Shown: positions 1 through 64,000 of the stretch, piece after piece
Layout of the letters: each line of letters starts with the position of its first letter
How positions within the stretch are numbered: position 1 is the first letter of the stretch
NCBI GenBank assembly: GCA_963693365.1
Contig: CAVNZM010000014.1
Location: 124,001 to 188,000 of the forward strand
Origin: Amoebidium appalachense
Taxonomy: Eukaryota > Protista > Ichthyosporea
Direction of reading: 5' to 3'
DNA: 64,000 bases
The notes under the pieces: generated by a model
What the model was told of the DNA's origin: nothing
What the model saw: only the letters and a program-made list of their open reading frames with translations
The model's database searches: none
Program-made: the position numbers and the translations under genes

Positions 1-702
1 GTCTAAAAAAAAACGCCTTCGATCAACAAAGAAAATAAAAGCCTCGATTTTGTATAGAGCTGGTTTGTGCTTATTATCAAACCTGAAAATATAAAATAAA
101 CTATAGGGTATTATAGTAAAATATTGCCTGTCGGTTGGTTCGGGAAAAACAAAAGACTTGCAAGTTCTAAATTTTTGGCCCAAGAACAAACGTCTCAGGG
201 CATCATCGACCCCCCCACCATAAATTTCACTGACAATAGTCATCAACCCATATTTGGGCATTGGTTTCCAAACATTCCATGATTACAATAAACGACATAT
301 GGACTCGACAGCCCGCGTGCACATTCCCTTGAGATTGCAATACTATGCATGCATTTGTATTCGTTCACTGAGTTGCGTGTGGTAACTGCAAAAGTGCAAA
401 GTGCAAAATTGTTTTACCTTTCTGAAGTCACTTTTTTTTTCCGAAGCCACAACACAGTAAGGCTGCTAGTTTACAGACGACCCGTCAAGGCCTACCTGTA
501 TTGATACGAGGGATCATAAGTTGGTAACCTTGATCACGTGCGTCGAAAGCGTGCTTCCTTTTTACCAGCCACGGTCAGGTCAGCACGGCACTGCCTTACG
601 TATACCCCTGCGACCTGCCAAATACACGCGCAGAGCACTATCTTCGTCCCTTGGCAATACGACCACGCTTGGTGATCTCTAACAGGCAGTTCCGTACCCT
701 CC

Positions 703-742
<40 letters not shown>

Positions 743-834
743 ACCAAACCAAACCCACTTAACCCCCGCACCCCACCTCAGACCTCATTCCCAAACGTAA
801 GCAGTGCGTCAGGAAATTCTTCTACCTCAAGATC

Positions 835-1371
835 CCCCCCCCTCCCCCCCCCCCCCCCCTCTCCCCCCCCCCCCCTCCTCCCCCCCCCCCCCTCCCTCCC
901 CCCCCCCCCCCCAATCTTTCACCTCCCCTCCCCCCCTACCCCCAAACTGACTCTCCAGAAGCCCTTCCCAATCTCCCCCCTATTTCTCCAGTTCCTCTTA
1001 TTTCTCTCCTTCTCCCTCCCTTCCCTCCCTCCCTCTTCCCCCCCTCCCCCCCTCCCCCCCCCCCCGCCGCCCTTCCTTCCCTCCTTGTTTGCCCTCCCCC
1101 CCTCTCCCCTTCCCTGCCTCCATTCTTCACCTTCTCTCTCTTTCCCGAGGCTCGCTCCCTCTCTTCCGCTTCTTCCCCCCTTCCCCCCCCCCCCCTCTCC
1201 CCCCCCCCCCCCCCCCCCCCTCCCCCCTCCCCTCCCTCGAGCTCCCTCTCTCTTCCTCTCTCTCTCTCGGCTCTCTCTCTCGCTCTCTCTCTCCTCTCCC
1301 CTGCCCCCTCTCTCCTCTCTCTCTCTCGGCTCTCTCTCTCGCTCTATCTCCCTCTTCCCCGCCCCCTCTCG

Positions 1372-1411
<40 letters not shown>

Positions 1412-1428
1412 CCCCCCCCCCCCCCCCC

Positions 1429-1463
<35 letters not shown>

Positions 1464-1600
1464 GTCTCTCTCCCTCTCTCTCTCTTTCCAGCTCCCTCTA
1501 TCTTTCTCTCTTACTCTCCCCCCCCCCCCCCCCCCCCCCCCCTCCACCCCCCACCCCTCCTGCTTCCCCCTCCCCCCCCCCCCCCCCCCCCCCCCAACCT
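835..1600 (+). repeat. Long polypyrimidine tract (poly-C and (CT)n)
   Basis: About 750 nt that is almost entirely C/T. Confidence 0.9.
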
Positions 1601-2328
1601 GTCTTTCACGTAACCCTCACTCTCTCGCACCCTCTTGTCTCTCTCTCTTTTCCCCTCCGGCCCCCCTGCTTAACCCCAGCCCTCCCCCCCCCCCCTCCCT
1701 ACCATTCCCACATCTCGTTCCACCCTGTTCCTCAACCTTTCCAATACTCCCCCCCCCCCCCACCCTTTCTCCCGCCCCAGCCACCACCACCACCCCAACC
1801 CCACTCCCCCCCCCCCCCCCCCTCCCCCCACAGTTCAACTTCCCTTTTCCGTCGCCTCTTCCCCATTTTTTTTTGTTTCCTACTCGCTTTTTTTCTCCCT
1901 TTCTCGCTTTCGCCCTTTCCAGTCCCACCAGCTTTTTTGCAGCCCAAGTCTTTGCATACCATACCACATGCCTTTGTTTGTTTTTGTGCCATTTATCTAT
2001 ATATTGTTCATTATTTATTTATTTATTTACTAATTCGTAGGGGGTTATTTATTTATTGATTGATCTAAATATTATTAATCAATTTATTCATTTATTCATG
2101 CTTCCACGTTGGTGCCGGCGTTACCCACAGACTCAAATAGAGCCGTGAGGGTGGTGGGTGGAAACTGGTGTAGGAGGAAGGAAGGAGAAGAGGGATAAGA
2201 GGAAAGAAGAAGGGGTGTGGGTGGGAGTGAAGGGGGGGGGGGGGGGGGGGGGGGGGGAGCTACTCTGAAGGAGACAGAAAGAGTTGGCGTGGTGCTGCTT
2301 TGCCAGTGTGTGGAAGCCGTATGCTTGC

Positions 2329-2363
<35 letters not shown>

Positions 2364-2449
2364 CCCTCCCCGCCTTCGAACCTGTTCGCTGCCCACCCCG
2401 CTTCCTGCCAATCCCGTCTTCTTTACAAGTCCCCCCCCCATGCTTCTCA

Positions 2450-2484
2450 TCGTGTATGCGTACTTCGTACCGTGTTCCGCATTC

Positions 2485-2486
<2 letters not shown>
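2450..2486 (+). mobile_element. 3'-terminal fragment of the same repeat (subfamily 1)
   Basis: TCGTGTATGCGTACTTCGTACCGTGTTCCGCATTCAA is an exact match to the last 37 nt of 58535-58810 and is followed by a long C-run. Confidence 0.85.
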
Positions 2487-2548
<62 letters not shown>

Positions 2549-2844
2549 ACACACACACAAAGAAAAAAAAAAAAGAAAGAAAAAAGGAAACAAAAAAGGG
2601 CAGAAAAAAGGGGGAAAAAGAGAGAGACGGTAAGAGAGAAAGAAAAAAGGGTGCTCGAATAAGGAGGGCGTTGGCGAAACATCTAATGTTCGATAAAGAG
2701 AAATTCTATGGCACGCAGATGGTTGGTATGCCCTGGGAGGAGGAGGGGGCCAGGGTGGGGGTGGGACGGTTTTTGGGGGGGGGGGGGGGGGGGGGGCTAT
2801 TTTGGTCAGCAACCAACATGCACACCCGTGCAGGCAACACGGCC

Positions 2845-13378
<10,534 letters not shown>

Positions 13379-14670
13379 GATCCACGCCAACAAACTGTAG
13401 GCTTCCTACACATTATTTATGCACCCCGTCGACGGTGATTGTTATTATTTAGCTTATGGAATTGAATGTGTGTTGCCTGTTTTCCTCTTATGAATGCCAT
13501 TTTTTTTCTGCCACATAGAACTGTGGGTCCGTGGGTGATTGTAAAAACACATGCTGGTCGTGTGGGTGCAAAATAAATAAACAGTGGTTCGGACCCACCA
13601 AAGGGCAGTATTGGGAGCGAGGCGGCGCCACAAGGCGGTTTATTTGCGGATGGCCCCTGGCCACGTGCACATGTAGAACACCCACAGCACATGCACTCGG
13701 CCCCCTGTGTGTGTGTGTGTTGTTTTCCAAGAGCCATGAAATAGCATGACATGTGAATGTGCATCCATGCAAGTGCACGTGTGTGTTATGCACATCCGCG
13801 TGATGTATTGCAGCGAAGCTGTGTTGCAGTGTGCACATGCAAGTGTTGTTTTGCATGTAGACCGTGCAAGGTGTGGGGAGGAATAGAGGAAAAAGGACCG
13901 GTCAGTAAAGACCAGACAGGGCCAAACCTTATCCATCCAAAAACAAACCTCTGGGTAAGCTCAGTAGCTTTTTATAATCAAGATTCAGACAATGTAGGTA
14001 AATGGTTTGAACATCACGGCCACCCAGGGGCTTGAAGAATGAATGCAACGGCCTATATACACAAACGTGCAGGTTGGACAGCGTAGGTGTTTGCACGTGG
14101 TGCATACAGGGTATAGACAGGCACACGTGTGTTCATTCATGCCCACCCAGTCACAGCCAGTGGCAATCATCACGATATCCCCCCCCCCCCCCACACACAC
14201 ACACAAAAACATAAGAAACACACACACATGGACATGCATAGTTCCACGTACACACATTCAAGCACGCAGACATGCACAGCCCTCTCTTCCCTCCCCAAAA
14301 TGCACATATAGAGTGACAGACATGAACCATCGCCACTACACACATGTAATACCATCTACCCACCAACAAGCCAACAGACATCCATACTACAATGCATGCA
14401 GCAAAACATGCAATACTTCCCTAAACCCATCTGTAAGCGAGGACAACACAAAACATACGTGTAAGCAAGACACACTACAACCCCCTCTACCCACCTACAA
14501 GCATCCACACATACACATATCATATCATAACCCCTCCACCCACGTATCAGGAAGCAGAGATACACCATACTTACCAGCAAGCACACATGCACTAATAAAC
14601 AAATTTTACCCCCCCCCCCACCACCCATTAGCGAGCACACACATACCTATAAGCGAGCAGACATGCCCGT

Positions 14671-15840
14671 TTACTTCTTCTTGGCAACACCCACGGTGCG
14701 GCCACGGCGACCAGTGGTCTTTGTGTGCTGACCGCGCACACGCACACCCCACAGGTGGCGCAGACCGCGGTGGTTGCGGATCTTGCGCAGGCGCTCGAGA
14801 TCCTCACGCAGCTTGTTGTCAAGTGCGTTGGCCACCACCTGAAATCACCCACACAGGTCAGAAACCGCATGCTGCAGTTGATCCCAAAGAAGAGCATAAA
14901 CTTAGGATCCCCACTTCCCTCCTCCCGCCACACATGCCCCCTTTTCCCAGACGCACATCTACACACCTAAACCCAAAGGCAAAATCCAGACCACCTCCAC
15001 CTACAAAGTGTTTACCAGGTCAGTCCATCACACCATTGCCTACAACCCACCCCTGCACTCACACCCAGCCCCGTCCGACACATCCCAGCAGAGTGCACGT
15101 GCTTTACCTGGCCGTACTTGCCGTCCTTGATGTCCTTCTGCCTGTTGAGGAACCAGTCGGGGATCTTGTACTGGCGGGGGTTCTGCATGATGGTCACCAC
15201 GCGCTCGACCTCGGCCTCGGTGAGCTCACCGGCGCGCTTGGTCAGATCCACATCGGCCTTCTTGCAGATCAGAGTGGCATAGCGGCGACCCACACCCTTG
15301 ATGGCCGTCAGGGCAAACACGATCTTTGTGCGTCCGTCAACGTTGGTGTTGAGCAGACGCAAGATGTGCTGGAAGTGGCCCGACACGACGAGAGACTGCC
15401 CCCACCCACCACCGTCAGCCCACCACACTTGACAAAACACACACCCCCTCCCCGCCAAAATAAAACAACAGGAACAAGTCGGCGCGCAACTAGTAGAAGT
15501 AGTGCATGGCAAAAGAACCGTCCCTCCTTGGCGTCCCCGTGCCTGAAGCCTTTGTTTAGCTGTATACACCCAACTTAACACCTATGACGACTATTTGGCC
15601 TTCTTACACGAATTTGCCTTATGTTTGCTGAACTTCGTGATTACTGGAAGACCCTCCCAGCTAGTGAACGTGTGTGTGCAGCTTGAGAAAACAACGGCGA
15701 TGTATAGTTTGTCCACCAGTGTTGACTAAAACTCCCAGCTGGTAGGTAGCGATCGCTCAAAATCTTAGCACTCCCCAAAAGCCCTGAGGGATGTCGTCTG
15801 TCCGGAAAGATGCTGTCTGTCGAATCTGCCCAACACGAAG

Positions 15841-15885
<45 letters not shown>

Positions 15886-16481
15886 CGTGTATGTGTAGGA
15901 TGTGTGTGCGTGTGTGGGCGCTCTTCGTGGGAATTTGTGGGTGGTTGCCTGTGAAAAACCCTAGCATTCCAACACATCGTCTGAACAATCGGCTCTGCTT
16001 AAGTCCTTTGTGGTTGGGGTTGCAAAAATACTCTAACATTCCAACACGTCAGCCCAACGTTCGGCTCCGACTTTCAGTCCACCGACATGTCCTTTCGAAA
16101 TTCACATGTGCCTAGTGAAACCCGAACAACACCACATTCCCTCCACTATCTTATCTCCAATTATACTCAACACCTTTCAAACCATCGACCATTGGTTCGG
16201 TTCCCGCCCCAATAATCCAACACACGGCGGATGCAAAGATTCCTCTCCCGATCCTGTTCGATGCAGCCGGATGCACCTTCCTGCATTCCCTCCAGTCCAG
16301 TGATCATTTTCCCTCCTTTGTACGGTGAATCGCTATCCAGCTAAGTCCTATCCGCTCTGCGTGTTTTTAACATCCGTTTTTCTGGTCCTCCAGCCTCGGC
16401 CTCTGCGCTGCCCTCCCTGCCTGACTCTCTAGCATACGGATTCACTACGATATCTTTCGGATGAAAACGGACACTAACCAT
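14671..16481 (-). CDS. RPS18: 40S ribosomal protein S18 (uS13)
   Basis: Exons 16479-16481 (ATG followed by GTTAGT), 15108-15395 ([21 protein letters not shown]...KDGKYGQ) and 14671-14838 ([28 protein letters not shown]...[10 protein letters not shown]). Confidence 0.97.
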
Positions 16482-16680
16482 TTTCGCGTTTCGGCCTGTC
16501 GGCGTGAAAGAGAAACACACAGAGAAAGGGCGCAGTTGATGAACGGCGCGGACAGATCGGCTGCCGCACGTGACGTATGCGGTTTATCTCTGGAACGCAA
16601 TTTGCGCAAACCATTAGATTCAACCAACCAAATGATTTCAGAAAAGCACCATGGTGCGTATCTAACCAATCAGTAATGAC
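16482..16680 (-). promoter_or_regulatory. RPS18 5' region with pyrimidine (5'TOP-like) tract
   Basis: The minus strand reads CCCTTTCTCTGTGTGTTTCTCTTTC about 25-50 nt upstream of the ATG. A CACGTG and a CCAAT motif lie further upstream. The TSS cannot be determined from sequence alone. Confidence 0.5.
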
Positions 16681-17700
16681 CTCAAGGAATGAATAGCACG
16701 CACCGTCATCTGTCCTAAATTTTTCAGTCTTCGTCAGTCTGTCTTCGTCCCACTTCAAGGCGTACAAAAATAGCCTGTTTGTTCTTTTCGTTGTCCCTTT
16801 GTATAGTAGGTGATGAGGATAGGAAGATACAAGCACCTAATCACCACGCATATATATTTATTGATAGAGACTCTGAGACAGGCAAATGCAGACACGGAGT
16901 GACTTAGGAAGAAAGACGGGCATCCCCATGTGCCCCCCCCGTTATGATCATCTCCGAGGCTCCATCTTCATGCTTGTAAGCTGGGGTGCGTGTGATGGTC
17001 CACGTAAGTTCGACGTGCTGCGTGTCTTACATGTGAAAGGCCAAGGTTTTACAGCAGTAACCTGCTGAACAGCCGAACGCACATCTTACCAACGGTTTCA
17101 TTCTTCTATTTTTCTCTCTTTACTAGCGCTAAAGAGACGTGTATGCCGGGCTATGGCTATTGCTCATGAGCCAATGAGATACCTCTCCCGGAACAGCATA
17201 CGCAAACGGTGGTAGCCACAAACGTGCGCGCAAACGCACACAAACACAACATACACGCATGCATACACACGCGCATTAACACTAGAGATCCACACGCACA
17301 CGCACACAAGTGCAATTGACGCACGCACGTGCACGCAGCACCGTGCCCATGGACACCGTGACACCTCTCACATTTACACACACGCCTGCATAACGTCATC
17401 CGTAAGTTCCTCCTCCGCAAACGCACACACACACACAGACAACCGTTCGCACACACGTGCCCACACAGAGAGGGGCCCTCGCATGCACGCACGTGTGTAC
17501 ACAGACATCGTAACGCATGAACCTGCACCGCTGAGGCACGACACGTACCACATGAAAGCATCACTCTTGTGGACAGAGAGCACACACGCACGCCCACACA
17601 GAAACACGGCTTTGGACACACATAAACAATGGCACCATGGCACGGACAGCCGTTGTTGAGAAACTTTTCTCTTACGTCTCGTGCCTCCTGCCCTTCTCCC

Positions 17701-17750
<50 letters not shown>

Positions 17751-18793
17751 ACCGCCCCCAGGGTCCCACCCCACTGACCCCACCCAACTAGCCCTCTAAG
17801 ACCTCAACAGTCATGTCATTCTATTCATGCATGCCAACAAAAGCACTTCCCATTTTTTCCCCCATATTCTCTAAAGCCTCTGAGCTACTCCATCAAAGTT
17901 GCTGCCCGGACTTCAAATTCAAGTACTCTCTCCAATTTGAGTACTCGCCTGTCTTTTGCCTGCTCTCTCTTTTATCTCGCTGCTGCCGCAAAAGGTCACT
18001 GTTTTTTTTTTTTGTCTGAGTGGCCTTGACATTCCCTTCTGGTACTGCCGGAACACACCCTCAAGCCCCCGTTAGCTGCCCCTCACTCAATAAGAAGCGC
18101 AGCCTGTATTGTTGTAGAAGATGCATGCTGGGCGCATCAAACCGTGTGCGCCGTGATGTGTATGTGTGGTACTGTGTGTGATGGGGACGAGGGGGGGGGC
18201 CGGGGAGGGGGGGGGGGGGGGGGGGGAGAAAGAAGGGGGGGGGGGGAGGGGGGGGGAGGGGGGTACGTGTTATAAAGTTTTTGTGTGCGTGCACGCCTGT
18301 ACATGTGTGTCTGGAGGACGGAAGGGCCGGGGAGGGGGTCTGTTGGTATGGGTGTGTGTGTGTGTGCGTGCACGTGACTCACGGTGTGTGTGTGCGTGGG
18401 TGGGGGGGGGGGACATTAGTATGTGTGTGTGTGTGATTGTTATGTATGGTGTGTGTGTGCCTGTGTGTGTGTGCACGCGCGAGGGCAAATATGTGGGTGG
18501 GTGGGTGGGTGGGCGCACGTAGGTCGTATACGGTACGGTGTGTGTGTTTGCATGTGCAAGCACGTCACGGTGCCACATGGTGTGTGTGTGGGGCGGTGAG
18601 CGGGAGGGGGAGGTGGAATGTGTGTTTGTTTGTGTGTCTGTTGTGTACGGTGTGTGTGTGCGCGCGCGTGTGTGCGCGAGCATGTATTTGTGGATATCGA
18701 TAGGTGTATGTGTGTGTTCGTATGTGCACGTGAATGTCTGTTTTTCTGGTGTGTACGTACATACGGTGTGTGCGGGGTAACGCACGCACACGC

Positions 18794-18828
<35 letters not shown>

Positions 18829-18838
18829 GTGTGTGTGC

Positions 18839-18874
<36 letters not shown>

Positions 18875-18929
18875 GTGCCGGTGTGTGTGTATGTGTGTGT
18901 GTGCGCGCGCGTCCTTCTCTGTGTGGGTA

Positions 18930-19022
<93 letters not shown>

Positions 19023-19800
19023 CTGTGTGTGTGTTTGCAATGCCATGTTGATGTTTGTGTGTTTGTGTGGGTATGTCTTGCCGTGCGGTGTCAAGCGTCA
19101 TTGTGTCTGCGGTTTTGTATGTGTGCTTGTGGCACCAGTTTCGCTGGCTGTCACATGTAAAAGTGTGGTGCCACGTTTGGCATGCAGGCATGTGTGTCTT
19201 TGTTCTTGCATGGGTGCGGTGCATATGTGCGAATGTGATTGTGTGGGTGTTGTCCATGTGCGCAATCTTGCTTTTTGTGGGTGTTGGGAATGTGTGGGTC
19301 ACGACACCGGGTATGCATTAGTTACTGTAGGTGTCGTGCATGTGCAAGCGTAATGGCGCAGTTGGCCAGCCCTCAGGCCACATGGTGAGCATCAGGCGTG
19401 CTTGGACCCAAGTTAAGACCTAATCGGTGATGGACTATGCAAGCGTCAGGCTGATGGTTTACGGCAAGAGGGGCATTCTGCAGTGTCTCGGGGAGCCTTG
19501 GGGTGTGCAGTCCATAGATATTGGTTGGCACCGTGTTGGGTGGGTGTTCCGGACTGTCCAAATATAGCTTTTGGTAAATCTATGCCCTCTTCTCTAAAGC
19601 TGGCTGTTGGTAAATCTTTCCCTTTTAGACCACCACTACTACCGCCATGCGCACACCGCCATGCGCACACAAACACATGTATATGCGTATACACACACAG
19701 ATACATACACCGTAGTAACCATAGACACACCCGAACTGTTTAGCTATGGACGCGGTGTAGAAGCAGGCTGCTCACAAACACGCGCACACCCTTGCATTAA

Positions 19801-19860
19801 CCAATAGTGATCCAGACCAGCGAACCAATAGGAATTGCATTATTGTGTTAGCCAATAGGA
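19801..19860 (+). promoter_or_regulatory. Triple CCAAT-box cluster
   Basis: CCAATAG at 19801, 19825 and 19852, same orientation, spaced 24 and 27 bp. Confidence 0.5.
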
Positions 19861-20816
19861 TTCATCCCCGTCCCACCGGGAATCATCTTCTTGCAAACTC
19901 GCTCAAGTTTAAGTGCAGTCGAGGTTGCTCGGCTGCGCCACGAGACACCGTGACGAGTAGATTAACAGGTTCGGTTGTAGGTTGTGCTACTAAAGTATGA
20001 GCTACCTTACTCCACTGTGCCCCTCTGCGAGTTCCGAAAGTTTCAGTTTGGGTGGGTGGGAGGGGGGGGGGGGGGGGGGGGGGGGGGGTCCGAGCTAAGC
20101 TCTAAGTCGAATGATGTCCGAAAAGGTTGCCAGACAAGCTGTTCCACCTTCAACCCCTCTTTCCCCCCCCCCCCTCCCTTCCCCCCCCCCCCCCCCCCCC
20201 CCCCCCTCCCTCACCTCCCACCTCCCCCCCCCCCCCCCCCCCCCCCCCCCGGCCCCCCCCTTCCACACCCACACCCCCTCAGAGCACTTGCCAATCCGCA
20301 TGATAGTTTTCCCGGGTGTTCTATCCACATAAACCGTGCAAGTATTATATCTTGGGTAATCCGAGCCTCCTGGCTAGTATACGGTCGGCCAACACGCAGT
20401 GCATGGTACAGAAGAATTGGTGCAGGTCAGAACCTTGCGGAATGCATAATATGCGTGCGACAGGTAGCTCTGGCATCGAGAACGACTTTTTCTTATTCTT
20501 TCCTGAGTATCAGTAAGAGTTGTTATACAACATTTCATTAGTAATTTTTTTTAAAATAAGGTGATGCATGCATTATCTAACTTGGTGACACTCCTCCTTA
20601 AGCTTAGTTACCTTGGTGATAACTCCTGCACAGTTCAGGTGTATGTGTGTGTGTGCACGGGTGGTGGGTGACGTACATGTATGCTTGAAAAGCGCAATCA
20701 CGTTGAATAGGTTAGAGTTGATGGTGACCGGTGGTGGCGGTTGTGGTGGTGCGTGCGTGTGTCACGGTGGGGTGGGATGGGTGGGTGGGTGGTCCACAGT
20801 GGACGGGGGCCTTGGG

Positions 20817-20858
<42 letters not shown>

Positions 20859-21144
20859 GGGCATCACACTGCCTCGAGCCGGCCGAGGCCAAGCCTACTA
20901 TAGCTATGCTAATCATGGGAATTCGAAGAGTTGAATGATCTGATATGTGAATGCGTGAGTCCTCATATGACGTGTGTCTTAACGGTGACACATGTGCCGG
21001 CGCCCTTTACTATTATGTGCCACCACATCGACTGAACCCACCCATGGGTCCGTGGATGGCCGGTGAGGGCCGTGGGTAGTGGCAACTGAGTAACTGTACA
21101 TGTCAGTGTCTGTGTGCGCGGGTGAATGCATTCCCCCCCCCCCC

Positions 21145-21183
<39 letters not shown>

Positions 21184-21195
21184 GGTGGGAGAAGG

Positions 21196-21257
<62 letters not shown>

Positions 21258-21977
21258 CTTAGACTTGGCAGGGGGGCCGAAAGGCTTAGCCTAGTAAATG
21301 ATATGGAGGTTTGCTTGTCATCCTAGCCGTCTGAACTCCATGCAACCCAACACCGTGTCAGAAAGCATCGCATGTGAACCGTTATGATATAATATGGGTA
21401 TAATATGGTTATGATATATTATGGGAGCTCGCTGTGCACACATCCATGCACTTGCAAGTACGTCGGTTCGAAAGTCATTCGTGTGCATGATCATGGTCAC
21501 CCTGCAGCCCTGGCCATGTGCACATGGTAGAGCCGAATTGCATGAATAGACAATAAGTGGAAACTGGTGCGTGGAGTGTTGCTCTGTGCACACGTGTATA
21601 CGGGCCTGTTTATTGACTGCACGGGTGTGAATATGCTATGCTCATGCAGACAGGCTTTGATGGAAACATCGAAAAGAATGGAGGGACCGGGGAAGAAAAG
21701 AGAACTGAGTGTGTTTCCAAGTGTTATATCGCAACCTAAATTTGTTGCGCACTGCCGGCCAGGCTACGTGTACAGGTTCCAAAAGAAAAGTAAGTCTTGG
21801 ATTCGCAAAAAAACCAAACTTTCGGAAATCACATCGACTTATGCATGCTTGCAACTATGTGCATATGAACAATTACATCAGAACTTGCACTTATAGTTGC
21901 TACAGAGCGGCAACGGGTTATCAAACTCTTTGTACAAAATTAGGTCCTTACATCTACCCCACTCTTATCAACCCCAT

Positions 21978-23795
21978 CTACCAATAGGAAACGAGACACG
22001 TCACCATAGCAACCACCCACATGGCCACCCCACCACGTGCACCATGTGCTGCCTCACTTGCTTTCTGGCTGCTTCCAGCAGGCACCGCATTCAAATTGTT
22101 GCTCGATTTAGCATCACACGTGGTACCGTTTAGGCTCTGCCCAAAATACGAATTTTCAAGTCGGAGGCCAGGGGGGTCCCTTTTGCTCGGGTTGCGAAGA
22201 AGCGGCATGGCATCGGCACGGGAACGAACCCCCCCGCAGATCGTCAAATTCATGGCAAGTGGAGCAATGGGTGGCTTTACATAGGCATATCCACATGCAG
22301 TCCAATTGATTGCGGGATAGTAGAAGACAACATCCAGACACATTTCCTCGTGACTAGCCATCCCGAAACTCACGTTCTTGTCTGTGGGGTTTGTGTACAC
22401 ACAGTGCGTGTTTAACCTATCACCGGGTTTAACCACTACCGGTTTGTCGAGGTTGATGAAGCGTTGGTAGCCAAAGTCGTAGTAGTCTGCCCTGCCTACG
22501 TCACCAAGGTAGGTGCCGTTGCCATCGTGGTGGGTGGTCCACATCTTGGTGCCCACCTGTGTGTGTGTGTGTGTGTGTGTGTATGTTATGCCAGAACATA
22601 GGGGAAAAGAGGCGGTCAGGGCCAACCCGATTCAGCAGTAGCATGGGATATTCGTAACCGTGTCTATCACAAACAATCGCATTTATTTGATTGTTAAATG
22701 AAGCTTCACCCATCACTGGAGGTGATAGCGCCAACAATAAACTTTTTCCATTTACTGCACGTGTTTTTTCTCTCCATCTCCCTCCCTTTTGCGCATGGTG
22801 CTGGTAGGGGAAGGGGCAAGGGGCAAGGGGCAAGGGGGGCGTGTTTTGAATGCGTAATAAGGTACGAAGTACACGACAACAACGGATAACACGATGCAGA
22901 ATGCAAACCATACATAAAGAGTATGCGTCATAAGCAGAGCCGGGGGGGGGGGGGGGGGGGGGGGGGTTGAATGCGGAACACGGTACGAAGTACGCATACA
23001 CGAAGGACACATGCAAAGGCAAACATTCAAGTATGCAACATAGCCATGCGCGCAGTATGCGTCATAAGCAGAGCCCATCTTCAGGGAGGGCCCAAGTCAT
23101 CAATTGCGTCTGAGTTTCGACCCCTTAGCCCGCGTATATACGACTCTCCAACTCAGACAGCAGCATCAACTGAACTTGGGAGGGTCAACCCGTCTTGATC
23201 AAAGACGAGCAGGGTTGCTTATGCAAGCAAGGTGAGCAAACGATGAATATGTGTGTGCAAACTAATGCAGTGCAGCGAAAAATGCGTATGTGCTTACAGA
23301 TGCACGACACAGAGCAACCATGCCCGGTTGCATGGAAGCAAAGCGGTCGGGGGGGGGGTGGGGGGTGGGTGGGGGGCTGCTTTTCTATGGCCACCTACAA
23401 TACAGTCATTTGCCTTGTGAGAATTTTTGCACCCTGACGCCAACGCACAAGCCGGTGCCTACCATGGGCATAGTTGCCGCACACACAAACACAACACCAC
23501 ACAAAATACACACACAAGATACACGCACACATTCACACACCGTCACACGCACATACAAAAAGGAACACACAATAATCAGCCCGCACCCCCCCCCCCCCAA
23601 AAAAAAAAAAAAAATTAAAAATTAAAAAAATACATCAGCAAACCGACACGTTTACGCACCTGGTGCATGTGTGCAAAGTCAGCAAAGATGGTGAGTGATT
23701 GGTTGAGTTTGGCTGTGCACTGTTCGGGGCAATCGTATTCGTACTCAATGGTCTGCCCGGCAGGGATGTTGGAGTCATCGTAGAAAGAGAAGAGG

Positions 23796-23855
<60 letters not shown>

Positions 23856-24047
23856 TTGGGCCATGGGGACCAAGAAGTGAAATGAATTAGTGGTGGATTC
23901 CCACACACACACAACAATGCACTCCATGCCCCGTACCCTCGAGACACACACAAATTAGAGGGAGAAACAAAGGGGAACAAACCCTAGTGTCCCCCCCCCC
24001 GCCCCCCCTCAAAAAAGAAAAAAAAAAAAAAAACGAAAAATAAATAA

Positions 24048-24079
<32 letters not shown>

Positions 24080-25736
24080 CACCGACAAAAGTTTCCCGTT
24101 GTGCACAGTAGTAGTTTTTTCACAGATCCCAACATCCTTGAAACATCGAATGGGCGAGGGGAGTATATGCTTCACAGAGTCATGATGAAATACATATTCA
24201 CGACCGACAACACAGTGCAACTTTATTTATCATAAGTTATTGGGGGGGGGGGGGGGAGACGGGTTATAAAAGAGAGAGAGAGAGAGAGAAGAAAGAGTGA
24301 GAGACACACACGACTGCACTTACCGAGCAGGAGCACACCGGCATCATACTTTCTCTTCTTCTCTGTGATGGTGAAGGCCACACCACTAGAGTCCCTATGC
24401 CCCGCCACATTGCCCGGGTTATCGTAGTGGATCTGCATCACAAAATGTCTGCTGCCCTCATCTCCACCCACCGGGTACCCAACATCGGGCGGAAGCACAA
24501 ACGAGTCCCCCCCCTGTGCAAACGCAAACACATACGCCTCACACCCCTTAACAGAGGCAGGGCATTTCTTGGGGCCATCTGTGTAGTTTGCGTAGTTCGT
24601 AGCGGTGAGGTTGTTAATGCACTTGTGTAGAACCACGTGGTGTACACGTGGCACGTTGGCAACCAGCGACCGCGGATCAACCACAGGATGGAAGGAAATG
24701 ATGTGGTAGCTGTTTTTGCCCGGGAGCACATCGTTCATGTCATACGACGTGCACACATACGAGGTCGTGTTGGTGGGCACCTCGTAGTCGCTAAACGTAA
24801 AGTTGAGCTTCTTCGTCTCCCCATCATCCGTCAATGTCGCACTGCGCGCACCCGGCGTGTTTGCGTAAAATGTTATCTCAGAACCCCCCCTGTTCTTGCC
24901 GTGGTAGCTAAGAGCCCCCCCACTACCCGCAGCCCAAACCACTCTGTTCGGGCCGGCCCGAATAGCCCTGTCCTGTGAGGTATCTCCCGTGTCTAGGGCC
25001 CTCTTGAGGGCAAAATTGATCATCCCATCAGCCGTCTGTTCGGCGGAAATAAGTTCCAGGTTCTGGCAGGTGTCGGCGTCGGGATAGACCTTGGCTAGTG
25101 CGTGTCTGGGGGATAGGGACGGGTGTAAGTATGTATAGGATTGAGGATGTGAGTATGTATAGGGCTAGGAGTGTAGTTCTTCTGACTTGTGCGAGTGCGG
25201 GTGTGCTGTGTGCCTGTTCTCGTCCTGGTTCAGTGTGTGTGTCTGTGTGGATCTCCAGTGCTAACACTTTAGAAACTGCACACCGTAATTGTTGCCCTAC
25301 TACAGGACGCGCAAACATGAAACACATGTTCACAGGCTCCTGCATACTGGGCGGTCAACACAACCCCACCTACCCACACATGCAGCCCTTCATGGCAGCC
25401 CTTCATGCACTCCCACCCTCCCCTCACACTTCACGTCCTACGACACAGCACGTGCACACACCTGTCCACAAGTGTTGCCTTTCCATCAGCCCCGAACTCC
25501 ACACTCCATATGTCGCTTCCCAGCATGCTGCCACTAGTGTACTCGGCTATCCCAAAGGCCAGCCAGCCCTTAGCCTTACAGCTCATAGCCAGCTCTATGC
25601 TGGTGGTGTTGGTGATGTTCCAGGCCACCGTGCAGTTAGGTTCCAGCTCATGTTTTGATGTGTAGGAGGACAGGGAAAAGTTGCCAGCTTGGGCGAGCCC
25701 AAACAGGGCCACAAGGCCCATACTAAGCAGAAGCAT
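21978..25736 (-). CDS. DOMON + copper type II ascorbate-dependent monooxygenase (DBH/MOXD1-like), secreted, probable GPI anchor or C-terminal TM
   Basis: Exons 25462-25736, 24324-25105, 23660-23796, 21978-22556. Features: signal peptide MLLLSMGLVALFGLAQA, DOMON motifs (GWLAFG, GSMLGSDI, RALDTGD, SYHG), copper ligands VHHVVLH, QIHYDNP, AHMH and EEMC, and hydrophobic tail VAMWVVAMVTCLVSYW*. The exon 3 acceptor reads CG rather than AG (see findings). Confidence 0.92.
22845..22941 (-). mobile_element. 5'-truncated copy of the same repeat (subfamily 2-type tail), in tandem with the full copy
   Basis: The minus strand reads GGCTCTGCTTATGACGCATACTCTTTATGTATGG...GTACTTCGTAC...GCATTCAAAA, separated from the full copy by a C-run. 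Confidence 0.85.
22967..23242 (-). mobile_element. Full-length copy of ~270-nt intronic structured repeat (subfamily 1)
   Basis: Reverse-complement match to 58535-58810. Lies in monooxygenase intron 3, sense to the host. Confidence 0.9.
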
Positions 25737-28340
25737 GGTTGAGGCTGTATGGCACTAGGAGTATAGGTTGCTGGGCAGGAAAATAAACTTGTCACAAAAC
25801 GTTCCCTTGTTGTGACTACAACCTATCTGCAATTTTGCAGTATGGAAGACAATGATGCAGCATGTGCCGTTGTGATCACACCAATGATCATGAGGGGGTC
25901 GTGCCAAGAGGGGGGTTTATTTTATGCGTGGAAATCAAGGCCTCCTAAATAGCACACCATTTGGTGGAAATACATCTTAGCTCGTGCAGGCGCACGATAA
26001 AGATCATTAGATCGGAATGTAAGGAATGTGGCATCGTGGGGGGGCCTGGTGATGATGATCTTTGGGGGCACGGCCTTGATGGCCGCAGGTGTGACTTAGC
26101 TTGGTTCCATTCGGATCTCAGGTTGCCCGTCGGAGTCAGGCTTAGTAATAAACATTGTAGTTTTCTCGAACACGTTCGTTCCTTTCCGTGTGTGTTCACT
26201 TAGAAGAGTGCCGCGTCTCTTATTACACACATGTTAGGATACGACAGTTTGTATACCACAGGGAATATCCCGTCTGCGTGACACTGTGTGTGTGTGTGTG
26301 TGTGTGTGTATTTTTTGTTGATACGCGTGAGATATGAATATGTTAATATTCCAACAAAATTTTGACCGGGGAATATCTTTATCTTGTCGAGCTCTATCGA
26401 TAGACACCTTTTCCACCCGCGTACCATTTCAATAGCGATTGGGGTAAGCGATCGAAAGTCATGATTGCCAAGACAGGTGTATAGACCAGTATAGACCCGG
26501 TGCATCATACATACATGTGCGAGTTGGTGCGCGATCTGCGCGATCGCCGATATCGATCGGTGAGTAACAAGTTCAACAGAAGCGATCTGTGCAGGTGACC
26601 AATCAAACCGTGTTCTGCAACGCTCAAACATTAGCCAATGGGGGCACAGTCTCGCACATACCAGCACGACCCTTAAGCCTTTTGACTGGCTACGAAGTCA
26701 CAGACTCGGAACCCCCAAGAACCTGTTGTGGAATGTTACTACTATAGGCTATATGGGTGTCACTTAATCCACCAGGGAAGCCATTGTGTGTAGAACGCTC
26801 TCGGACGGCAATTTTAGATGTGCCTCATTTCCAAATGTGCATAATCTTTTAATGCAGAAAAGGTATCGCTTGTTTGATGTAGATTTTTGACTTTCAATGG
26901 TACGTATGACAGCGGGCAGTCGATCGCGCGCGATTGCACGAGCTCGATCATTCCGATTTTTTTTTCCCGATCTATATGAATTTCACACAGTGTTCAGGTA
27001 TCTCAGTATGCACTTGCTATTGGATAACTAGTGAAGCTTGTTTTTTTTCATTGCCTTATAATTATGGCGTTCACACTTACATCTCTCTCCGTTAACGTTG
27101 AATAAAATCCAGTTAAAAGAAAAATATCCGAAAATCTTAAGCCCCCTTGAGTATTGGGTGACTCTAGACTCATAGATCAAAAGCCTCAACAGGAACTCAC
27201 AACAAAGCCATATACATTGACTACCTCCTCAGCCTATATTCCTCTTACATTACGCCTCTTTGTATTCATTAGCAAGCAAAATAATCACTTTATTTTTACT
27301 TTTTTTACAACGGGGTCACGGAGACGCAGATACCGAGCCATCCAATCAAAGTACTCCCGAATCGGACGAGTGATACCATTGGCCGAGCTCACGATCTTGC
27401 CATGACATCAGAGATAGCCTATATACTTTAAATAAACAATAGTGTAAATAAACAATGCGAAAATGCTTTTCTTGTTTCAAACTCTGATACTTCAGGAAAC
27501 AAAACCGCGGGACCGGTTCTACATAGCAATACATATAGTTTATATTATATGTAGGTAAGCATTGTGTACTGTACTGTACTGCCGGCCATACATGTACATA
27601 TGCAAATGGGCGACATCGATGATTCGCCATAAAAGACACCCTTTTTCAATTTGTCACTCAGAGGATGAATTATTGCCAAGTCTATCGGCTCACACTAATA
27701 TAAAGATCTTTGTCTCTCCCCTCTCCCTTCCCGTAGTGGCACCGCAGAGTCTAAGTCTACATTTCATACTACCTCCCCCCCCTCCCCCCCCTCTACTCTT
27801 TCCTGTACTACAATACATATATACGTACATTTGGCAGACAGGACTATCTGAACTTGCCAATATTTACAAGGGCCGAACTTATTGCATTCCAAAGTCCTCC
27901 TAAGATCTATCATATACACTATTTCTAAGTCTATTGGTCGGCTGCTCCAGGCTGACGTGGTCCTGAGAGACAAGATGCCCGCAGCTGTACAGTTGATCTT
28001 GAGGCCCCGGACTTGATCTTGATGACCTGTGGACCCGGGCCAACCCCCCCCCCCCCCCCCCCCCCCCCCCCGCGATCTTGATCTTCGACTTAGGATGATC
28101 TGCTGAGACGGATTGGTATATGTCAACTCCCCCCCCCCGGCCCCCGAAAAAGCTGATTTCCACCTCAGTCACATTACACCTAACACCCCCTAAAAAGACA
28201 TAGACTAATCTGTCTCCAAAAAAAAAAAAAAATTTACGAAGAAAATAATAAAGTAATCTACACCATAAGCTTGATATTTACGGAGACATCTATGATATTA
28301 AATTAAAGTCCTACGACTACGTTCACATTCCTCCTCGGTA

Positions 28341-28393
<53 letters not shown>

Positions 28394-28646
28394 CCCCGTG
28401 TGTCTACGTGTATTTGCATCACTCCCCCCCCCCGGCCCCCTCCCTTGTGTGTACATGTGTACATGTGCACTAGTGTCAGTCACGGTGTGTCAAGCTCCCC
28501 GCTTGGAACCGGATCGGAGGGTGGTCACTCGCAAGGCTATGAAAGAGGTAGTAGTAATCCACAGGAGGGGATCTCGAGGAGGGGAAAAGGGGGAGGGGGT
28601 GCACAGGGGGGAGGGGGGAGAGAGAGGGAGTTAGGGGGTAGGGGTT

Positions 28647-28687
<41 letters not shown>

Positions 28688-28729
28688 GAGGGGGGGGAGG
28701 GGGGGGGGAGAGGACCACCACCACCCGCT

Positions 28730-28761
<32 letters not shown>

Positions 28762-29131
28762 CCACCAAAATATCATAATCTATTTTGGATATCAAAAGTA
28801 TGGTGTTGGCACCTTCGATGTGTCCACAAGTCAGTATCCGGTTGAATGATCAGGCTCAGTGACCTGCTTACATATGTATATACTGGCTAAGAAGGCCTCC
28901 CATAGCACTCCATATCATGGGACGCCCTGCCCCCCCTCTTCCCCCCGGCCCTCCCCGCCCCCCCCCCCCCCCCCCCCCCCCCTCCCCCCCCTCCCCCCCC
29001 CCTCCTCCCCCCCCCCCCCCCCCTCAACCCCTCCTGGTACTCCTCCCCATGGCCATTGTCCATCTTTCGTAGACCTCAAATTTTCATTCTCACACTACCT
29101 CCCTCAACCCCTTTCCAACCGGTCGCAAGTA

Positions 29132-29606
29132 GGGGCCAGCCTCATCGGCAGAATCAACTTGGTTTGAGCAGAATCTAATTCACTTCTGTTTAAAGTTTTG
29201 AGTTATCATCTAAAAGTATATAAACAGTTTAATCTTTAAAAGAGCTCGATTATTTTGCTCCGAGTAAAATTGTTCTGCTATGAGAAGAATCAAACAGTTA
29301 AGCAAAATCAATATCCTACTTCAGCAGCAGAGTTTTTCACAAAAAGCAATGTGCATGATTCTGCTCACGACAACAGGACTTGGCAACACAGGTCTTCTTT
29401 TTTAAAGGATTATCCCGCCAGAACAATTCTACTTTTAATCGATGATATCCCGCCTTTTGCAGAATAGTTCTGCTTCTATTAAATTCATTGAAAAGAATCA
29501 ACTTGCTTCAAGCAGAATATTCAAGGCTGCTTCCAGAAGATTTATACTTCTTTTCAAACTGAAATTAGAATTCGAAGCAAGTCACTCTGCTGATGTGATT
29601 GGGCCC
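29132..29606. mobile_element. Degenerate MITE-like element with imperfect GGGCC-starting TIRs
   Basis: Left end GGGCCAGCCTCATCGGCAGAATCAACTTGGTTTGA; reverse complement of the right end GGGCCCAATCACATCAGCAGAGTGACTTGCTTCGA. The AT-rich interior carries repeated GCAGAAT motifs. No clean TSD. Confidence 0.5.
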
Positions 29607-29750
29607 GGTAAGTGTCACGAGTCGACTATTGTGAGCGCATACCGTAATTCCAACTGAACCACCACTACACCACGTTGGATTCATGATTCATTCACCGTTA
29701 CACGCGTGCGCACACCCGCACACACACACACACGCACGGTGCTCGTGCGG

Positions 29751-29839
<89 letters not shown>

Positions 29840-29863
29840 AAAAAATGATGCCCTCCCCCCCCC

Positions 29864-29894
<31 letters not shown>

Positions 29895-31292
29895 ACACAC
29901 TAAGCAGATAGCCAAAGATATCCAGGACTCCTGAAAACAGACCCATAATACTTGTACCTCTGCCACAACGTTCACACTCACACACCACTAAGCAAACAGC
30001 CGTGCCGAATGTACATAGCACACACATGTACATGCAGGCAAACAGTAACCCCCTTATTCACACACACACACGCCGACTTGAACATGGCACAGAATTTGCA
30101 GACACACACACACACATGTTACATGTTGTCCATGATATCTCTGCTACAATGCAGCCCTAATTAAAACTTAGGGAATAGTTAACTGTTCGTCGTAGTGGTG
30201 GGGTGGTTGGTTGGTTGATTGGTTGCCGGGGGGGGGGGGGGGGGGGGGGGGGGGGAGGGGAGGGGGGAGCCTCCGCGGGAGATTTGCCAGCCGTGGTCAA
30301 CGGAGCCGTCGGACCCCCAAAGGGGAGGGGGGGGGGGGGACCGGAGGACCCACCACCCCCTCGAGCAGGTGGCCATGGATCCCCTCTCGAGCCCCCCCCC
30401 CCCCCCCCCACCCCCCCACAGGCATTGTGGAAGAGGCGGGACCACCACAGGAACATGGGAGACCTTAAAATTTTTATCAGTACCCCCCCCCCCCCCCCCC
30501 CCCCCCCCATTTTCCTTTTTTAAAAAGCCTAACGGGGAGAAGGTGGAGGGAGGGGGGGCTGAGAGAAACACGGAGAGGAGTCGGAAGGGCCTGGGGGGGG
30601 GGGGGGGGGGGGGGGAAGAAATCGAAGTGTTTGCACGAAATTTCCCGGTCAAAGTTGATGAGCTTAAATCTACTGCAGGCTTGCAAAGGTGTTTTTCCAT
30701 CAACTTTGGATGGTTGACGGTGCTATGTACTTGTAAGTCACATTCTTACACGACGAGGAAACATATATGGTTGACTGCAAGAGGGATGCATATGGCACAT
30801 GTACATGTGTTGAGCACGTACACAAATTTTCAAATCCCCCCCGGGCCCCCTCCCCCCCCCTCCCCCCCACGCCCCCCCCCCCCCCCCCCCCCCCTTCTTC
30901 CGGCCCCCGGGCACCCCCCCCCCCACCCAAGTACCCCTTCCCATCCCGGGCTAGATCTTCCCCCTCCCCCCTCCCCCCCCTCCCCCCTCTTAACCCCCCT
31001 CCCCCTCAACACACACACACACACGGGCCCTACTCAATCAATTTTGTACAGAACTCATGTCAATGTGTGCTTCGTCGCTGCTAGCTGACAAGTTGTTCCA
31101 CCGGCCCGTCATGGTAGTGTTGAAAGAAACGTTATAAGCAAAAACTGAACGTTGCAAACCCACTCAGTCAGAATAACCGCTAGTGGAACATATCGTGGAT
31201 AGTGGAATGATCGTGGACACTCCTACACCCTAGAATACCCCTGCAAAACGAATTTCGAGGCTCGGAAAAGTTAACTGTGAAAATATATTATC

Positions 31293-31682
31293 ATGACTTT
31301 ATTGATATGCTCAGCAAAATAGAAGCCATCGAGATATCATCGATATCTCGGAGAAGAAAAATACAAAAGCCCTCACTCTCGGATACGGAGGAGATAACGA
31401 CTTAAATAATCATACACCTTAGAAAACTCATCAAACATACCGTGGTTCAACAGATATTCAATAGACGTAATTATCAGGATTATCTAAATAAGCCAGTCTT
31501 CTGATTTCTAACGGAATAATCTGAGATAAATAAATACATCTATCTAAGTTTTTACGAGAAAAAGGTTCTGCACAAAAGTGGCACAAACATTTATGGATAA
31601 TGACTTTATTGATATGCTCAGCAAAATAGAAGACATCGAGATATCACCGATATCTCGGAGAGGAAAATACAAAAGCCCTCAC
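31293..31682 (+). repeat. 84-bp direct repeat pair (31293-31376, 31600-31682), each with an internal palindrome
   Basis: ATGACTTTATTGATATGCTCAGCAAAATAGAAG.CATCGAGATATCA.CGATATCTCGGAGA.GAAAA..TACAAAAGCCCTCAC occurs twice. Confidence 0.9.
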
Positions 31683-31693
31683 AGGATTTCGGG

Positions 31694-31747
<54 letters not shown>

Positions 31748-31915
31748 GGAGGGGAGTAGAGAACTGTTTCTGTAGATTAAGTTGAAAGGCGGGAGTGGGT
31801 AGGTGGGTGGTACTGTAGATCATGGTGGATTTGTGGCTTGTGCGTGTGTATGTGTGTTAGCTCATGCAAGGGTGAAGGTGGGTGTCTCTCTCTGTGTGTG
31901 TGCGAGGGTGTGTGT

Positions 31916-31984
<69 letters not shown>

Positions 31985-32295
31985 GGCAGGGAAAAGGGCC
32001 CGGTGGGTGGGAGAAGTGATGTAGGGTAGTGTAGGCGTCACCTACCTCAAAAACATAAAATTACTCGATTAATTTTCAGTACGAATCACACGGATTAATC
32101 TTATTTATACTCATACCTGTACTACTTGTAAGTTGTGGGCTTGTGGCACGGGGGAGAGGGCAATCTATATAAAGTCACATGAGTATTAATAGTATAATAT
32201 AAAATCATGATATGCACACTCGTTCGAACATGCCCCGGTGTGTGAGTGTGTGCGTGCGTACGTGCGTGCGTGTGTGCGTGTGTGTGTGCGCGCGC

Positions 32296-32331
<36 letters not shown>

Positions 32332-32587
32332 ACGTTACATGTGTGGGCGTTGATTTTTTTTTTTTTATTTTTTTTTGGGGGGGGGGGGGGGGGGGCTCGA
32401 GGGGGCCAGGGAGGAATGCTTATCAGATAGATCAGGGGTGGTGCGTTCGCGTTTGTACCATATATAGGAAAATAAAAGCGCGTATGATTGGATTAGAGTT
32501 GATTAGCCTCGATATGGCTATAAAGCTAGCCTGTTCATTGGGTAAATGTTCTAATTGGAGACCTTGTCCCTCGTGCTACTCAATTTA

Positions 32588-32959
32588 TTGAGCCGCTTTG
32601 CGTGGATCTAGATATCTAAATATCTAGATTGTTAAATTTACTTATAAAATTGTTGCAATCCAATCAATCTGTTAAATGTTTGAAGCTTGCATAAACTTTA
32701 GATTGATTTCGATCATGGGCGCATCTGGAAGAGGGGGTGGGGGGGGACTTCTAGATGTCTGGGATGAGACGATTGGTTCTTGGAACTCGCCTATATATCT
32801 CTTATCCAATAGAATTGCGATCAATCATCTAGATAATTAGTTTCTAAACTGCTCTACACGAATCGAGCAGACTTTTAGATATTTAGAGAACGACATTCGT
32901 TTTCTAAATTCTAAATTCGCCAAGTATTTAGATATTTAGATTCACGCGAAGCGGCTCAA
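32588..32959. mobile_element. MITE with ~35-bp terminal inverted repeats and TA flanks (Tc1/mariner-like)
   Basis: Left end TA|TTGAGCCGCTTTGCGTGGATCTAGATATCTAAATA; reverse complement of the right end TA|TTGAGCCGCTTCGCGTGAATCTAAATATCTAAATA (3 mismatches). The interior is AT-rich and non-coding. Confidence 0.8.
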
Positions 32960-33053
32960 TATTCGAACAAAGGAAAACTCAAGCGCAGTGGAGTGTGGAG
33001 GCAGTTATTCAGTGTGCTTGTGCCTGTGTGCAGGGACACGCCCTAGCAGGAAG

Positions 33054-33234
33054 ATGGTGTTTCTGGCTACCTTCGCTCGCCCCGCGAGGCAGCTGTCTAC
33101 CGCCGTGTTTGGCCAGGTGAGGAATGTTGAACATGCTCTTCGTGAATGCGTTTGGTGCGAGGGGCGTGTGCACACAGGCGTGGATGCGTGTTGGCGTCTA
33201 TGCACGCCGCATGTGTGCGTGTGTGCGTGCATGT

Positions 33235-33331
<97 letters not shown>

Positions 33332-35310
33332 GGCAGGTCTTCGTGCGTGTGAGAGAGTGTTTTTTTGTGTGTGTGCTGCTCTGCGTGTGTACGTATGTGT
33401 GTGCGTCGGTTAGGATGTCCTTGGTGTGTTTGTGAGTGCCTGCGTGCGCGCATGGGTGCATGGTGCGTACTTGATTGTTTTGATTGTGTGCACGCGTGTG
33501 TGCGTGCGTCAATATGCGTGCTTCATTATGATTATGTTTGTACCGATGGTTGCCTCTGTTTGCGTGAGCTGGGCAGTGGCCCAAGAAGACGGACTGAGGA
33601 AAAGTGCATTGGGTGACCAACGGAATAGACGGCAATGGCTGCCTTGCAGCATGGCGGCGTGTGTCGTGCTAACGAGTGACACTTTGCCCATGTTTAGTAC
33701 ACATGTCTTTGCTCACAACCCTCCCCCCCTCCCCTCCCCACCCACCCTCCCTCCCCCCACCCCCCCCCCCTCTCGTGTGCAGGCAGCAAAGTCCTTCCAC
33801 AGTGCGCCGGTACGGTTTGCTGCACCCCTGACTGTCCCCTTCACGTACGAGCGCTATCCAGAGGTCAAGAGGGGCAACTACAAGAAGGTAAACAGCACGG
33901 CCTCAAGTTGTGCGAATGCAGCTTGCCCATCACCCCTAGACAGTCGAGCCAATGTGGGCATGTGGGTGTCTCTCTGGTGCATGTGGCAGTGAATAATTCT
34001 CGGTCTCTCTGGGCCAACCTCTTACGCTTACCCCCCCCCCCCCCCTCCCCCCCCCCCTCCTTCCCCTCCTCCTCCCCTACAGCTCGACGATGCAGACGTG
34101 AGCTTCTTCAAGAGCATCATGGACCCCAGCAGGGTGGAGACGGACGAGCACGTGGGTCTCCCCAGAGATACACACACCCAGGCACATGCAGAGACAGGCA
34201 CACACACAGGCACAGACAGGCACACACACAGGCACAGACAGACACACACACAGGCACAGGGACAGAGAGGCACACACATACAGGCGCAGACAAGCGTGCA
34301 CGCACACACACACAGGCACATGCACAGACAGACATATACACACAGGCACGGGCACAGACAGGCACACACACACAGGCGCAGGCACTAATAGGCACACACA
34401 CAGGCACAGGCAGACATGCACACAGGCACATGCACAGACAGGCACCCACACACAGGCACAGGCTCAGACAGGCACAGACACACAGGGACTGACAAAGGCA
34501 TAGATATACAATATGCACACACAGACACACATGGGCGCGAACACACACACACACGCACGCACACGCACACGCACACGCACACACACACACAGTGTCCTGA
34601 ACACAAAGACCAAACACCTGGTTGCACAGTCACATCCAAAGAGCAGTGTCACAACAAGCCTTCACGCACATATAGCACGTACACCCACATGCACACCTGC
34701 ATGGGTGAGCGCGGGACACCCAGGCACACGGACACAGTTTAATACACACGTGTGCTGCCCCCCCCCCCCCCCCCCCCCCTCCCCCCCTCCCCCCTTCCCC
34801 CCTCTCTTCCCCCATCCTCACCACTTCATGCCTCCGCACACAGACACGGCGTCTTGCACGCACACAGTTTTTAGGCAGTCTTGTCTTATACCCGTTCTTG
34901 CTTCTGGTGTTCGAAAAGACTATTGCCCATTTACAAGCCGGGGGAGAGGGGGTGGGGGGGAGAGGCTTGCCCCCAGCACCACCCAACCTCCTCTCTTTTT
35001 ACATGCGCTCCCTCCCCTTTTCCCTACTCAATGCCCACCCTCTCTCCCCGCTCCGTGCCAGCCACCCCCCCCCCCCCCCCCCCTCCTCCTCCCAGTTCCT
35101 TCCCCCGTTCCACTAAAATCTCCCCTCCCCCCTCCCCCCTTCCCAGGCTGTGAGTGCCTACAACATGGATTGGTTGCGCAAGTACCGAGGCAACAGCAAA
35201 CTTGTGCTGAAACCAAAAACCACAGAGGAGGTCTCCCAGATCCTCAAGTACTGCAACGAGAAGAGGTGCGAGGAATTGCTATCATAACCCTAACCACCCA
35301 CCACCACCGC

Positions 35311-35347
<37 letters not shown>

Positions 35348-35362
35348 TTCCTCTTTTTGTCT

Positions 35363-35398
<36 letters not shown>

Positions 35399-36427
35399 TT
35401 TGAGGATGGGCTCTGCTTATAATGCATGCTCCTTGTGGTTTGCTCTCTGCATTATGCTGCGCATTATGAAGAATTCGTTCTCTATAACACATCCCCTCCC
35501 TCCCCCCCCTACGGGCACACTTTATCTCCCGAAAGGGAGCAAGGGGTAAGTGTTAAAGACACACTAGTTGAAATTGCTTTTTGGTTCACGGACGTGTGTG
35601 TGTGTCCGAGTGTCTTCCTGGCCCTTGGCTGGGTATGTTTGGTGTTTGGTGGTGGTGTCGGGTGGGCAGACTCGCGGACATGCAGATGCTTTGTGTGGGA
35701 AAGGTGGGTGGGTGGGTGGGAAAGGGGCGAAGGGGGGGGGGGGGGGGGGGGGAGAGGGTGGGAGAATGAGGGGGGTGGGTGGGTGGGTGGGAGAGGGGAA
35801 AAGGCGGGGTGAGGGGGTAGGGGGAGGGGGGAGAATTATCATGCTTGAGGCGTAGGGTTGCATTTTTTTTGTTTGTTGTTTTGTTTCGTTTGTGGTGGTG
35901 GTGGTGGTGTGTGTGTGTGTGTGTGTGTGTGTGCGTTTTGGGGGGGGGAGGGGGGGGGGGGGAGCAGAGACAGAAGGGCAGGTGAGTGTGTGTGTGCATG
36001 GCGGCAGGGAGGGGTTGCATCTGATTGGTGGGGTCTCTATCAGCCTGGCAGTGGTTCCTCAGGGCGGCAACACCGGTCTGGTCGGTGAGGCATCTTCCTC
36101 CCTTCCCCCCCAGTTCCTATCTATATTTTTCTTGCTTCTGCTTACTGCTGCAACTTTAACCCCCGGCCTTTCCCACTGCCCTTGCCTGCATAAGCAACCC
36201 TGCTCGTCTCTGATCAAGACGGGTGACCTACTCATGTTCAAGTGAAACAGTATCTGAGTTGGGTTTCGTTAACGAGGGGAATAGGTCGAAACTCGGGTAC
36301 TGTGGATGACGTGGGCCCCCCCTGAGGATGGGCTCTGCTTATTATGCATCCTCTTTATGTATGGCTTGCATTCTGCATCGTGTTATCCGTTTGTTCTTGT
36401 GTACTTCGTACTTTTTGACGCATTCAA

Positions 36428-36464
<37 letters not shown>

Positions 36465-36644
36465 AGAGTGCACTGCAGCCCACCCCCTCCTTCCTCCCCT
36501 CTCCGCCCCTGCACGTTCACACACAGATTGACTGTGTGTTTTTCAGGGGGCAGTGTGCCTGTATTTGATGAGATCGTGCTCTCCATGGGGCTCATGAATA
36601 AGATTCTGCATCTGGACGAGGTTTCAGGTATCACACATCGCACA

Positions 36645-36690
<46 letters not shown>

Positions 36691-36743
36691 AAAAAAAAAA
36701 AAAAAATTCTCATCGTGCCTTTGCAAGAGGGGGTGTCCAGGCC

Positions 36744-36781
<38 letters not shown>

Positions 36782-37069
36782 GCGCCAAAACACCTGTGGC
36801 ACCAAAGGCTGCCTCGTTCGTGTTCAAGCATCTTAAGGTGTGGGCCTATACTTTCTCGATGGGCCTATGTATGGGCCTATATTTTCTCGATGGGCGCATG
36901 TATGGTGTAGTTGTGTGCATGGGAGCTGGGGATAGGACAGGTTTGAGCGGGTAGTGTGTGTGGGTGTTGGTTGCAGAAACAGAAGGAATGCGATCTGTTG
37001 AAGGGGATCACAAAGGGGAGATAGAAAAAGGGCCCCGTGTGTGTGCGCACGTGTGTGTGTTGCCTCGGT

Positions 37070-37118
<49 letters not shown>

Positions 37119-37255
37119 GGGGGGGGGCCGTTAGGCGCATGTTGGATGGGGCATTGGGGTGTGAATTGGTGTGAGTGGGTGGGTGGTGGACGGGGGGGGG
37201 GGGGGGGGGAGGTAGAGAGAGAGAATGGTTTGTGTGTGTGTGTGTTCGTGTGTGT

Positions 37256-37327
<72 letters not shown>

Positions 37328-38994
37328 ATGGGCATGGATGTGGATGTGGATGTGGACGCCTGTAGGTTTTTGCCGGGTGTGTGCCTTGGAATCTCGTCTG
37401 TGTGTGCGTGCGTGCGTGGGTGCATGTGTGTGTGCGCGTGTCCGTGCGTACGTGGGTGTGTGTTTGTCTCTCTCTCTTGCTGTGCATGTGTGTGTGGTTT
37501 CCTTATGTGTGTGTTTGCCTTTTGCACGTGGTTTTCATATCTGTTTGTATGCGTATGTGTATGTGTGCCTGTGGTGTGGGTGTGTAATGTAGTAGGCAGT
37601 GAATTGGCGGTGTGTGTATGCATGCGCGCGTGTGTGTGTATGTGCTGGGGGAGGGGGAGGGGGGGGGGGAGGAGAGAGGGATGGCTAAAAGGGAGGCAGT
37701 GACGGGAGAGGCATGGGGACGGAAGGGGGAGCGTGGTGGCGGGGAGAGGTGGGAAAAGGCAGGAATTTAGCAATGCGTGACAACCCACCGTGTGTTTTAT
37801 GTTCCCTTGTGAATCTAACGCATTGCTGCCACAGGCATCCTTACGTGTGAGGCCGGGTGTGTGCTTGAGTGGCTGGACAACCAGCTGGCTGACAAGGGGT
37901 TTGTCATGCCCATAGACCTGGGCGCTAAGGGGAGGTAGGTGAGGGTGCAGGGTGTGCATGCGCAGGGGCAGGGGCACTGAATCACACACGCACAATCGCG
38001 CGCGCATGCACACACACACACACACACACGTACACACACACACACACACACGTGCACACACACATACACACACACACATACACACACAAGCACACACACA
38101 CAAGCACACACACACATGCACAGGCGTTGACACGGACACGGACAGGGACACGGACAGGGACACGGACAGGGACACGGACACGGCTATGGTCATACACCAT
38201 GGGGGACACATTAGCAAACAGAAGCACAGAGACTCACAGCAGTGACGCGCACATACAGTACATGAAGCACGCACACACACACGCGTCTGGGCGTGTGCGC
38301 TCAGTCGGACACAGAAAGGCCTGAAGGCACGTACATACAGCTGGGATCCCTGCACACACCACATGTACACAGGCAACACACGTGCAACAGATGCACATGT
38401 ACACCACATGTACAGACACACTTACACAAGTGATGGTAAGGCTGTAAACACAAACCGCGGCGCTCATGCACGCAACACACACCGGCACACCGACACACGC
38501 GGGCATTCTGGCAGCAGATTTACTCTGTTGTTCTGGCACGCCCTATTGCAAACTGTCCCACCCCAACTCTCCCATCGCTGCATGACGACGCACGTGCTGT
38601 CGTTGTATTTGGTTGTGTGCTTTTGCACCCAATGTGCACGATGCACCACACCCTAAACCCCATGCATACACCACACCCTAAACCCCATGCATACACCACA
38701 CCCTAACCCCTATATTCCATATACCACACCCTAACCCCTATATTCCACACACCACACCCTAACCCCTATATTCCATATACCACACCCTAACCCCTATATT
38801 CCACACACCACACCCTAACCCCTATATTCCATATACCACACCCTAACCCCTATATTCCACACACCACACCCTAACCCTCATGCTATTACAGCTGTCACAT
38901 TGGGGGTAATGTGGCCACCAATGCTGGGGGTATCCGCTATCTGCGCTACGGCTCTTTGCACGGCAATGTGCTTGGCATCAAGGCTGTACGTAAA

Positions 38995-39025
<31 letters not shown>

Positions 39026-39057
39026 AAAAAAAAAAAACTGCGCAAGCAAACCAATCG

Positions 39058-39088
<31 letters not shown>

Positions 39089-39765
39089 ACCTTTGCCGAG
39101 TCAATTTGCTCAGGAGATGATATCATTCTTTCTTTGTGCCTAGATCTACGCCTGGGAGAAAGGGAGACCAAATAGCATTGGTGTGGGGCATGTGGTAAGG
39201 TGGGTAGTAAGACGATGGATAGGCCAAAGAGTGGTGCACTGGGGTTGGGGGTGGAATGGTGTGGTAGAGAGAGGATGAGAGAGACTGCAGCAGTGTCCAC
39301 ATGCGTGCATCCCCCCCCCCCCCCCCCCCCCCCCCCCCTCTCCTCCTCCTCCTGCCACCACTCTGTTTGTCTTCGTGCTGGCATTACACCACCGTTGTGA
39401 ATAGGTTTGTTCTTTGCACTTCGTATCACACCCAGACATCTGCCGTGCATATACACAAACACATGCCACCACGGTCACACACACCCACACAACAAGTAGG
39501 TTAGGCAATGCCACATCATGCACACGGACTGACGGGAGGGCCCAGGTGCTTGCCGATGGACGGGTTGTCGACACCATTTCGCCCTGCAGAAAGGATAACA
39601 CAGGTGGGTGCGGTGTTTAGTGTGTTGAGAGAGAAAGCGAGGGGTTGGCGGGGGAGGGGGGAGGGGGTTGGGATTGAAGTTTGTTGCTGTTGTTGTGGGA
39701 GGGGTGTGGGTGTGTGTGTGTCTGTATGGTGGTGGTGGTGAGGGAGGGGGGGGAGGGGGGGTTGA

Positions 39766-39803
<38 letters not shown>

Positions 39804-40072
39804 GGGAGGAGAAAGGAAAATAGAAAAGGATGGGAAAGGGAGCTTGGGAAATTTCCGAGACGGGGGGAGAGAGGAGGCCGTGTGCAAGAATCTGACCCTG
39901 CAAACGGCATGCCAAGTGAATGGAGAAGGAAAAAGGCTCATACTATTGTAAATGGTTACGGACAATCGTCATGGGGCTGTAGCTCAGTGGTAGAGCGCTC
40001 GCTTTGCATGCGAGATGCCTTGGGTTCGATCCCCAACTGCTCCAGATCTTTCCTTTTTTGTTTTGTTGCACT

Positions 40073-40119
<47 letters not shown>

Positions 40120-40170
40120 CCCCTTTTTCGTCGCCGCAATTCCAATTTTTTCATATATATATATATATAG

Positions 40171-40220
<50 letters not shown>

Positions 40221-41254
40221 CTATATATATATATTCCCCCTTTTTCGTCGCCGCAATTCCAATTTTTTCCTTCTCCTTCACGCCAAGCATTTCTTTATTC
40301 ATGTGTGTGTGTGTGTTGCTTTTACCAGGATTTATGTTGTTAGAGGGTTAGGTGTGCTCGATGGAAGCTTTATGTTGCAGGGGAGGGCTTTCCCTCGATT
40401 GGGAACTGTGGGGCTGTAGCTCAGTGGTAGAGCGCTCGCTTTGCATGCGAGATGCCTTGGGTTCGATCCCCAACTGCTCCATACTTTTTCCCCTTTCTCT
40501 TTTTGACTTCTTTTTGACCTTCTGTCATTCCCGTTTTTGTTATCTTGTAATTGTTGCCCTCCCGCCAAACGAAATCTTTCTGCCCCTGTTACACTGCGTT
40601 TCCTTCTGTTCGGTTCCCCTTTCAGTTTTTTTGTTGCCCTCTTGCCCTCTCTGCTCCATAATCCTTCCCTGTTTATTGCATTTGATAGAACTTTGTGTTG
40701 TTTTCAGTCCATGAGACCTGCAACTGCATGCACATGTGATGATTGCCTTTTTGCCTCCCGGCCACTCTCCCTGCCTCTCCCGTTTTGTCAATCAATCACG
40801 ACCTCCACCTAAAGAGAGAGCTGGATGTTTATATGCAGCTATATTTGTGTATGCCTCTGTGTATTTATTTGCTAAAGCGCGCATGCTCACCGGTATGTTC
40901 GGGAAAGTGTTTCCTTGTTCGCTAGGGTGGGATACCAACGAAGATATGAAGAACATGAGTTCAATGTTGTAAGATCGTGGTCCGTCCCCGGTCTCCAACC
41001 GGGGCTGTAGCTCAGTGGTAGAGCGCTCGCTTTGCATGCGAGATGCCTTGGGTTCGATCCCCAACTGCTCCACGGTTTTTTTTTTCTTCTTTTTTTTTTT
41101 TCTCCCCTTTCTTTTTTTTCTTTTTCTTTTTTCTTTTTCTTTTTTTTTTTTTTTTTTGGTTCAGGGAGGGGGAGGGGGAGAGGGAGTAGGGGGGGGGGGG
41201 GGGGGGGGGGGTATACATCTTCCCCTCCCCTCTGCACCCCCCATTTCCCCCCTC

Positions 41255-41304
<50 letters not shown>

Positions 41305-41817
41305 ACCACCCCCGGCACCACTGCCACCACCAACACACACACATACACACACACACACTCACACACACACACTCCCGCACAAACACAAACACACACTTTG
41401 CAAGTTGCGCTCCGCACACACACGTCTATTTATCAGTAGAGCTACCAGAAACTGTCCTCATTAATGTGGTGCATTAATTAGTAGAGCTACTATATATATT
41501 GCGTGCATTATGCTCATACCATGTTACACAGGGTACGACCTCAAGCAGCTTTTTATTGGCTCCGAGGGCACTCTGGGTGTCATCACCGCTCTGTCTCTGC
41601 TCACCCCCCAGCGCTCAAAGGTAACACTATTTTTGCCCCTCACACCCTAAAATATCAACAACTACACAACAAGAGCAAAAAGACAAAATGATCACTAGTA
41701 AGGATAGCAGTGATAAGAGCAGGCAAAAAACGAACGGAAGGGAAAATGGAAACAAACGTGAATGAATATCGAATCCATAGGAGATGAACGGGAAAAGTCG
41801 CGAGGGACTTGTCATGA

Positions 41818-41849
<32 letters not shown>

Positions 41850-41986
41850 AAAAAAAAAAAGGTTGGGCACGTATCGGGTGACTGTGTTCATTCTTTTGAC
41901 AGGAAGCGTTTCTCGTGGTTTCCTCCTTTCCTGTACAACAACGACAATTTTTGACTAATCATCCATATGCATGTGCATTTACACAC

Positions 41987-42069
<83 letters not shown>

Positions 42070-43843
42070 CCGTCAACGTTGCATTCCTTGGCTGCAGCAG
42101 CTATGAGGATGTGTGCCGCATTCTGTCCGAGTCAAAGCGCCAACTCGGTGAAATTCTGTCCGGTATATACCCCTGACACTGCTTAGAAGGGAAAAAGACT
42201 GAGGGGGGAAGGGAAGGGGGGTTTTTTTTTTGGGGGGGGGGGGGGGGGAGGGGGAGGGGGGGGGGGGGGGAGGAGATGGCTTTGAGGAGTGAGTAGGATG
42301 GGCAAGGGTAGACAGAGTGGTCTCTTCTGTATGGGTGTGAGATGATGGGTGGCTCATGGAGTCAGGTGGTGGTGGTGGTGGTGGTGATATTGTGTGTGAT
42401 TGTGTGTGATGGTGTGTTAAGTCGGGGAGGGGGGGAGGAGGAGGGGGGTGGTTTTCGATAGTACTCGTATCAATAGTGTGTGTTGACACACGTACCACCT
42501 TGCCTAACAAGGCTTAACCTGACTCCTGCCCGCCCCCCCTTCCTTCTGCAGCATGTGAGTTCCTTGATGATGGCAGCATGAATGCCGTCACCACCCACCT
42601 CAAGCGCACAAACCCCGTCAGTGGATCCTACCCGTTCTATGCCCTGATCGAGACATCGGGCTCAAACAACGACCACGATATGGAGGTACTTACTGCACGC
42701 CCATATAGCTCATATATATGTGTGTGGCTTGCCTCTTGCTGTTCACTGTGTGCTGCAGCCATGCGCGCATGAATGGACATCCTGGTGCAGACAACCCTTC
42801 CCCCCCCCCCCCTCCTCCCCCCCCCCCCCGCGGCCCTTCCTACCCACCCACCCAGAACCCAGTCCATGTTCAAGTGAAGCAGTATTTGGTTGGGCTTCGT
42901 CACAGGGTGAATTGGTCGGAACTCGGGTACCGTGGGTGACTTGCCCCCTCCTAGAGAGGAGCTCTGCTTATTATCCATATGTTTCTGTGTTTTGCACTCT
43001 GCAATATGTTGCCCGTTTATCATGTTTACTTCGTAAATTATAATGCATTATACCCCCCCTCCCCCCCCCCCCCAACCCTTGCCCCCCCCCCCACCCACAC
43101 CCACACACCTACCCCCCCCCCCCCACACACACACACACACGCAACCCCCCCCCCCCCCCCCCCCCCCCCCCCACACACACACACAGAAACTCAACAACTT
43201 CTTGGAGCACATTATGGGTGAGGGCTACTGCCTGGACGGCACCTTGGCACAGGACTCGAAGCAGGTTCGTGTGTGTGTGTGTGTGTTGTTGTGTGTGCGC
43301 GACCGCGTGCGTGTGTGCGTGCGCGCTTGTATGCGTGCTTGTATGCGTGCGTGCGTGGGCGTGCGTGCGTGGGCGTGCGTTGTGTGTGTGTGGGGATGGG
43401 TTGTTGGAAGGGTGTGTGGGTGGTGGCGGCAGCGGCGGCGGCAGCGGTGGTGTGTTTGTGTATGTGCTTTTTTTTGGGGGGGGGGGGGGGGGGGGGGAAG
43501 AGGTGGGGGGTGAGGGGTGAGGGGGTGAGGGGAGGGGGGGGGGGGAGGAGAGAGAGAGAGAAGGGGGGGGGGGGATTGGTCTAAAGATCTGTATGCGCAT
43601 GTGGGGTTGTGCGCACACGATTGTGGTTATCGTGTTGTGTGTGCGTGTGTGTGTGTTTGTTGTGGGGGGGAGGGGGGAGGGGAGATATAGATGATTGTGG
43701 CCTACATTGTTGTTCGAGGTCTGGATGAGTTTGTGGCAAGACCGAGGAAGGGCAGGAGAAAAGATGACACGGGGGGGGGGGAAGGGGGGGGGGGGGGGGG
43801 GGGGGGGGGAGGGTGTGTGGGGCGGTTTAATTTTTTTTCCTTT

Positions 43844-43893
<50 letters not shown>

Positions 43894-44307
43894 GTGGAGG
43901 GTAGGCGAGGGTAGGGTGTTTGGCGGTCGGTCTAGGCGTTTTGTGCCCAGGGGGAGGTGGGAGAGTCAAGGCTCTGAAATGCTGATTGGTAACCCACCCA
44001 CCCACAAACACAATCCCTCCCACCTCCCCCCTCCTCCCTCCCTCTCCCCTATCCTCCCCTCCCCCTCCCCCCCCCCCCCCCCCCTCCCCCCCCCTCCCCC
44101 TCCTTCCCCCACCCCTTCACGCACAGGCATCTGAGATCTGGGCCATCCGCGAGAGCATTGCCGAGGCGCTCCTCCACGACGGCAGTGTGTACAAGTATGA
44201 CGTCAGCATCCCCATCAGCAAGATGTATGACCTAGTCATGGCTTGCAGGGAGAGGATCCCTGAGGCTACTAGGGTGACGGGTTATGGTCATGTGGGAGAC
44301 GGTGAGT

Positions 44308-44359
<52 letters not shown>

Positions 44360-44634
44360 CTATGATGTCTTTGCCCCTTGGTTTCCTCCATGTGTAGGCG
44401 TTGTGTGCGGTGTGTGCACACACACATGGGTGTGTGCACGTGCAGATTCTGACAACCCCCCCCCCCCCCCCCCCCCCCCCAGGCAACCTGCATCTGAACA
44501 TTACATCACCAACCTACGACAAAGACATTGTGGCCAAGCTTGAGCCCTTTGTCTACGAGTGGACCTGTATGCTTCCCCCCCCAAATAAATAAATAAAAAT
44601 AAACACACACACACACACACACATGCACTCACAA

Positions 44635-44677
<43 letters not shown>

Positions 44678-44682
44678 CACTC

Positions 44683-44731
<49 letters not shown>

Positions 44732-45012
44732 CCCCGCGTCTGCATTGCCCATCACAAATCACAAACACAATTGCCCTTTTTTAAGCACCTTGCACTCTTC
44801 CTTCCCCACAGATTGCATTTTTTATGTGTACCTCATTACAAATGGTGTGTGTTGAATGCGGGGATAGCTTGCCTTAGAAAGAGATACGATTAGGTGCACA
44901 CTTGGGTTTGGTGCCTCGTGATCTGCCACAGTATGGGGAGGTGTGGAAGTTGGGGTTTATGGGGTATGGTTGTGTGTGTGTGTGTGTGTTCCGGGGGGAG
45001 GGGGACGGAGAA

Positions 45013-45061
<49 letters not shown>

Positions 45062-45287
45062 AGGGGGGAGGGACTAGGCGCAGGTAGTGGGAGTGGGGTT
45101 GGTGGACCTGTACATTGGATATATCTGCACACTTTATTGGATATGTCTGCACGCTTTCTGACCACGGGGGCTGCAGCGAGCCACAGCGGCAGTGTGAGTG
45201 CGGAGCATGGCCTTGGGTTCATGAAGGCACACTGCATCGGATACTCGAAGAGCAACGAGTCGGTGGAGGTACGTGCACACAGGGTGG

Positions 45288-45348
<61 letters not shown>

Positions 45349-45836
45349 TAATGATTACTTGCCAATCACGATTACTTGCCTGTACGTGTATCCAGGCATC
45401 CCACAAACACACACAAGTACACAGAGCTCGCAGCCCCCCTCCCCCCCACACCGACCCACCCACCCACCCATGTGCAGCACGCCTTCAAGCTTCCTGCAGG
45501 CCCATACACACACACGACTTACTTCAACCGCATTGCATGTGGAATCGATGCATTACACGGCTCAAGCTCTGTGTGGGTCCCCTTCGTGTGGCCCTCCCTT
45601 CTCCCTTCCCCCCTGGGTTCGTTTACATAGCATGCTGAAATCCGGCATCTTATTTTGTGTGTGTGGTTTTTTACTGTGTACTGAGAACGAGTTTTAACAC
45701 CCCCCCCCCCCCCCCCCCCCTCCCCCCCGCGCCACTACACACGCACACACAGGTGATGCAAGCCATGAAGAAGCTGTTTGACCCCAAGGGCATCCTCAAC
45801 CCCTACAAGACCCTCCCCAGCGAATTTCACCACTAA
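33054..45836 (+). CDS. D2HGDH: D-2-hydroxyglutarate dehydrogenase, mitochondrial (FAD-binding PCMH oxidase), 17 exons
   Basis: Exons 33054-33116, 33783-33887, 34083-34151, 35147-35265, 36044-36084, 36547-36627, 37835-37934, 38892-38985, 39546-39603, 41532-41620, 42069-42162, 42552-42685, 43187-43264, 44127-44301, 44483-44566, 45177-45268, 45753-45836. Motifs: [99 protein letters not shown]. Confidence 0.96.
35401..35492 (+). mobile_element. 5'-truncated diverged copy of the same repeat
   Basis: TGAGGATGGGCTCTGCTTATAATGCAT..., between C-rich tracts in D2HGDH intron 4. Confidence 0.75.
36179..36429 (+). mobile_element. Near-full-length copy of the same repeat (subfamily 2)
   Basis: CCTTGCCTGCATAAGCAACCCTGCTCGTCTCTGATCAAGACGGGTGACC...GGTCGAAACTC...CTGAGGATGGGCTCTGCTT...GCATTCAAAA-C(n), in D2HGDH intron 5. 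Confidence 0.9.
38645..38878 (+). repeat. Minisatellite, 28-bp unit ACCACACCCTAACCCCTATATTCCAYAY
   Basis: CCCTAACCC at 38701, 38729, 38757, 38785, 38813, 38841 and 38869, plus two shorter CCCTAAACCC units upstream. Confidence 0.95.
39973..40044 (+). tRNA. tRNA-Ala(UGC)
   Basis: 72-nt cloverleaf GGGGCTGTAGCTCAGTGGTAGAGCGCTCGCTTTGCATGCGAGATGCCTTGGGTTCGATCCCCAACTGCTCCA with G3:U70, anticodon TGC and a downstream T-run. Confidence 0.95.
40410..40481 (+). tRNA. tRNA-Ala(UGC)
   Basis: Identical to the copy at 39973 and followed by TTTTT. Confidence 0.95.
41001..41072 (+). tRNA. tRNA-Ala(UGC)
   Basis: Identical to the copy at 39973 and followed by a long T-run. Confidence 0.95.
42860..43052 (+). 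mobile_element. Diverged copy of the same repeat
   Basis: CATGTTCAAGTGAAGCAGTAT...GGTCGGAACTCGGGTAC...GCTCTGCTTATTAT...TTACTTCGTAA...GCATTATA-C(n), in D2HGDH intron 12. Confidence 0.8.
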
Positions 45837-46752
45837 TAGAACCCCCCCCCCATCTAATTGGGTACCCCCTGGGTATGAATGTGCGGGCTGGGCCTCGCAT
45901 AGTAATGACCATTAAGGGTTAATGTTGGGATCAAGAGATTGGATGGTATGATGTATGTATGTGGATATGTATTTTGATGCCCAGCAGGGCAGGCAGATAT
46001 GGTAATCTCGGTGTTATGAAGGAAATTTCGTTTATTTTCTCGTAGTTAGCACACACACACTACATACGGTCTGTGTTGAAAAACACATGTCCTACTATTA
46101 TGGGCACATTGCCATTAATGGTGAGACTCGGAACCAATGGAAAACACGGAACGCAAACAAATACTGGACATGCCTGTGCCCACACATTCCATGCACATAC
46201 CATAATAAAATGACATAGCTGATTGGTTGGTGTCTTGCCTGCTCGTCCAATCAGATCCGGCGGTAGCCTTGGCCCTGTCCCCTGAGCCATCTGTGTGCAA
46301 ATAACGCGGATACTGAACACACCACACGTGCACGCGCACACACACACAAAATAAAAAAGGCCAGCATGACACCGTCACATGGACACATACGTGTTAGTCA
46401 ATTCAATGATAGGCAACCTCCTCATCTCCTCACCGAAACCATCTTATCCCTTTCTCCCGATCCCCCCTCCCCCCCCCCCCCCCCCCCCCCCCCCTCCCCC
46501 CCTCCCCCTGCCCCCCGTTCCGCTGCACGTCTTGAAGCACCTCCAAATCTGACCCCGTGACAGTGCACCAAAAACACTGTTCCTGTGTTTATTGACGACT
46601 AGGTTTGCATCAGTAGTGCTAATCACCTGCATGCTACTCGGTCCGTGCATGCATTCATGGCATCCGTTGAGAGTGTTAGGCCGCAATGACAACACACCAA
46701 AGGGGGAGCTTTGGGGAGGGAGGGAGGGAGGGGGGGGGGGGAGGTGTAATAC

Positions 46753-54044
<7,292 letters not shown>

Positions 54045-54378
54045 AACTGACGCCCCACGGCCAGATTATGGCATCACAAAGTCTGCTGGGGACAAAAAGA
54101 ATCCAGACTACAGAGGTGGTCAAGGCTTCCATGCACAAGAACGCTCAGCCCTTGAGGGTGAAACTGGAGAATATAAACGCAGTTGCTCAAAGTAAGTAAC
54201 TCCCGAAGGGCATTGTCAAATCAGCTGCTACAGAAAAAACCGGTTAACGGGTAAGTGACATGAGCATGATTAATTCGACGTCATCGCAACTGGCGTGAAC
54301 AGGGCGGGTGCGTGGTGTGTTGACCCGACTATGTAGAACATACGCGTGTGCCAATATAGTCTATAACACACATAACTC

Positions 54379-54448
54379 TAAAAGCCTCATAGTGCCGTGG
54401 CAAAGTACCTATATAAAAGCCTCATAGTGCCGTGGCAAAGTACCTATA
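54379..54448 (+). repeat. Perfect 35-bp tandem duplication in the divergent intergenic region
   Basis: TAAAAGCCTCATAGTGCCGTGGCAAAGTACCTATA x2. Confidence 0.95.
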
Positions 54449-56562
54449 TATATAAGCTATGAATCTCAGTCTTAGCTAAAAGGGTCACGATGAACAAGAA
54501 AGACGGCGCAAGCCTTCCTAGTCCCACCCGGCGGGCCGCCGTGCGGGAGTCCGCCGGATGGTAAACGTTGGCGGCTCACGTACACAAGGTACTTGCAAAT
54601 GATTGGATAACTGTCACAGTTTAGACACGCCGGTTGCTTGAGGTATCCAACTGATTGTGCTACGTGTGAGCATGGATTTTATCAACAAGGAAATATATGA
54701 TATTATCAAGCTGCTTGCACAATTACTTGTTTTGATGCCTTATATTCGTATATATTACGCACTAGTAAAACTTCTACTGTCTAGTGGTACCTGATGCTTC
54801 TCCGCAGGAGTCCGCGCTTTAGTGCTGCCTAAATACGTCTTATCCATGGCATTCCATGCACACCTGTATCTTCCTGTCGATCCGGTCAAATCGGATACAG
54901 CTCAAAAGTGCCCTGATTGGCTGGCTGGCTCGAGGGCTAAAAAACAGACACGCATGCCAACTAAACTGCACTTTTTTAGTCAAGGCAAAAACCTGTAACC
55001 CTTAAACTCTTATTCTTTAGCCTACTGCTTGATAAAAAAACCCTTTCATACGCTATAGTATAGTGAGCATAGTAGTGGTTTATTTTTGGCTGCAGGAGCA
55101 GCCCTATAGGTGATAGTTTGGCTCAACGCAAGTAATCCATCCTCATGCGGAGCTAAGTTTGGAGTGACCCATTTCATCCGTGCAGTATTTTGTCTTTGAA
55201 ATCGTACGAAGAATAGGTGGAGTTAAGAGAGCGTTATTGCGACCCAGAGGGAGAGGCACTGGTGCAGCTGTATTTCATTGGGAGCATGGTTAGTGTGTGT
55301 CCGAGTGTGTGTGTGCATGTGTGTGTTTGTCTGGATGTACGTGTGTGTGTGTGTCCATAGATGTATGTTCCTGTGTGTGTGACAGTGTGTGTGTGTGTGT
55401 GTGTGTGTGTGCACGCGTGACACTGTGCGATGGTGTGTATTTGTGGTGTGTTCATCTTAGAGTCTGTGGGCAAATTCATGTGCACATACACACGCACGGG
55501 TACCTGCGATTATACCTGCGCGCGCGCGCGCGTGTGTCTGTGGGTGTGTGCTAGTACCCGTGCGATTGCATAGTTGTGCCAGGTTGCATATATGCATACG
55601 TGGACATGGGCAATTCAGGCATGTATATACATTTGCGAGAGCGTGCATGAGCATGTTGCGCCGGGCTCAGTGGTGTGTGCTTCTAGGGCTGCCATTTTGG
55701 CTTGAGTACGTGTGGCATAGAATACGAGGTGACTGTTAGTCCAAGTGCCTGGGTTTGGGTTTCTGTTGTTGTGGTTGAAGATGTGTGAGAAAGATTCTAT
55801 GTTGGGCGGGTTGGTGGTGTTAGTGGCTGTGTGTTTGTGTGTAGGGGGGAAGAGGGGGAGGGGGGTGGGGAGGGGGGTTTGAAGGGGGGGAGGGGGGGGA
55901 GAGGGGGGGGGGGGAAGGGGGCATGGTTGTGAAAAGGTACTCTGACTTTGTCATAGTTGAACGTGTGGCTTTTGGCTACGGGCAAACCTTTGCTGCATCC
56001 TTGTGTCTTTGGGAAGGTTGAACCCACACCAGTGTCACCTGGTTTTGTGTGTGTGTGTGGGTGGGTGGGTGTGGGTGTGGCTGATTTAGTGTGTGTACGT
56101 GTGCATGTGCCTGGGCGCTCGTTTTAATGCGCATCACAGTGAGTGCATGTTTCGCGGTAAGGGCAAGTGTGCCTATGAGTGCATGTCTGTGCGCACCCTT
56201 TTATGACTGTGAATCTTAGTGTGCAGCGTCATGCGTTTGTGAGTCTGCCTGTGTGTGAACGTTTATGTGAAACGTGTGTCTGTGTGTGTATTCTTGCGCA
56301 TCAAGATTACGGCCAGGTGTTTTTTTCTCCTGTGTGGTAAAAAGTGGGATGTAACGGTAGTACTCTGGACTGCTCATATTGTGGCATGCAGGTGCATGTG
56401 GCACTATGGATATTAGTGCATATGCAAATATCTGCTTACGCATCTGGCACGTTACCCCCCTCCCCATCTCCCCCCATCGCAACAGCTCTTTTCTCCCTCC
56501 TCTCTTTCGATCTTACCCATTCTCCCCTTCCCGTCTCCCCCCCGTTCGGTTCCGCCCCCTCC

Positions 56563-56605
<43 letters not shown>

Positions 56606-56706
56606 AAAAAAAAAAAAAACAAAAAAAAAAAACAAACAGTTTTGTTTTACGGAACGACAAAAAGTGCACTTGATTGACTCCGCTTCTTGCCCCCCCCCCC
56701 CCCCCC

Positions 56707-56738
<32 letters not shown>

Positions 56739-56905
56739 AGAAAAAAAAAAGGAAAAAAAAAGAGCTTTGTTTCCGGGATGACGAAAAGTGCAGTTGATTG
56801 ACTCCGCTTCCGCCTCCCCCCTCCCCCCCCCCCCCCCGAAAAAAAAAAACTAAATAAATAAATAACCACCCATTCCTTGCCAGATGGGGCTTTAGCGCAG
56901 ACACC

Positions 56906-56985
56906 ATGTCACACACGTCGGGCGGTCTGTCTGAGGCCCTGACTGAAATCCCAGATGCCTTCCCCGTGCCGGAGGACGGGTAGGT

Positions 56986-57026
<41 letters not shown>

Positions 57027-57613
57027 GGGGGAGGGGGGGTAAGCAAAGGGGGAGAAAGGAGGGGACGCGGGGGGGCAGGATGTGTGTTGGGGGAGGCTTC
57101 CGTATGTATGTGTGTGGGTGGTGGCAGGGCGAAGATGGTTTTGGGTGCGTCATGTGGTGCTGACTTGGGTTGGTGTGTGCTGGGCTGGGAAATGTGTTTG
57201 TGAGTTCGCAATAGGAAGCATGGCTATGATCTAGTGGGGGTACCTGCACTTGCTAGACTCGTACACATCCTTATTGTGGGAAACACGAACATTTGCAGAA
57301 CAACAATATAATTCATCTTGTGATTATTTGTCTTTTCCGTAGCGGCATGTTTGTCTTCATTTTTCCTAGGATGTGGCAACCACATTTCCTTATATGGACA
57401 ACAAGCATTTTTTAATTTGGGCAACAGGGGCCCGTCCACGCCACGGCGGGGCACACCCAAGCGGCTATCAGACCGGCCTATGAAGAGCATCCTGGAGCGC
57501 AGTCAGACCCTGGCTGAGCGATTCACAAAGCCCTTCAGAGTGTACGTGTGGTGTTTTTTTTTCCCTTTTCTTTTCTTTTCTTTTTTCTTTTCTTTTTTTG
57601 TGGGGGGGGGCGG

Positions 57614-57668
<55 letters not shown>

Positions 57669-57952
57669 GTGTGTTTGGGGGCAGAGGTGCGGGGGGGGGG
57701 GGGGGGGGGGGTATATAAGGGAATGTGTGCATCTTTTTTTCTTCCCTCCCTTCTTTTTTGCACGCTTTGTTGAATCGATGAAAGATCCAGCGTTTGACCA
57801 CATACCCCCCCCCCCTCCCCCCGCCCCCCTCTGCCCCACTTGCAATGTTTTTTTTGCTGTGTACCCTTACATTTTGCAATACGTTGCACAGCATCCTCCC
57901 GTCAACTCATTGTGAATGAAGTCTTTCCCTGGGCTGTGTCCTGCCCGTTTTT

Positions 57953-58013
<61 letters not shown>

Positions 58014-58026
58014 ACTGTACCCTGCA

Positions 58027-58102
<76 letters not shown>

Positions 58103-58153
58103 ACCAGCGCACGCACACACCACACACACACACATACACACACACACACACAT

Positions 58154-58238
<85 letters not shown>

Positions 58239-58308
58239 TAGGAACCGAAGGAGAGCCATCTCCAACTCCATGGATCGCAGTGAAGCCACCACAAAAATGC
58301 TCGAGGTC

Positions 58309-58361
<53 letters not shown>

Positions 58362-59309
58362 AAAAAAAAACTCGGGTACTGTGGATGACGTGGGCACCTC
58401 CTGAGGATGGGCTCTGCTTATTATGCATACTCTTTATGTATGGTTTGCACTCTATATCCTGTTATCCGTTGGTCATGTGTACTACGTACTTTATGACGCA
58501 TTCAAACCCCCCCCCCCCCCCCCCCCCCCCCCCCGTTTTGCTCACCTTGCTTGCATAAGCAACCCTGCTCGTCTTTGATCAAGACGGGTTGACCCTCCCA
58601 AGTTCAGTTGATGCTGCTGTCTGAGTTGGAGAGTCGTATATATGCGGGCTAAGGGGTCGAAACTCAGACGCAATTGATGACTTGGGCCCTCCCTGAGGAT
58701 GGGCTCTGCTTATGACGCATACTGCGCGCATGGCTATGTTGCATACTTGAATGTTTGCCTTTGCATGTGTCCTTCGTGTATGCGTACTTCGTACCGTGTT
58801 CCGCATTCAACCCCCCCCCCTCCCCCCTGCTTTTCTCAGAAGTCATCTGTGAGGGCCCCTCTGCCGAAGCTTAAATGTCACACCCACACATGCACCCTCT
58901 TGTTTTTGACCACCCTGCCTTGCCCCCCCCCCCCCCCCCCCCCCCACCCCAAAAAAAAAGAAAGAAAAAAAGAAGAAAAGAAAAGAAAACGTGCACCCAC
59001 ACAGCGGCATACGCAAACGCACACAGGCACACACGTGTGCAGGCATACCTCCTGCACATGCACGGGTGTACACAGACAAAACGCACAGAGATATACACAC
59101 ATGCAGGCATGTGCGCGCGCACACACACTGACCTCATCCCTTCCCCCCCCCTCCCCCCCCTCCCCCCCCCCCCCCCCCCCCCCCCCTCCCCAACACACAC
59201 ACACAAACACGCACGACCGAGTGAAACCAGTTTTTACGTCACTTCTTTCTCAGTCTTGGAGAAAAAACACACTTTCTTCCTCAGCGCCCCCCCCCCCCCC
59301 CCCCCCTTC

Positions 59310-59345
<36 letters not shown>

Positions 59346-59482
59346 TCCCCCTCCCCCCTCCCCCCAGATCTGACTTCCTATCCTCGATTTTCTGCATCCT
59401 ACCCCCCCCCCCCACCCCCCACCCCACCCACTCACCTCCTGTACGTCTGTGCCCCATGGCTTACCACCTCTTCCACCCCCCT

Positions 59483-59513
<31 letters not shown>

Positions 59514-60282
59514 CAGGTGGCCGGCAATCTAGACAAAAGCCTTCTAGACAGTTCCATGGCTGGGTTCCAACTCCTCAGCGAGACACGCTATCTCCTAAAA
59601 TGGACTGCTGCAAAACACGTGCGCGTGAGCTTTGTGCAGACAGACACAGACACAGAGCCTGCAAGCACACACTCAAACGACACCCAGTCAACACACACAA
59701 TCACACCTACAAGCAGCTTCACTTTAGAAAAGAGTTTACCCTCACGACGCAACTCGCACTATGTCGATTCTGGTTGCGGTGATAGGAAATCACCTGATGG
59801 AAGGTCTGAACTAGCGCTACCTATGTTGCATCAGTATGCGGCCGACTATAATTCTGAATTTGTGAAATACAAGGATGTGCACGTGTTCTTGTTTAACGAT
59901 CTTGTGCTGATTGTTAAACACGTGGCTAGGAGATATGTGGCTCTGTCTGTGCCGCTCTATCTGAAGTCCTTGGTCGTCTACGAGTGCGAGGTGTGCCCCC
60001 CTCCCCCCCTTCCCTCTCTCCCTTTCTCTCTTTCTCCCTCTCTCTCTCTCTCCCTCCCCCTCCCCCTTCCCCACCCTCCTCCACTTTTTCTTCTTGGTCT
60101 TTTGCGTTTGGTGTTACAAGTCCATTCTAGGTGCACGCATGCCCCCAAAACCACGGCCAGCGCACCAGCCCTCCTCTACCCCTCAACCGTGTTGTATGTT
60201 TGTGTTCTAGATCATCGCCACTAATACCCGCATACACAACATGCACATGCTCACACACAAACACACACACAAACACACAAAC

Positions 60283-60320
<38 letters not shown>

Positions 60321-60358
60321 CGTAAGCAAACACACACACATATGCGAGCGCGCGCGTG

Positions 60359-60429
<71 letters not shown>

Positions 60430-61104
60430 ACTCGCTCGCATCACACACACACACTGTCACTCACTCACATGACACACCGCACACACACACACACGTGCAT
60501 GCACACACGAGCAAGACACCCGCACGCCGCACACAGACCCACACGCACATCTTCCTCCAGTTGCTCCCCACCCATCCCCTCACCCTCCACCCCCCCCTTG
60601 AGATTGGGCTCCGCTTATGATGCATATTCCTTTCCTTTCATTGCTTTTCAATCTGCACTGTGTTGCCCGTCATGTGCTCAGGAACACATTCTTAACCCCC
60701 CTCCACCCCCCCCCCCTTCCCTCTCTCCCTCCCTCCCTCCTTCCCGCCGGGGAGGGAACCCACCGTACGGATTGAGCTGAACTAAATAACCCCCCCCCCC
60801 CCCCCCCCTCCTTCCCCCACCCCACCCCCCCCCCCCCCCCCCCCCCCACCCCCTGCACATGCACACAGACAAGTGCGTGCGCACGCACACACGCACACAC
60901 ACACACACATGCACACACACACACACATGCACACACACACATGCACACACACACACACACACAGCCACCCATGTATCAGGCAAGCCACAAGTTCCGTCTT
61001 GTGTTTGGCGACTACCAATACGTGCTCAAGGTGGGGGGGCCGGAGGAGAGGAACGAATGGGTCACACAGACAATAGGTGCCACGGAGTGGCTGGATACAG
61101 TGGA

Positions 61105-61198
<94 letters not shown>

Positions 61199-61650
61199 GG
61201 TGGGTGGGTGTGGGTGGGTGGTTGGGTCAGTGGTGGGGTTATAGGTGGGTGGGCGGTGGGTGCTTCCATGCTGGTGTGTGTGTGTGAATTTAGGTGTGTT
61301 TGTGTGTCTGCTTGTGCCTGTGTGACTGTGTGTCTGCAAATATGTGTGTGTGTGTAAGTGCTGTGTGCGCGCATGTGGCATGGGGGCGTGGGCAGGTGTG
61401 TGGGCAGACAATAATATGGTAGATGAGAATGTACTGTGTTATCCAGTGCGCAAATGTGCATCCTACCTACCTCCTAACCCATCATACCCCCCCAGCTACA
61501 CTTGGACTCTGTCAGCCCCGGACAGTCGCAATGCGCAGACGCGGTCAGCCAGTGTGCCGTTTAGGAGCACCGCCCTGCCCAGCGACCAGGAGGTGCATGA
61601 TCTGCTGGGTGTGCCACTGGAGGTGAGTTTCGCGCGCGCGCGCGCGCGCG

Positions 61651-61703
<53 letters not shown>

Positions 61704-61706
61704 TTG

Positions 61707-61748
<42 letters not shown>

Positions 61749-62508
61749 CATGGTTTGCCGTTTCTGGTGAAGCCCTGAAAAGGGTTTGAGCTATGCCCTT
61801 TTCACGACATGGTATGAAGTGGGCCGTCTTTTCCTGCCTCTCTCTGTCCCCCTCCCTCCCTTCTTCCCTCCGTCCCTCCCTGGCTGCCTGCCTCCTTCCC
61901 TCCCTCAGCCCCTCCCTCCCTCCCTTCCCCCCCTCCCTCCCTCCCTTCCCCGCTCCCTCCCTCCCTTCCTCACTCCCTCCCTCCCTCTGGCTCTCTCACT
62001 TGCTTTCCCTCTCCCTCTCTTCTCCCCCCCTCTCCCCCCCCCCCCCCCCCCCCGCCCCCTCCTCCTCCTCCCGCACATATACACACAACAGCAACCCCCT
62101 ACTCTTTCACACCCTATTTAAATCCTACAGACTAGAGATTGCCTGGATCCCACCCACATCACATCTCTTGTTCTCCACTTGCGAATGAGCTCTGCCTCCC
62201 CACCCCCCCTCCCCCCCCCCCCCCCCCCCCCACCCCATCATTACTTGATACTATTTATGTAAATATTTTCAATTAATTTATGTAAATATTTTCAATTAAT
62301 TTTTCACTTTTTTGAATCAGGCGGACAGCAAAGGGCAGTGTGAGGGCTCAGGGGATGATGTTGGGTCGAGCAGTCAGGCCACAGCCACAGTGAGCACAGA
62401 GGTGATACCAGTCAGCCCTCGGGGGGACACGGAGGAGGGAGAAGGTGCGTGGGTGTGTGTGTGGGTGTCTGGTGGGTGTGTGTGGGTGGGTGAGTGGGTA
62501 GGTGTGTG

Positions 62509-62546
<38 letters not shown>

Positions 62547-63276
62547 TGTGTGTCTGTCTGTGCGTGTGTGGGGAGGGTGGAGTTGGGTGGGTGGGTTCCT
62601 GTTGGCATGTATTTATTTGTGTTTTGTGTGTTGGTGTTGGCACAAAGGCACGTGTTTCCTTGTTTGAGGGCTTGCAGTGTGCGTCAATGCCAGTTGTCTA
62701 GTGTGTGCTCGCACGTGAGGTGGTTTTCGGATATGCTGCAGGTGTGGTGCACACCCATATCTGTGTTTTGTTTTTCCAGTGGTTTGTTTGTTTTGCTTAT
62801 CGTTTCTCCTGTGTTGTTTGGCTTGGTTTGGGTTTTCCTGTGTTTTACGTTTAGAAACATAGTGCTGTTCACCACATTCTCATTTCCTCTCCCCCACCCC
62901 CCCGCCCCCTCTCTCTCTTCCTTTTTCCTCCTCCGCCCCCTTCCCCTCTACAGGCGACAATGAAATCGAAGACACTTTCTCCCTAGACACGCCCAGTGGA
63001 CTTCACCCTAGACCACACAGTGCCAGTGATCCTCTCCGATCGAGTGTGTTTGTGGTGGCCCCCCCAGACAAGAAGACATCTATCAGCCGATCTAGGAGCA
63101 ACTCCAACAACAACAGGGGAATGGCTGGTACGTGTGCCCGTGTGTTTTTTGTTGTTTGCCTTTTTTTTTGTTTGTTTTGTTTTGTTTTGTTTTGTTTGGG
63201 GGGGGGGGAGGGGGGGGTAGGGGGTTAGTGGGGGGCCAGGGCAGAAGGAAGTGGGGGTGAGCTGTTTTGTGTGTGT

Positions 63277-63317
<41 letters not shown>

Positions 63318-63611
63318 CTTCGGCGTGGGTATGGGCTTGGAGGTGTGTGTGTGCATGTGTGTGTGTGCGCGCGCGTTTGTGCGTGTGTCTGTGTGTCTTT
63401 CTTCCTGCCCGCTCTCCTTTGTCGTACTGGGGCCGTATGGAGGTCGAAGATATAATCTAGCTGTTGCCAGGGGTTACCCCAAGTTTCTTCACTCAATTTT
63501 TGAATGATCAATTAAGAGAATACTTGTGGCTGTACCCGTTGCCCCCCTCCCCATATCACACCAGCGTATGTCTGCTTCTGGCATTCCACTCCCCACTCCC
63601 CCCTCCCTCCT

Positions 63612-63644
<33 letters not shown>

Positions 63645-63754
63645 ATCTTCTCCTCCTCCTCCCCGTTTGCTTTCTCCCCAGATAGCATGTGCTTTACTAA
63701 CCACCCCCTCCCCATCTCCCTCTCAAGACACACAAAGACACACCATGAGACACG

Positions 63755-63836
<82 letters not shown>

Positions 63837-63894
63837 TGGGGGGGAGGATGGGCAGGTCAACGCCATGTATCTGAATGTGGGGGGGAGGATGTGA
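56906..63894 (+). CDS. PH-domain-containing protein with low-complexity Ser-rich regions; both ends uncertain
   Basis: Phase-consistent exons 56906-56979, 57428-57541, 58242-58305, 59517-59990, 60980-61107, 61496-61622, 62321-62444, 62954-63127, 63836-63894. PH-like motifs [18 protein letters not shown] and EERNEWV resemble the PH domains of RhoGEF-type proteins, but no DH domain was seen. Confidence 0.7.
58368..58506 (+). mobile_element. 5'-truncated copy (subfamily 2), in tandem upstream of the full copy
   Basis: AAACTCGGGTACTGTGGATGACGTGGGC...CTGAGGATGGGCTCTGCTT...GCATTCAAA-C(n). Confidence 0.88.
58535..58810 (+). mobile_element. Full-length copy of ~270-nt intronic structured repeat (subfamily 1)
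   Basis: Nearly identical (about 2-3 differences) to the reverse complement of 22967-23242. Flanked by poly-C on both sides and ends CATTCAA-C(n). Confidence 0.9.
60599..60695 (+). mobile_element. 5'-truncated, highly diverged copy of the same repeat
   Basis: TGAGATTGGGCTCCGCTTATGATGCATA...CATTCTTAA-C(n), in a PH-gene intron. Confidence 0.65.
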
Positions 63895-64000
63895 TGATCT
63901 TTCAGGAGACGATGATCGACACGAAGCGCCAGCTCTATGTGGTTCGTGTGCAGTCCCCCTTTCCCATTGGTTCATTTACCTCCAATCAGATGCTGCCCAC

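Follow-up and report, generated by a model that had tools for sequence, protein, structure and literature searches.

The window analyzed here is a 64,000-nt stretch of an Amoebidium appalachense contig, and all coordinates count from its first letter. A profile search of the window for a non-coding repeat of ~275 nt returned 19 matches at E <=10, of which 11 with E <1e-6 are treated as copies, one had E 0.007, and seven weak ones were dropped. Three of the 11 copies are full length (~275 nt): a subfamily A copy at 36172-36428 (+), which makes up about half of an intron at ~36088-36546 and is followed by a C run; a subfamily B copy at 58537-58811 (+), which has C runs on both sides and serves as the reference for the coordinates of individual parts; and a second B copy at 22964-23240 (-), 99% identical to the first and located within an intron of a minus-strand copper monooxygenase gene. 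The 5' end is absent from the other eight, seven of which keep the 3' end. These comprise 5'-truncated copies at 58368-58507 (+), which is A-type and joined head-to-tail to the B copy via a C run, at 22842-22941 (-), directly behind the C tail of the copy at 23240, and at 5557-5661 (+), in an intron of a CLPB-like gene; 5'-truncated, decayed copies at 35394-35494 (+) and, in a PH-domain gene, at 60591-60697 (+); a decayed A-type copy with a mutated core at 42859-43057 (+), which begins in helix b of the fold described below and spans the predicted cut; a short decayed copy lacking both ends at 51817-51871 (-); and a 3'-terminal fragment with a long C run at 2442-2490 (+).

Nearly every copy ends in a C run, and many also begin at one. 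The 11 copies occupy nine loci, two of which hold head-to-tail pairs, and because both pairs combine unlike subfamilies, they are not rolling-circle multimers; two complete units were found at none of the nine loci in the window. Subfamilies A and B differ at 33 of 164 aligned columns of the structured region. The 3' domain (58714-58811, +) is subfamily-specific apart from a shared short motif at its end, before the C run, and is likely the end that a reverse transcriptase would recognize. The repeat is abundant in the DNA and does not stem from misassembly: 11490 and 8786 contigs lie on the B stretch in two DNA runs and 11 and 206 in two others, contig depth being no copy number. The copy at 22842-22941 (-) begins with B-type letters and continues with A-type ones, suggesting a third subfamily or a chimera, and a decayed fragment of the 5' half of the element (5696-5740, +; E 0.007) lies behind the C tail of the copy at 5557 and ends a few bases before the predicted cut. 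The C run upstream of the 5'-truncated copy is separated from it by ~19 A (58352-58370), which resemble an untemplated 5'-junction addition. Runs of at least 10 in the window number 101 for C and 85 for G, as against 15 for A and 13 for T, and some of them may be tails of decayed copies. The window also holds an 87-nt direct repeat with 94% identity in an AT-rich stretch (31290-31376 and 31597-31682).

A host gene could be assigned for eight loci, all but that of the fragment at 2442-2490, with gene limits set by eye, and in all eight the element lies on the sense strand. Among C runs of at least 10, 65 of 101 are on the sense strand, which gives p ~0.03 for eight sense loci out of eight, and the bias is also seen among copies without the ribozyme. 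Four host genes have Pfam support, and the intronic site of the 58368-58811 pair is assumed. The host of the copy at 36172-36428 is a D-2-hydroxyglutarate-dehydrogenase-like gene, and the search with the copper monooxygenase exon gave one match. A fifth host gene carries what we take to be phosphoesterase motifs, and the two of its exons that were searched gave no match. The window further contains a ribosomal protein S18 exon, to which an Ichthyophonus protein is 96% identical, the single match at E 1e-40 or better out of 1672 candidates and an indication of a probable ichthyosporean host, and three near-identical tRNA genes (UGC anticodon, alanine) at 39973-40044, 40410-40481, and 41001-41072 (+), inside the span of the D-2-hydroxyglutarate-dehydrogenase-like gene and apparently intronic. 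On the minus strand, the reverse complement of the 5' end of B (58537-58548) contains what is presumably a strong splice-donor-like word, a possible reason for the purging of antisense full-length copies.

The structured region and its covariation

The structured region extends over ~170 nt and is described here on the plus strand of the B copy. It opens with the 5' strand of P1 (58555-58561) and a 3-bp extension, P1' (58563-58565), both invariant and found at 36190-36200 in the A copy, followed by hairpin h (58567-58589), which has a palindromic loop and a 5' strand for which the 3' end of the catalytic strand is an alternative partner. The displaced second half of hammerhead block C (58590-58596; A copy 36224-36230) contains an extra U, G10.1 at 58591, the 5' strand of stem II (helix a, 5 bp), and a variable hinge at 58596. 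It leads into the 5' strand of helix b (58597-58603; A copy 36231-36237), the counterpart of the type-SGC stem I-II interaction helix, and then into the 5' side of an internal loop between b and stem III (58604-58617), where a conserved UGA faces GAUG at 58676-58679; we take this putative loop motif to be K-turn-like in B and irregular in A. Block S (58618-58631; A copy 36248-36263) provides a stem III strand (helix c), U16.1 at 58626, U17 at 58627, and a stem I strand at 58628-58631. Stem I is linked to stem II by hairpin d (58632-58653), with a perfect 10-nt palindrome that differs between subfamilies, and block G (58654-58672; A copy 36283-36302) supplies the 3' strand of stem II, C11.1 at 58658, G12-A13-A14-A15.1 at 58659-58662, and the other stem III strand. 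The 3' strand of helix b (58680-58686; A copy 36309-36315) precedes the first half of block C (58689-58700; A copy 36319-36329), made up of a stem I strand (58689-58692), C3 to A9 (CUGAGGA, 58693-58699), and U at 58700, and the region closes with the 3' strands of P1' and P1 (58701-58713), which could also offer stem II a second, weaker partner whose third pair is a G.G mismatch. In hairpin h, loop and 3' strand (58575-58589) resemble a dead duplicate of the catalytic strand (58693-58704) with a 3-base insertion, and both can pair with the 5' strand of h, suggesting a decoy or an origin by terminal duplication. For hairpins h and d, with their palindromic loops, self-dimers of -10 to -16 kcal/mol are predicted, recalling dimeric Penelope hammerheads.

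A sequence-only reading of this DNA had proposed helices a, b, and c, a closing helix (P1), and a hairpin, threaded as a pseudoknot in the order a5'-b5'-c5'-hairpin-a3'-c3'-b3', and this architecture is borne out: all ten strands occur once each, at the places and in the order that had been given, and the listed pairs are without exception Watson-Crick or G.U in the two copies compared, placed there at 58535 and 36179. Five of the six pairs proposed for helix a stand, but the sixth is probably no pair, 58596 being T, A, or G across contigs (A at 34% and G at 28% of depth in one DNA run). The pairs of helix b are likewise canonical, but the U.G at its second pair is private to the 36179 copy, three of four rows having C-G. 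The compensatory changes that had been described are real, with 12 of 33 substituted columns lying inside three retained helices of at least 7 bp, a figure that six null models reached in 0, 0, 1, 0, 0, and 21 of 1000 runs; the four double changes alone are weaker (44, 52, 12, and 11 of 1500 in the null models). An alignment of copies had also been suggested, and among the 10 rows from window copies, just three or four of them informative, pairing was retained in 98.6% of 142 cells (5 of 500 shuffles), but the three doubly changed pairs were not significant (63 of 500 shuffles). The closing helix and hairpin h are conserved, as had been noted, and never vary; therefore they contribute no evidence from covariation. 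The asymmetry ascribed to G.U pairs is also evident, since 4 of 25 and 6 of 25 pairs would have no counterpart on the minus strand. Nested folding energy was no better than that of shuffles (z -1.13 and -0.02), a measure that is uninformative for a pseudoknot, and 0 of 7 variant sites from contigs at 58544-58713, on the subfamily B stretch, fall on the 15 core positions, which is not evidence, with 0.6 expected. The covariation derives from only two subfamilies and is below R-scape grade; these tests and, independently of them, the hammerhead core in exact register with the helices support the earlier proposal of selection on a pseudoknotted fold of the sense-strand RNA.

A candidate hammerhead core and its relation to type SGC

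The earlier reading left the fold unnamed, overlooked both the catalytic core and stem I, and included the one doubtful pair in helix a. On the evidence of the sequence, the ~170-nt region very probably adopts a hammerhead-type fold and holds a complete hammerhead core in the order S-G-C, with block C split after A9. Helix c corresponds to stem III, pairing A15.1 (58662) with U16.1 (58626), and helix a corresponds to stem II, pairing G10.1 with C11.1; the two helices meet at GAAA, the 5' strand of c is followed by UU, H17 is the U at 58627, and stem I (58628-58631 with 58689-58692) lies directly before CUGAGGA. The blocks follow one another as S, G, and C (58626 < 58659 < 58693), and the predicted stem lengths are 3-4 bp for stem I (4 in B, 3 in A), 5 bp for stem II, and 8-12 bp for stem III. 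CUGAnGA, GAAA, U16.1-H17, and G10.1-C11.1 are in register in all three full-length copies, on the sense strand only, and the sole core change in the second B copy (22964-23240) is at the free position N7. Because the stretch around the core hardly varies at all, conservation of the core adds no evidence of its own, and the A-U/G-C difference in stem I between subfamilies depends on an alignment gap.

An order-free descriptor matched the plus strand of both subfamilies and neither reverse complement, and its three matches on both strands of the window are the three full-length copies. On shuffles it matched 10 and 4 of 20000 loosely and 1 and 0 at near-observed stem lengths, and with the helices fixed and the free bases shuffled, the core was rebuilt in 0 of 400000 (product estimates 4e-6 and 3e-6); about eight RNA classes were first compared by eye, which weakens these chance figures by one or two orders without removing them. 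The HDV-like, twister, pistol, and hairpin ribozymes and the group I, RNase P/MRP, and C/D snoRNA classes have the wrong strand order or lack catalytic bases here, as judged by eye against what we take to be their consensus. A descriptor with A9 and G10.1 linked (at most 1-2 bases between) found no match in either subfamily. At gathering score, Rfam recognized no ribozyme in the window, only the three tRNAs, and a search of copy B gave four matches, none credible; a weak Hammerhead_1 match (E 1.6, below gathering score) aligned helix a as stem II before GAAA. Pattern scans gave 17 matches in metagenomes, all due to chance and without homology to the element beyond the pattern, one chance match without wider homology in viral sequences, where two further scans gave none, and one match in prokaryotes, a chance word. 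GUU is a slower cleavage triplet. From the model of the fold, cleavage in vitro between 58627 and 58628 (after 36260 in the A copy) is predicted with odds somewhat better than even.

The closest relative is type SGC (the HRIMA-1 motif), described in the pertinent sections of Eckert et al. 2023 (PMC10085705), where hammerheads are divided into blocks C, G, and S; the type comprises 583 sequences, known from metatranscriptome RNA only and from no known organism, which cleave at 0.007-0.19 per min and have a helix that ties stems I and II. The element shares with it the non-circular block order S-G-C, the core, and stems I-III, as well as the run of extra U, G10.1, stem II, one hinge base, and interaction helix (58590-58603), with the interaction helix, here b, attached at the far end of stem III; among the published rows, some share the words of subfamily A and some have U at H17. 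In contrast to type SGC, the element has a break in block C after A9, where P1/P1' and hairpin h are located, so that the run of stem II, hinge, and interaction helix lies upstream, cut off from CUGAGGA-U; it also joins what are the 3' and 5' ends of the published RNAs. A hairpin of 19-22 nt takes the place of the 0-8-nt S-G linker, the length is ~170 nt as opposed to at most 104, and the element resides in the genomic DNA of a eukaryote, whereas the published ones are known from RNA only. Compared by hand, the element falls outside the published descriptor (intact block C, linker of 0-8 nt, stem I of at least 4 bp) in its split block, its 19-22-nt linker, and the 3-bp stem I of subfamily A, and neither the circularly permuted order nor the gathering-score match that mark Rfam hammerhead types I-III was found. 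It is best read as type-SGC architecture with a split block C, which is predicted to work like type SGC while failing the published membership rule. In the same sections, Eckert et al. assume that block C is uninterruptible and that the A9-G10.1 link is required.

Precedents exist for a lesser interruption at this site. An extra base at A9/G10.1 is natural in CChMVd, and when that base is U the rate is 3-4-fold higher (PMC3705267, citing a 2001 paper); an extra base between A9 and G10.1 is also conserved in Penelope ribozymes, according to the relevant part of PMC4209133. Like these hammerheads, the element has a U after A9 and a U before G10.1; unlike them, its insertion consists of two helices and the chain ends instead of one base. 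The core insertions in the portion of Perreault et al. (PMC3088659) concerned lie elsewhere, and a 2026 paper (PMC13725137) mentions variants with additional helices, of which the consulted text of one of the three sources cited there (PMC10162972) contains none. Searches of the open-access literature, at the level of listings, yielded no split or genomic type-SGC ribozyme, no domain inserted at A9/G10.1, and no report of this repeat.

Alternative readings of the fold

Points against cleavage come from both competing folds and the copies themselves. A local hairpin covering the core is predicted at -13.0 and -10.4 kcal/mol, and pairing of the core with the 5' strand of hairpin h at -11.2 kcal/mol; such folds could silence the predicted ribozyme. 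None of the eight truncated copies starts at the predicted cut and 4 of 11 copies span it, nor does contig depth step up there, although contig depth cannot show ends. The full-length copies that span the cut, with none beginning there, fit a hammerhead relic that no longer cuts and whose shape is kept for reverse transcriptase binding or as an exonuclease block that sets the 5' end, as do the split core, the short stem I, the rival hairpins, and the poor in vitro cleavage of Penelope minimal hammerheads (in the relevant part of PMC4209133); in addition, all assignable copies are intronic and host-sense, a setting in which rapid cleavage could come at a cost. However, the core bases, including those that serve chemistry only, are intact in all three full-length copies, which belong to subfamilies with differences at 33 of 164 columns, and the products would remain paired, so that truncated copies need not result from cutting. 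We therefore regard a relic as unlikely, albeit the most serious alternative. An RNA switch, in which the helices of the earlier reading are the OFF state and cutting needs the strand after A9-U as stem II with block C intact, appears more improbable still. Such a linked stem II can form in both subfamilies (G-C and G.U, a mismatch, and a further 2-4 pairs; -5.6 and -2.6 kcal/mol), stems II as short as 1-2 bp occur in nature (as reported in part of PMC3088659), and the palindromic loops could set off refolding in dimers, but helix a is more stable (-9.4 and -7.3 kcal/mol) and covaries, the upstream strand alone continues into the hinge and interaction helix as in type SGC, and the linked form requires the opening of P1, with pair probabilities of 0.98 and 0.77.

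Two further readings would dispense with the ribozyme. If the repeat were a tRNA-derived SINE, its conserved words would be polymerase III A and B boxes and the likeness to a hammerhead coincidental; A- and B-box-like words, with one mismatch each, do occur in the right order in both copies and overlap blocks S and G. This is very improbable, as such boxes occur in ~20% of shuffles (621 and 594 of 3000), likeness to the tRNA of the window is not significant (260 and 1858 of 2000), no tRNA match appears at E up to 10, and the boxes lie ~80 nt inside the element, not at its 5' end, leaving CUGAnGA and stem I unaccounted for. Even less credible is a constraint at the DNA level, either on single strands or on the palindromic sites at which proteins bind a DNA transposon, a reading to which several palindromes and subterminal inverted repeats lend themselves and against which stand the G.U-dependent strand asymmetry, the RNA-specific catalytic core, and 5' truncation combined with a homopolymer tail.

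Proposed mode of spread and implications

Returning to the split S-G-C hammerhead, all its helices are compatible simultaneously, and the core alone is left unpaired. P1' and h may stack, with A9 and G10.1 leaving the same nick via one U each in an arrangement like a four-way junction; helix b would hold stems I and II together, and the internal loop between b and stem III could supply a bend. The 3' product would contain all of stem I, and five helices (P1, P1', II, b, and III) bridge the predicted cut; therefore, the products would stay together as a nicked, resealable RNA. Cutting may thus be slow and reversible, the nick being resealed by the ribozyme itself or by an RtcB-type ligase.

The repeat is likely a retroposon mobilized by a Penelope-type element. 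Its 5' truncation in 8 of 11 copies, head-to-tail arrangement at 2 of 9 loci, and flanking C runs are traits of the Chlamys type, not unique to Penelope elements, and the chances of a Penelope partner appear about even; no reverse transcriptase partner or open reading frame was seen in the window. The Chlamys Penelope-like elements and the non-autonomous MRC1, as presented in the relevant portions of Craig et al. 2021 (PMC8557442), show the same 5' truncation, head-to-tail insertions, and (C)n target bias, and, unlike them, the repeat has no visible autonomous partner or open reading frame. Most Chlamys elements lack canonical hammerheads, according to these portions, which mention split 'half cores', and the supplement file of that paper that was consulted contains no ichthyosporean names. 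The main text of the ichthyosporean genome preprint (10.1101/2024.01.08.574619) has no occurrence of SINE or Penelope. Like the non-LTR retrozymes in the relevant sections of Cervera and de la Pena 2020 (PMC7229834), which are circularized at this size mainly by RtcB, the repeat is non-coding, within 170-400 nt, present at high copy, and hammerhead-bearing. However, those retrozymes have type I ribozymes, form tandem arrays, and are reportedly excluded from introns, whereas the repeat is dispersed, intronic, host-sense, C-tailed, and permuted. Dependence of retrozymes on Penelope-like elements has been proposed (part of Li et al. 2026, 10.64898/2026.07.22.740005).

RtcB circularization of retrozymes, their dependence on Penelope-like elements, and the Chlamys traits together lead us to propose a model of retroposition. 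The core, stems, covariation, sense polarity, 5' truncation, C tails, and head-to-tail pairs are observed in the sequence itself. Since the element has no promoter beyond chance, its copies would be transcribed by read-through inside host introns. Cuts in two neighboring copies would release a unit-length, retrozyme-like circle, an intermediate that we consider doubtful, and new copies would be made by a Penelope-type reverse transcriptase that uses the G strand of genomic C/G runs, set against the C tail, as its primer. For the account as a whole, a split S-G-C ribozyme in a high-copy repeat that likely cuts slowly after U17 and likely serves spread by reverse transcription, we estimate a probability of roughly 0.6. 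At odds slightly short of even, the element would be an active hammerhead of a new C2-S-G-C1 topology and, as far as the portions of the literature covered go, the first non-circularly permuted ribozyme in the genome of a cell, which may stem from a viroid-like circle captured by a Penelope-type reverse transcriptase and now be present as thousands of sense intronic copies.

If the element does cleave, the three-block rule by which hammerhead permutations have been enumerated would be broken, and present descriptors would miss a class of ribozymes, perhaps including Penelope-like families reported to be without hammerheads. Cleavage would also offer a natural site for grafting domains into the hammerhead core. 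A fold so far known from viroid-like RNAs alone would then have a high-copy home in a eukaryotic genome, which would connect infectious circles with retroposons.

Follow-up and report, generated by a model that had tools for sequence, protein, structure and literature searches.

Intronic repeats at C-runs of Amoebidium appalachense: probable 3' ends of Penelope-like elements with a predicted four-block hammerhead fold

The repeat at 58535..58811 (+) of a 64-kb stretch of Amoebidium appalachense DNA (the window) raises the question of what kind of element it is, and how its copies came to lie next to C-runs in introns. By a combination of BLAST and a profile search, with a profile built from seven of the copies, 13 repeat pieces were found at 11 loci of the window, 2 of these pieces being weak. 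All 10 of the copies listed in an earlier sequence-only reading of this DNA were recovered, and three pieces were added to them. The added pieces lie at 51815..51875 (-, E = 3.3e-6, with CUGAGGA preserved and in the sense orientation within a minus-strand gene's intron), 24167..24235 (-, E = 0.08, weak and degenerate, in a MOXD1-like intron), and 6708..6775 (+, E = 1.8, in a CLPB-like intron), the last being a weak, degenerate 3' end followed by C-runs that may be due to chance. These three pieces are all intronic and sense, as are in orientation all of the copies listed before.

The pieces represent at least two subfamilies, A and B, which have a 165-nt core and the 3' end in common and differ in their upstream parts. 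The A copy at 58535..58811 is 5'-truncated and lies in intron 58307-59517 of a PH-domain gene, with C28 before it and a C-run after it. The longest A copy (22966..23348 (-), 383 nt) lies in a MOXD1-like intron. Over 275 nt these two distant copies, taken from 58535 and 23240, are 99.3% identical with 2 differences, in agreement with the near-identity reported before. A third A-type piece, the last 49 nt with a long C tail, is found at 2439..2487 (+), upstream of the likely CLPB-like start codon near 2844, where it may lie in a 5'UTR intron. The longest B copy (36112..36429 (+), 318 nt, 5'-truncated) fills most of an RNA-confirmed intron of a FAD-oxidase (D2HGDH-like) gene and has a C32 tail. 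Two B 3' pieces are partners of A copies in the two head-to-tail tandems, joined by C-runs, that the earlier reading described: 58365..58507 (+), preceded by C44-A19 and 90.7% identical to the copy at 36179, is the upstream partner in one, and 22845..22941 (-), behind C26, is the downstream partner in the other. A B-like 3' piece at 5557..5660 (+), in a CLPB-like intron, has its 5' end at an internal C-tract of the element, as does an old 3' piece found by the profile search at 35394..35493 (+). The other older pieces are at 42859..43053 (+), 76% identical to B, and at 60592..60697 (+), an intronic 3' piece within the PH-domain gene. Identity is 87-91% for B-type pieces and 72-81% for older ones, which points to several waves of insertion.

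Exon and gene bounds were read by eye, and the gene names (CLPB-like, MOXD1-like, FAD-oxidase or D2HGDH-like, and PH-domain) are provisional labels. Pfam backs the genes and their strands for CLPB-like, MOXD1-like, FAD-oxidase, and PH-domain, the PH matches being below the cut-off. The splice sites of exon 36043-36085 were confirmed by RNA contigs of public run X16, one of which is spliced on both sides. The minus-strand gene at 47-54 kb has phosphoesterase-like motifs by eye and no Pfam match. In the CLPB-like gene (2833-13380), ankyrin-like exons precede the AAA domain, an arrangement like that of the animal mitochondrial CLPB form; the ATG at 5438 is preceded by likely coding exons, marked by weak Ank matches, at ~2844-2880, 2967-3085, and 4471-4557. 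One FAD-oxidase intron holds three equal-scoring tRNA genes in the sense orientation (39973-40044, 40410-40481, and 41001-41072), which are tRNA-Ala-like by an anticodon read by eye. An RPS18 exon is 96% identical to a gene model of Ichthyophonus hoferi and 82% to Sphaeroforma, which places the host among the ichthyosporeans.

The window stretch was matched in 20 of the 24 public sequencing runs listed, which carry six organism labels, and contigs of these runs show that the unit is longer than the ~270 nt first estimated, as the copy at 23240 reaches ~23348 and its extension is itself high-copy. In contigs over 22968-23345, a stretch of 100 nt that was first taken for flank is as deep as the rest, and subfamily A is therefore at least 383 nt long. 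For the B copy, depth begins at 36112, and a consensus that continues upstream for at least 30 nt more is present in 21 contigs of run X1 (which has no cover of the unique flank 35975-36102), 24 contigs of run X7, and 1 contig of run X10. This common upstream sequence indicates that B is at least ~350 nt long and that the window copy at 36112 is truncated; the upstream B motif has no second copy within the 64-kb window. Because A and B both continue upstream, all of the copies in the window appear to be 5'-truncated.

Contigs matching 22968-23345 number 10,456 in run X1 and 6,702 in run X5. In run X7, the unique flank has a depth of 9.7 compared with a summed element depth of 1.7e5-1.1e6, a contrast that is not a copy number and yet marks the repeat as very abundant. 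There is no clear 5'-ward fall of the summed depth over 380 nt in subfamily A contigs. The loose ends of contigs behind 36428 are C-runs (24 contigs in run X1 and 47 in run X7), and the shared 3' end followed by a C-run, together with variable 5' ends, is thus seen in genome-wide contigs as it had been described for the window. Head-to-tail joints account for 5 of the 10 entries listed for the A query and for 7 of the 12 listed, out of 18, for the B query. These listed joints mostly have 2-9 C or G-rich linkers and variable 5' points, and the internal C-tract is the 5' breakpoint in 5 of the 12 tandem joints listed for A and B together and in 3 of the 13 window pieces. An assembly artefact was rejected, since contigs from several studies show both the tails and the tandem joints.

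Run X16 holds spliced RNA, and the summed depth of the element there is 0.9-4.6e4 compared with 947 for a spliced mRNA contig, in contigs that show neither strand nor expression level and leave the unique part of the intron without cover. Two contigs of this run (1,542 and 317 nt) end in a B-type piece, and some copies may be present in mature transcripts. A joint from 23335 to 23009, which leads from the 3' domain back to the 5' extension, has a depth of 8 in run X5 and of 158 in the RNA-containing run X16. Reading the A 5' extension as a repeat of the 3' domain, as in an LTR-like unit, was rejected when 251 and 257 of 500 shuffles scored equally well. The near-identical A copies (58535-58811 and 22966-23240) carry a common allele at 23052 that in runs X1 and X5 makes up at most about 2% of the summed depth. 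A 15-nt segment found in many contigs and in the piece at 2439 is missing from both copies. As judged from these sequences, the rare allele and the missing segment suggest that the two copies arose recently from one source, that gene conversion took place, or that strains differ. A contig of run X7 matches the unique flank 35975-36108 over 134 of its 160 nt, up to just before the element; its other 26 nt could represent an empty allele.

The above results support the view of a retroelement that was active recently, is copied starting at the 3' end, and has a tie to C-runs. Between the two options left by the earlier reading, a poly(C) tail and a poly-C target, the latter fits best. The young A copy of the tandem 58365/58535 follows an older B piece, and that of the tandem 23348/22941 precedes one; we infer from A copies on either side of B pieces that insertion was into a C-run already present. 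C-rich sequence is also found on the 5' side of most pieces, and no pre-insertion empty site was seen in the data examined.

The family, which the sequence-only reading did not recognize, has the pattern of the Chlamys Penelope-like elements (PLEs) of Chlamydomonas, for example MRC1 and the pair Chlamys-9_cRei and Chlamys-N4_cRei. These elements target (C)n and (CA)n for insertion, are often 5'-truncated, and form partial tandems, and their non-autonomous families sit in head-to-tail arrays (PMC8557442). In mutation-accumulation lines, the median length of new insertions of this Chlamys-9/N4 pair is 128 bp, compared with a typical ~100 nt here, and every one of them lies in an intron, in line with the (C)n target (PMC9977147), and two Chlamys consensus ends read AA and then C's (PMC8557442), as do the ends of the copies described here. 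Further likenesses are the head-to-tail arrays, families with common 3' ends, and the lack of a visible target duplication. Traits of Naiad/Chlamys PLEs are present as well, namely frequent 5' truncation with a common 3' end, tandem or partial-tandem insertions (2 in the window and 12 listed joints), and insertion in C-rich tracts with no discernible target duplication. A pseudo-LTR before a full-length copy was not seen in the window or among the listed joints; none of the 13 window pieces has an inverted 5' copy or a 30-40 bp tail extension, and none of the listed joints changes strand. Because the (C)n targets, the short, intronic, truncated copies, and the stacks match those of Chlamys, the poly-C lifestyle is not new.

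In other respects the element differs from Chlamys. The hosts given for Chlamys in the sources available to us are green algae, spike mosses, a slime mould, and Ectocarpus (PMC8557442, PMC12477816), whereas the host here is an ichthyosporean, a group for which neither the accessible part of PMC11244446 nor our literature search names a PLE. The sense bias seen here is not mentioned for Chlamys in the portions of PMC8557442 and PMC9977147 at hand. No reverse transcriptase (RT) was seen in the known 3' parts of the element. The open reading frame of Naiad/Chlamys PLEs encodes an N-terminal GIY-YIG endonuclease, a CxC motif, and a telomerase-like RT (PMC8557442); a Pfam scan of 146 of the 344 filtered open reading frames of the window found neither RT nor GIY-YIG. 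There is no sequence match to Chlamys, as compared by eye and by a short-motif search: in the supplement of PMC8557442, to the extent that it was accessible, 4 of 6 short motifs were absent from the Naiad/Chlamys consensi and 2 gave single matches. In public collections, searches with two motifs found 0 loci in metagenomes, prokaryote genomes gave 0, and viral scans gave 7 and 1 loci matching the seed only. Further background on such elements is in PMC5560861, PMC4640811, PMC13159263, PMC11167929, 10.64898/2026.05.21.726589, and 10.64898/2026.07.22.740005.

On the combined evidence of insertion pattern and fold (see below), the copies are likely to be 5'-truncated 3' ends of (C)n-inserting PLEs of the Naiad/Chlamys clade with a predicted rearranged-hammerhead tail. 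If so, the PLE endonuclease would nick the G-rich strand of a C/G tract, and the nicked end would pair with the C-rich end of the RNA and prime reverse transcription. Synthesis would often halt at the structured core, with an internal C-tract annealing to the target. Every new copy would again have a C-run behind it, onto which later copies could stack, and target duplications would be hidden because inserted copies are bounded by C's. The nick, the priming at the RNA 3' end, and the premature stops are proposed by analogy with established PLE and target-primed biology; for A. appalachense, we infer the C-run targeting, the stops at the core with C-tract microhomology, and the membership of the clade. 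Self-cleavage by the core is predicted at a distance from the 3' end of 184 nt in A and 169 nt in B, a role that may be likened to that of PLE hammerheads, which are thought to process tandem precursors.

A C-run target also bears on placement. The copies had been described as occurring only in genes, and indeed 0 of 11 loci are intergenic, with no match of E<1 by profile search in the intergenic stretches that had been named as empty; the claim is statistically weak, with P = 0.02 by length and 0.05 by C/G-tract count when gene bounds are read by eye. The claim that copies are always sense holds for 11 of 11 loci. This is partly expected, since the C-tracts themselves are mostly sense: with the same gene bounds, tracts of at least 10 away from elements number 61 sense and 34 antisense. 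Given this ratio, the probability of 11 sense loci among 11 is 0.008, and that of 8 among the 8 loci listed earlier is 0.03. The distribution of C-tracts probably accounts for much of the gene and sense pattern and not for all of it. Under the proposed mechanism, intronic and sense placement would be set mostly by where C-tracts lie, and the leftover sense excess would need selection or transcription-linked access.

Other features of the C-tracts were seen in the window. With thresholds of C8A8 and T8G6, a C-run directly followed by an A-run (or a T-run by a G-run) occurs 15 times, at 8287, 23586, 31695, 32368, 36646, 38995, 41820, 42222, 43468, 43841, 47942, 53205, 56564, 56690, and 58312, in both orientations relative to genes; the reverse order occurs 0 times. 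These sites could be tail-only retro-insertions or the result of directional slippage. Short intergenic direct repeats were noted by eye at 31290-31380 and 31600-31680, and at 56660-56690 and 56785-56815.

What is new in this element is its predicted hammerhead-like fold of four blocks. In the A copy the predicted fold spans 58552..58719 (+) and consists of an outer helix (58552-61/58707-19), a junction helix (58563-65/58701-03), a hairpin (58568-88), stem II (58591-96/58653-58), a helix that links stems I and II (58597-606/58678-86), stem III (58615-26/58662-72), and stem I (58628-31/58689-92); the outer helix, the hairpin, the linking helix, and stem III are in the minimum free energy fold, and the others are predicted. 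By descriptor, cleavage is predicted after 58627 (GUU), with GAAA at 58659-62 and CUGAGGA at 58693-99. The order of the core, stem III-GUU-stem I, stem II-GAAA-stem III, and stem I-CUGANGA, is that of a type-SGC (S-G-C), non-circular hammerhead. The core nucleotides (CUGANGA, GAAA, and NUH with an A15.1-U16.1 pair) are present in three of three long copies, with cleavage predicted after 36260 in the B copy at 36112..36429 and after 23150 in the A copy at 22966..23348, whose core CUGAAGA is changed at the free position 7; they are lost in the 42859 copy, where the hammerhead core is broken.

In all three long copies, the bases after CUGANGA do not pair with the strand before GAAA, so that a canonical stem II is absent. 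The predicted 6-bp partner of the strand before GAAA lies 36 nt upstream of the cleavage site, and the sequence that follows the core is predicted to pair with a short stretch in front of the hairpin, which ends beside this stem II segment; this arrangement would form a four-way junction at A9. In an alignment of five window copies, which stand for about three independent lineages and a structure chosen by the analyst, 166 of 169 cells are paired (98.2%), compared with 29-41% for slid controls. Changes on both sides affect 6 of 49 pairs, including 1 of 3 in stem I, 2 of 6 in stem II, and 2 of 11 in stem III. A descriptor, built post hoc after the element had been seen, matches only the three long copies in 128 kb (both strands) and 0 of 4000 shuffles per subfamily. 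As a negative control, 77 viral loci with these motifs in this order were compared, and a single one has stems of the minimal length (4 and 3 bp), whereas stem III of the element has 9-13 bp.

Other features of the fold are less favorable. Stem I has 3-4 bp, and the triplet is GUU, a weaker hammerhead cleavage triplet. In A contigs, variants that break pairing affect the hairpin (23191) and pair six of stem II (23181). The folds of single copies are unremarkable (z from -0.4 to -1.7), and RNAalifold on 5 gapped copies recovered stem III and not the pseudoknots. The Rfam model of the canonical hammerhead (RF00163) gave 14.2 bits against a gathering score of 34 (E = 1.6), over half of the model and for the B copy only. 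No window copy or listed joint begins at the predicted cut (23149, 36261), which argues that the cleaved 3' piece is not the usual template. Attempts to read the sequence by eye as an HDV-like, twister, or pistol ribozyme or as a canonical hammerhead of types I-III gave no reading that fits both subfamilies. A likeness to SRP RNA was dropped, as no SRP model matched.

The type-SGC hammerhead was shown to cleave by Eckert et al., who found it outside the genomes of known organisms (PMC10085705). The element shares with it the block order S, G, C (H17 at 58627, GAAA at 58659, core at 58693), all core nucleotides, and an extra helix between stems I and II. It differs from type-SGC in that stem II would be formed with an upstream strand, so that A9 would meet stem II across a four-way junction. 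The permutation rules, by which six permutations were thought possible, assumed that CUGAnGA must run directly into stem II (PMC10085705); in none of the three long copies is CUGAnGA contiguous with the strand of stem II.

Inspection by eye shows this block order and this set of helices also in the tails of Naiad_EuTe, Naiad_Obim, and Naiad_Ovul, with letters that differ in every helix. In common with these tails, the element has, in order, the junction helix, the hairpin, the 5' strand of stem II, the linking helix, stem III-NUH-stem I, stem II-GAAA-stem III, the linking helix, stem I-CUGANGA, and the junction helix. In the octopus elements Naiad_Obim and Naiad_Ovul, helices of 6, 6, and 5 bp and a GUA site were read by eye. 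The Naiads have a longer stem I (6 bp compared with 3-4 bp) and carry UUC or GUA triplets in place of GUU. Naiads are elements of animals (the tails compared here are from octopus and crustacean) that prefer (TA)n or have no preference, as opposed to (C)n here, and they were described as lacking canonical hammerheads, with Naiad_Ovul flagged as a "half core" (PMC8557442, as far as accessible). Naiad_Esco fits the fold in part by eye, and the end of Naiad_Ppla has no such motif by eye. This predicted common fold is the main link of the element to the Naiad/Chlamys clade. In the family listed before Chlamys-1_dArm in File S6 of PMC8557442, the 3' half of a hammerhead (stem II, GAAA, a short stem III, and GUC) lies ~130 nt from the end, in a layout that differs from the element here.

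We hold it slightly more probable than not that Naiad/Chlamys elements carry an overlooked, active four-block hammerhead, with stem II formed from upstream via a four-way junction. Our literature search, with most subscription journals outside its coverage, found no description of this hammerhead variant. It is a good deal more speculative, and in our judgment doubtful, that such an active hammerhead, together with thousands of sense intronic copies in this organism, would free the element from the need for a promoter, its RNA pool being supplied by host transcription followed by self-cleavage.

Other origins of the copies were considered. They could be 3' UTRs from a C-run-targeting LINE or SINE, the poly-C analogue of Zorro3, which is an L1-clade element of Candida albicans that has poly-A on both sides and no target duplication (PMC3956500). 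Homopolymer targeting by an L1-clade element is established by Zorro3, and it resembles the element here in its homopolymer target, the homopolymer on both sides, and the missing duplication; 5' truncation and homopolymer tails are moreover general to target-primed retroelements, and no RT was seen among the 146 scanned reading frames that could fix the clade. Zorro3 is a poly-A, low-copy, promoter-biased LINE. Against this origin, (C)n targeting is documented for Chlamys (PMC8557442), and no poly-C LINE was found in the literature search. In addition, the hammerhead-like fold recurs in Naiad tails, and Rfam finds no small-RNA head in the known 383 nt of A and 268 nt of B, whose true 5' ends lie further upstream. 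We consider this origin unlikely. Still less probable is a promoterless RNA that is cut from host introns, tailed with poly(C) by a host enzyme, and reinserted in transcribed genes. The sense orientation of all 11 loci exceeds what the C-tract ratio predicts, and the family is present in RNA run X16, in contigs that give neither level nor strand. The C-runs on the 5' side, linkers of as little as 2 nt, and the position of young A copies, before an older B piece in one tandem and after one in the other, point to the C-run as a target; no copy begins at the predicted cut, and the source of a template does not set the orientation of its insertion.

Spread at the DNA level, by template switching or gene conversion between C-tracts and with no RNA step, would explain why many 5' breakpoints fall at the internal C-tract, and the near-identical A copies with their common rare allele at 23052 count in its favor; DNA-level exchange may account for this pair. 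A fixed 3' end, thousands of contigs, and compensatory hammerhead pairing would not be expected from it, and as a general explanation we hold it to be very improbable. Hardly credible is a family of host non-coding RNAs (snoRNA-, SRP-, or telomerase-like) kept in introns: the element is structured, intronic, and sense, but most copies are truncated and decayed, and at the gathering score Rfam recognizes three tRNAs only in the window, with the element at chance level at E<=10. Truncated 3' ends of (C)n-inserting PLEs of the Naiad/Chlamys clade therefore remain our preferred reading.

If the fold cleaves, it would break the stated assumption that CUGAnGA must adjoin stem II, put non-circularly permuted ribozymes in eukaryotic genomes, and call for a change in the published picture, in which canonical hammerheads play no part in the spread of Naiad/Chlamys elements. 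As a marker, the fold could help to classify RT-less repeat fragments that are now called unknown. The element itself would extend (C)n-targeting PLEs to the unicellular relatives of animals, and with it one could study what causes the sense, intronic placement of insertions and by what means pre-mRNA copes with ribozymes in its introns.

Follow-up and report, generated by a model that had tools for sequence, protein, structure and literature searches.

The repeat around position 58k of the window (the whole stretch of 64,000 nucleotides analysed here) raises the question whether a hammerhead ribozyme can be formed by a core whose segments are permuted and also split. All hammerhead core segments are present in the order UH, GAAA, CUGAnGA, and the core is split between A9 and G10.1. 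The initial annotation had described a hammerhead core in a non-canonical order, and this description was supported by the motif positions, by a descriptor search and by the stems. CUGAGGA was found at 58693-58699, cGAAAC at 58658-58663 and GUU at 58625-58627, and the three proposed stems were present: stem III at 58619-58626/58662-58669 (8 bp including U16.1-A15.1), stem I at 58628-58631/58689-58692 and stem II at 58591-58596/58653-58658. The core nucleotides C3, U4, G5, A6, N7, G8, A9, G12, A13, A14, A15.1, U16.1 and H17 occur in three whole copies of the repeat, with U as H17. In the split motif stems I, II and III abut the core, with the pairs G10.1-C11.1 and A15.1-U16.1, and stem I has just 3-4 bp. 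The motif is larger than the extent first given for it (58591-58706) and runs from about 58554 to 58714. CUGAAGA in the 23k copy, which had been cited as variation at the free N7 position, was read correctly, but it is little evidence, being a single substitution confined to one copy and missing from the list of variants at 2% or more of depth.

Both strands of the window were searched with a descriptor of the order UH-GAAA-CUGAnGA, and only the three whole copies (58k, 23k and 36k) matched. The bases after A9 form at most two pairs with the strand before GAAA, and the upstream GACC strand forms 5-6 Watson-Crick pairs with it. The strand carrying G10.1 is located 108 nt upstream of A9, where a hammerhead has a direct link or one of 1-2 nt. 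In 60,000 dinucleotide shuffles of the 275-nt element, the core with stem III of at least 5 bp and stem I of at least 3 bp was found in 13; when an upstream stem II of at least 4 bp was added, 1 was left, and the observed strength was reached in 0, with a descriptor that, for shuffles and window alike, was written with the motif already seen. The split hammerhead pattern exceeds chance. At the gathering score, Rfam matched only three tRNAs in the window and no hammerhead of type I-III, and E-value scans of both subfamilies of the repeat against Rfam gave sub-threshold matches only. Hammerhead_1 showed a 14-bit partial match (E=2.7) to stem II and GAAA of subfamily 2. Hammerheads of types I-III have the circular order C, G, S of their blocks and no core pseudoknots, and the order here is S, G, C. 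Folding of the whole element was unremarkable (z = -1.27 and -0.46 for the two subfamilies, from folds that cannot score pseudoknots). HDV-like, twister and pistol readings were compared by eye with consensus features and rejected, as no P1.1/L3 or T1/T2 pattern was common to both subfamilies.

The hammerhead had also been called, tentatively, topologically novel. The order UH-GAAA-CUGAnGA is in fact not new, since it is shared by type SGC of Eckert et al. 2023 (PMC10085705); what appears to be new here is the break inside block C, together with the P0/hairpin module and the kink-turn described below. In the available part of that paper, the hammerhead is divided into blocks C, G and S, and types SGC and CSG were found and validated in vitro. 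Their sources were metatranscriptomes and metagenomes, with one doubtful GCS case as the only one from genomes of known organisms; the type SGC examples came from metatranscriptomes only, and type CSG was known from just two metagenome sequences. CUGAnGA and the adjoining stem strands were taken as staying together. Type-SGC ribozymes cleave in cis, some of them linking their 'I' helix to stem III without a linker, and hammerhead stems II and III stack coaxially (PMC10085705, same part).

The window RNA resembles type SGC in its S, G, C order, in having all core nucleotides, in its pseudoknotted stems I-III and in a helix, D, that connects stems I and II at their far ends. It differs from the SGC ribozymes in the available part of PMC10085705 in that block C is not continuous but broken after A9, with the G10.1 strand moved to the 5' end. 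In addition, the gap is filled by P0 and a hairpin, a kink-turn links D with stem III on both strands, the RNA is about 160 nt long instead of about 80, and its source is a nuclear repeat instead of metatranscriptomes only. As helix D has the connectivity of the SGC 'I' helix, the window RNA can be described as SGC with the old ends joined and reopened between A9 and G10.1. Type CSG has the same non-canonical circle, and circular permutation converts the split form, SGC and CSG into one another; in CSG, however, A9-G10.1 is continuous (0-1 nt) and the circle is opened between stem III and D. The PK hammerhead of Zhan et al. 2024, as described in the available part of PMC11300833, likewise combines hammerhead chemistry with a pseudoknotted scaffold, but loop II takes part in its pseudoknot, A9 runs on into G10.1 and the blocks stand in canonical order. 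Neither a split-core hammerhead nor permuted Naiad hammerheads were found in the literature searched, which was mainly open-access and included supplements in part.

The subfamily-1 copy with the whole motif is located at 58537..58811 on the forward strand, as are all its parts described here, and has (C)n on both sides; its 5' end is not fixed. The 5' strands of P0 occupy 58554..58565. P0b (58554-58561) pairs with 58707-58714 (8/8 pairs, probability 0.88-1.0 in the nested ensemble) and P0a (58563-58565) with 58701-58703 (3/3 pairs, probability 0.21). Folding gave an 8-bp 5' hairpin at 58568..58588, directly ahead of G10.1. P0 and this hairpin bridge A9 to G10.1 in the split motif, where a helical domain had been expected by the initial annotation. 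The 5' strand of stem II (58591..58596, G10.1 being 58591) pairs with 58653-58658 as a pseudoknot, and 2/6 of its pairs change on both sides. Next to it is the 5' strand of helix D (58597..58606; 7 bp, a bulged U, 2 bp), which pairs with 58678-58686 and has one two-sided and one one-sided change in subfamily 2. The bulged strand of a predicted kink-turn follows at 58607..58612, with the bulge at 58607-58609 and the pairs G58610.A58677, A58611.G58676 and U58612.U58675. A C helix, a 3-nt bulge and tandem G.A and A.G were present by sequence at 58605-58612/58675-58679 and at 36239-36246/36304-36308; the motif thus also occurs in subfamily 2, with the bulge and third pair differing. The kink-turn is predicted to join stem III to helix D.

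Block S (58619..58627), identified by sequence and folding, contains the stem III 5' strand with G16.2 at 58625 and U16.1 at 58626, followed by U17 at 58627. By analogy with known hammerheads, the cut would fall between 58627 and 58628. The stem I 5' strand (58628..58631) pairs with 58689-58692, again as a pseudoknot, and the stem is GGG/CCC in subfamily 2; as a duplex stem I gives -2.5 to -3.7 kcal/mol, and the two pseudoknots as duplexes amount to -8.7 and -3.7 kcal/mol. A variable linker between stems I and II (58632..58652) forms a weak hairpin and then AA, and has variants at 58632 and 58643. By sequence, block G (58653..58669) consists of the stem II 3' strand (C11.1 at 58658), GAAA at 58659-58662 and the stem III 3' strand. 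The kink-turn's non-bulged strand and the helix D 3' strand (58675..58686, sequence and folding) precede a truncated block C (58689..58699, sequence), which has the stem I 3' strand and CUGAGGA (C3-A9) without a stem II strand after it. The P0 3' strands after A9 are at 58700..58714, and the 3' tail of the repeat, then a C tract, at 58715..58811. Bases 58701-58706 can pair instead with 58684-58689, which places CUGAGGA in the loop of a competing hairpin. The initial annotation had cautioned about this hairpin, and it is indeed within 2 kcal/mol (-40.3 kcal/mol, against -42.3 for the P0a and D skeleton), with pair probabilities of up to 0.76 in the nested ensemble. Nested folding, which cannot score the two pseudoknots, backs P0b, the 5' hairpin, D and stem III in subfamily 1; in subfamily 2 it backs stem III, whereas D is weak there (0.02-0.10). 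The distance from the core to the kink is 16 steps in both subfamilies despite their differing sequences.

Invariance of the core had been proposed as a check, and all 17 of the 17 core positions were identical between the subfamilies, compared with 57/92 of the other positions in 58591-58699 (Fisher p=0.0007, for one pairwise comparison of the subfamilies). The flanks were conserved as much as the core (42/46 and 14/14), and conservation alone therefore does not single out the core. Stems II and III and helix D covary between the subfamilies. In alignment A1, where the structure is taken from the first sequence and both sides of most pairs are spanned by just four rows, pairing was found in 96.2% of 156 cells and a two-sided change in 4/45 pairs; slid controls gave 29-46%. 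Variants at 2% or more of depth were detected at five positions inside 58591-58699 and at 0 in the core, an avoidance that says little, given how few positions vary. The change 58596 T>A, together with loose ends that read UGGGUC before GAAA, suggests a third variant of stem II. Overall, the fold of the split hammerhead is almost certainly real.

In total 11 copies of the repeat were detected in the window, three with the whole motif and eight 5'-truncated partial ones. Subfamily 1 comprises the 58k and 23k copies, which are 99% identical, and subfamily 2 the 36k copy, which is 79% identical over 179 aligned bases. The 23k copy (22966..23240, reverse strand) and a partial copy in tandem after it (22845-22941, reverse strand, by sequence comparison) lie in sense within one intron of an intron-rich DOMON and copper type II monooxygenase gene (21981-25164, reverse strand). 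The whole motif of subfamily 2 is at 36180..36428 (forward strand), with stem II at 36225-36230/36282-36287, a stem III of 13 bp, U17 at 36260 and CUGAGGA at 36322-36328. A 5'-truncated subfamily-2 copy that starts inside GAAA (58368..58506, forward strand) is in tandem immediately upstream of the 58k copy. Another, at 42865..43049 (forward strand), is decayed and has GGAA for GAAA, and its core is damaged. Sequence comparison located further partial copies at 2440-2487, 5556-5651, 35401-35490 and 60598-60694 (forward strand) and at 51832-51871 (reverse strand). The stretches upstream of whole copies, 23241-23350 (reverse strand) and 36100-36180 (forward strand), may be parts of longer elements; in runs X15 and X16, contigs carry on with the same letters as the 36k upstream stretch, which has no second copy in the window. 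Exon-like frames at 58225-59990 (forward strand), with a weak PH-domain match (E=0.009), flank the 58k copy and suggest that it also lies in sense inside an intron.

The gene models of the window show compact, intron-containing host genes. An exon of ribosomal protein S18/uS13 (RPS18) is located at 15015-15581 (reverse strand), and among the best 120 of its 2597 matches the identity was 83-86% to animal and 84% to chytrid and ichthyosporean sequences, which makes an opisthokont host likely. The exon of the monooxygenase gene had no match at E<=1e-20. Three identical tRNA genes with a UGC anticodon (Ala) form a short cluster at 39973-40044, 40410-40481 and 41001-41072 (forward strand). Other repeats include a 28-bp tandem repeat (8.6 copies) and a second stretch, with CCCTAA-like telomeric words, at 38644-38877 and 52250-52600 (reverse strand), two adjoining minisatellites, one with 9 copies of a 21-bp unit at 9107-9297 and one with 4.2 perfect copies of a 24-bp unit at 9403-9504, and an 87-bp direct repeat, 94% identical, at 31290-31376 and 31597-31682.

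The repeat was found to be very abundant: in run X1, 9,209 contig pieces could be placed on the 275-base copy, and in run X7, 3,796. A C-rich tract follows 10/10 copies checked, and 6% of window positions lie 30 bases or less before a C8 run. Contigs from the sequencing runs also showed head-to-tail joints elsewhere in the genome, leading from the 3' end back to 58605, 58660 and 58687. The Penelope-like context suggested at the outset thus finds support in the 5' truncation, partial tandems and C-rich tracts of the repeat. No reverse transcriptase or GIY-YIG partner was found in the 17 scanned of 241 window ORFs, so the Penelope link is drawn from likeness. By its sequence traits, the repeat is likely the non-autonomous tail of a Penelope-like retroelement of the Naiad/Chlamys type, and we consider its mobilisation in the Penelope manner probable. 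Pattern scans gave 0 matches to the family in metagenome contigs, prokaryote genomes and viral contigs. Other pattern scans of viral contigs gave 8 and 9 loci, which lacked supporting stems and were judged by eye to be chance.

According to the available part of Craig et al. 2021 (PMC8557442), Naiad and Chlamys elements have no canonical hammerheads, and some Naiads are marked 'HHR_core' or 'HHR_half_core' for a core or half-core that fits no descriptor. From the absence of hammerheads it was concluded that these may be mere parasites of Penelope elements. The targets of Chlamys elements are (C)n/(CA)n, and tandem derivatives of them exist that are non-autonomous (PMC8557442, same part). The window repeat shares with Naiad/Chlamys the 5' truncation, the partial tandems, the microsatellite targets and the non-autonomous derivatives, and differs in that no ORF or reverse transcriptase was seen in it. 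Its affinity is mixed, with a fold as in Naiads and a (C)n target as in Chlamys, in contrast to the (TA)n of Naiad.

In the available part of the supplement of the same paper, at least 10/54 Naiad consensus sequences were found by eye to have the same split layout with unrelated stem sequences. They form seven sequence-unrelated sets: Naiad_Bfor (Beroe); one Clytia entry; Naiad_Amil, _Aacu and _Anas of Acropora; Naiad-2_Movir (Morbakka-2); Naiad_Plae (Pomphorhynchus); a part-19 entry after the Naiad_EuTe header; and Naiad_Obim and _Ovul of Octopus. The names were taken from neighbouring headers and file order, and the pairings were read by eye, not computed. The inspected places of CUGAnGA numbered 58/62, 25/25, 23/23 and 30/43 for its four spellings, with others hidden by line breaks, and the count of ten is therefore a lower bound. 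In these Naiad motifs stem II has 4-6 bp, stem III 5-12 bp, stem I 2-6 bp (4-6 bp except for the 2 bp of Naiad_Bfor) and D 5-15 bp. In 6/7 sets P0 starts 0-1 nt past A9 and the hairpin ends 0-1 nt before G10.1, as in the window repeat. The strand before GAAA is GCC, GUC or CCC, each with a matching partner strand, and the Octopus pair has a kink-turn at the joint of D and III in the opposite orientation. The catalytic positions, a non-G H17 and both core-adjacent pairs are kept in both window subfamilies and the seven Naiad sets as read there, while the stems turn over.

Other permutations were also seen by eye in this part of the supplement. Six Naiads of the nematode section carry intact type-CSG motifs, namely Naiad-1, -2 and -3_Nbra and three more (one part-13 entry, one part-15 entry and the entry before Naiad_Lpol). 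Two Naiads of the chelicerate section (parts 16-19) have the SGC order with stem II weak or replaced. No permutation could be fitted by eye to four Naiad entries of parts 17-19 with CUGACGA inside a hairpin loop, and no permuted hammerhead form was found in the available Chlamys passages of PMC8557442.

These parallels bear on how the window RNA might work. By analogy with known hammerheads, the repeat RNA probably cleaves after U58627 by some route. The reading we favour, with slightly better than even chances, is a split hammerhead in a Penelope-like tail, with a predicted cut after U58627, that acts mostly as a domain-swapped dimer. Catalysis would take place in an ordinary hammerhead core, with the cut 3' of U58627. 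After transcription of the repeat, partial tandems would place two motifs in one RNA, or two RNAs would meet. Each copy would form a bent rod of stem III, kink-turn and D; one end would carry the cut site and GAAA, the opposite end the G10.1 strand and CUGAnGA. The rod ends would then dock on the opposite ends of a second rod and give two ordinary active sites. The cut would free a unit-length RNA that may circularise or template the reverse transcriptase of a partner element, and solo intronic copies would mostly stay uncut. A9 and G10.1 would be kept together by P0 and the hairpin in place of a bond, and stems I, II, D and the linker would meet at the far ends of I and II, replacing the loop-loop contact.

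The dimer route is proposed because the 9 bp of D are too short for the about 25 bp of stem II, core and 16 stem III steps within one molecule. The rise per base pair is about 2.8 A. The geometry of this monomer distance combines that rise with the coaxial stack of stems II and III in the available part of PMC10085705. One molecule would have to melt conserved pairs, and two antiparallel rods would satisfy every helix. The summed lengths of stem III and D in 8 sets, read in part from the Naiad supplement, were 13, 13, 13, 14, 15 or 22, 22, 25 bp, about one turn apart, and a relation D = III + 9, as a fold-back monomer would need, was not seen in them by eye and post hoc; this length pattern is suggestive, again post hoc, of the dimer. 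The initial annotation had raised dimer dependence, and the helix lengths and the minimal dimers of Penelope hammerheads make it a plausible requirement. In the available parts of PMC4209133 and bioRxiv 10.64898/2026.07.22.740005, minimal type I Penelope hammerheads cleave as dimers, and single-base insertions between A9 and G10.1 are common and tolerated. Those of Penelope elements and non-LTR retrozymes are likewise found in small non-coding repeats with dimer-dependent cleavage, but, as far as these parts describe them, their order is C, G, S, their dimer forms via a missing stem III and the insertion after A9 is one base. The proposed dimer of the window RNA would instead swap stems I and II, and two helices are inserted after A9.

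The same ribozyme with the same cut site could also act as a monomer, in which D is folded back by the kink-turn and the extension of stem III melts in part, bringing the 5' G10.1 strand and CUGAnGA within reach of their own core; we regard this as unlikely. Type-SGC ribozymes cleave in cis, in some cases with the 'I' helix joined to stem III linker-free (PMC10085705, available part), and a bend (kink-turn, bulge or three-way junction) was present at the joint of D and III in every set read, including those from the available Naiad supplement. Subfamily 1 is weakly paired between its 8-bp stem III and 7-bp D, which leaves possible linkers of 15 and 10 nt, the sets with a short stem III (5-7 bp) are near reach, and two of the nematode type-CSG entries as seen in the supplement have 10-16 nt linkers suiting a monomer. 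However, stem III of subfamily 2 has 13 continuous pairs, and on the 3' strand just 5 nt separate it from D; the part-19 Naiad as seen there has a stem III of 10 bp, a D of 5 bp and a 1-nt bulge, and the constant 16 steps from core to kink fit a formed helix.

It is improbable, more so than the monomer, that the fold is real in a family that no longer cleaves, as a binding platform for a reverse transcriptase or a Snu13/L7Ae-type kink-turn protein, or with CUGAGGA locked in the hairpin. The high pair probabilities of the competing hairpin in subfamily 1, the flanks conserved as much as the core and the intact copy in sense inside a host intron would fit this reading. The anole Penelope hammerhead, moreover, needs protein help, and its cleavage is dispensable for insertion in vitro; reverse transcription of that element starts internally, and RNA ends at the active site are absent. 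These anole facts would equally explain under the dimer reading why 0/8 partial copies in the window start at the predicted cut, a caveat of the initial annotation that held, as well as the tolerance of an intact copy lying in sense within an intron. Against a loss of cleavage, the catalytic positions, the non-G H17 and the core-adjacent pairs are kept in both subfamilies and in the seven Naiad sets seen in part, and the pseudoknots, which nested folding ignores, disfavour the hairpin. The depth of run X16 (guessed to be RNA) counts neither way: near the motif the RNA/DNA depth ratio was lowest in the bin starting at the predicted cut (5.8 vs 9.7 and 15.7), but equally low ratios were found at 58777-58796 (5.2 and 6.0), a contig of X15 from the same sample spans the site (58537-58669), and contigs cannot show RNA ends.

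Coincidence in a SINE-like repeat, with GGTCGAAAC (one mismatch off the Pol III B-box consensus) and UGAUGA/CUGA box C/D snoRNA elements behind the pattern, is very improbable: CUGA does occur twice and UGAUGA once in subfamily 1 and whole-element folding is ordinary, but neither tRNAs nor snoRNAs matched over the motif, whether at gathering score or up to E=5 (a sub-threshold scaRNA match falls downstream of it), neither an A/B-box head as in tRNA-derived SINEs nor C/D boxes flanking guides were found, the repeat starts at least 50 nt ahead of any A-box-like site, subfamily 2 lacks the match to box C, stems I-III are explained by neither B-box nor C/D boxes, the shuffle test disagrees, and the Naiad parallels from the available supplement, which vary before GAAA along with their partners, largely refute it.

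At its widest, the split hammerhead reading would make this RNA a fourth hammerhead break, with the core divided at A9/G10.1 and reassembled by a scaffold of seven helices that closes only when two RNAs form a ring braced by kink-turns. It would be the ribozyme hidden in the Naiad/Chlamys clade, with split, CSG and SGC as its permutations, and would here reach a (C)n-targeting family of a compact-genome opisthokont perhaps outside animals. We put this forward tentatively, as a possibility with less than even chances. The window adds to the Naiad sets a (C)n-targeting family, two covarying subfamilies and the longest stem III extension among the sets compared. In Eckert et al. 2023 (PMC10085705), the sole paper on non-circular RNA permutations, the part available assumes that CUGAnGA and the stem II strand are inseparable, and this assumption is broken here. 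The permutations would also shift from anonymous metatranscriptome contigs to nuclear genomes, at high copy. A two-copy ribozyme, if true, would offer engineers a two-part (AND-type) cleaving module from nature and a site within the core where a helix can be inserted. If the motif cleaves, the inference that hammerheads merely parasitise Penelope elements falls, and, if two copies are indeed needed, tandem transcripts would be cut to unit length while solo intronic copies would be harmless.
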